A stretch of 64,000 bases of DNA from assembly GCA_964016885.1 (NCBI GenBank), contig OZ024742.1:18910001-18974000 (forward strand), read 5' to 3'. The stretch comes from Eledone cirrhosa (Eukaryota). Below the pieces are notes generated by a model. That model did no database searches. It worked only from the letters and a program-made list of their open reading frames with translations, and had not been told where the DNA came from. A program made the translations under genes and the position numbers. Below, one piece after another: positions 1 to 64,000 of this stretch (its first letter is position 1; the number at the start of each line of letters is the position of its first letter).

Positions 1-447
1 ATGTTGTTACATCTCATCAGCAATATTTACCTATCTTCCGGCTTCTCTAGAGAATCGTGAAAGCACATATCGTTATATGCTTTTTCTATGAAAATTAGTA
101 GTGGGCAGACCAATTTGCATAGAGCGTGAGTACGTACCGGTTCAACGGAGACGATAAAAACAAATAACGAAACGAAATTAAATTTTGTTTCGTTTGTAAC
201 TCACTTTTGTATGACTGACGCTTAAACAATTAAGTTAAAAATGTACATCCACATATGTATACTGAAATAATAGTATGCATATGAATACACACACGTGTAC
301 ATATGTAGATGTACCGAGTTTTCACTGGTCACTTTACTGTGAGTGTCCAGCTATTCTGTATGTAAACACACAGACAAACCGGTTCTTAGAGTCATACTGG
401 TTTTTGAGGAAACACCTTTCCTCTATTCTCCAGAAAGCCAGACAAGG

Positions 448-1885
448 AATATTGGACTAGTTTCGATGTTGTTACATCTCATCAGCAATATTTACCTATC
501 TTCCGGCTTCTCTAGAGAATCGTGAAAGCACATATCGTTATATGCTTTTTCTATGAAAATTAGTAGTGGGCAGACCAATTTGCATAGAGCGTGAGTACGT
601 ACCGGTTCAACGGAGACGATAAAAACAAATAACGAAACGAAATTAAATTTTGTTTCGTTTGTAACTCACTTGTATGACTGACGCTTAAACAATTAAGTTA
701 AAAATGTACATCCACATATGTATACTGAAATAATAGTATGCATATGAATACACACACGTGTACATATGTAGATGTACCGAGTTTTCACTGGTCACTTTAC
801 TGTGAGTGTCCAGCTATTCTGTATGTAAACACACAGACAAACCGGTTCTTAGAGTCATACTGGTTTTTGAGGAAACACCTTTCCTCTATTCTCCAGAAAG
901 CCAGACAAGGAATATTGGACTAGTTTCGATGTTGTTACATCTCATCAGCAATATTTACCTATCTTCCGGCTTCTCTAGAGAATCGTGAAAGCACATATCG
1001 TTATATGCTTTTTCTATGAAAATTAGTAGTGGGCAGACCAATTTGCATAGAGCGTGAGTACGTACCGGTTCAACGGAGACGATAAAAACAAATAACGAAA
1101 CGAAATTAAATTTTGTTTCGTTTGTAACTCACTTTTGTATGACTGACGCTTAAACAATTAAGTTAAAAATGTACATCCACATATGTATACTGAAATAATA
1201 GTATGCATATGAATACACACACGTGTACATATGTAGATGTACCGAGTTTTCACTGGTCACTTTACTGTGAGTGTCCAGCTATTCTGTATGTAAACACACA
1301 GACAAACCGGTTCTTAGAGTCATACTGGTTTTTGAGGAAACACCTTTCCTCTATTCTCCAGAAAGCCAGACAAGGAATATTGGACTAGTTTCGATGTTGT
1401 TACATCTCATCAGCAATATTTACCTATCTTCCGGCTTCTCTAGAGAATCGTGAAAGCACATATCGTTATATGCTTTTTCTATGAAAATTAGTAGTGGGCA
1501 GACCAATTTGCATAGAGCGTGAGTACGTACCGGTTCAACGGAGACGATAAAAACAAATAACGAAACGAAATTAAATTTTGTTTCGTTTGTAACTCACTTT
1601 TGTATGACTGACGCTTAAACAATTAAGTTAAAAATGTACATCCACATATGTATACTGAAATAATAGTATGCATATGAATACACACACGTGTACATATGTA
1701 GATGTACCGAGTTTTCACTGGTCACTTTACTGTGAGTGTCCAGCTATTCTGTATGTAAACACACAGACAAACCGGTTCTTAGAGTCATACTGGTTTTTGA
1801 GGAAACACCTTTCCTCTATTCTCCAGAAAGCCAGACAAGGAATATTGGACTAGTTTCGATGTTGTTACATCTCATCAGCAATATT
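448..1885 (-). ncRNA. Four minimal type I hammerhead ribozymes (448-492, 911-955, 1376-1420, 1841-1885; partial copy at 1-27)
   Basis: Minus strand reads AATATTG-CTGATGA-GATGT(AACA)ACATC-GAAA-CTAG-TC-CAATATT: 7-bp stem I, canonical core, 5-bp stem II, palindromic CTAG stem III, GUC site. Confidence 0.92.
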
Positions 1886-2340
1886 TACCTATCTTCCGGC
1901 TTCTCTAGAGAATCGTGAAAGCACATATCGTTATATGCTTTTTCTATGAAAATTAGTAGTGGGCAGACCAATTTGCATAGAGCGTGAGTACGTACCGGTT
2001 CAACGGAGACGATAAAAACAAATAACGAAACGAAATTAAATTTTGTTTCGTTTGTAACTCACTTGTATGACTGACGCTTAAACAATTAAGTTAAAAATGT
2101 ACATCCACATATGTATACTGAAATAATAGTATGCATATGAATACACACACGTGTACATATGTAGATGTACCGAGTTTTCACTGGTCACTTTACTGTGAGT
2201 GTCCAGCTATTCTGTATGTTCAACGAACCGGTACGTACTCACGCTCTATGCAAATTGGTCTGCCCACTACTAATTTTCATAGAAAAAGCATATAACGATA
2301 TGTGCTTTCACGATTCTCTAGAGAAGCCGGAAGATAGGTA

Positions 2341-4245
2341 AATATTGCTGATGAGATGTAACAACATCGAAACTAGTCCAATATTCCTTGTCTGGCTTTC
2401 TGGAGAATAGAGGAAAGGTGTTTCCTCAAAAACCAGTATGACTCTAAGAACCGGTTTGTCTGTGTGTTTACATACAGAATAGCTGGACACTCACAGTAAA
2501 GTGACCAGTGAAAACTCGGTACATCTACATATGTACACGTGTGTGTATTCATATGCATACTATTATTTCAGTATACATATGTGGATGTACATTTTTAACT
2601 TAATTGTTTAAGCGTCAGTCATACAAAAGTGAGTTACAAACGAAACAAAATTTAATTTCGTTTCGTTATTTGTTTTTATCGTCTCCGTTGAACCGGTACG
2701 TACTCACGCTCTATGCAAATTGGTCTGCCCACTACTAATTTTCATAGAAAAAGCATATAACGATATGTGCTTTCACGATTCTCTAGAGAAGCCGGAAGAT
2801 AGGTAAATATTGCTGATGAGATGTAACAACATCGAAACTAGTCCAATATTCCTTGTCTGGCTTTCTGGAGAATAGAGGAAAGGTGTTTCCTCAAAAACCA
2901 GTATGACTCTAAGAACCGGTTTGCCTGTGTGTTTACATACAGAATAGCTGGACACTCACAGTAAAGTGACCAGTGAAAACTCGGTACATCTACATATGTA
3001 CACGTGTGTGTATTCATATGCATACTATTATTTCAGTATACATATGTGGATGTACATTTTTAACTTAATTGTTTAAGCGTCAGTCATACAAAAGTGAGTT
3101 ACAAACGAAACAAAATTTAATTTCGTTTCGTTATTTGTTTTTATCGTCTCCGTTGAACCGGTACGTACTCACGCTCTATGCAAATTGGTCTGCCCACTAC
3201 TAATTTTCATAGAAAAAGCATATAACGATATGTGCTTTCACGATTCTCTAGAGAAGCCGGAAGATAGGTAAATATTGCTGATGAGATGTAACAACATCGA
3301 AACTAGTCCAATATTCCTTGTCTGGCTTTCTGGAGAATAGAGGAAAGGTGTTTCCTCAAAAACCAGTATGACTCTAAGAACCGGTTTGTCTGTGTGTTTA
3401 CATACAGAATAGCTGGACACTCACAGTAAAGTGACCAGTGAAAACTCGGTACATCTACATATGTACACGTGTGTGTATTCATATGCATACTATTATTTCA
3501 GTATACATATGTGGATGTACATTTTTAACTTAATTGTTTAAGCGTCAGTCATACAAAAGTGAGTTACAAACGAAACAAAATTTAATTTCGTTTCGTTATT
3601 TGTTTTTATCGTCTCCGTTGAACCGGTACGTACTCACGCTCTATGCAAATTGGTCTGCCCACTACTAATTTTCATAGAAAAAGCATATAACGATATGTGC
3701 TTTCACGATTCTCTAGAGAAGCCGGAAGATAGGTAAATATTGCTGATGAGATGTAACAACATCGAAACTAGTCCAATATTCCTTGTCGGGCTTTCTGGAG
3801 AATAGAGGAAAGGTGTTTCCTCAAAAACCAGTATGACTCTAAGAACCGGTTTGTCTGTGTGTTTACATACAGAATAGCTGGACACTCACAGTAAAGTGAC
3901 CAGTGAAAACTCGGTACATCTACATATGTACACGTGTGTGTATTCATATGCATACTATTATTTCAGTATACATATGTGGATGTACATTTTTAACTTAATT
4001 GTTTAAGCGTCAGTCATACAAAAGTGAGTTACAAACGAAACAAAATTTAATTTCGTTTCGTTATTTGTTTTTATCGTCTCCGTTGAACCGGTACGTACTC
4101 ACGCTCTATGCAAATTGGTCTGCCCACTACTAATTTTCATAGAAAAAGCATATAACGATATGTGCTTTCACGATTCTCTAGAGAAGCCGGAAGATAGGTA
4201 AATATTGCTGATGAGATGTAACAACATCGAAACTAGTCCAATATT
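2341..4245 (+). ncRNA. Five minimal type I hammerhead ribozymes (2341-2385, 2806-2850, 3271-3315, 3736-3780, 4201-4245)
   Basis: The same motif on the plus strand; predicted cleavage after GTC (after 2378 in the first copy). Confidence 0.92.
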
Positions 4246-4468
4246 CCTTGTCTGGCTTTCTGGAGAATAGAGGAAAGGTGTTTCCTCAAAAACCAGTATG
4301 ACTCTAAGAACCGGTTTGTCTGTGTGTTTACATACAGAATAGCTGGACACTCACAGTAAAGTGACCAGTGAAAACTCGGTACATCTACATATGTACACGT
4401 GTGTGTATTCATATGCATACTATTATTTCAGTATACATATGTGGATGTACATTTTTAACTTAATTGTT

Positions 4469-4570
<102 letters not shown>

Positions 4571-4600
4571 TATATATACACACACACATATATATACACA

Positions 4601-4716
4601 TAATTATTAAGGTCAGTTGTTGCTACAACGGTGCTATACCAGGTACGTACGTTTCGTTGGTCCTGAAATATATGTACCTGGTATGGTGCCGTTATATTAA
4701 CTGGCGTTAATAATTA
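4601..4716. repeat. Imperfect ~116-bp foldback (MITE-like or hairpin)
   Basis: TAATTATTAAGGTCAGTT pairs with AACTGGCGTTAATAATTA; AACGGTGCTATACCAGGTAC pairs with GTACCTGGTATGGTGCCGTT. Confidence 0.6.
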
Positions 4717-5384
4717 TATGCAAATTCGTTCTACGGACTTGAGTTGCTCTGTACCTTTGATTTTCCCCTACTTATTGCTGCTGCTACTGCTTCCACTACT
4801 ACCACCACCACCACAACCACCACCACCACCACCATCACCACCACTACTACTACTACTACTACATATTGCGTGTGTGCGTGTGCATGTGCATGTGTTTATA
4901 CATTATCAGAGCACTGAGTGTTTTGAAATTCTTTGAAAATTTCAGTGTGGAGCTCGGACTCCGCCAAGTATGAATCTCAAATACAGAAACAAAGTAGAAC
5001 ATTAGTTAATCGCTATGAATAATAGTTTAGAACATTTCTTTCTGAGGCATGAAAAGCAAAAGTCGTCAAAGGGCGGAGGATAGAAGTTTTCTACTATCCA
5101 CTACATTTAATTAAGTTTATTTAATTTACACAAGCTGTGTTGGATACAATTGCACTATTTTATGCCAATAGTTTCGATGGACATCATCATTACAACAGTC
5201 AATTATATCCCCCTCATTATTATCATCTTCATTAGCTACAACTAAAACCATCATTATTATCCTAAATTAAATAAACTCTACGGAATTAATGTAATTATAG
5301 AGTAACTAAGTTAATACATATAATTCCCCTCAATTATGTAGAATAGAAAAGCTACAATATTGCTGTTAACATATAATAATATAA

Positions 5385-6520
5385 TTGTTTCTACTTTTTG
5401 GCACAAGGCCAGCAATTACCAGTGCATTACTGGTACTTTATTTATCGACCCCGTAAGGATGAAAGACAAAGTTAACCTCGGCGGGATTTGAACTCAGAAT
5501 GGCAAGGGCCGTAACTCTATGCGTCAAAGCATGGCGTCCGACCCTCTACCCATACTGCCAATCCAACGCGCTAACATATAATAATATAATAGTGTATAAA
5601 ATATGGCATTAAATGAAAATCTTTATCTCTTCAACAACAATCAGATTCTAAGCAACAGACTTAGAAAGGAAAAACATGTTTAATGCCTTGTGATAATTCT
5701 TACAATTGTGGAGACCGTTGGTGTCCTTGGCCCTAGGACCATCTCCCTACTCACTCCTATCGACACGGAGTTGGCTACCCGCAAGTGTGAGACTCACAAT
5801 CTGGAATGGCTCTTCCAACGCGCCTCCCTAACCATCCACCGGGGAAACATCTTGTCTATTCTGCCAGACTCACGAGGCAGCCAGCGCGTGGGTTCCCATT
5901 TGCTTACAATAGTGAGGGATGGGGAGAGCGAAAGAGACAGGGGAAGTGTCTACTGTAGCTGTTACCAATACTATTGCTACTCTAGTTATTGCTGTAACAA
6001 TTATTCCTGTTATGTTTGGTTTCAAATATATAAATAATTACAATAACAGTTTATTGACAGCAAAGTCTGAGCAAAATACAAAGATTTCACTTTAAGATTT
6101 CTTTTACATTATTACGATCTGAGTTCAAATCCCGCCGAGGTTGACTTTGCCTTTCATACTTACGGGGTCGATAAAATAAAGTACCAGTATTGCACTGGGT
6201 AATTGCTGGCCTTGTGCCTAAAGTAGAAACAATTATTATAACTGTTACGAACATGTCTTTTGTGGTTGACTAATTAATAGCGAACGAGGTTTGTTTATAT
6301 TATACATAATGGTTTCTAATTTAGGCACAAGACCAACGATTTGGGGGTGAGAGGAAAGGCGATTAAATCAACCCCAGTGCGTACTTTATTTTACCGAGCC
6401 TGCAAGGATGAAAGGCAAAGGTAACCTCGGCGGGATTTGAGCTCAGAACGTAAAGGGCCGTAACTATATGTCACAGAGCATGTTGTTCGATGCTCTACCG
6501 ATACTTCCAGTCCACCACTC
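5385..6520. mobile_element. Three copies of a tRNA-derived SINE (5385-5575 -, 6115-6235 +, 6311-6520 -)
   Basis: Shared body GAGTTCAAATCCCGCCGAGGTT..CTTTGCCTTTCATCC..CGGGGTCGATAAAATAAAGTACCAGT with a B-box-like GTTCAAATCC; recurs across the window. Confidence 0.8.
5700..5945 (+). mobile_element. 3' end of a CRE-like (restriction-like endonuclease) non-LTR retrotransposon
   Basis: Peptide IVETVGVLGPRT...WLFQRASLTIHRGNILSIL resembles the ET.G..GP...LFQR.S....RGN C-terminus of CRE-type elements (recognised from memory); second copy at 55940. Confidence 0.6.
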
Positions 6521-7901
6521 ACAAATTAAATCTTATGTATAATGATGTTAATGTAAATATGTCTATAATTACAGCCACAATAAACCGCTTTTGGATAAAT
6601 CTAAAATTATTGTCAAATATATTTTAATATAATTTAATTAGAAAAATATGTTTACATTAAATTTTCTCATACGCACATTTGAGTTTGGAGCCTGTGAGTG
6701 ATTATATATCAAATACTCTATCTAGTGTTTTTTCCTAAGATTTGTGTGTGCAGCCACTGAATGCCCCATCTGACACTGCACTTTTTGTTTCTAATAATAT
6801 GCAATGAATAATATGCAACAAATAACCAGCTATTATTCTTAAATATTTTCCTATTTTCTCTATGACCTTATTCTTCCTGAATTGTAGCGTTTCACTTGAA
6901 TACAATAAATCAAATTGTTTTTCGTTCGATAACCTATCGATTATAGAAGTGAAACGACTGAATGAATATGATATTGAATTAACAGTTCGTAAATCTCTAG
7001 CTTAAATGCAGTACAAGTGATTCCTTATCCAGTTGAGTAGTACCGTTGTTACTGCACGCCTCAATTCATCTATATGCCAGTAATAGCTATCAGATCATCT
7101 GGGAATGGTAACACGGTCCAAACTTGATCTACTGTATCGAGAAAAATGCTAAATGGAGATTATGAAAAAATCAAAAATCAAATATCAAAAATGAATCTTC
7201 TGTAAAACCATTGAACATATATAAAGTTATATTGACCTCCGTCGGTTTCGACGATATGTGTTCCAGTTGTTCAATCAACTTTGTGACCCAATCCTAAAAA
7301 CTCACGTGTAAGTGGCTGAGTATTCCACAGATACGTGTATCCTTAAGGCAAATTCTACGGGAGATTCAGTGTAAGCAGTGTATGACAAGGCTTCTTCTTC
7401 GCCCACCTATTCCTGAGAGGGTCGTGGGGAGCAGCGTGTCCTGTCAGAAGCAACTATTTCCAGCTGATCCGGCTGGATTCCCAAGCGAGACCAGCCAAAC
7501 TCAAGGATGTTATGACAGTCCATGTTTCCATCTACCCAATTTCCTTTTATCTGTTATATATAAACATATTATGTCAGCTATATTCTACAGACAGAAGTTA
7601 TACAATGATGGAAATATTTTGTTATCTGTTATACATAAACATATTATGTCAACTATATTTTATAGACTGAAGTGATGGAAATAATTAAAAATAGGAGAAA
7701 AGCAAAATTAAGTAATGAAAAAAAGGAGGAAGGGGTAAAGAAGGGTAAATCTGGCTATGGGTCGATCCTAGGCTATGATAAATGTTATTTACACAGGATT
7801 CCACACAGATGGATTTCCGATTTAGGCACAAAGCCAACAATTTGGCAAGGAGGGGATAGTCCATTAAACCGATCCCAATATATTATATATATATATATAT
7901 A

Positions 7902-8849
7902 CTAGCAGTAAAGCCCGGCGTTGCTCGGGGTCGCTCAGTAGCTGTGTTAAAGTTACAATGTTAAGTTTCTTTCTTGGCTTAAAAACTGTAGTGTCTACTG
8001 TGCAGACTTGCATGTGGTGTTTTTGATTAATATTCCCTTAACCAACAATATGCCTTATGAAGTTAAGAAAACATAACGATAACCCGAATGTTATAACAAA
8101 AGAGGATGCTGGGGATAGAAACTGCACTGGTTATTTATTAACAAAGATCGAAAATGTAAACACTGCAACGCAGAGAAAAACATTAGCGTAACCAAATTAT
8201 CAGTTATGTCTGTCTGCACGCCTATATCACCTCTCTGCACGACTGTCTGTCTGCACGCCTATATCACCTCTCTGCACGACTGTCTGTCTGCACGCCTATA
8301 TCACCTCTCTGCACGACTGTCTGTCTGCACGCGTATATCACCTCTCTGCACGACTGTCTGTCTGCACGACTGTCTGTCTGCACGCCTAACGACGAAATAT
8401 TTGCTTCTTTTACGTAGTCTTTAAATAGACTTGTTTTCAAGTAAAAATATTGTTTTAAAATGCTTTTAAATGGAAATGAAGCAAAACGGAAGCTTAGTGT
8501 TCGAACTGATGAATTTTGCAGGTCAATATTTTGCTGGCTCGACAACTGTTCGTGTATTGTGTTAATGTCATTTTAAACGCTGAGAAAGCCAGCGTAATTT
8601 TTTACGTAAGACGCTCAATGTAAACAGAACAAAGAGAAATAACGGATAACTTACGCTCAAAAATCGATACATTATATTCGATTTCGTCACATAGGGTGGG
8701 TCAATTTGAAATATTGTTTTTCCGATGTCTTCGCTAGGGCTCAATGTACAAGTATAGCAATTTCGGTGCAATTCAGTTAGAGATTCTAAGAGGAGATGTG
8801 TGCCAAAAATCGATAGACAGACAGACAACCACAGTTTTATATATATAGA
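7902..8849 (-). mobile_element. Non-autonomous Helitron
   Basis: Minus strand starts TC (8849-8848) and ends in hairpin CCCGAGCAACGCCGGG followed by CTAG (7905-7902); inserted between A and T with no TSD. Confidence 0.8.
8207..8388. repeat. 37-bp minisatellite (~4.5 copies) inside the Helitron
   Basis: Unit TGTCTGTCTGCACGCCTATATCACCTCTCTGCACGAC starts at 8207, 8244, 8281 and 8318. Confidence 0.9.
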
Positions 8850-9086
8850 TTATATATATATATATATATATATAAATTATATATATATATATATATTATA
8901 TATATATATCTATTTATTATATATATATATATTTATATATATATATATTTATATATATATATGTATATATTATACATATATATATCATATATATTATATA
9001 TATATATATATTATATATATACATATTTATATATATATATTTATATATTTATATATATATATATTTATATATATATATGTATATAT

Positions 9087-9173
<87 letters not shown>

Positions 9174-9262
9174 ATATAATATATATATATATATATTATA
9201 TATATACATATTTATATATATATATTTATATATTTATATATATATATATTTATATATATATA

Positions 9263-9403
<141 letters not shown>

Positions 9404-9605
9404 ATATTATATATATATAATATATATATATATATATAATATATATATATATATATAATATATATATATTATATATATATATTATATATATATATTTATT
9501 GTATATATATATATTATATATATATATATATTGAATATATATATATTATATATATATATATATTATATATATATATAATATATATATATATATTATATAT
9601 AAATA

Positions 9606-9650
<45 letters not shown>

Positions 9651-9964
9651 AATGTATATATATTATATATATATATTATATATATATTATATATATATAT
9701 ATTATATATATTATATATATTATATATATATATATTATATATATTATATATATATTATATATATAATATATATAATATATATATAATATATATAATATAT
9801 ATATTATATATATTATATATATTATATATATATTATATATATTATATATATAATATATATATAATATATATAATATATATATATATAATATATATATAAT
9901 ATATATAATATATATATATATAATATATATATAATATATATATATAATATATATACATTATATA

Positions 9965-10164
9965 NNNNNNNNNNNNNNNNNNNNNNNNNNNNNNNNNNNN
10001 NNNNNNNNNNNNNNNNNNNNNNNNNNNNNNNNNNNNNNNNNNNNNNNNNNNNNNNNNNNNNNNNNNNNNNNNNNNNNNNNNNNNNNNNNNNNNNNNNNNN
10101 NNNNNNNNNNNNNNNNNNNNNNNNNNNNNNNNNNNNNNNNNNNNNNNNNNNNNNNNNNNNNNNN
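9965..10164. other. Assembly gap (200 N)
   Basis: Run of N following a long degenerate (TA)n tract. Confidence 1.
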
Positions 10165-10409
10165 AAATAAAAATAAAATAAAGTATTACATCGGTAGTAG
10201 CATATAAATTATATGTTAACTAAATTAAAAATTATATATTTATTTCAATAGTATACGTTAATTAGTATATGTTAATTAGGTATACAATACATAAAGCAGA
10301 TATTGTATTTCATCAATAGCATAATATAATTATATGCAAATAGAAATCAAAATTAATACGCATACATATACATATACATACACATACACATATACATACA
10401 TATACACAC

Positions 10410-10442
<33 letters not shown>

Positions 10443-11223
10443 CATATATAGACATATATACATACATACAGATACACATACACAACACACACATATACAT
10501 ACACATATACATATACATATCTTTTTCAAAAAATTGCACAGAATATATTAACTAGGTATACATCCAAAACACATCCCATTCTATGATTACATGACATTCT
10601 GCAATTCGTCTGTATAAGGATACTAATTTTAAGCAAATTAAAATTAAAGTTTTAGGTTGAATAAAACTAAAACCAAATAATAAATATATTTCCAAAATGT
10701 ATATTAATTAGGTCTATAATACTAAAAATTATTTCTCCGTCATTGGATACATGATATTATTTTGTTATATTTTATCTGTAAAAGAATTATAATAAAAGGT
10801 TTAAATAAATTAAAATTAATCTATAAATTAAATTACTAAGTATATATTAGTAATATTTAAAGGTTTTTCACAATTTATGATTACATAATATTTTCTCATC
10901 TGTAATAAAATATTAATTAAATTAAATTTATAGGTTAACTAACATTTAAATTAAATTAATTTCTAGAATAATGTTATTAATTAGGTTTATAATATTTAAA
11001 TGTTTTTTTTAGTTTATGATTACACGATATAATTAATTCCTGTCGTTTATTTAATAAGATATCCTTAGACTTCATTATTTCAAATAGTTCTTGGGAACAT
11101 AATCTACATTCCTTTCTATTATTTTGATAAGGGGTGGCTCTTTTGAGCACACTCCAGGTCAAATCATATTTTATATTCTTATTTTTATAACTATTGATTT
11201 TTTCTGCTAGAGATGTTGTATTA
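10165..11223 (-). mobile_element. Inverted partial copy of the adjacent Penelope-like element
   Basis: Reverse complement of 11474-12532 (1059 bp); truncated by the gap. Confidence 0.9.
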
Positions 11224-11720
11224 TGTTGTACTATTTGAACCCAGTACATCAAATTAACAATAATATCTCCTCAAATACAGAATTAACGAAAGGATGTAAC
11301 TGTAGAAACAAAATAAACTGCCCATTAAAAGGGAATTGTCTTGTTAACAACATAGTCTATAAATGTAATGTTAAAACTAAAGATTCTATTTGCTCATATA
11401 TAGGAGCTACCTCTAACAATTTTAAGACAAGGTTTAATACCCACAAGCATAGTTTTAAAAATGCCGCACTGGCTAATACAACATCTCTAGCAGAAAAAAT
11501 CAATAGTTATAAAAATAAGAATATAAAATATGATTTGACCTGGAGTGTGCTCAAAAGAGCCACCCCTTATCAAAATAATAGAAAGGAATGTAGATTATGT
11601 TCCCAAGAACTATTTGAAATAATGAAGTCTAAGGATATCTTATTAAATAAACGACAGGAATTAATTATATCGTGTAATCATAAACTAAAAAAAACATTTA
11701 AATATTATAAACCTAATTAA
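11223..11720 (+). pseudogene. C-terminal GIY-YIG endonuclease fragment of a Penelope-like element
   Basis: CNCRNKINCPLKGNC knuckle, NIVY...YIG motif, FKTRF..H, CRLCSQE and LLNKRQEL..C.H. Confidence 0.9.
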
Positions 11721-12254
11721 TAACATTATTCTAGAAATTAATTTAATTTAAATGTTAGTTAACCTATAAATTTAATTTAATTAATATTTTATTACAGATG
11801 AGAAAATATTATGTAATCATAAATTGTGAAAAACCTTTAAATATTACTAATATATACTTAGTAATTTAATTTATAGATTAATTTTAATTTATTTAAACCT
11901 TTTATTATAATTCTTTTACAGATAAAATATAACAAAATAATATCATGTATCCAATGACGGAGAAATAATTTTTAGTATTATAGACCTAATTAATATACAT
12001 TTTGGAAATATATTTATTATTTGGTTTTAGTTTTATTCAACCTAAAACTTTAATTTTAATTTGCTTAAAATTAGTATCCTTATACAGACGAATTGCAGAA
12101 TGTCATGTAATCATAGAATGGGATGTGTTTTGGATGTATACCTAGTTAATATATTCTGTGCAATTTTTTGAAAAAGATATGTATATGTATATGTGTATGT
12201 ATATGTGTGTGTTGTGTATGTGTATCTGTATGTATGTATATATGTCTATATATG

Positions 12255-12287
<33 letters not shown>

Positions 12288-13441
12288 GTGTGTATATGTA
12301 TGTATATGTGTATGTGTATGTATATGTATATGTATGCGTATTAATTTTGATTTCTATTTGCATATAATTATATTATGCTATTGATGAAATACAATATCTG
12401 CTTTATGTATTGTATACCTAATTAACATATACTAATTAACGTATACTATTGAAATAAATATATAATTTTTAATTTAGTTAACATATAATTTATATGCTAC
12501 TACCGATGTAATACTTTATTTTATTTTTATTTGGGTTTCTTTTCCCTATTACTAAATTCATCTCCTAATATTGATACCATAACGTTATTAACTTTAATTT
12601 AGTTATAATGTAATTAATAATCTACTACTGTTTGACTTCAAAATTCTGCTTCAAATATTATAAACCTAACTAATTTACACCTTAGAAATCAATATGTTGA
12701 CTATCTTTGGTTTAGTTAACATATGATTAATGGTATACTTATTTATTTTGAGATGCATAGATTTCGTATTTCCTAGCACTGAAAATATGTAAGAACATAC
12801 ATTGAATTAAGATACGGAAAATATTATATGTTTCTTGAAACATATATTTACTTTGATCCCCTTCTCCAAACCCCCCCTTTCCCCCATACTATTATCATCT
12901 GTATTTGTAAGCGTCTATGTATGAATATATATGTAGGTAGGTGTCTATATAGGTTTGGGTATTTATATCTAAATATAAAAATACATATATGAGCATGCAA
13001 ATATGAATGTAAGATTGTGTGTGTATATATGATTGTACATACATATGTATGTATATATATGTATATATATGCATTATATATGTATGTGTATGTGAATGTG
13101 TTGTATGTATATGTGTATGTATGTGTATATATGTGTATGTATGTATATGCTTGTATATATAGGAATATATATATGTGTATATATGTATGTATATGTATAT
13201 GCGTGTATGTATGTATGTGTATGTGTGTTGTGTATATATATGTATGTCTCTCTATTTATATGTTTATCTTCGTATCTATGTGATATATGTGTGTGTGTGT
13301 GCACGTATGCATATGTATGTGTTTGTGTGTGTTTGTATGTGTGTGTGTATATATGTGTATGTGCGCACACACACATACACATATATATATATATATGTGA
13401 GTGTGTATGTGTGTCTGTGCGTGTGTGTGTGTGTGTATGTT

Positions 13442-13483
<42 letters not shown>

Positions 13484-13598
13484 GATATATATATATATAT
13501 ATATATAGGTGTCTATGTGTGAATATATGTCTTTATTCGTATGTGTGTATTTATGTATGTATATATTTATGTGTATGTATGTATGTGTATGTATGTAT

Positions 13599-13630
<32 letters not shown>

Positions 13631-13919
13631 GTATATATATATATGTATATTATTCTTTATTATTATAATATAACTTATGTGTATATGTGTATAAGTGAGG
13701 TTGTGTATGTATATATAATGTGTGTATATATAAGAGTAATAAAATATATATATATATATATATGTGCATGTCTGTTTTTTATGTGTGTGTATATATATGT
13801 ATATATGTATATATATATATATATATATATACGTGTGTGTATATAGATATATATATATATATACATGTGGGTGTTTGTATGTGTATTTATGGTGGTATGA
13901 GTGTGTGGATATATATGTT

Positions 13920-13951
<32 letters not shown>

Positions 13952-13957
13952 AGTCTA

Positions 13958-14010
<53 letters not shown>

Positions 14011-14326
14011 ATATATGTGTGTGTATGTATATATATATGTGTATGTATGTGTGTATATATATATATCTCTATTAATGCGTGTGTGTATGTATATACATAT
14101 GCCTTTTTATTATTATTTTTATTTGTATGTCTGAGTTTGGTGAGGTTGTATTGTTTTTTATGTATATACACATATATGGAAGCGTATGTATTTATATATA
14201 TGAGTATAAGTAGGTGCATATGTATGTATGATTATATATCTAATTCTATGTATGAAGGTACATCTATATATATATATATACGTGTGTATGTAAGTTGTGT
14301 GTGTTTGTATCTATATGTCTATGTGA

Positions 14327-14376
<50 letters not shown>

Positions 14377-14465
14377 CGATGTGCGTATATGTATGTACAT
14401 GTATGTACATGTATGTGTGTATGTATGTGTATGTATATTTAGATGTATGTGTATGTATATGTATA

Positions 14466-14518
<53 letters not shown>

Positions 14519-15342
14519 ATATATATATGTGTGGATATATATCTTTATTATCTATTTTTTATATATATGTGTATGTGTGTATGTGTTGCGCGTGTGTGTG
14601 TGTATATATATATCTTTTTATATGTGTATGTGTATGTTCGTGTAAGTGTATGTGTGTGTATAACTGTATATGTATGTGTGTATGTGTGCATGCGTAAATA
14701 TCTCTATGTGCGCGTACATGTATGTATGTGTATATACATCTGTATGTGTATGTATATTATATTATATCTATTATATTTTATTGTTTTATTTTTTTTTTTT
14801 TATTTTTCTTAATTTATAGATACATTTATATTAGGCAGTCTGCTCAGACAATTGAATACTGACCCCTCCCCCCCCTCCCACCTAATTTCTGTATCTTGAT
14901 CTTGAAATGTGTGTGCCAGTGTTTTATGTGAGTGACTTAATTTCTATGTGCTTATGATTTTATATCCACATATATAAATGTGAGTGGGGGAGTGTGTGTG
15001 TTTGTATGTTCGTGGTTATGTGTATATTTATGCATATACGCGCATGTATGTGTGATTATACTGATATGTGTGAGTATGAAAAAATATATTTATATGCTTG
15101 ACTCCATAAGTATCAATGCGCATCTTATCAGCGCATTAAGCTTACAGAGATATTAACCTTGAAATTTTGTGTTTGCATCCATCTTTTTAGTATGCGTATA
15201 CAAATTATACACACATTTTTGTAAAATATGTGTAAGGATTTTACATGTATATACACACACCGAACTGCTTTTAACCCTTTGTGTTTTCATTGGTCAATTT
15301 TGAACTGATATTTTGAATTGTTGTTATTATCAATAAATATAC

Positions 15343-15497
15343 TTCATTATTTCTGAAGACGGCGTATATATGTGTTAGGTATGTATATTTAATCTTGATA
15401 ATTTGTATAATTTTGTATAATTTTGTACATAGATCTGTTGAATATGCATACCAATTATAACACATATATACCCTAGAAACGATCGTTAAATAATGAA
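15343..15497 (+). ncRNA. Type I hammerhead ribozyme with extended stem II (pLTR)
   Basis: TTCATTATTT-CTGAAGA-[116 nt including a perfect GTATATATGTGTTA/TAACACATATATAC helix]-GAAA-CGATCG-TT-AAATAATGAA. Confidence 0.8.
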
Positions 15498-15682
15498 CTT
15501 TTTTTGTTTAATATAAGGAATTGTTTATTCATTATTTGTTTAATATTTTATCTTGACTCTGTATACCGTTTATCTTTCACCGAAAGTGGATTTTCATTAC
15601 ATCTCTTCTTTCCATGATATCCGGAATACATTGAGTTCTTCATACGGATTGGACACTACCGTAAACTCTTGGTAGATTTATC

Positions 15683-15780
<98 letters not shown>

Positions 15781-15803
15781 TATATATATATATATATATA
15801 TTA

Positions 15804-15871
<68 letters not shown>

Positions 15872-15934
15872 ATATATATATTATATTATATATATATATA
15901 TATTATATTATATATATATATATATATATTATAT

Positions 15935-15974
<40 letters not shown>

Positions 15975-15976
<2 letters not shown>

Positions 15977-16771
15977 TAAGTTTAATTTTACTACTAATTG
16001 TGTGTGGTTGATGGTATATTTGGTCTGATTCTGTATGCTGCCGAAATGTTGGTTAAATAATGGAACGGGGCTGCCGCGAAGAGGCTTTTACGCTTTAATT
16101 TATATTTTTCATTATCGTGTCTATAGTCTGCCTTTCATAGGTTATAGATTCCATACACTGGTGGTTTTTTTCCCTGTATTATTGATAACGCACTATATAT
16201 CTCTCTCTGGTGTGTTACCTTCTCAACATATTATATTTTAAAGGGCTCAGGATCTCTTCCCCTTTGAGCACATTATTTACAGGGAATAACGACGGCCTAT
16301 GCCTCCGTTAATTTATCGTGATATTTCGCTCCTAACAACATTCTTTCCCAGCTCTGTTTGGTTGAGCACACTTCTCTGAGTGGCTTTGGGCTGCCCTTTC
16401 TAGCAGTTCGTCTCTCAGAGGCCACTGGTTCACTGCCCTTAAACACGCTGTGACTTCTCTCTCCCACGTGTAGCTGGACAGTCAATTGTAAAATTCTCTT
16501 AGTGTTGTCTGAAATGTATGGCCTTACACACGCTGATGAACCGAGACTAGACCATTTCTTTCAACAATTTTTTGGTGAAACATATCTTTGGATTTGTACG
16601 TGTGTTATATAGTTATAGAGGTATTTATTTACGCTTTAATTTATATTTTTAATTATCGTGTCTATAGTCTGCCTTTCATAGGTTATAGATTCCATACACT
16701 GGTGGGTTTTTCCCTGTATTATTGATAACGCACTATATATCTCTCTCTGGTGTGTTACCTTCTCAACATAT

Positions 16772-16775
<4 letters not shown>
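15975..16775 (+). mobile_element. Non-coding pLTR/retrozyme-like element with a ~145-bp terminal direct repeat, flanked by (TA)n
   Basis: 16088-16235 is repeated at 16629-16775 with a hammerhead in between. Confidence 0.7.
16526..16605 (+). ncRNA. Type I hammerhead ribozyme
   Basis: ACACACG-CTGATGA-ACC...GGT-GAAA-CATATC(TTTG)GATTTG-TA-CGTGTGT. Confidence 0.8.
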
Positions 16776-16839
<64 letters not shown>

Positions 16840-16851
16840 ATTATATATATA

Positions 16852-16883
<32 letters not shown>

Positions 16884-17179
16884 TATATTTATATATATAT
16901 ATTTATATATATATTATATATATATATATATATATTATGTTTATATATATATATTTATATATATATATATATATATTATATTGATAAGCTAAAATTCCTT
17001 TAGTCAAAAATGCGGTGAAACCTATATATTTTCTAATTTCAAACTCGCTCACTCTTTCAAAACATACTTACTATATATATTTTTATATATATATTATATA
17101 TATATATATTATATATTATATTTATATATATATATTTATATATATATATTTATATATATATATTTATATATATATATAT

Positions 17180-17217
<38 letters not shown>

Positions 17218-17241
17218 TATATATATATATTATATATTATA

Positions 17242-17282
<41 letters not shown>

Positions 17283-17311
17283 TTATATATATATATATTA
17301 TATATTAGATA

Positions 17312-17343
<32 letters not shown>

Positions 17344-17465
17344 TAGATATATATATTTATATATATATATATTATATATTATATTTATATATATATATTT
17401 ATATATATATATTATATATTATATATATATATTATATATATATATTATATATTATATATATATAT

Positions 17466-17497
<32 letters not shown>

Positions 17498-17577
17498 ATT
17501 TATATATATATATATTATATATTATATATTATATTTATATATATATATTTATATATATATATATTATATATTATATA

Positions 17578-17656
<79 letters not shown>

Positions 17657-17679
17657 ATATATTATATTTATATATATTG

Positions 17680-17812
17680 GGATTATACTAAGGTATATCC
17701 TAATGTTTGTTGAGTGAGATGGTAGCCAGTCAGAGTTTAGCTTAAAGCTATCTCTGTTATTGTATTAAATATACATTATATATATATATATATATTATAT
17801 ATATATATTATA

Positions 17813-17908
<96 letters not shown>

Positions 17909-18460
17909 ATATATATATATTATATATATATATTATATATATATATTAAATATATATATTATATATATATATTATATATATATATATTATATATATATAT
18001 TATATATATTATATATATATATATATATATTAGATATATATATTATATATATATTATATATATATTTTATATATATATATTATATATATATTATATATAT
18101 ATTATATATATATATATTATATATATATATTATATTTATATATTATATATATATATTATATATATATATATTATATATATATATATTATATATATATATT
18201 ATATATATTATATATATATTATATATATATATTATATATATATATATTATATATATTATATATATATATATTATATATATATATAATATATATATATAAA
18301 ATATATATATAATATATATATAATATATATATCTAATATATATATATATATATATAATATATATAATATATATATATAATATATATATATATAATATATA
18401 TATATAATATATATATTTAATATATATATATAATTTATATATATAATATATATATATAAT

Positions 18461-18559
<99 letters not shown>

Positions 18560-18682
18560 TATAATATATATATATAATATATATATATATATATAATGTA
18601 TATTTAATACAATAACAGAGATAGCTTTAAGCTAAACTCTGACTGGCTACCATCTCACTCAACAAACATTAGGATATACCTA
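17680..18682. repeat. Short terminal fragment in inverted orientation around a (TA)n tract (17695-17775 +, 18595-18682 -); third copy at 32965-33035
   Basis: TAATGTTTGTTGAGTGAGATGGTAGCCAGTCAGAGTTTAGCTTAAAGCTATCTCTGTTATTGTATTAA followed by (TA)n. Confidence 0.75.
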
Positions 18683-18918
18683 ATGTGAAGGCGTGTGGCT
18701 GAGTGGTTAGAGAATTGGATTCGCAATCGTAAGGTTGTGAGTTCGATTCCTGGACCAGGCGATGCGTTATGTCCTTGAGCAAGACACTTTATTTCACGTT
18801 GCTCCTTCTACCTGGAGTTGCGACCGATAGATAGTATTAGCAATTGGAAAGACCAATGGAAACATTGTTTCCTCGGTCCGATTTGACGAAAGTCGATCGA
18901 TTAAAATAAAAAAAAAAA
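18683..18918 (+). mobile_element. tRNA-derived SINE (second family) with structured 3' tail and A-rich end
   Basis: A box TGGCTGAGTGG and B box GTTCGATTCC; homolog at 29492-29723 (-). Confidence 0.8.
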
Positions 18919-19389
18919 TATATATATATTATATATATTATATATATATATATTATATATATATATTTTATATTATATATTATATATTATATATATATAT
19001 TATATATTATATATATATATATTATATATATATATATATTATATATATATATTATATATTATATATATATATATATTATATATTATATATATATATATAT
19101 TATATATTATATATATATATATATTATATATTATATATATATTATATATTATATATATATATATATATTATATATATATATTATATATTATATATATATA
19201 TTATATATTATATATACATATATATTATATATTATATATATATATATATATTATATATTATATATATATATATATATTATATATATTATATATATATATA
19301 TTATATATATATAAATATATATAAAATAAAGTTAAATAAAAAGTCAAATGTTTTAAATTTAGCTTCGTTTATTACTGCTATATATATTT

Positions 19390-21540
19390 CAGTGGTCCCT
19401 CGGGAAGTATTTCTCAAGTGCTCCAAAGAATGTTCGGGCCAAGCTGTTCTTTAGGGCCGCTGAGTAGGGTGGGTTGTACCACGTGATTTTTCGACCACAG
19501 ATACCACAGGATCTTCAACAGACACACTGTGAAGCTCTCGTATTCCATCACGAGAAATCTGGCCCAACACATAGCTAGCATCAACAGAAGTAGGCTTAAA
19601 AACCACACACAACCAGAGGATGGCAATACAAACACTCAGCAGAACCATGTGAAAGGAGGGAAGGGGGACCCAGAGCCCACCCAAGAAACCCAAACAGACC
19701 CGGGGAGCCCCCACTGAGCCTGGGGGAAGACCAACACGTAACACATAACGGAAACCATAATCTAGGCACGCAGAGGCCGACCACCCTCTGCAACTGCAGA
19801 AACCCCGAATCATGCCCCCTTGGTAATGAATGCCTCAAGAAGAACCTAGTACACCGAACACCTCTACATAGGAGCCACATCAACGAGCTTTAAAGACCGC
19901 TGGTACAACCATCGCCATTCATTCAATAAGGAGGCCAAAAGAAAAAGCACGGCTCTCTGCGACCTGATCTGGAAGCTTAAGCTGGACAGGACCCCATACT
20001 CTCTGGCCTGGTACATAATCAGGAAAGTACCACCGGATTAAGAGGGATCTTGCATATGCAAACTATGCCTGAACGAGACCCTCGAGATACTAAGAGGTGG
20101 AAGCGGCCTGATAAACCTCAGAACCGACTTCTTCGGGACATGCAGACACCTTAGAGCCGGGACCTTTCTCAAGATATATGGACAGTAGCAACACAAGAAG
20201 ATGTGAACTCCCCTCAAGCTATAGGGACTTCTACAGAACATGGAAACACCTCTCGGCCAGACCTCCCTCAAGCTATATGGGCAGTAACAACACCCTAGGT
20301 TGTGAACTCCCCTCAAGCCATAGAGAACAGCCCAGGCGGAGCAGACACCATGATAGCCTAGAGATTGAATCGGACACAGCCATTATAATTTGGCCAACAT
20401 CTATATAACACAAACACTTTTTAATTTACTAGATTTCTGATTTTCAAGTTCCAATTTCTCTTTATTAATTTGTTATTTGTTTTCTGCCCTCTTCACTGTA
20501 TCACCTTATATTTATTTTTAAGTTCAGATTGATTATAACACAAACACATTTAGTTTGATTATCTTATTTTAACATCTTGTCCTCATACCAATCTATCCAA
20601 CATATTTCTGACCTTGAGATTGGTTATAGCACACACACTTTATCCTACATTATTTTTCACTTCTCCATATTTATTTTCATTACTTTTCACCAATTTTTCA
20701 TTTATTCTTTATTCTTTATTCTCTATTTATTTATTTTCAAATTATACAAATTATATTAATTATGAAGCCTCATTCTTATAGCCTGGTCTATTAGATTTTT
20801 TATATGGTTAATTATGCTAATTGGGTGAGGAAATAGTATATATTTTATCTTGTGATTCTATAGACATGTTTTATGATATATAGCTCTGATTGTTTAATTT
20901 ATTAATTTTTCATTGAGCCACAAAGTGACCAGTTGCAAAACACGTATATGTATATGTATGTATATATATATGTAAACTTTTATATGTAATAATCTCCCAT
21001 TAGGTTGAGATACAAATTTGACTGTATTGTGCTGTGCTTTCTAACAAAAATGCCACCAGTCGTAAGCAACTACTACACCCCTTCCAACCTGACCGCGACT
21101 ACGTCACGATTTTTAGCCATTTTGAAATGAATTTCTTGGCGCGATCACTTTGGAAAATTTAGTGTCTAGATAAGAGCGAGCTTCCTGATGAATCCGGCGC
21201 TCGAGTTTATATAATTATTACATAATTATTGGAAAACTCAAAATACGGACGAAACCATGGTAGAGGTATTTAAATGTATTCTATTTTCTCCTAGTTTATT
21301 TTACACCTAATTCTGTTTAGTTGACTATATCTAGGTGATTACGCTGTCGAAATATTCGATAAATATTCCGCTACGGCCGACGCGAAGCGCTATTTTCGGT
21401 TATTTGTCGGAGATTTCTTCATAGAAGCCTCATTCTTATAGCCTGGTCTATTCGATTTTTTATATGGTTAATTATGCTAATTGGGAGAGGAAATAGTATA
21501 TATTTTATCTTGTGATTCTATAGACATGTTTTATGATATA
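19390..21540 (+). mobile_element. Decayed 5'-truncated Naiad-type Penelope-like element (GC-richer family)
   Basis: Broken frames HRYHRIFNRHTVKLSYS, CNCRNPESCPLGNECL and YIGATSTSFKDRWYNHRHSF...CKLCLNE..LINLR..C.H; terminal direct repeat 20764-20880 / 21424-21540; hammerhead present. Confidence 0.85.
21180..21267 (+). ncRNA. Type I hammerhead ribozyme (pLTR)
   Basis: GCTTC-CTGATGA-aTCCG...CGGAc-GAAA-CCATGG-TA-GAGGT; palindromic stem III; stem I contains G-U pairs. Confidence 0.75.
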
Positions 21541-22092
21541 TATATATATATACTCTGCTATATTAAAATCTAAAATCTAAGGTAGCTCGTTTTAGAAATC
21601 TAGAACACTAAAGTTGTATATGTGTATGTGTTGTATAGGCCAACAAAAGAGTGACTATGGAATACCAGCCAAATCTCGACGTGCTAGAAATATCAGCCAA
21701 ATCACCTTCAAATCATATACCACTGTCTAAATACTTTTGAATGTTGGGGATTGCAGCAAAGACAATACCAACTTCCCTTCACTATTTAATTAAAAGACAG
21801 AATTTTATTTTCAAAAGATAAGTAAATATGAGAAAGAAAGATAAAAGCAAAGTTAAGTAACGAGAAAATTGGAAAGGGGTAAGGAAGGGCAGATCTGGCT
21901 TTATGGGAAAAGTAGTGGAAAGGACTATGAAAGCTATAAATGAGAGGGAAGGGAGGGGAAAATTAGTACTGATTCTATATTGGCTCATGCATTACAGTCA
22001 CCCCTGTAACGTTTTTGTAAAAACATACGTTTGGATTTCCAATACGGCACCTCTTAACTTATCTGGTTTTCTGCCTGTGTTTAAGACATATG

Positions 22093-22240
22093 GTATATTG
22101 TACATCACATTAACTAAAACAGTGAGGTGTACAAGATTAATTAAAACAGTGAGGTGTACAAGATTAAAGGCTGGTATAAGATTACTACCTGGTATATTGT
22201 ACATCACGTAACTAACACAGTGAGGTGTACAAGATTAAAG
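22093..22240. repeat. Short local duplications of AACAGTGAGGTGTACAAGATTAA (3 copies)
   Basis: Visible direct repeats near 22117, 22145 and 22215. Confidence 0.7.
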
Positions 22241-22788
22241 ACTGAGTAACTAACTGGCTTAAAAGCAATTCGCTTCACTTTAGTTCATTCTAAAACTTTT
22301 CGATCAATGTTAAATGTTGCCTGTGTTCCAATAAAAACCGTTATAAACATTGTGAACATTTACACGATGATAAAACAACTTTTCTTCATAAAGGTACACA
22401 TACATATACACATATTTGCATACAAACACACACACACATTATATATATATATTACTTTATGAATAGGATATAAATAGGAGCTTGTTTGTAGATCTATTCT
22501 GACCAGACATCACCCTCATTCTCTTCAATGTGATACAAGTAGAGCTAAGTAGATTTTCAGCTTTCGATTTCCGGACATTAGAAAACCATTCTTGAAGTAG
22601 TATTATCTTAGACTTATCACATTTACGCAAACATACACACATGGACACACATCCAAAGCTACGGAATACACACGCACTCACATAAACATGCGCACAGAAA
22701 TTATACATATACACATTTGCACACAACTGTATCAAGTGCATAAATACCTATGTATCAATCAATCTCCGCCATCACTCTCTCTTTCTCT

Positions 22789-22840
<52 letters not shown>

Positions 22841-22966
22841 ACAGAGATTATATATATATATATGTGTGTGTGTCCAGAGATTATATATATATATATATGT
22901 GTGTGTGTCCAGAGATTATATATATATATATGTGTACAGAGATTATATATATATATATGTACAGAG

Positions 22967-23044
<78 letters not shown>

Positions 23045-23489
23045 TATCACATATATGCACTATATATATATATATATATAATACATATATGCAGAGAGAG
23101 GCGGGGGGGGGGAGATCCTTTTGAACACAAACTTTAAATGTTTATTCATAGAGAACGCAATTTATATAACAAATCAAATATTAAATTCTTTTTGTTTTTA
23201 CTTCCGCTATTCAAAATATAATAGTAGAATAGTTTAACTCTTTTCAAACATTTCGTGAACTTCCATCTAATTCTTCACACTGTATATCTTAAGTTTCCAA
23301 ACTTAACTGAAATCTGAACATTTTATTTCCTTCAGTTCTAGGTATAGTATAATAGGTTGTGGAAAGAGGTTGAAACAGTTCAGCTTACAGTTGGGAATTT
23401 ATCTCTTAAATATATCCACTCTGTAACTCATCAGCCATTGAATACTACCCACACACTGTCTACTCTCTATGTTGTTGTTGTTGTTACAG

Positions 23490-23711
23490 TTCACACCTAT
23501 GCAGGTTTAGCTGGCCTCCTCCAAGGTATATCTCGTTGGAGGTGTCTTGGATGATTTAATGATTGAGACCCCAGTCCTATCATCTCATTTCTACAGCTGA
23601 GTAAACTGGAGCAATGTGAAATAAAGTGTCTTGCTCAAGGAAACAACACATCACCCGGTCCGTTTCCATTGCAAGACCAATGCTCTAACCACTAAGCCAT
23701 GCGCCTTCACA
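23490..23711 (-). mobile_element. tRNA-derived SINE copy (related copy at 63520-63780 -)
   Basis: Minus strand reads TGTGAAGGCGCATGGCTTAGTGGTTAGAG...CTTGAGCAAGACACTTTATTTCACATTGCTCC. Confidence 0.7.
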
Positions 23712-25204
23712 TTCACTCTCTATGTATGTATGTATGTATGCAGGGACGGTGGAAACATGTCTGAATTGGGGGGGGGGGGCAACATTTGGTTAATTTAGTT
23801 GTAGTGATTAGTTTAGCTAATTAGTTTCGATATGCGATAGCTATAAGATGTACATAAATTGTAGCGTATATACAAATAGATATGTGTGTTTGGTAGTTTG
23901 GGGAGAAAAATATAATTATATGGGGGGAGGGGGGAGTATGGTATGTATGTCTAGTTGGATGCATTAATGTTTATATGGATGTATGTTCGTATGTATTATT
24001 GTACATCTGTGTGTGTGTGTGTGTAAGCTGGGCGTCGTAGGTGCAACATCAACAGACAATATATTTCGACCCTCACAATACACGTAATCTGTCAATAAGA
24101 ACTGATCACTTTTGTTATAAAATGTGTTTATGGATTCCGATTTCTGCTTCCTGTGTTGAAATACCGCAGACATAAATTTGTCGTCCATCCTTTTGATGTC
24201 GATGACAAATAATGTACCAGACCTATACTGAAGTCGATTTTTCCTCTTGATACCTTTGTCAATTCCACTCTCTCTCTCCTCTCTCTTTCCACTTCATTCT
24301 CATTCTCTTTCCTCCTACTCTCTCTTTCTCTTTCCTCCCTCTCTCTCCTCTCTCATCATGAAGAAATCTGATGTGTTCAGCTAGGTTGAAAATGATAATG
24401 ACACTCTGTATGTCACTATGGCGCCCCTACGACTCTACCAGGGGTTAAAGATACCTACATACATGCATTATGGTAATTATCATCTTTCATAATGATTCCA
24501 ATTCTAAGAGATAAAGTACATGTGTTACGTGATAGATCAAGCTAAAACATTTCCCTATATTCATTATTTCAATGTTGTATCGTAGAAAATTTACTAATTT
24601 CTGATTTGAGTATAACGCTGGTAGATTCCTATCTGTAACGGAATAAACATTTGTGGTTTAAGTTATTTACATATAAATCCTCTCTGCGAAGATAGCTTTG
24701 GATAGCATATCTTCATAAGCGAACATATTCATGTTCTAATATGTGTGTCTACATTTATCAACGAATTCGAGAAGTTCTTTCATAACATAAATATTTATCA
24801 TTGAAATGTGGTTTAAGACATACATCTGACATTTCAGTGAAATTCAGAGTTGAATGTTTCCATCTATGATAAACATTTATTCATATTTATCATCATGGAA
24901 TATGATCGCATTCACTTTTGTTAATGGATTTAAAAGAAGCAAACGAAAGATATATTTTACACAGAAGATAATTATGATTATACAAACTGACATATATGCA
25001 TGTAAAGAATTTAGTTAAGTGCATATGTTGAACGAATAGTAAATATGGTAGACATTGATTTACGTTGATATTTCATGGATAAAGAATTTTTTCGAATCCT
25101 GATTACATTGAAAATCAGATATTGGGGAAAATATATACTTTGAAGGGATTTCAAAGCCTGTCTGGTTTTAAATGTTTTATTTGCATATATATATATATAT
25201 ATAA

Positions 25205-26062
25205 ATGGAAAAGAATGAAACGAAATTTCATTTCTCACTCTTATTACGACTGATACCTAAATATAAGTATGTATACGTACATAGATATATGTGTACAGGC
25301 GTACAGTAGTATGTATACATATACATACATGCACACACATATACATGTACATATGGGTTTACCGAACATTTATTATAATGTTAGGTTTGTTTGTAAACAA
25401 ACAACCCGAATTACGCCGTACAGTGCTCGGCAACCTTCGTCGCCCTTTTGTTCAACACTGACGCAGGAAGGATGTACTAGCAATTTTGATGCTTGCCCTG
25501 GGCGCCGTTTACCCTAGCTACGCCACTGTCTATACTTACATACATATATGTGTACAGACGTACAGTAGTATGTATATATATACATACTACTGTAGTCTGT
25601 ACACATATATGTATGTACGTATACATACTTATATTTAGGTATCAGCCGTACCAAGAGTGAGAAATGAAATTTCGTTTCATTATTTTCTATCTATCGTTTT
25701 CAGTGAGCCCGGCCGACTAACTCACTCGATATCCAAATTAGGCTGCTCAGCCGTTAATATGCATAAAGAAAGTATATATTTTCAAACGTTCAATCATCTG
25801 ACAGAAAGGTATACGATGCTGACGATAGCTAATAAGCTTGAAACTAGTACAGCGTTCCTTTGTCAGGGTTGAACAAATGAGCAACGATGGTTGCTAGACA
25901 CTGTACGGCTTAATTGTTTGTTTACAAGCACATCGAGCATTATAATAAATGTTCGGTGAATCCATACGTACATATATATATGTGTGCATGTATGTATATA
26001 TATATATACATACTACTGTACGTCTGTATACATATATGTATGTACCTATACATACTTATATA
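25205..26062 (+). mobile_element. Retrozyme-like element of ~430-bp unit with terminal redundancy and an inverted partial copy at 25205-25405
   Basis: 25580-25635 is repeated at ~26007-26062; 25205-25405 is the reverse complement of unit sequence; contains a hammerhead; ends in (TA)n. Confidence 0.7.
25813..25855 (+). ncRNA. Minimal type I hammerhead ribozyme
   Basis: ACGATG-CTGACGA-tAGCT(AATA)AGCTt-GAAA-CTAG-TA-CAGCGT. Confidence 0.75.
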
Positions 26063-26140
26063 TATATACATATATTTTATATATACATATATATACATAT
26101 ATATATATATACATATATATATATACATATATATATATAC

Positions 26141-26195
<55 letters not shown>

Positions 26196-26198
26196 CAT

Positions 26199-28121
26199 AT
26201 AGAAAACATTAAAACAAACCCTAAGGCCTCAGTACACTGTAAGATTGGGCCACTCTTCCACACTGACGGTTCATTAACCGAAAACCCCCAAGAGATATGT
26301 GAAATACTGAACGAACAGTACAAAAGTGTGTTCACATGTCCACTGAGGCACATGCAAATAACGAAGCCAGAGGAGTTCTTTGATGCCACAACACTACATC
26401 AAGAAATGGCAACCATCAACCACATAGATATAACGGAGCAGAATGTGGTGTACGCCATTGATGAAATTAGAACAGACTCGGCTGCTGGACCTGATGGATT
26501 CCCAGCAGTTCTCTTAAAAATATGTAAGCGGGCCTTAGCAACTCCACTGAAGATGCTCTTCAGAAGCTCCTTGGCTAGCGGTGTACTACCCAGGGAGCTG
26601 AAAGAAGGCACAATATGCCCTATCCATAAAGGAGGTAGTAGAGCGGAGGCCAAGAACTATAGGCCAGTCTCCCTGACGTCGCATATCAGTAAGGTCATGG
26701 AGCGAGTCGTCAGAAAGAAACTAATCACTTTCCTCGAAGAAAATGACCGCCTGACTAGCACGCAACATGGCTTCCGCCCAGGAAGAAGCTGCCTTACACA
26801 GCTGCTACATCACTACGACTGGCTACTGAGACAACTACTAGACAGCTCACATGTAGATGTGATATATCTTGACTTCGCGAAGGCTTTTGACAAGGTCGAC
26901 CACGGAATGATATGTCACAAACTACACGGACTCGGCATAACTGGAAAAGTAGGTGAGTGGCTGCATGGCTTCCTAAGGGACAGAAGCCAGGCAGTCGCAG
27001 CAAATGGGGCCCTCTCGAGGGAAACACCGATAACAAGTGGGGTGCCCCAGGGGACAGTCCTGGGACCACTACTGTTTTTGGTGGCTCTCTCGGACATGCC
27101 CTCTGTGGTGGATGCAACAACATCCCTCACTAGCTATGCTGATGACACTAAGGTAGCACAGGCAATCAAAAACCCGGCTGACGCTGCCCTTTTACAGCAG
27201 GATCTGGATGCCATATACAGATGGGCGGAAGAAAACAACATGCAGTTTAATGCTGGCAAATTCCAAGCCCTACAATACAAACCTGCAAACACAAATATAG
27301 TGGAACACAGCTACAAAGGACCAGGAGGGACCGATATCCCCGTGTCAAAATCGATACGAGACCTGGGCATAGACATGAGCGATGATGCATCTTTTTCTTC
27401 ACACATCATGAAAGTGGCGACAATGTGCAGACGACTCGCTGGCTGGATCTTGAGGACCTTCCGGACAAGAGATCGAGACACCATGTTGACACTGTGGAGG
27501 ACTTTTGTCCTAAGCCGCCTGGACTACTGCTCCCAGTTGTGGTCACTCCATAGTGTCAAACTAACCACGGAGCTTGAGACAGTCCAGCGAAGCTACACCA
27601 AGAGGATTGCCAAGATGAGGGAGACAAGCTACTGGGAGAGGCTGAAGGAACTGAACCTCTACTCCTTGGAGCGAAGACGGGAGAGATACGCAGTGATCTA
27701 CATGTGGAAAATCCTGGAGGGAGTAGCACCAAACTTTGGCATTGGGAGCTGGACCAACCGTCGAACAGGACGTCACTGTGTGGTGCCAAAGGTCCCGTCT
27801 TCCACATCTAGAATAAGGAGCAGGTATTGCAATAGCCTGGGATTCAAGGGCCCTCAACTCTTCAACAGGCTGCCGAGGCATCTGAGAGACTTGCATGACG
27901 TGGAGGTGGATGTCTTTAAGAAACAACTCGACACCTTGTTATCCAGGATCCCGGATGAGCCCACAGCAAGACACGAGGGAAACCTAAGGGCAGCAGCAAC
28001 ACACTCCCTCTTACACCAGTCGCCAACCTATACAGGCTGGAGATAAAATGTGTAGCAACAAGGGCGGTGCCCCAGCATGGCCTCAGACGGATGGCTGAAA
28101 CAGGTAAAAGAGTAAAAGAGA
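26199..28121 (+). mobile_element. 5'-truncated CR1/L2-group LINE with open RT frame (to stop at 28046), inserted in (TA)n
   Basis: [48 protein letters not shown] and LYSLERRR motifs; 3' tail GTAAAAGAGTAAAAGAG. The ORF N-terminus before ~26199 is microsatellite read-through. Confidence 0.93.
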
Positions 28122-28137
28122 ATACACATATATATAC

Positions 28138-28190
<53 letters not shown>

Positions 28191-28193
28191 CAT

Positions 28194-28227
<34 letters not shown>

Positions 28228-28228
28228 A

Positions 28229-28308
<80 letters not shown>

Positions 28309-28315
28309 TATATAC

Positions 28316-28364
<49 letters not shown>

Positions 28365-28559
28365 CATATACATATATATATATACATATATATATATATA
28401 CATATATATATATACATATATATATATATACATATATATATATACATATATATATATATACATATATATATAATATACATATATATATATATACATATAT
28501 ATATACATATATATATATACATATATATATATATACACATATATATATATATACACATA

Positions 28560-28685
<126 letters not shown>

Positions 28686-28691
28686 CACACA

Positions 28692-28811
<120 letters not shown>

Positions 28812-28904
28812 CACATATATATATATATACACATATATATATATATATACACATATATATATATATATACACATATATATATATATACACACATATATAT
28901 ACAC

Positions 28905-28975
<71 letters not shown>

Positions 28976-29062
28976 TATATATACACATATATATATATAT
29001 ATACACATATATATATATATACATATATATACATATATATATATATACACATATATATATAC

Positions 29063-29118
<56 letters not shown>

Positions 29119-29121
<3 letters not shown>

Positions 29122-29258
29122 CCTTGAGATGTTAAATGGTTGATTAACTACCTTGATTAAATCTTAACCATTTAACATCTCAGGGTATGTCATATATCAT
29201 TATATTTAGTCTGATGAGGAGGTACTGTTGTACATCCGAAATATTTATAATAAAATGT
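29119..29258 (+). ncRNA. Long hairpin (29119-29188) followed by a degenerate hammerhead (29204-29256)
   Basis: ATACCTTGAGATGTTAAATGGTTGA pairs with TTAACCATTTAACATCTCAGGGTAT; then CTGATGA-GGAgGTAC(TGTT)GTACaTCC-GAAA-TATTTA-TA with a poor stem I. Confidence 0.5.
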
Positions 29259-29404
29259 AATTGATCAAAAGAACATCTATTTTATTAATATTTGTATTTT
29301 AATATTAATAACTCTGGAAAATTATTTTTTTTTACCATAGAGTGCTTCCAATCTACTGTAAAACTCATTCTTTGATATACTCATTGAATCTTGTTTAACT
29401 CTTT

Positions 29405-29436
<32 letters not shown>

Positions 29437-29491
29437 CATATATACATATACATACATATATATATATATACATATACATACATATATATAT

Positions 29492-29723
29492 TTTTTTTTT
29501 TTCGGGTCGATCGACTTTCGTCAAATCGGACCGATGAAACAATGTTTTCGTCGGTCTTTCCAGTTGCTAATACTATCTATCGGTCGCAACTCCAGGTAGA
29601 AGGAGCAACGTGAAATAAAGTGTCTTGCTCAAGGACATAACGCATCGCCCGGTCCAGGAATCGAACTCACAATCTCAAGAGTGTGAATCCAATTCTCTAA
29701 CCTCTCAGCCACACGCCTTCACA
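29492..29723 (-). mobile_element. tRNA-derived SINE, same family as 18683-18918
   Basis: Reverse-complement match including the tail and poly(A). Confidence 0.8.
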
Positions 29724-29763
29724 ATATACATATATATATACATACATATATACATATATATAC

Positions 29764-29796
<33 letters not shown>

Positions 29797-29860
29797 AAAT
29801 ATATATATATATACATATACATATATATACATATATATATACATATATATATTTATACAC

Positions 29861-29909
<49 letters not shown>

Positions 29910-30012
29910 TATACATATATATATACATATATAAATATATATACATATATACATATATATATATATATACATATATATATACATATATATATATACATAT
30001 ATATATATACAC

Positions 30013-30045
<33 letters not shown>

Positions 30046-30162
30046 CATATGAATATATACATATATATATACATATATATATACATATATATATATACAT
30101 ATATATATACATATATATATACATATATATATATATACATATATATATACATATATATATAC

Positions 30163-30255
<93 letters not shown>

Positions 30256-30678
30256 GGGAAGTAAGGTTCTATACAAAATAGTAAATATAGAGAAAATGTG
30301 AAGTTGGAAATAGCACGGAAAATATATTTTAGGTTCTGTTTTTCTTTTTTTCCTTTCTTTGATTCGTCAAATGACATTATTGAAAATATGAGAGGAACAA
30401 TTCTTTTAAAAAAGAGTTTTATAATGTATATAAAGTATAATGTATTACCGGTTTCGATGTATTATTAAAATTCACCTTATCAAATGTTGAGTGTGACAAT
30501 TAAAAAGAATTAATACGAATTAAAAACTGAAAATTAAAGATTTAAAATTAAGTGTTGGAGTAAGTTTTTTCCATCTTCCTTGCTCAGAGAGGGAGTGGAG
30601 AATGTATATATATATATATATAAAAGAATGTATAAATAAGTGTGTTACCTTATCAGTTGTCTAGCGCTAAGTACTCAC

Positions 30679-30780
30679 GAACAGATTGGTGTCTTTCATT
30701 GCTGAAGGAAACTTCCCACGACGACGTGGATCCAGAGGTAACCATAGCAACAGTGGCATAGTAATTGTTCTCATCTGGCT
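30679..30780 (-). CDS. Candidate 102-bp internal exon of an unidentified host gene
   Basis: Acceptor TTTCTCTTAG and donor GTGAGT; open symmetric phase-1 frame PDENNYYATVAMVTSGSTSSWEVSFSNERHQSV; GC higher than the flanks. Confidence 0.5.
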
Positions 30781-31349
30781 CTAAGAGAAATTAAAAGAAT
30801 GAAACAGGGGTTTTAACAAAGCCTTCAACCTTGTGAGCAGGAAAAGTTTGAGAAAAACCATACCACATCTAAATGTGTGTATCTACGAATGTGTCTGTCT
30901 GTCTGTCAGTGGAAAAATATATATCTTCGTTGTTTATCTTTCAACGTAAATATATGTGGTGCGTTGCTAGATTATAAATGTTATTGTTTTCCTCGTACTC
31001 TACTCATGCCAGTGTTCGTCGAAAATTCCACATATATTAGAAGCTATTTTTCTTGTATACTAAGTTCCTAGTATTATTGTTTACATAGTTCATCTTGGTA
31101 TTTCTAGAAGTTATTCACTCGAATCTTTTGTGAATTACTGACTAGATATGTAATATATCTGATTAAAGTTACATATAATACAGCATAAAAGATTGTTTCA
31201 AGTCAGCTTGGTGTTGAGGTGGTGACTTCTGTCGCAGACTCTAGGTTCAATGAACAATGTCAAAATAAAATTAATCTCTTCACACTCATATGATCCGATG
31301 CTAGGATGTCAGCCGCACCTACATAGCGATAACAAATTGCAACAATAAA

Positions 31350-31383
<34 letters not shown>

Positions 31384-31483
31384 GTAATAATAATAAATGT
31401 GAAGACTAAAATCCAAAGAGGGTTCGATAAGAATAAATATATATCAAATATATAAAAAGCCTAGAGCAAATATCTATTTAGTT

Positions 31484-31534
31484 AGTTTCAGAAGAACCCG
31501 TTAAGGGTGAAAGCAGCGATTCTTTGCTTAAACT
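31484..31534 (+). ncRNA. Degenerate hammerhead (U4A core change); sister copy at 62874-62920
   Basis: AGTTT-CAGAAGA-ACCC(GTTAA)GGGT-GAAA-GCA..TGC-TT-AAACT followed by (TA)n. Confidence 0.6.
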
Positions 31535-31548
31535 TTAATATTATTTTA

Positions 31549-31707
<159 letters not shown>

Positions 31708-31892
31708 CTATATTAAAACTGTTCTACTCTGCTATGTATTGAGTACGTTACTTACTGTGGTTACCTCCGATTCAACCCGGAATAACTTACCTATATATAT
31801 ATATATATATATATAACGACGGAATTGTGGTAAGGAACCAGATGGACGATAACGCACCAAATTACTCAATACTTAGGGTAGTAGAGTGGGTA

Positions 31893-32022
31893 ATAGGAAC
31901 AAGTATGACCCCGACGGCAGAGCTCAAGCCGTTTCGACGGCTATTTCTGGACTAAAAAATCAGTCCAGAAATAGCCGTCGAAACGGCTTGAGCTCTGCCG
32001 TCGGGGTCATACTTGTTCCTAT
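31893..32022. repeat. Perfect inverted repeat with 61-bp arms and an 8-nt spacer
   Basis: 31893-31953 is the exact reverse complement of 31962-32022. Confidence 0.92.
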
Positions 32023-33029
32023 ATATATATATCTTGATTGGCCAGAGGTGATTATTTCCAGGTACCTTATGAATTTGACTTTCCGTATTTATTACTGTTG
32101 TGAAATATTGTGGCTTTTTTTGGTTGTAACTTCTCTGTTTTTTAGCCTAAGAAAATATATATATATGCCTACGTATATAATTACATGCATATATGTATTT
32201 ATTTTCTTTTATTAATTGAGTTCTTTACACGAAGAATTAATATTGGTTTTGAAATAACTAATTAACCCGCGTGTGTTTTATATTTTACTCTTAATAATTC
32301 GGCCGGAGAATTATATTCCCATTTGCCCTTTATAGCATAACTTTCTGCATTTACTGCGGTTATGAGAAGCAGTTCTTATTCGGGTACTACTTCTGATTTA
32401 GCCTAAGAAAATATCTATATGTGTGTGTAATTTATACAAGCATATATTTATTTTTTTATTTTCAATTGAGTTCTTAAACACGTTGGATTGATAATGTTTT
32501 CAAAAAAACTAATTAACCCGCGTGTATATTATTATTTTTTTTCCTCATTTCGTGGATCGTGAGTTGTCTCCCCTTCCCGCTTCGTGTCGCTATGATACTT
32601 CCTCAGTCAAAAACTGCTGGAATTTCAAATTTGGCGGTCATTCGAGGTGGGAGAGAACAACTTTACGGACATGATTTTTGACAGCCGTAAGAAATTGTTT
32701 TCTTATATCAATGTTTAATGGGCGTCCACTGATGATTTATAAGTACCCACCTAAATATATTCTTACATGAATATATATTAGGCTTCTACATAAACTGGAA
32801 ACATTCTCCCAACTTGTAGAAAACTTATAATGAAACAATTGTTTGGAAAGAGAGATATACTTTAACTTTAATTATATCTCATAAAATAATACAACTGGTT
32901 TTTCCACATTATACATATTGTTAGCACCCCAAACACTTAAATTGGGTTTATATTTTAATATAATCTAATGTTTGTTGAGTGAGATGGTTACCAGTCAGAG
33001 TTTAGCTTTAAACTATCTCTGTTATTGTA

Positions 33030-33073
<44 letters not shown>

Positions 33074-35993
33074 AAATATATATTATGGAAATACAATAGA
33101 GAAAGAAAAGAGAAAATTTAGATTGAAAAGAAAGGTTGGAATGTAAAATACGAAAATATAAAGGGAAGGGGGAGGGGGAGCGGAGGTTGATTGGGCTTTG
33201 GGCCTAGGGCGCAGCGGTAATGGAGATACGCCTCACTGACTGTCCGGCACTCTACCGATTTTGCCAATTCACCACCCTTATTTGTTACAAATGTTGACAC
33301 TATTCTGACAATCTGGTGGAAGAGGACAACACATCCACCCCAGTACGTGACTAGTATGTTATTTTGTCGACCTCGAAAGTATGAGAGACAAAGTTGACCG
33401 AGGATTTATATTCAGAATACAAAAAGCCGTAAGTGCTGAAATAAGTATTTTCCTACGCTTTAACGATTCAGCCAATCTACTTAGTAAATAATACCAACAA
33501 CATCAACAATAAATACATAAATACATGCATCCGGATACACTAATAAGCTCACCACCTTAATGTGTGTGTGCCAGAGAGAGAGAGAATGTGTGTGTATATA
33601 TATGTGTGTGTATGTGTGTGTGTCTGTGTCTGTGTGTGTATACACACATGTACGTATAGCTTTACATTCATAAATCCCTCCTTGTTTATTTATTAAGCCT
33701 ATCTCCGTTTTCTTTGGAAGCAACCAATCTTATAAGATCTGACACTGTTTTCTAAAGAAAGATAAGCTAACCACGAACGTGAAAGCTTTCTTTTCGCCGT
33801 TTGAAACGTGACAGTGACAACTTGTAACCATCAATGTAACTGTTTTAGTATTACATATGTTAACAAATTCGTTTTGGGTCTGTCAAGCAACTTTCTTCTC
33901 ATTTGGCTCTCACAAATTTATAAAACAAATTTTCCCGTGTGGAAGGTGTTCTTTGTTTTTTTCTTTCGTTAAATGTATTTTCGCTATCTCTGGAACTTAT
34001 ATTAAGAATTCCAGTTGCTACTACTGTTTGTCATGATACAAACATTTTGGCCAGAAACACTGAAAATTCTCTATATTTTATGACTAAAACCTTTTTATTC
34101 TTTTGAGACGTAGCTAAGGTAATTCAACATTTTTTTACGAGATATTTGTTCTTTTTATTTACATACTTCAGTATTTACCTTCCCCTCATCTTTCACTTCA
34201 AACATGCTAAACTTAGATTCTTTCTTTTCTTCCTTATTTTCATAACACAAAATCTTATCTTTGTTTCCATCATCTCGCATAAATATACTTATCTTAACAC
34301 TGAAGCAATAACAAGAGAAATCTATATATTTTTTTTAAATTGATTTAAAATAAGTGTCAGCTGTTCCCAGAGACAACAATACATCCTCAGAAATAACAAT
34401 AAATTTCTTCTTTTTTTTTTAAACACACAAAATATGGAATCTGAGCCAAAATTAATACATCGAATCATATCCACTGTGGAATGAGAGTTCAAGAATTTCT
34501 TCTATACATATGACTGCCTTCCATAAAAGAAAAATGATTGAAGTACTTTTTGAGATATTTCTGCATATTATTTTTTTATTTTTTTTATAATAAATATATT
34601 TATCAGTATGTTTCTTGCGGGAGATACGAAATTCTTCCATTTAATTCAACAAAATCAATCGGATCTTTCACGTGTTAAAGAATAAGAAAAAAAAAAAGAT
34701 AATTATTTCTGTTGTATTTAACGAACATAAAAAAATCTCACGGGAACTGGCCTGAAATACAGAAAAATCTATTTTAACGTGATGCGATATATATGTACAT
34801 GTATATATATGTATGTGTATGTGTGTCTATGTGTGTGTATGTGAGGAGAGGTAGATCAGCAGAATTGTCGAGCGTCGGATAATATGAATTTGCAGTATTT
34901 GTTGTCTCTTTACCTTTCATCTTCCCGGGGTTGGGAAAATAAAGTGTCATTCAAGAACTGGCGTTGGTTTAATCAACTTTGCTCTTTGTCAATTTTACTG
35001 GCCTTGTGCCCAAATTTGAAATCAATATGATGCGATACACACACATATATATCCATATAGTGATAATAACTTGGTAGAAATATCCAAGGTATAGAGCAAC
35101 TCATGTCCAATAGGGTGAGTTTTAATATATGGGCGGATCAACTTTACTACCTGTCCCAGAACAGGTTGTAAAGTTGGTTCTCCAAACTAACGATACGTTA
35201 CTGGACACAGAGACAGGCGTAAACATAGTCACATACACACTACATACTTCAGTGGAGTCTGTCTACTAAACTTGTCCATAGGTCCACGCAGTAAGATTGG
35301 ATCCTCAACCACGTGTTTGCGAAGCGAATTCAATAACCACACACACACACACACACGCACGCACGCACGCACGCTCGCTCGCTCGCTCGCTCACTCACTC
35401 ACTCACTCACTCACTCTATATTGTGTGTGTAAATATAAATGAAATGCAACTTTTATCTTATATTTCATTTATATTTCGAAGTTAGATACCCTTTTTCAAA
35501 GGATTAGAAACTGAATGTAGTGTCTTGCTTATTAAAAGAACAAAAATAGCCAGTTATACGCTGACAAAACAGCTACGAATTTATAGCATACTTCAGCTAA
35601 CTTATTGACTGTTAAACAACCAATTTGTTGCCTATAGAAAATAGTTAACGAACATTTTATCCATATATAAAGTGTAACGTTACTATAGAGACACATTAAA
35701 AAAAAAACATTATAAACCTCTTTTCAACATTCCACGTTTCCAGTATAAGGCAAACGTTGTTAGAAGTGTGGATTCTTTAAATATTTATTTCAAATCTTTT
35801 TCCCATACTTAAAAATGAACAAAATGTATTTACAAGTCGTGTCTGATAAGAGTTAGGATCCATATTTGTTTCGTATATTATTTAGGTAAAAACAAATTTA
35901 GAGTAATATTGACAACTTGATAATCTTCATAAAAGTGTGATTTTGTCGAATGATTTCCAAATATATATACATACATACATATATATATACATA

Positions 35994-36075
<82 letters not shown>

Positions 36076-36081
36076 CATACT

Positions 36082-36118
<37 letters not shown>

Positions 36119-36121
36119 ATA

Positions 36122-36177
<56 letters not shown>

Positions 36178-36183
36178 CATACT

Positions 36184-36317
<134 letters not shown>

Positions 36318-36355
36318 CATATATAAGATCAAAAGATGGTTAAAGGAGTTCCATA

Positions 36356-36426
36356 TATTTTATTATGCGCATTTCAAAAACAAACATCATCAAGCAATAA
36401 TATTTGTGTTTTCATCAGATAAAACA
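36356..36426 (-). ncRNA. Type I hammerhead ribozyme of the Naiad-type element
   Basis: TGTTTTAT-CTGATGA-AAACACAAATATTAT(TGCTTG)ATGATGTTTGTTTTT-GAAA-TGCGCA-TA-ATAAAATA; predicted cleavage between 36364 and 36363. Confidence 0.85.
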
Positions 36427-37407
36427 GGAGAACATGATATGAAGGCTAAAAAACACTTGTTGATAGTGCAGTTTTAAATCAACATATGAAAAGTGGTTTT
36501 AGATTGATGTGTGATATTGGGAAAAATATTTTATTTAGAGAGGGGGGGGAAAGGATGAAAAGGGAAGGAGATGAGAGGGAGAGATGGGTGATAGAGAGAA
36601 AGAGATAGTTTTTATAACTGAGAGGAGATATATTTTTTACATAGAGGGGTTGAAAACCGTTGGAAGATACTGTATAAATTAAAAATTTTGAAAATTAACG
36701 AAGGGAGGATATGTGCGAGGAAAAAATATTTTATTTAGGGAGGGGGGGGGGAGGATGAAAAAAAGGGGGGAGGAGATGAGAGTGAAGGTGGAGAGGGAGA
36801 GATGGGTGATAGAGAGAAAGAGATAGTTTTTATAACTGAGAAAAAGATATATTGTTTTAATATAGAGAGGTTGGGAACCGTTGGAAGATAATGTATAAAT
36901 TAAAGGAATTTGAAAATTAACGAAGGGAAATTATGTATGAAGATAGAGAGAAAAAAATAATAATTGTGGGTGAATATTCTAACGTCAAAAGAAGAAATGT
37001 ATGTATTGTGGCAATTTCAAAATTAGCGAAGAGAAAAATTGTTATGGTTTGTGTGTAGAAGGATTTGAGAAAAATAATGTGAAGTTAAAGTTTGTATATT
37101 GAATTGATATGTATTAATAATGAGTTCGTTGATGGGGAGAAAAAAATAATAATAAATTAAGGATGAAATTGATATTAAAAAGATTTATGATAGAGAGAAA
37201 AAATAATAATGATTGCAGATGAATATTCAAAATGTCAAAAACAAATGTTATTATTTTACGAGAAGATAGAATGAGGGTAATGAGTAAACGAGTATTATAG
37301 AGTGTATAATGCCCTTTAAAGTAAGGTAAGGTAGATGGGTATATTTTAAAGAGGTGTATGTATATGTGCCTTTGAGAAAAGATTCTAAATTGATAAAGAA
37401 TTGAATA

Positions 37408-39805
37408 TTAACTGTATACTTTGTGAAAAGTTCTATGGAATTTATGCAGGCAGATAGAAAACAAATCTGAGCGTCTGTTTATTATAGAATCTAGGTTAGA
37501 GATAATGGTAAATTTTTCATTTAGGCAGAGATTACAGATTTTAGATAGAGAGCTGTTCAAGTATGAGGATGCAGAAGAAATCTTTTTCCAAAAGATGTTA
37601 TATTTAATGTTTTTGTCTTTTAAGGACCATATGAGTTCTGAGAGAGCAGTGTTAGTTCTTTTAAGTTTGTATTTGAAAGATGAATGATGATTATAGAGAC
37701 GAGCTTTAAAAGAGGTGGAAGTGGAGCCAAAATAGGTGAAGGAATTGGTGCTAGTTATAATTTTACATTCATAAATTAAGTTTTTATCGAGGCAATGGTT
37801 GTTGAGAGGACATTTATTTTTGATGCGGCAGTTGCAATTAGAGAGATTATTAATGAGTGATCTAGTGTTATCTATAGAGGGAATTGGATTGGAGAAGTTG
37901 TTTGCGATAGGAATAATAGGAATAATAGTTTCTTGATTTAGAGTTGGATTATGAACATTTAGCGAAGTTGTGTTTGACGTTGTATTTGGGTTTACAGAAG
38001 TTAGCCTAGGGTTTACAATGACGTCGGGAGTACTATTACTGTTATTATGAAATTCGATATTGGAAGGAAGAGATTTAGTATTTAATATTTTGTTGTTGTG
38101 TTTAGAGATGATGTTGGAAATATTGGAGGATGTAGAATACGAAAATTTGATGGTGTGTTTGTTAAATATTTTACTATAGATATGTGAGGGAGGGAAGCAT
38201 TTATTTAAGGCACTAAAAAATAATTTAGGAATATTGTTATTAATAGAGATGGAGAAAGGAGCATTATACCAGATTATGTTTTTGTATCTAGGTCTTTTAT
38301 TAAAATTATTGGAATGGTCATGATTAATTATTCTACTGTAAGTTTTCCTAGAATTTGTTTCTTTATTATATTTGATTTTATCTGGATAGCCGGCTTTAGA
38401 AAGTGCGTTATTATAGTAATTGGCGTTAGCATCAAAGATGTTTTTATTAGAAGATATGTTAGATATTCTATTTCCAATATTATTAACTATAGCATTCTTG
38501 ATATTGGTAGGATGGTTAGATTTAAAGTTAACATAATTAAGATTCTCATTGTTTTTATGGTAAGGGTAATATAGGCCAGTGTCAAGATTAAGAGATACAT
38601 CCAAGAAATTAGCTAGTTTGATACTATTATCAAATTCAATTTTTAGGTTATGTTGGTTAAAGAAATTACGTATATTGTTCTTAATAATATTAAGTTTAAC
38701 TATATTGCAATTTAGGATAGTAAAGAGTCCATCGTCACGATAAATTCCACCGCGAAGTTGAGGAATTTTCCGACTCAAAGAGTTCAAAATGAAGATACCA
38801 ATTAAATCAGTCAATTGGGATGAATTGGATGCTCCCATTGTGATGTCGAAGTTGTTAGAGGTATCGGCTCTGGTCCAATATTCGTTGTTGAACTCTAGGA
38901 TGGTTTTACGTGCGGTGAGGATGATGTGAAGTTCATCTGTGGTGATGTCAGAATATTTAAGTGCGAAAGATAGAGCATTATTGAGAAGTGAAGGCGAAAT
39001 GGAGGAATAGTAGCTGGCAATATCGAATTGAATAAATTTTAGTTTGTTTTTATTATCCAATTTGTTGAACCAGCCAATCACTTCAGAAGTACCAAACCAT
39101 AAATTTAGGTTTAAAGAAGAGCAATTAGAACTAACCTGTGGGATAATCCTATCCAAGATGGCTTTACTAACAACCCCCAGATCAGATTTAGAGGGGGCGA
39201 TTAATCTAACAGGTAGTTCAGTGCGAAAATTGTTTTTGTGATCCTTGAGATTTATCCTCGGAGTTCTTGGTATCCTCGGTCTTTTTTTCAATGCCAAGTT
39301 TTGACATAATCTCATAGGCTTCAAGGTTTATGCATTCTAAATTTTCATGGTTGGTTTTACGATACTTTTTCCTAAGTTCCTTTAGGATAAGGTTGTTATA
39401 ATTATCCTTGGAAATACCATATAGGTTATTGGTTTTGTCAGAGTGGACTAAAACATTTTTTGAGGAATTTAGATTAGAGATTGTGTTCTTGAGATTTACA
39501 AGGTGCTCTTGTCCTTTGTAAGGGTATCTCTTGAATTTAAGATTTTTTATTATTTTAGTTAATTCTTCCTCGAATTGTGCTAGATTTTTGTTGGAAGGAG
39601 GATTTCGTCTAGAATTAAAAAGATGATCGAGGAAGTTGTGTTCTTTGGTATGAAAGTTCCCTTTTAGGCGCTGGTCATAGAAATAGGCTGTCCATCTAAG
39701 TCTTCTTACGAAGGAGTCAGTTTTTTCAATAAGAAGTTTGGTGAATTCAGATTTACCAGGTATAGGAATGTCTTTAGTTGAATTGGTTATGTTGTAATAA
39801 TCCAT
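37408..39805 (-). pseudogene. Penelope-like RT / GIY-YIG polyprotein with one frameshift near 39250-39290
   Basis: MDYYN..STKDIPIP..LIEKT..RRLRWTAYF, then LKDHK.NF..RLIAPSKSDLG, QFDIASYYSSI, DITMGA, YRDDG, NFLDV, SNHP, CNCRIKNKCPLNNHC, NLIY..YFG and CNLCLNEK. Confidence 0.92.
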
Positions 39806-39876
39806 GTTGTAGAAGAAGAGGTGAAGGACCATCAAAAGGTATCCAATATGAGAGTAAGCGCTCAACCGTTAAGGAG

Positions 39877-39975
39877 CAAGTTAATGTAAGATCAAGTTAA
39901 TATAAGATCAAGTTAATATAAGATCAAGTTAATATAAGATCAAGTTAATATAAGATCAAGTTAATATAAGATCAA
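39877..39975. repeat. 16-bp tandem repeat (~6 copies) in the element 5' UTR
   Basis: Unit CAAGTTAATATAAGAT. Confidence 0.9.
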
Positions 39976-39993
39976 AAGATGGTTAAAGGAGTT

Positions 39994-40075
<82 letters not shown>

Positions 40076-40084
40076 CATATATAC

Positions 40085-47331
<7,247 letters not shown>

Positions 47332-47360
47332 CATATATATTTATATAAATATATATATAC

Positions 47361-47413
<53 letters not shown>

Positions 47414-47446
47414 TACATATATATATACATATATATATATATATAC

Positions 47447-47613
<167 letters not shown>

Positions 47614-47621
47614 ATATATAT

Positions 47622-47664
<43 letters not shown>

Positions 47665-47721
47665 ATATATATATATATATTATATATATAATATATATAT
47701 ATATATATATTATATATATAA

Positions 47722-47755
<34 letters not shown>

Positions 47756-47756
47756 C

Positions 47757-47788
<32 letters not shown>

Positions 47789-47803
47789 GTATATATATAT
47801 GTA

Positions 47804-47910
<107 letters not shown>

Positions 47911-47927
47911 GTGTATATATATATATG

Positions 47928-48054
<127 letters not shown>

Positions 48055-48069
48055 GTATATATATATATG

Positions 48070-48153
<84 letters not shown>

Positions 48154-48186
48154 CATATATATATATATACATATATATATATACAT

Positions 48187-48252
<66 letters not shown>

Positions 48253-48255
48253 TAT

Positions 48256-48287
<32 letters not shown>

Positions 48288-48298
48288 CATATACATAT

Positions 48299-48329
<31 letters not shown>

Positions 48330-48370
48330 CATATATATATTATATATATATACATATACATATACATATA

Positions 48371-48432
<62 letters not shown>

Positions 48433-48434
48433 CA

Positions 48435-49134
<700 letters not shown>

Positions 49135-49211
49135 TGTACATATATATATATATATGTACATATATATATATATATATGTATATATATCTATATATATATA
49201 TGTATATATAC

Positions 49212-49306
<95 letters not shown>

Positions 49307-49314
49307 GATATATG

Positions 49315-49380
<66 letters not shown>

Positions 49381-49745
49381 CATTATGAGAGAGAAGAAAC
49401 ATTTAGATATAATTAGTAATAAAATGTATCATACCTAAACTGGGGACTAGTAAAATGAGGTATCCTCTTGATAAGTTGGCAGACCTCGCAAGGACTCTAT
49501 ATCTTTGATATATTGTTTTTGTTTATGCCACGAAACTACGTAGTCGAGGAATTTAGGAACAGTTTAGGTATGATACATTTTATTACTAATTATATCTAAA
49601 TGTTTCTTCTCTCTTCATAATGTATTTTTAACTCTGATACTGGTTCAGTCTGGTTCAAACTGAATTGGTCTGTCCCAGTCATTCATTGAGCAACATCGGT
49701 GAAGTTGGCACCCTTAACTCACAGTTGGGTGCGGATGCATTCATG
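49381..49745 (+). mobile_element. Short pLTR-like element with an inverted 5' segment (49381-49442 vs 49560-49622) and a variant hammerhead (49463-49550)
   Basis: TCCTC-TTGATAA-GtTGGCA...TGCCAC-GAAA-CTACGTAG-TC-GAGGA. Confidence 0.7.
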
Positions 49746-49800
49746 TATATATGTGTGTGTCCGCATGTATCTGTGTGTTTCTAAATATATTATATATATG

Positions 49801-50025
<225 letters not shown>

Positions 50026-50040
50026 TATATATATATATAT

Positions 50041-53917
<3,877 letters not shown>

Positions 53918-55509
53918 TAGCAACTCCACTGAAGATGCTCTTCAGAAGCTCCTTGGCTAGCGGTGTACTACCCAGGGAGCTGAAAGAAGGCACAATATGC
54001 CCTATCCATAAAGGAGGTAGTAGAGCGGAGGCCAAGAACTATAGGCCAGTCTCCCTGACGTCGCATATCAGTAAGGTCATGGAGCGAGTCGTCAGAAAGA
54101 AACTAATCACTTTCCTCGAAGAAAATGACCGCCTGACTAGCACGCAACATGGCTTCCGCCCAGGAAGAAGCTGCCTTACACAGCTGCTACATCACTACGA
54201 CTGGGTACTGAGACAGCTACTAGACAGCTCACATGTAGACGTGATATATCTTGACTTTGCGAAGGCCTTTGACAAGGTCGACCACGGAATGATATGTCAC
54301 AAACTACACGGACTCGGCATAACTGGAAAAGTAGGTGAGTGGCTGCATGGCTTCCTGAGGGACAGAAGCCAGGCAGTCGCAGCAAATGGGGCCCTCTCGA
54401 GGGAAACGCCGATAACAAGTGGGGTGCCTCAGGGGACAGTCCTGGGACCACTACTGTTTTTGGTGGCTCTCTCGGACATGCCCTCTGTGGTGCATGCAAC
54501 AACATCCCTCACTAGCTATGCTGATGACACTAAGGTAGCACAGGCAATCAAAAACCCGGCTGACGCTGCCCTCTTACAGCAGGATCTGGATGCCATATAC
54601 AGATGGGCGGAAGAAAACAACATGCAGTTTAATGCTGGCAAATTCCAAGCCCTACAATACAAACCTGCAAACACAAACACAAATATAGCGGAACACAGCT
54701 ACACAGGACCAGGAGGGACCGATATCCCCGTGTCAAAATCGATACGAGACCTGGGCATAGACATGAGCGATGATGCATCTTTTTCTTCACACATCATGAA
54801 GGTGGCGACAGCATGTAGACGATTCGCTGGCTGGATCTTGAGGACTTTCCTTACAAGAGATCGAGACACCATGTTGACACTGTGGAGGACTTTTGTCCTA
54901 AGCCGCCTGGACTACTGCTCCCAGCTGTGGTCACCCCATAGTGTCAAACTATCCACAGAGCTTGAGGCAATCCAGCGAAGCTACACCAAGAGGATTGCCA
55001 AGATGAGGGAGACAAGCTACTGGGAGAGGCTGAAGGAACTGAACCTCTACTCCTTGGAGCGAAGACGGGAGAGATACGCAGTGATCTACATGTGGAAAAT
55101 CCTGGAGGGACTAGCACCAAACTTTGGCATTGGGAGCTGGACCAACCGTCGAACAGGACGTCACTGTGTGGTGCCAAAGGTCCCGTCTTCCACATCTAGA
55201 ATAAGGAGCAGGTATTGCAATAGCCTGGGATTCAAGGGCCCTCAACTCTTCAACAGGCTGCCGAGGCATCTGCGAGACTTGCATGACGTGGAGGTGGATG
55301 TCTTTAAGAAACATCTCGACACCTTGTTATCCAGGATCCCGGATGAGCCCACAGCAAGACACGAGGGAAACCTAAGGGCAGCAGCAACAAACTCCCTCCT
55401 ATACCAGTGGCCAACCTATACAGGCTGGAGATAAAATGTGTAGCAACAAGGGCGGTGCCCCAGCATGGCCTCAGCCGGATGGCTGAAACAGGTAAAAGAG
55501 TAAAAGAGT
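53918..55509 (+). mobile_element. Second, more truncated copy of the CR1/L2-group LINE (open RT frame to stop at 55434)
   Basis: Highly similar to 26537-28121; 6-nt duplication (NTNTNI); flanked by (TA)n. Confidence 0.93.
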
Positions 55510-55537
55510 ATATATATACATATATATATATATATAC

Positions 55538-55652
<115 letters not shown>

Positions 55653-55661
55653 CATATATAT

Positions 55662-55704
<43 letters not shown>

Positions 55705-55705
55705 C

Positions 55706-55753
<48 letters not shown>

Positions 55754-55934
55754 TTTATTCAGTGCTGTAGCTATGTTATTGTTGAATTCGTTCTAATTGG
55801 TTGTTTCATTCTGGTGAAGGAATAGACATATGGTGTAGATACTTTAGAGTATTGATGGTGTGGAATTATCTGAATTCCTCGGAATACTAATTTATTTGAT
55901 ATAGTTTTAGTCTCTATCGGTCGCTCACCGACAG

Positions 55935-56190
55935 TTGAGCCCGTTGAGACTTCCTGTGTTCTTGGCCCTAGGACCACCTCCCTATTTACCGCCATCGGCA
56001 CGGAGTTGACTACCCTCAAGTGTGAGCCTTGCGAGCTGGAATGGCTCTTCCAGCGTATCTCACTCCCCACCCTCCGGGGAAACGCCTTCTCTATTCTAAC
56101 CGACTGCGGGTCGAGCAGCGCGTGGGTCTCAATTTATTTATAATAGTGAGAGATGGAGAGAGTGAGAGAGACGGAGGTAGCGAGTGAAAG
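55935..56190 (+). mobile_element. CRE-like element 3' end, second copy
   Basis: PVETSCVLGPRTTSLF...LEWLFQRISLPTLRGNAFSIL; homologous to 5700-5945. Confidence 0.6.
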
Positions 56191-56743
56191 TAAAAGAACA
56201 TGAACACTTGTTTACTACTGCCATAGAAACAGATAAAGTGATGATGTAGAAGATCTAGAATTGGATAAAAATACTTTTAGCTGGAATACCATTTTATGTT
56301 GAGAACATATTTCAATAAAGTCTTTCATGAGCCGAATATGATATATTCTTATTTCAATTACTTCAATCCTACTAGCGATTCAAAGAAATAATAACTGCTT
56401 TATTGAACAGATCTCAATAGAGATTATTCCAACCAACATAACAAAAGAAAAGAACTTCATTCCAGGGCATGTCTAGAAACAAACCTCTGTGTTGCCTTTT
56501 TGAAATATTACCTGGTATCACGTCCAGTAGTAGTTATTATAGAACCATTTTCTCAGGACACTTTACACACAATAAATATATTATTGAACCAAAATAAAGT
56601 TTTACCTTTTCAAATACATTACATGAAAATTGGTTTATGAGTGAATAATAATAATAATAATAATAATAATAGCAATAATAATAACAATAATGACAACAAA
56701 AATCACAATAATAATAACATTAACAATAATAATAATAATAATA

Positions 56744-56890
56744 GTTTCTACTTGAGGCACAAGGCCAGCAATTACCCAGTGCATTACTGGTACTTTATTT
56801 TATCGACCCCGTAAGGATGAAAGGCAAAGTCAACCTCGGCGGGATTTGAACTCAGATCGTAAAGGGACGTAACTATGCTGGAAAGCATAT
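56744..56890 (-). mobile_element. SINE copy next to an (AAT)n tract
   Basis: Same body as 5385-5575. Confidence 0.8.
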
Positions 56891-56899
56891 AATAATGAT

Positions 56900-58566
56900 T
56901 TCATTTATTAGCCACAAGGGCTGACATGTAGGGGACAATACAAAGACAGGGACAGTGGGGATTTACAATAAGGTCGAGTAAAAGTGCGCAATGGCAAGAC
57001 TAATTTAACAATGAAAATATAAAATAAACTATGCAAAATATAACAAAATAAATTCCCCGATAGGGGGTGGACGACCCTGGGGTGATTCGGGTACCCCACC
57101 AATCCTGAACCACCCTGCGCTTCTAGGGCACCCAGGAGAGCACCCCTCTCCTCAAGTTAGCTAGCCTATAGGCGCATGGTCAGAGTAGGCCCATTCACAC
57201 GAGCCATTCTTGCCACATTCACCCACCTTTTAGCAAATGTACTGGGGGGCAGCACTTCTCTCTCCACCCTCACCCTCCTTTCCAGGTGAAACTTGAAGAA
57301 GTTGATGAGGGATTGACCGAAGAGAAAAGTGTCTGTCTTTAGTCCTTTCAACCTGGTCCACCATATAGTCTCTTTCGCAACTGCCACCAGACAGAGGAAA
57401 ATGTCCTGCTCTTCCTGACCTAAGGAAGGTGGCGGCTCGATCTTCACTATGGACTCGGCCGATAACTGGATTCGTTCCACACGCGACAGTAGCTGTTCGA
57501 CATAACTCCACAAGTCAGTAATGCACGGACATTGGACAAGTGCGTGCAGAACGGTTTCGTCGTTCTGTGCGCATCTTGGGCAGGTCCGTCTGACAGCACT
57601 TCCGTGCCTGTAGAGTTTATCCCGAACCGGCAGTGCCCCCCGGTAGCACTGCCAAGCGAGGGATTTCTGGAAATTGTCCATCGTCCCCGGCTCAAAAGTC
57701 CTCCGGTACAGACTGGTCAGTTCGACTTCGTCGAGGCCCAAAGCTTCTCCGAGTGCGTCATCGCACTTGCTCTGCAATAATCCTCTATAAAACTCGAGAG
57801 TGGAAGTTCCACTGATCGCATTGCCCGCTTGGTAGAGGGCAGTGAGTGCCTGGAAACATCCCAGGTGCCAGTCACCCAGTCTCGGTCTCTTCTTGACCCA
57901 GGACTGCAGCTCAGTCAAAGAAATGAGCTGCGGAAAGGCCCGTCTGATAAACGGCGACCACACCTGTTCACCATTGAGGCAGAATATCTGGAGATGTCGC
58001 AGCCTCAACGCATGTCTGCGCATCATTAGCCACGGCATGCCCAGCCCTCCGTGTAGAGGGTGCTGGCAGCAGATGGACCGCCTCACCAACGGAACTTGTC
58101 CCCTCCACAAGAATTTGAAGAGGAGCCGTTCCAACTTGACGAGGCGCGGACGGGGGCAATGCACGACGGTTAGGCGGTAATAGATGACGGACGCGATGTA
58201 CGCATTCGCCACCTCCGCGCGACTTTTCAGTGATAGCTTCCTCCCAGCCCATTTTTGGGTGAGACTGGCTACTCTGCTCGTTACCTCGTCCCAATTCTTT
58301 TCCACCTGGAGGTCTGGTCCGAACCAAACCCCGAGCAACTTTACTGGTCTGTCCGTCCAGCGCCCCACGATGCTGTTGGACGGCATGGGCTTGCCTCTCC
58401 AGGTTCCGAGCTGCAAGCCCACCGACTTTTCCGGGTTAAGTTTGGCTCCTGTCAACCTTTCATATTCTTTCAATAAGGTGCCGACCACCTCGATTTCTGA
58501 GGTGTTCGACACCATCACGGTGATGTCGTCCGCATAAGCCGACACCGCCTTTCCACGTCCCGGTTC
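56900..58566 (-). mobile_element. 5'-truncated L1/Tx1-group non-LTR retrotransposon (ORF2 C-terminus 58566-57166 plus 3' UTR)
   Basis: AYADDITV, GAKLNPEKS, LLGVWF, HGGLGMP and zinc knuckle CPRC...ETVLHALVQC; 3' UTR ends in AATAAA. Confidence 0.88.
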
Positions 58567-59282
58567 AAAAATAATGAAAGGTAAAATTGTAAGGTTCAAC
58601 AAATAATAACATAGATTTGGTTGCGATAATGGAAAACTTCCTATAGTAGTGAGAATATTGCCTGGTGGTAGATAATGACACGGGAAATCCAATATAGATT
58701 TCGCTATAGAAAATAAATACAATTTCGACTATATTTTATATTATAAGAATTAAATAACCCGAGAAAAACATTCTAGTTGTAAATTACTCGAACTTTACTT
58801 CAATTTATCTATGTCTCTATCATAACTGCTTTTTAGTTGTATTTCATGCGTTGTTTTATTATTTATATTAATGCATAAAAAGAGGATTGAATAGACACGC
58901 ACGCCAAAATATGGCCATATGTATCAAGGGAATCATTTCTCTTCAAATAACATATTTTATAACATTGAATTCGTTCTAAAATTGGTAATGTTGTTTAAAA
59001 TCTAATTCTTTCTGAATTAGGGAGTGCGTTTGATATATGTGGTGGTTGAGGTTAGTCTCCTACTTGTTTGTATTTATCGTTGTTCTGTTTATAAACTATG
59101 GTCACATACAGTTGGTCGTTTTATTCACGATATCACACTTTCTTAACTTTGTGTTTACTCTAGATGAAAATGTATTAACTTTTCGCACCATTGAGTGCTC
59201 TGTCACCTCAAACAATTCGATTGTTATCTGCTCTTCTGCGGCTACAACTTCGATTTATACCTATTATTATTGTTGTTATTAT

Positions 59283-59937
59283 TTGAACTCAGAACCTAAT
59301 GGGCCTTAGCCCTATGCTGCAAAGCAGGGTGTCAGGTGCTCTATCGATACTGCCAATCCACCGCTCTAATAATAATAACTGTTTCTACTTTTGGCACAAG
59401 GCCAGCAATTATCCCAGTAAAGTACCAGTAATGCACTGAGATAATTGCTGGCCTTGTGCCAAAAGTAGAAACAGTTATTATTATTAGGGCGGTGGATTGG
59501 CAGTATCGATAGAGCACCTGACACCCTGCTTTGCAGCATAGGGCTAAGGCCCATTAGGTTCTGAGTTCAAATCCCGCCGAGGCTAGCTTTGCCTTTCATC
59601 CTTATGGGGTCGATAAGCAAAGTACCAGTAATGCACTGGGGTCGATTTAATCGACTTTCCCTTCTCCCAAAATTGTTAGCCTTGTGCTTAAATCAGAAAC
59701 CATTGTTATTATTAGGACGGTGGATTGGCAGAATCGGTAGAGCGTCGGACAAAATTATTTGCAGTATCTTGTTATGGCCCTTTACGTTCTGAGTTCAAAT
59801 CCCTCCGAGGTTAGCTTTGCCATTCATCCTTACGGGGTCGTTGAAATAAAGTATCAGCCACGCCCTGGGTTCGATTTAATTGACTTTCCGATTACTCCCC
59901 AAATTGCTGGCCTTTTGCCTAAATCAGAAACCATTAT
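59283..59937. mobile_element. SINE cluster including an inverted duplication (59283-59415 vs 59437-59570); further copies at 62143-62215 and 63895-64000
   Basis: GGCGGTGGATTGGCAG...GTTCTGAGTTCAAATCCC head and GGCCTTGTGCC...AGAAAC(ATT)n tail. Confidence 0.8.
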
Positions 59938-60199
59938 TTTGTTTGAACTACTATAGTATAGCTATGCAAGAAACATTTGTGGAAGATAAAATACTAATTA
60001 CAACTGGGGCAATGACTTCTTAGTGAAGTAGATGTCGTTGATACAGGATGAGATATATTTAATTGATTGTTGCTTGGGTGAGTAAGAGAACGGAAAACAG
60101 TGAGATATCAGATATGAATGCTACAACCAAATACTCTTCTTCAGTAGATTCATACATATTGAACTTCTGAAGGAAATCCCACACATTTAACTCATAATA

Positions 60200-61893
60200 G
60201 TGAGAGATGGGGAGAGTGAGAGTGAGAGGCAGTGCAGTGGGAGTTTGGTTCCTTTGTGTTTGGACCTGGTGGGTATGAGAGATGGGGGGAGTGAGAGAGG
60301 CAGTGCAGTGGGAGTTTGGTTCCTTTGTGTTTGGACCTGGTGGGTATGAGAGATGGGGGGAGTGAGAGAGGCAGTGACAGTGGGAGTTTGGTTCCTTTGT
60401 GTTTGGACCTGGTGGGTATGAGAGATGGGGAGAGTGAGAGGTAGTGCAGTGGGAGTTTGGTTCCTTTGTGTTTGGACCTGGTGGGTATGAGAGATGGGGG
60501 GAGTGAGAGAGGCAGTGCAGTGGGAGTTTGGTTCCTTTGTGTTTGGACCTGGTGGGTATGAGAGATGGGGGGAGTGAGAGAGGCAGTGACAGTGGGAGTT
60601 TGGTTCCTTTGTGTTTGGACCTGGTGGGTATGAGAGATGGGGAGAGTGAGAGGTAGTGCAGTGGGAGTTTGGTTCCTTTGTGTTTGGACCTGGTGGGTAT
60701 GAGAGATGGGGGGAGTGAGAGAGGCGGTGCAGTGGGAGTTTGGTTCCTTTGTGTTTGGACCTGGTGGGTATGAGAGATGGGGGGAGTGAGAGAGGCAGTG
60801 CAGTGGGAGTTTGGTTCCTTTGTGTTTGGACATGGTGGGTATGAGAGATGGGGGGAGTGAGAGAGGCAGTGCAGTGGGAGTTTGGTTCCTTTGTGTTTGG
60901 ACCTGGTGGGTATGAGAGATGGGGAGAGTGAGAGGCAGTGCAGTGGGAGTTTGGTTCCTTTGTGTTTGGACCTGGTGGGTATGAGAGATGGGGGGAGTGA
61001 GAGAGGCAGTGCAGTGGGAGTTTGGTTCCTTTGTGTTTGGACCTGGTGGGTATGAGAGATGGGGGGAGTGAGAGAGGCAGTGCAGTGGGAGTTTGGTTCC
61101 TTTGTGTTTGGACCTGGTGGGTATGAGAGATGGGGAGAGTGAGAGAGGCAGTGCAGTGGGAGTTTGGTTCCTTTGTGTTTAACCTGGTGGGTATGAGAGA
61201 TGGGGGGAGTGAGAGAGGCAGTGCAGTGGGAGTTTGGTTCCTTTGTGTTTGGACCTGGTGGGTATGAGAGATGGGGGGAGTGAGAGAGGCAGTGCAGTGG
61301 GAGTTTGGTTCCTTTGTGTTTGGACCTGGTGGGTATGAGAGATGGGGAGAGTGAGAGAGGCAGTGCAGTGGGAGTTTGGTTCCTTTGTGTTTAACCTGGT
61401 GGGTATGAGAGATGGGGAGAGTGAGAGGCAGTGTAGTGGGAGTTTGGTTCCTTTGTGTTTAACCTGGTGGGTATGAGAGATGGGGAGAGTGAGAGAGGCA
61501 GTGACAGTGGGAGTTTGGTTCCTTTGTGTTTGGACCTGGTGGGTATGAGAGATGGGGAGAGTGAGAGAGGCAGTGCAGTGGGAGTTTGGTTCCTTTGTGT
61601 TTAACCTGGTGGGTATGAGAGATGGGGAGAGTGAGAGGCAGTGTAGTGGGAGTTTGGTTCCTTTGTGTTTAACCTGGTGGGTATGAGAGATGGCGAGAGT
61701 GAGAGAGGCAGTGACAGTGGGAGTTTGGTCCCTTTGTGTTTGGACCTGGTGGGTATGAGAGATGGGGAGAGTGAGAGAGGCAGTGCAGTGGGAGTTTGGT
61801 TCCTTTGTGTTTAACCTGGTGGGTATGAGAGATGGGGAGAGTGAGAGAGGCAGTGATAGTGGGAGCTTTGTTCCTTTGTGTTCGGATCTGGTG
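60200..61893. repeat. ~69-72-bp G-rich minisatellite, about 24 copies
   Basis: Unit GAGAGGCAGTGCAGTGGGAGTTTGGTTCCTTTGTGTTTGGACCTGGTGGGTATGAGAGATGGGGGGAGTGA. Confidence 0.95.
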
Positions 61894-62931
61894 TATACAT
61901 ATATTTATTTATCACACGACATGTTACATTCTCCCAAGTGTTTCTATACATTATTACCATTACAACTATTACAGGCATTAAGCATAATTTTCATGTTTCC
62001 TTTATCATAAGATCTACTCCAACATAAAATATGCTAGGGCTTATATCTGTTTCCCCTGATATAAGCCCCCAGTACAAAGTTAAGAACAATATTGTCAACG
62101 ACGACACCAAGAAGTGTAACAACAATTATATGAAATTAACAAGATCGATAAAATAAAGTACCAGTAATGCACTGGATAATTGCTGGCCTTGTGCCAAATA
62201 TAGAAACAATTATTCATAGAAAATAGGTTCTATTTATCTACAGACTAACTAATGTGACAACCACTTCAACACAGCGAACGTCAAATAAATCACACCAACT
62301 ATTCCAGAACACAATATCACAGAATTTGATCTAGGGTAACTGGGTGTCTTTATTGCAAATATCCAGAGGAGAGAGAATAATGGAAGTTAAAATGAAATCT
62401 ACATATATGCAGACAACGTTTCGGAGATAGCTTTGACTAAATATTGTAGACTAGATTCAAGGAAAAGCCTAGATATAAAGGTTGAGATATTTGTGTCTAT
62501 GTTTGCATGTTATTAAGTAGTGATGTATGGGCTCCTGCCAGTAATTTCCTCTGAATAATTTCCACTGACTGAAATCTGCTAATGTGTTAAAATGGAATTT
62601 TATTATAGAAACAATGACCTTTTTACTTCATATACCATATATCGACAAAGTGGGGACCCAGTGTCGCATAACATATATACAAAACAAAGAAAAAGAGGAG
62701 GAACAAAACATAGTTATTGAGGAGGTCACAGAATGTGTGACGAAAGAAATTTGACAAACGAATGAATAATGAACAATAAAGATAATGATAAATGAAAATT
62801 ATATGGTGGGGTGTTTCTTTCTATTGGAAATATTGGCAACACGACCATTCCCATAATAGTAATAATAATAAATTTGACGATCCCGTTAAAGGGTGAAAGC
62901 AGCGATTCTTTGCTTAAACTTTAATCTGTTA

Positions 62932-63006
<75 letters not shown>

Positions 63007-63372
63007 TGTTGTATAACTGATAATCATTTATGAAATTCGTTCAATGGTTTGTTAGACATTCCAATAGGGAGGAACGCTAATGAAATTAAATGAATATTAA
63101 CGAGTCAGAGTAAAAGTTTAATACCACTAATGAGTTTAATCGTGTTTTGATAGTTAATTCTTTAAGTTATAACTTTACTCACAATTACTAACAATTACCG
63201 TCCTGTTTATAAACTGCTTAGCACCTGGATGACTCTTGCCTACAATTATCAAGACGAAAACATGGCAATAACAGGAACCCACTGAGAGGAGAATTTCTTG
63301 ATGTTGATAAATCAATAATAAAGACTTCATTTACCATTTTGATCACTTATTGTATTTCTAGTTGTCATTCAG

Positions 63373-63471
63373 TTACATTCTCGACACGTGTTTGAGCATC
63401 GGACAGCAGTTTCCTTCATAGATTGCGCGTTCTGTGTATTCACAGTATTTGTTGATTACCTCAAGGCCATC
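63373..63471 (-). CDS. Possible terminal coding exon of an unknown gene
   Basis: Acceptor CTTTTCAG followed by open frame DGLEVINKYCEYTERAIYEGNCCPMLKHVSRM*; no homology recognised. Confidence 0.25.
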   Translation of the reverse strand, partial: DGLEVINKYCEYTERAIYEGNCCPMLKHVSRM

Positions 63472-64000
63472 CTGAAAAGTCCAACATCACACACCTTGTA
63501 TATCAAAAGTCTGTCTCAAGCCAGGTGGCTCATCAGGCTAGGTACTTATCTCGGTTTCGTAGCGTGAAGTACTTGAAAATACAAGACCCTATCTCTAGAC
63601 AGGACGCCAATCCATAGCAGGGTTAAACCCTCAGCCTTTGCTGGTACTCATTTTCAGCTGAGTCTACTGTAGTAACATGAAATGAGGTGTTTTACTGAAG
63701 AACACAACACAGCCTGATCAAGGAATCGAAGCCACAATAGATCGTAAGTCTAACACACTTACCACTAGGCCTCGTGTCTCGTGGTCCTCCCAATTTCGTC
63801 CCAATTTATTCCCTCCTCCTAATGATATCCATCATAATGATGAACTTACATATCGATCACGTGGCTGTTGTATAATCTGACCAGCCCGTCTTTTTTGTCC
63901 CGAGGTTAGATTTGCCTGTCATCCTAACGGGGTCGTTAAAATAAAGTACCAGTTACGCACTGGGGTTGATTTAATCGACCTGCCCCTCCCCCAAAATTGC

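Follow-up and report, generated by a model that had tools for sequence, protein, structure and literature searches.

Our analysis slightly favors reading the element at 36321-40000 (minus strand) of the window, a 64,000-nt stretch of the Eledone cirrhosa genome (contig OZ024742.1), as a frameshifted, (TA)n-targeting Penelope-like element (PLE) of the Hydra clade, with a 5' end formed by joining of TATAT to the target and a family that would copy two kinds of RNA. The family is almost certainly a new member of the Hydra clade, and the 5' end of this particular copy is probably incidental. The family-wide pattern of junctions bears on how PLEs build partial tandems, on the role of their hammerhead ribozymes and on the copying of sense versus antisense RNA, and it makes both the hypothesis of a circular template and the sense-template question directly testable.

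The family encodes its reverse transcriptase (RT), followed by a C-terminal GIY-YIG endonuclease, in a single ORF, which is present as an unbroken 821-aa frame in 13 of the 28 loci examined. In the window copy this ORF (37408-39832, minus strand) is split by a frameshift near 39270; its parts are RWT, DKT, RT, an N-rich spacer, CxCx5C, GIY-YIG, CxxC and CxH. The YRDD of the RT (at 38742, residue 196 of reading frame P0002) precedes the GIY-YIG (37779-37734, residues 517-536), i.e., the endonuclease lies at the C terminus, and the CxCx5C, CxxC and CxH motifs are found at 37836, 37536 and 37452, respectively. An LRWT motif, with T for the K of RWK, and SDKT are also present (DKT in reading frame P0001), and the GIY-YIG carries no CCHH between GIY and YIG. 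A Pfam scan of the protein matched no RT or GIY-YIG family. The Hydra clade is defined by a single ORF with a C-terminal GIY-YIG, RWK, DKT, CxCx5C, no CCHH, CxxC and CxH, and its members carry a hammerhead at the 3' end, insert into (TA)n and are generally shorter than 3 kb (Craig et al., 2021, PMC8557442). Because the motif set of the element matches this definition, and because its protein lines up by eye with Hydra-1_Obim and Hydra-1_Ajap from the supplement of the same study, its sequence places it almost certainly in the Hydra clade.

The likeness to the clade described in the accessible parts of that study (PMC8557442) extends over the order of RT and GIY-YIG, the RWx and DKT motifs, the CxCx5C linker, the lack of CCHH, CxxC and CxH, as well as the 3' hammerhead and the (TA)n target. 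The element differs from it in a unit of 3.68 kb (3,683 nt from cut to cut in locus L004) against generally less than 3 kb, which is a tendency and not a strict criterion, in the N-rich spacer before the linker, in a hammerhead with a long stem II and a minimal stem III, in an optional tail of 91 nt instead of 30-40, and in its thousands of short inverted copies. The initial annotation had called the element Naiad-type. Naiads are described in the same text (PMC8557442) as having an N-terminal GIY-YIG, CxC, IFD, DKA in place of DKG and no canonical hammerhead. The element resembles them in its (TA)n target, partial tandems, inverted arms and similar length, but its RT lies before a C-terminal GIY-YIG, it has DKT instead of DKA, and it carries a hammerhead next to the Hydra-clade motifs, so that the Naiad label does not apply. 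The structure of EN+ PLEs is also found in the family, with a partial tandem, an inverted 5' arm and a tail at one end only.

The window copy belongs to a young, high-copy family, with copies 95-99% identical to it on many contigs. It is inserted in (TA)n, which covers 40001-40540 (~540 nt) on its 5' side, where the junction is ambiguous by TATAT identity, and 35960-36320 on its 3' side. It is single-armed, both the upstream pseudo-LTR and the inverted arm being absent. Its 3' untranslated region (36488-37407, minus strand) contains internal repeats, and the end of this region forms the variable pseudo-LTR of other copies. Its 3' end lies at start site 1 (36318-36325, minus strand; motif CTTATATTA), at about +46, where it merges into (TA)n; here and below, plus and minus positions are counted from the predicted hammerhead cut.

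In other copies +46 is followed by a 91-nt segment. This segment is missing from the window copy, where six 16-nt units (39880-39975, minus strand) take its place and link start site 1 (+46) to start site 2 (+137). The units are private to this copy and occur nowhere else in the genome. Since the start sites CTTATATTA (+46) and CCTACATTA (+137) are similar and are joined by the units, the repeat likely arose when the template slipped from one site to the other and the units then expanded. An assembly error was considered and rejected: contigs of runs X1 and X2 also cover the units at low depth; these runs are not independent and possibly stem from the assembly's own sample. Runs X1-X4 consist of contigs with (TA)n flanks and are uninformative on expression or ends. 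With its ORF frameshifted and its 91-nt segment replaced by private units, the copy is not near-intact as had been proposed; it is an ordinary damaged member of its family and not itself evidence for ribozyme processing.

The minus strand does encode a type I hammerhead (36348-36433), with the core, stems I and II and an NUH triplet all in place: CTGATGA at 36418, a long stem II, GAAA, a stem III that is minimal and palindromic (TGCGCA), and an AUA triplet. Its predicted cut falls at 36364/36363, the position given in the initial annotation, and the product would start with AUAAAAUAUAUGG, which pairs as stem I. The minimal stem III suggests that the predicted cleavage requires a dimer or a protein. 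The fold is kept across subfamilies. Where changes recur in stem II or inner stem I among 106 arms, they preserve pairing, and the sole recurring change in the core affects the free position 7, a pattern that suggests selection acting on the ribozyme. In the outer extension of stem I, pairs are broken by two recurring changes. The hammerhead of the element was not among the 150 of 345 Rfam matches listed, which were microsatellite noise and HH9 matches solely on the 465-nt repeats described below.

The ends of the window copy had been taken as the mark of this cut, and the description itself holds. The 5' end starts at +6/+7 of the predicted cut product, within a few nucleotides of the cleavage point and adjoining the (TA)n tract, and the 3' end runs past the cut and duplicates the 5' start: the first 37 nt (39964-40000, minus strand; second-pass +7 to +43 of the ribozyme product) equal the last 37 nt (36321-36357) exactly. 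The end also sits on TATAT, identical to the (TA)n target. Genome-wide, read-through of the cut has 2,421 exact matches, against 8 in which (TA)n directly precedes TATGGAAC; these are the window copy and 7 matches at six loci, which are solo inserts of +6 to +46. At a TA-like control site near +46, which has no ribozyme but is not neutral, being also a priming site, 65 matches adjoin (TA)n, 15 of them in the variant of the window copy (hand count); among 12 that were fetched, 11 were true breaks and one was an internal expansion. These counts do not support a reading of the end at the cut as more than chance.

A looser pattern gave 51 matches near the cut without the ribozyme's last stem in register, at least 7 of which are small internal changes. 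Counted by hand, about 11 start at +1 and 11 at +6, and about 8 start at -3, a position that belongs to the uncut side; the sequence opens with ATA at each of the three. The comparison of 5' ends across copies was made by local alignment on 96 of the first 100 listed, out of 182 copies with an exact body junction. Breaks fall at +12 to +137 in 24 of these, at the cut (-4 to +11) in 3, between the cut and -124 in 13 and at -124 in 2, one of them doubtful, while 54 go beyond; 69 of the 96 continue through the cut into a second pass. The 3 breaks at the cut compare with 5 at +39 to +42. Other copies have 5' ends that bear no relation to the cut, which speaks against the reading in the initial annotation. 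The 5' end of the window copy is likely a microhomology break, with TATAT joined to the (TA)n target.

A run-off would be the other way to obtain this end: the template would have been a linear RNA of unit length, cut by the hammerhead, and the RT, after one jump from the 5' to the 3' end of this RNA, would have run off the cut 5' end on second arrival. The distance of 5-6 nt between end and cut, the seven other matches at six loci that are solo +6 to +46 inserts in (TA)n, the roughly 11 of 51 near-cut matches that begin at +1 (hand count) and the conservation of the ribozyme would all suit such a run-off. We nevertheless consider it improbable for this copy, since the uncut side has about 8 matches that start at -3 and another 11 start at +6, with ATA opening the sequence at these positions as at +1, since the control site has 65 comparable ends, and since 69 of the 72 second-pass arms that reach the cut pass through it. 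Because the breaks at +1 and the solo +6 to +46 inserts exist, some cut linear RNA may be copied, as a minor use.

Family-wide, the 3' ends fall into two classes. They were sampled at 40 loci, taken in genome order from the list of read-through matches with an intact cut on one arm, a requirement by which this sample cannot measure breaks at the cut. Copies at these loci end at +46 or +137, 91 nt apart, two sites with the common motif C(C/T)TA(T/C)ATTA. In 26 of 28 two-armed, head-to-head insertions, one arm ends at +46 and the other at +137 (p 1.5e-6). The arms of one insertion diverge by 0.61%, against 1.36% between insertions, and therefore share a source. Amplification of a single MITE was considered for the short inverted pairs and rejected, since their junctions differ. 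The PAc element of Anolis, a Poseidon, also has two RT start sites and an optional tail (Frangieh et al., 2024, PMC11167929). As in PAc, the hammerhead cut is followed downstream by two internal RT start sites that delimit an optional tail here, a dimer is predicted, and both strands would be nicked and extended; unlike those described in the accessible text on PAc (PMC11167929), the start sites of the element resemble the target (TA-like) and lie 91 nt apart, and its family has a probable cap-stop class and two probable template classes. Solo (TA)n inserts at L255-L266 and L031-L038 consist of the 91-nt inter-start-site segment alone or of +6 to +46, and one locus of this set carries two +6 to +46 pieces in tandem.

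At the other end of the arms, the main 5' stop of short copies is a single position, ATATGTTG (36487, minus strand), 124 nt upstream of the cut. Among the 70 terminal arms of the 40 loci, 25 stop there, 10 stop earlier and 35 pass, so that 25 of the 60 arms reaching -124 on the first pass stop. The base preceding ATATG at the stop is G in 2,077 matches genome-wide and A or T in 2,111 (A in about 19 of the first 100 listed), the templated base being C; the partner arm does not account for the G in 19 of the first 30 such junctions with G. In LINE-1 and SVA, an untemplated extra G at the 5' end marks a copied cap (PMC4859970). From the likeness of the extra G to this mark, transcription of a capped sense RNA, with its ribozyme still uncut, likely starts at -124, and the stop probably reflects the RNA cap. 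The family shares with LINE-1 and SVA insertions the extra G at a sharp 5' end; unlike the LINE-1 and SVA products described in that source (PMC4859970), its putative capped products are short copies, not full-length ones, and integrate as inverted pairs. A point against the cap reading is that the stop lies in a palindromic word, CATATG, and that this alone could favor the joining of arms. The ratio across the stop, 11,976 to 2,512, was set aside because subfamilies differ upstream.

Retroviral strong-stop DNA is a short cDNA that ends at the RNA start, and the short cDNA of the family would likewise end at the start of its RNA. A literature search, largely without subscription journals, found no cap or strong-stop class and no demonstrated circle in PLEs. 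At L106 (1146-3199), a piece from inside the ORF continues, without a change of orientation, an arm that stops at the likely cap with the extra G; this locus shows a template jump. Head-to-head palindromes have also been proposed to form by self-priming on an antisense template (Arkhipova, 2013, PMC3846280). Perfect fold-backs centered on CATATG at L077, L088, L095 and L113 have the shape that such self-priming would give, but the extra G stands on the sense strand at the stop, and arms stop at -124 even when the partner arm ends elsewhere, which makes this origin very improbable.

The arms of an insertion agree in their relation to the stop: in 27 of 28 two-armed insertions, both arms lie within -124 or both extend beyond it. 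On the second pass, 2 of 56 arms stop at -124, whereas 25 of 60 do so on the first (Fisher p 5e-7); the first-pass sample was chosen on the young-subfamily pattern, and the second-pass sample mixes subfamilies. Since second-pass arms rarely stop there, the stop is not a property of the sequence, and the difference between passes indicates that full-length copies are not made by end-to-end copying of the capped linear RNA. Short copies would likely come from capped, uncut RNA and long copies from an RNA without an end at this position. Second-pass lengths beyond -339, where mapping is unreliable for older subfamilies, were discarded, since the accumulations at -339 and -737 reflect differences between subfamilies rather than breaks.

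For the template of the long copies, we give a circle made by the hammerhead about an even chance. Hammerhead cutting, ligation and reverse transcription of the circle for more than one unit have been put forward as a hypothesis for PLEs (Cervera and de la Peña, 2014, PMC4209133), so that the more-than-unit circular-template model is itself already published. The long copies resemble what that model and animal non-LTR retrozymes envisage, i.e., cutting, ligation and more-than-unit copying, and opposite-strand hammerhead pairs 100-700 bp apart have been noted for these systems; in the accessible text of both sources, in contrast to our analysis, the model is a hypothesis without junction statistics and short inverted pairs are not tied to a cap (PMC4209133; bioRxiv 10.64898/2026.07.22.740005). 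In PAc, hammerhead cutting was dispensable in vitro, and none of the RNA reads started or stopped at the cut (PMC11167929). The earlier proposal that a ribozyme-processed, unit-length RNA was copied more than once survives in part: more-than-unit copying of a circular or tandem template fits the family (69 of 96 copies pass the cut; the fold is conserved), but the 5' end of the window copy as a run-off at the cut does not (3 of 96).

Linear transcripts could take the place of the circle. In the model of Frangieh et al. (2024, PMC11167929), with a multi-copy mRNA and uncut RNA as the main in vitro substrate, long copies would come from read-through or tandem transcripts starting upstream of the pseudo-LTR of the source element. 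Such transcripts account for the missing cap stop and for the absence, by eye, of same-strand pairs one unit apart, i.e., of two-full-unit tandems, among the first 100 listed body junctions, where an unlimited circle would give about 3 on a rough estimate. They also predict that a small number of sources would limit the length of pseudo-LTRs and pass on their junctions, whereas by eye the breaks listed within 318 nt of the cut seem to be all distinct, and they leave a conserved ribozyme without a reason; we regard them as rather unlikely. Less likely still is a retrovirus-like scheme, in which one capped linear RNA with terminal redundancy is copied, the strong-stop cDNA jumps from the cap to the 3' repeat and failed jumps remain as short copies. 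The strong-stop class exists, the jump from a capped end to an internal site at L106 is of this kind, and coupled arms could explain the concordance of arms; a second arrival at the cap should, however, stop equally often (2 of 56 against 25 of 60), and the long junctions bear no G scar.

Returning to the hammerhead-made circle, we tentatively propose the following mechanism as the most likely; its strict form, with short pairs as the sole yield of the precursor and the circle as the sole source of full-length copies, has in our view somewhat less than an even chance. A protein dimer would nick (TA)n and, using a single sense RNA, prime two cDNAs at +46 and +137. If this RNA is the capped precursor, still uncut, synthesis of both cDNAs would end at the cap after 170-260 nt, and the products would integrate as short inverted pairs; these "strong-stop" by-products number in the thousands and in the strict form would be all that this precursor yields. 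On an RNA without an end at -124, most simply a unit-length circle cut at both hammerheads and ligated, the cDNAs would run on, and the few that pass one round would give the body with a pseudo-LTR of random length, and in the strict form only the hammerhead-made circle of 3.7 kb would produce full-length copies with pseudo-LTRs. The window copy would have completed one round, slipped between the start sites, giving the 16-nt repeat, and ended at +6/+7. If this strict form is true, the PLE hammerhead gains a required role, the choice between a sense and an antisense template is settled, and a class of short inverted repeats is defined as dead-end cap products. A young family with many unbroken ORFs and thousands of junctions allows exact predictions of the one base that would carry the cap, of the two sites of priming, and of the size and junction that the circle would have.

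The window also contains two families of short hammerhead repeats, retrozymes with units of 465 and 310 nt, for which the element had been put forward as the best candidate helper. We do not find grounds for this: the element and the 465- and 310-nt units have no significant sequence in common (best E 0.04 over 19 nt), the motifs at the 3' ends of the units are unlike those of its family, with no common pseudo-LTR or start-site sequence, and the window copy cannot encode a whole protein. As the end motifs differ and the copy is broken, nothing singles out this family as the helper. The 465-nt family forms long arrays, often head-to-head, with many similar arrays elsewhere in the genome, and in the window's array it ends at +230 and +298 from its own cut, one end per arm. 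This layout and the (TA)n target suggest that the helper is some (TA)n-targeting element of PLE type and that a small template was copied over multiple rounds. The array occupies positions 1-4470 and continues upstream (L225), head-to-head in (TA)n; its minus arm has about 11 units, its plus arm about 5, and the two arms end at different sites (+298 / +230). A diverged, nearly monomeric relative of the 465-nt unit lies in (TA)n at 48497-48940 and has the same short 3' end site. The 310-nt repeat is present as about 1.8 units in (TA)n at 50040-50610 (minus strand), with its 3' end at +163 from its own cut, and a piece of it flanks L017.

Further hammerhead-like CTGANGA...GAAA cores, mutually different, occur on the plus strand at 16533, 21185, 25819, 29211 and 31660; they are possibly ends of other PLE families or chance occurrences. 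A perfect 1,059-nt inverted repeat with a 250-nt spacer (10165-12532) could be a two-armed insertion of another family. At 59316-59535, a long hairpin-forming inverted repeat gave weak Rfam miRNA matches, below gathering scores. An RT frame behind a microsatellite at 25914-28046 (plus strand), with the same sequence recurring near 53929 (plus strand), is one that we take from its motifs to be of LINE type, and a 520-aa frame at 57166-58728 (minus strand) presumably represents the C-terminal half of an L1/Tx1-type RT, which its motifs resemble.
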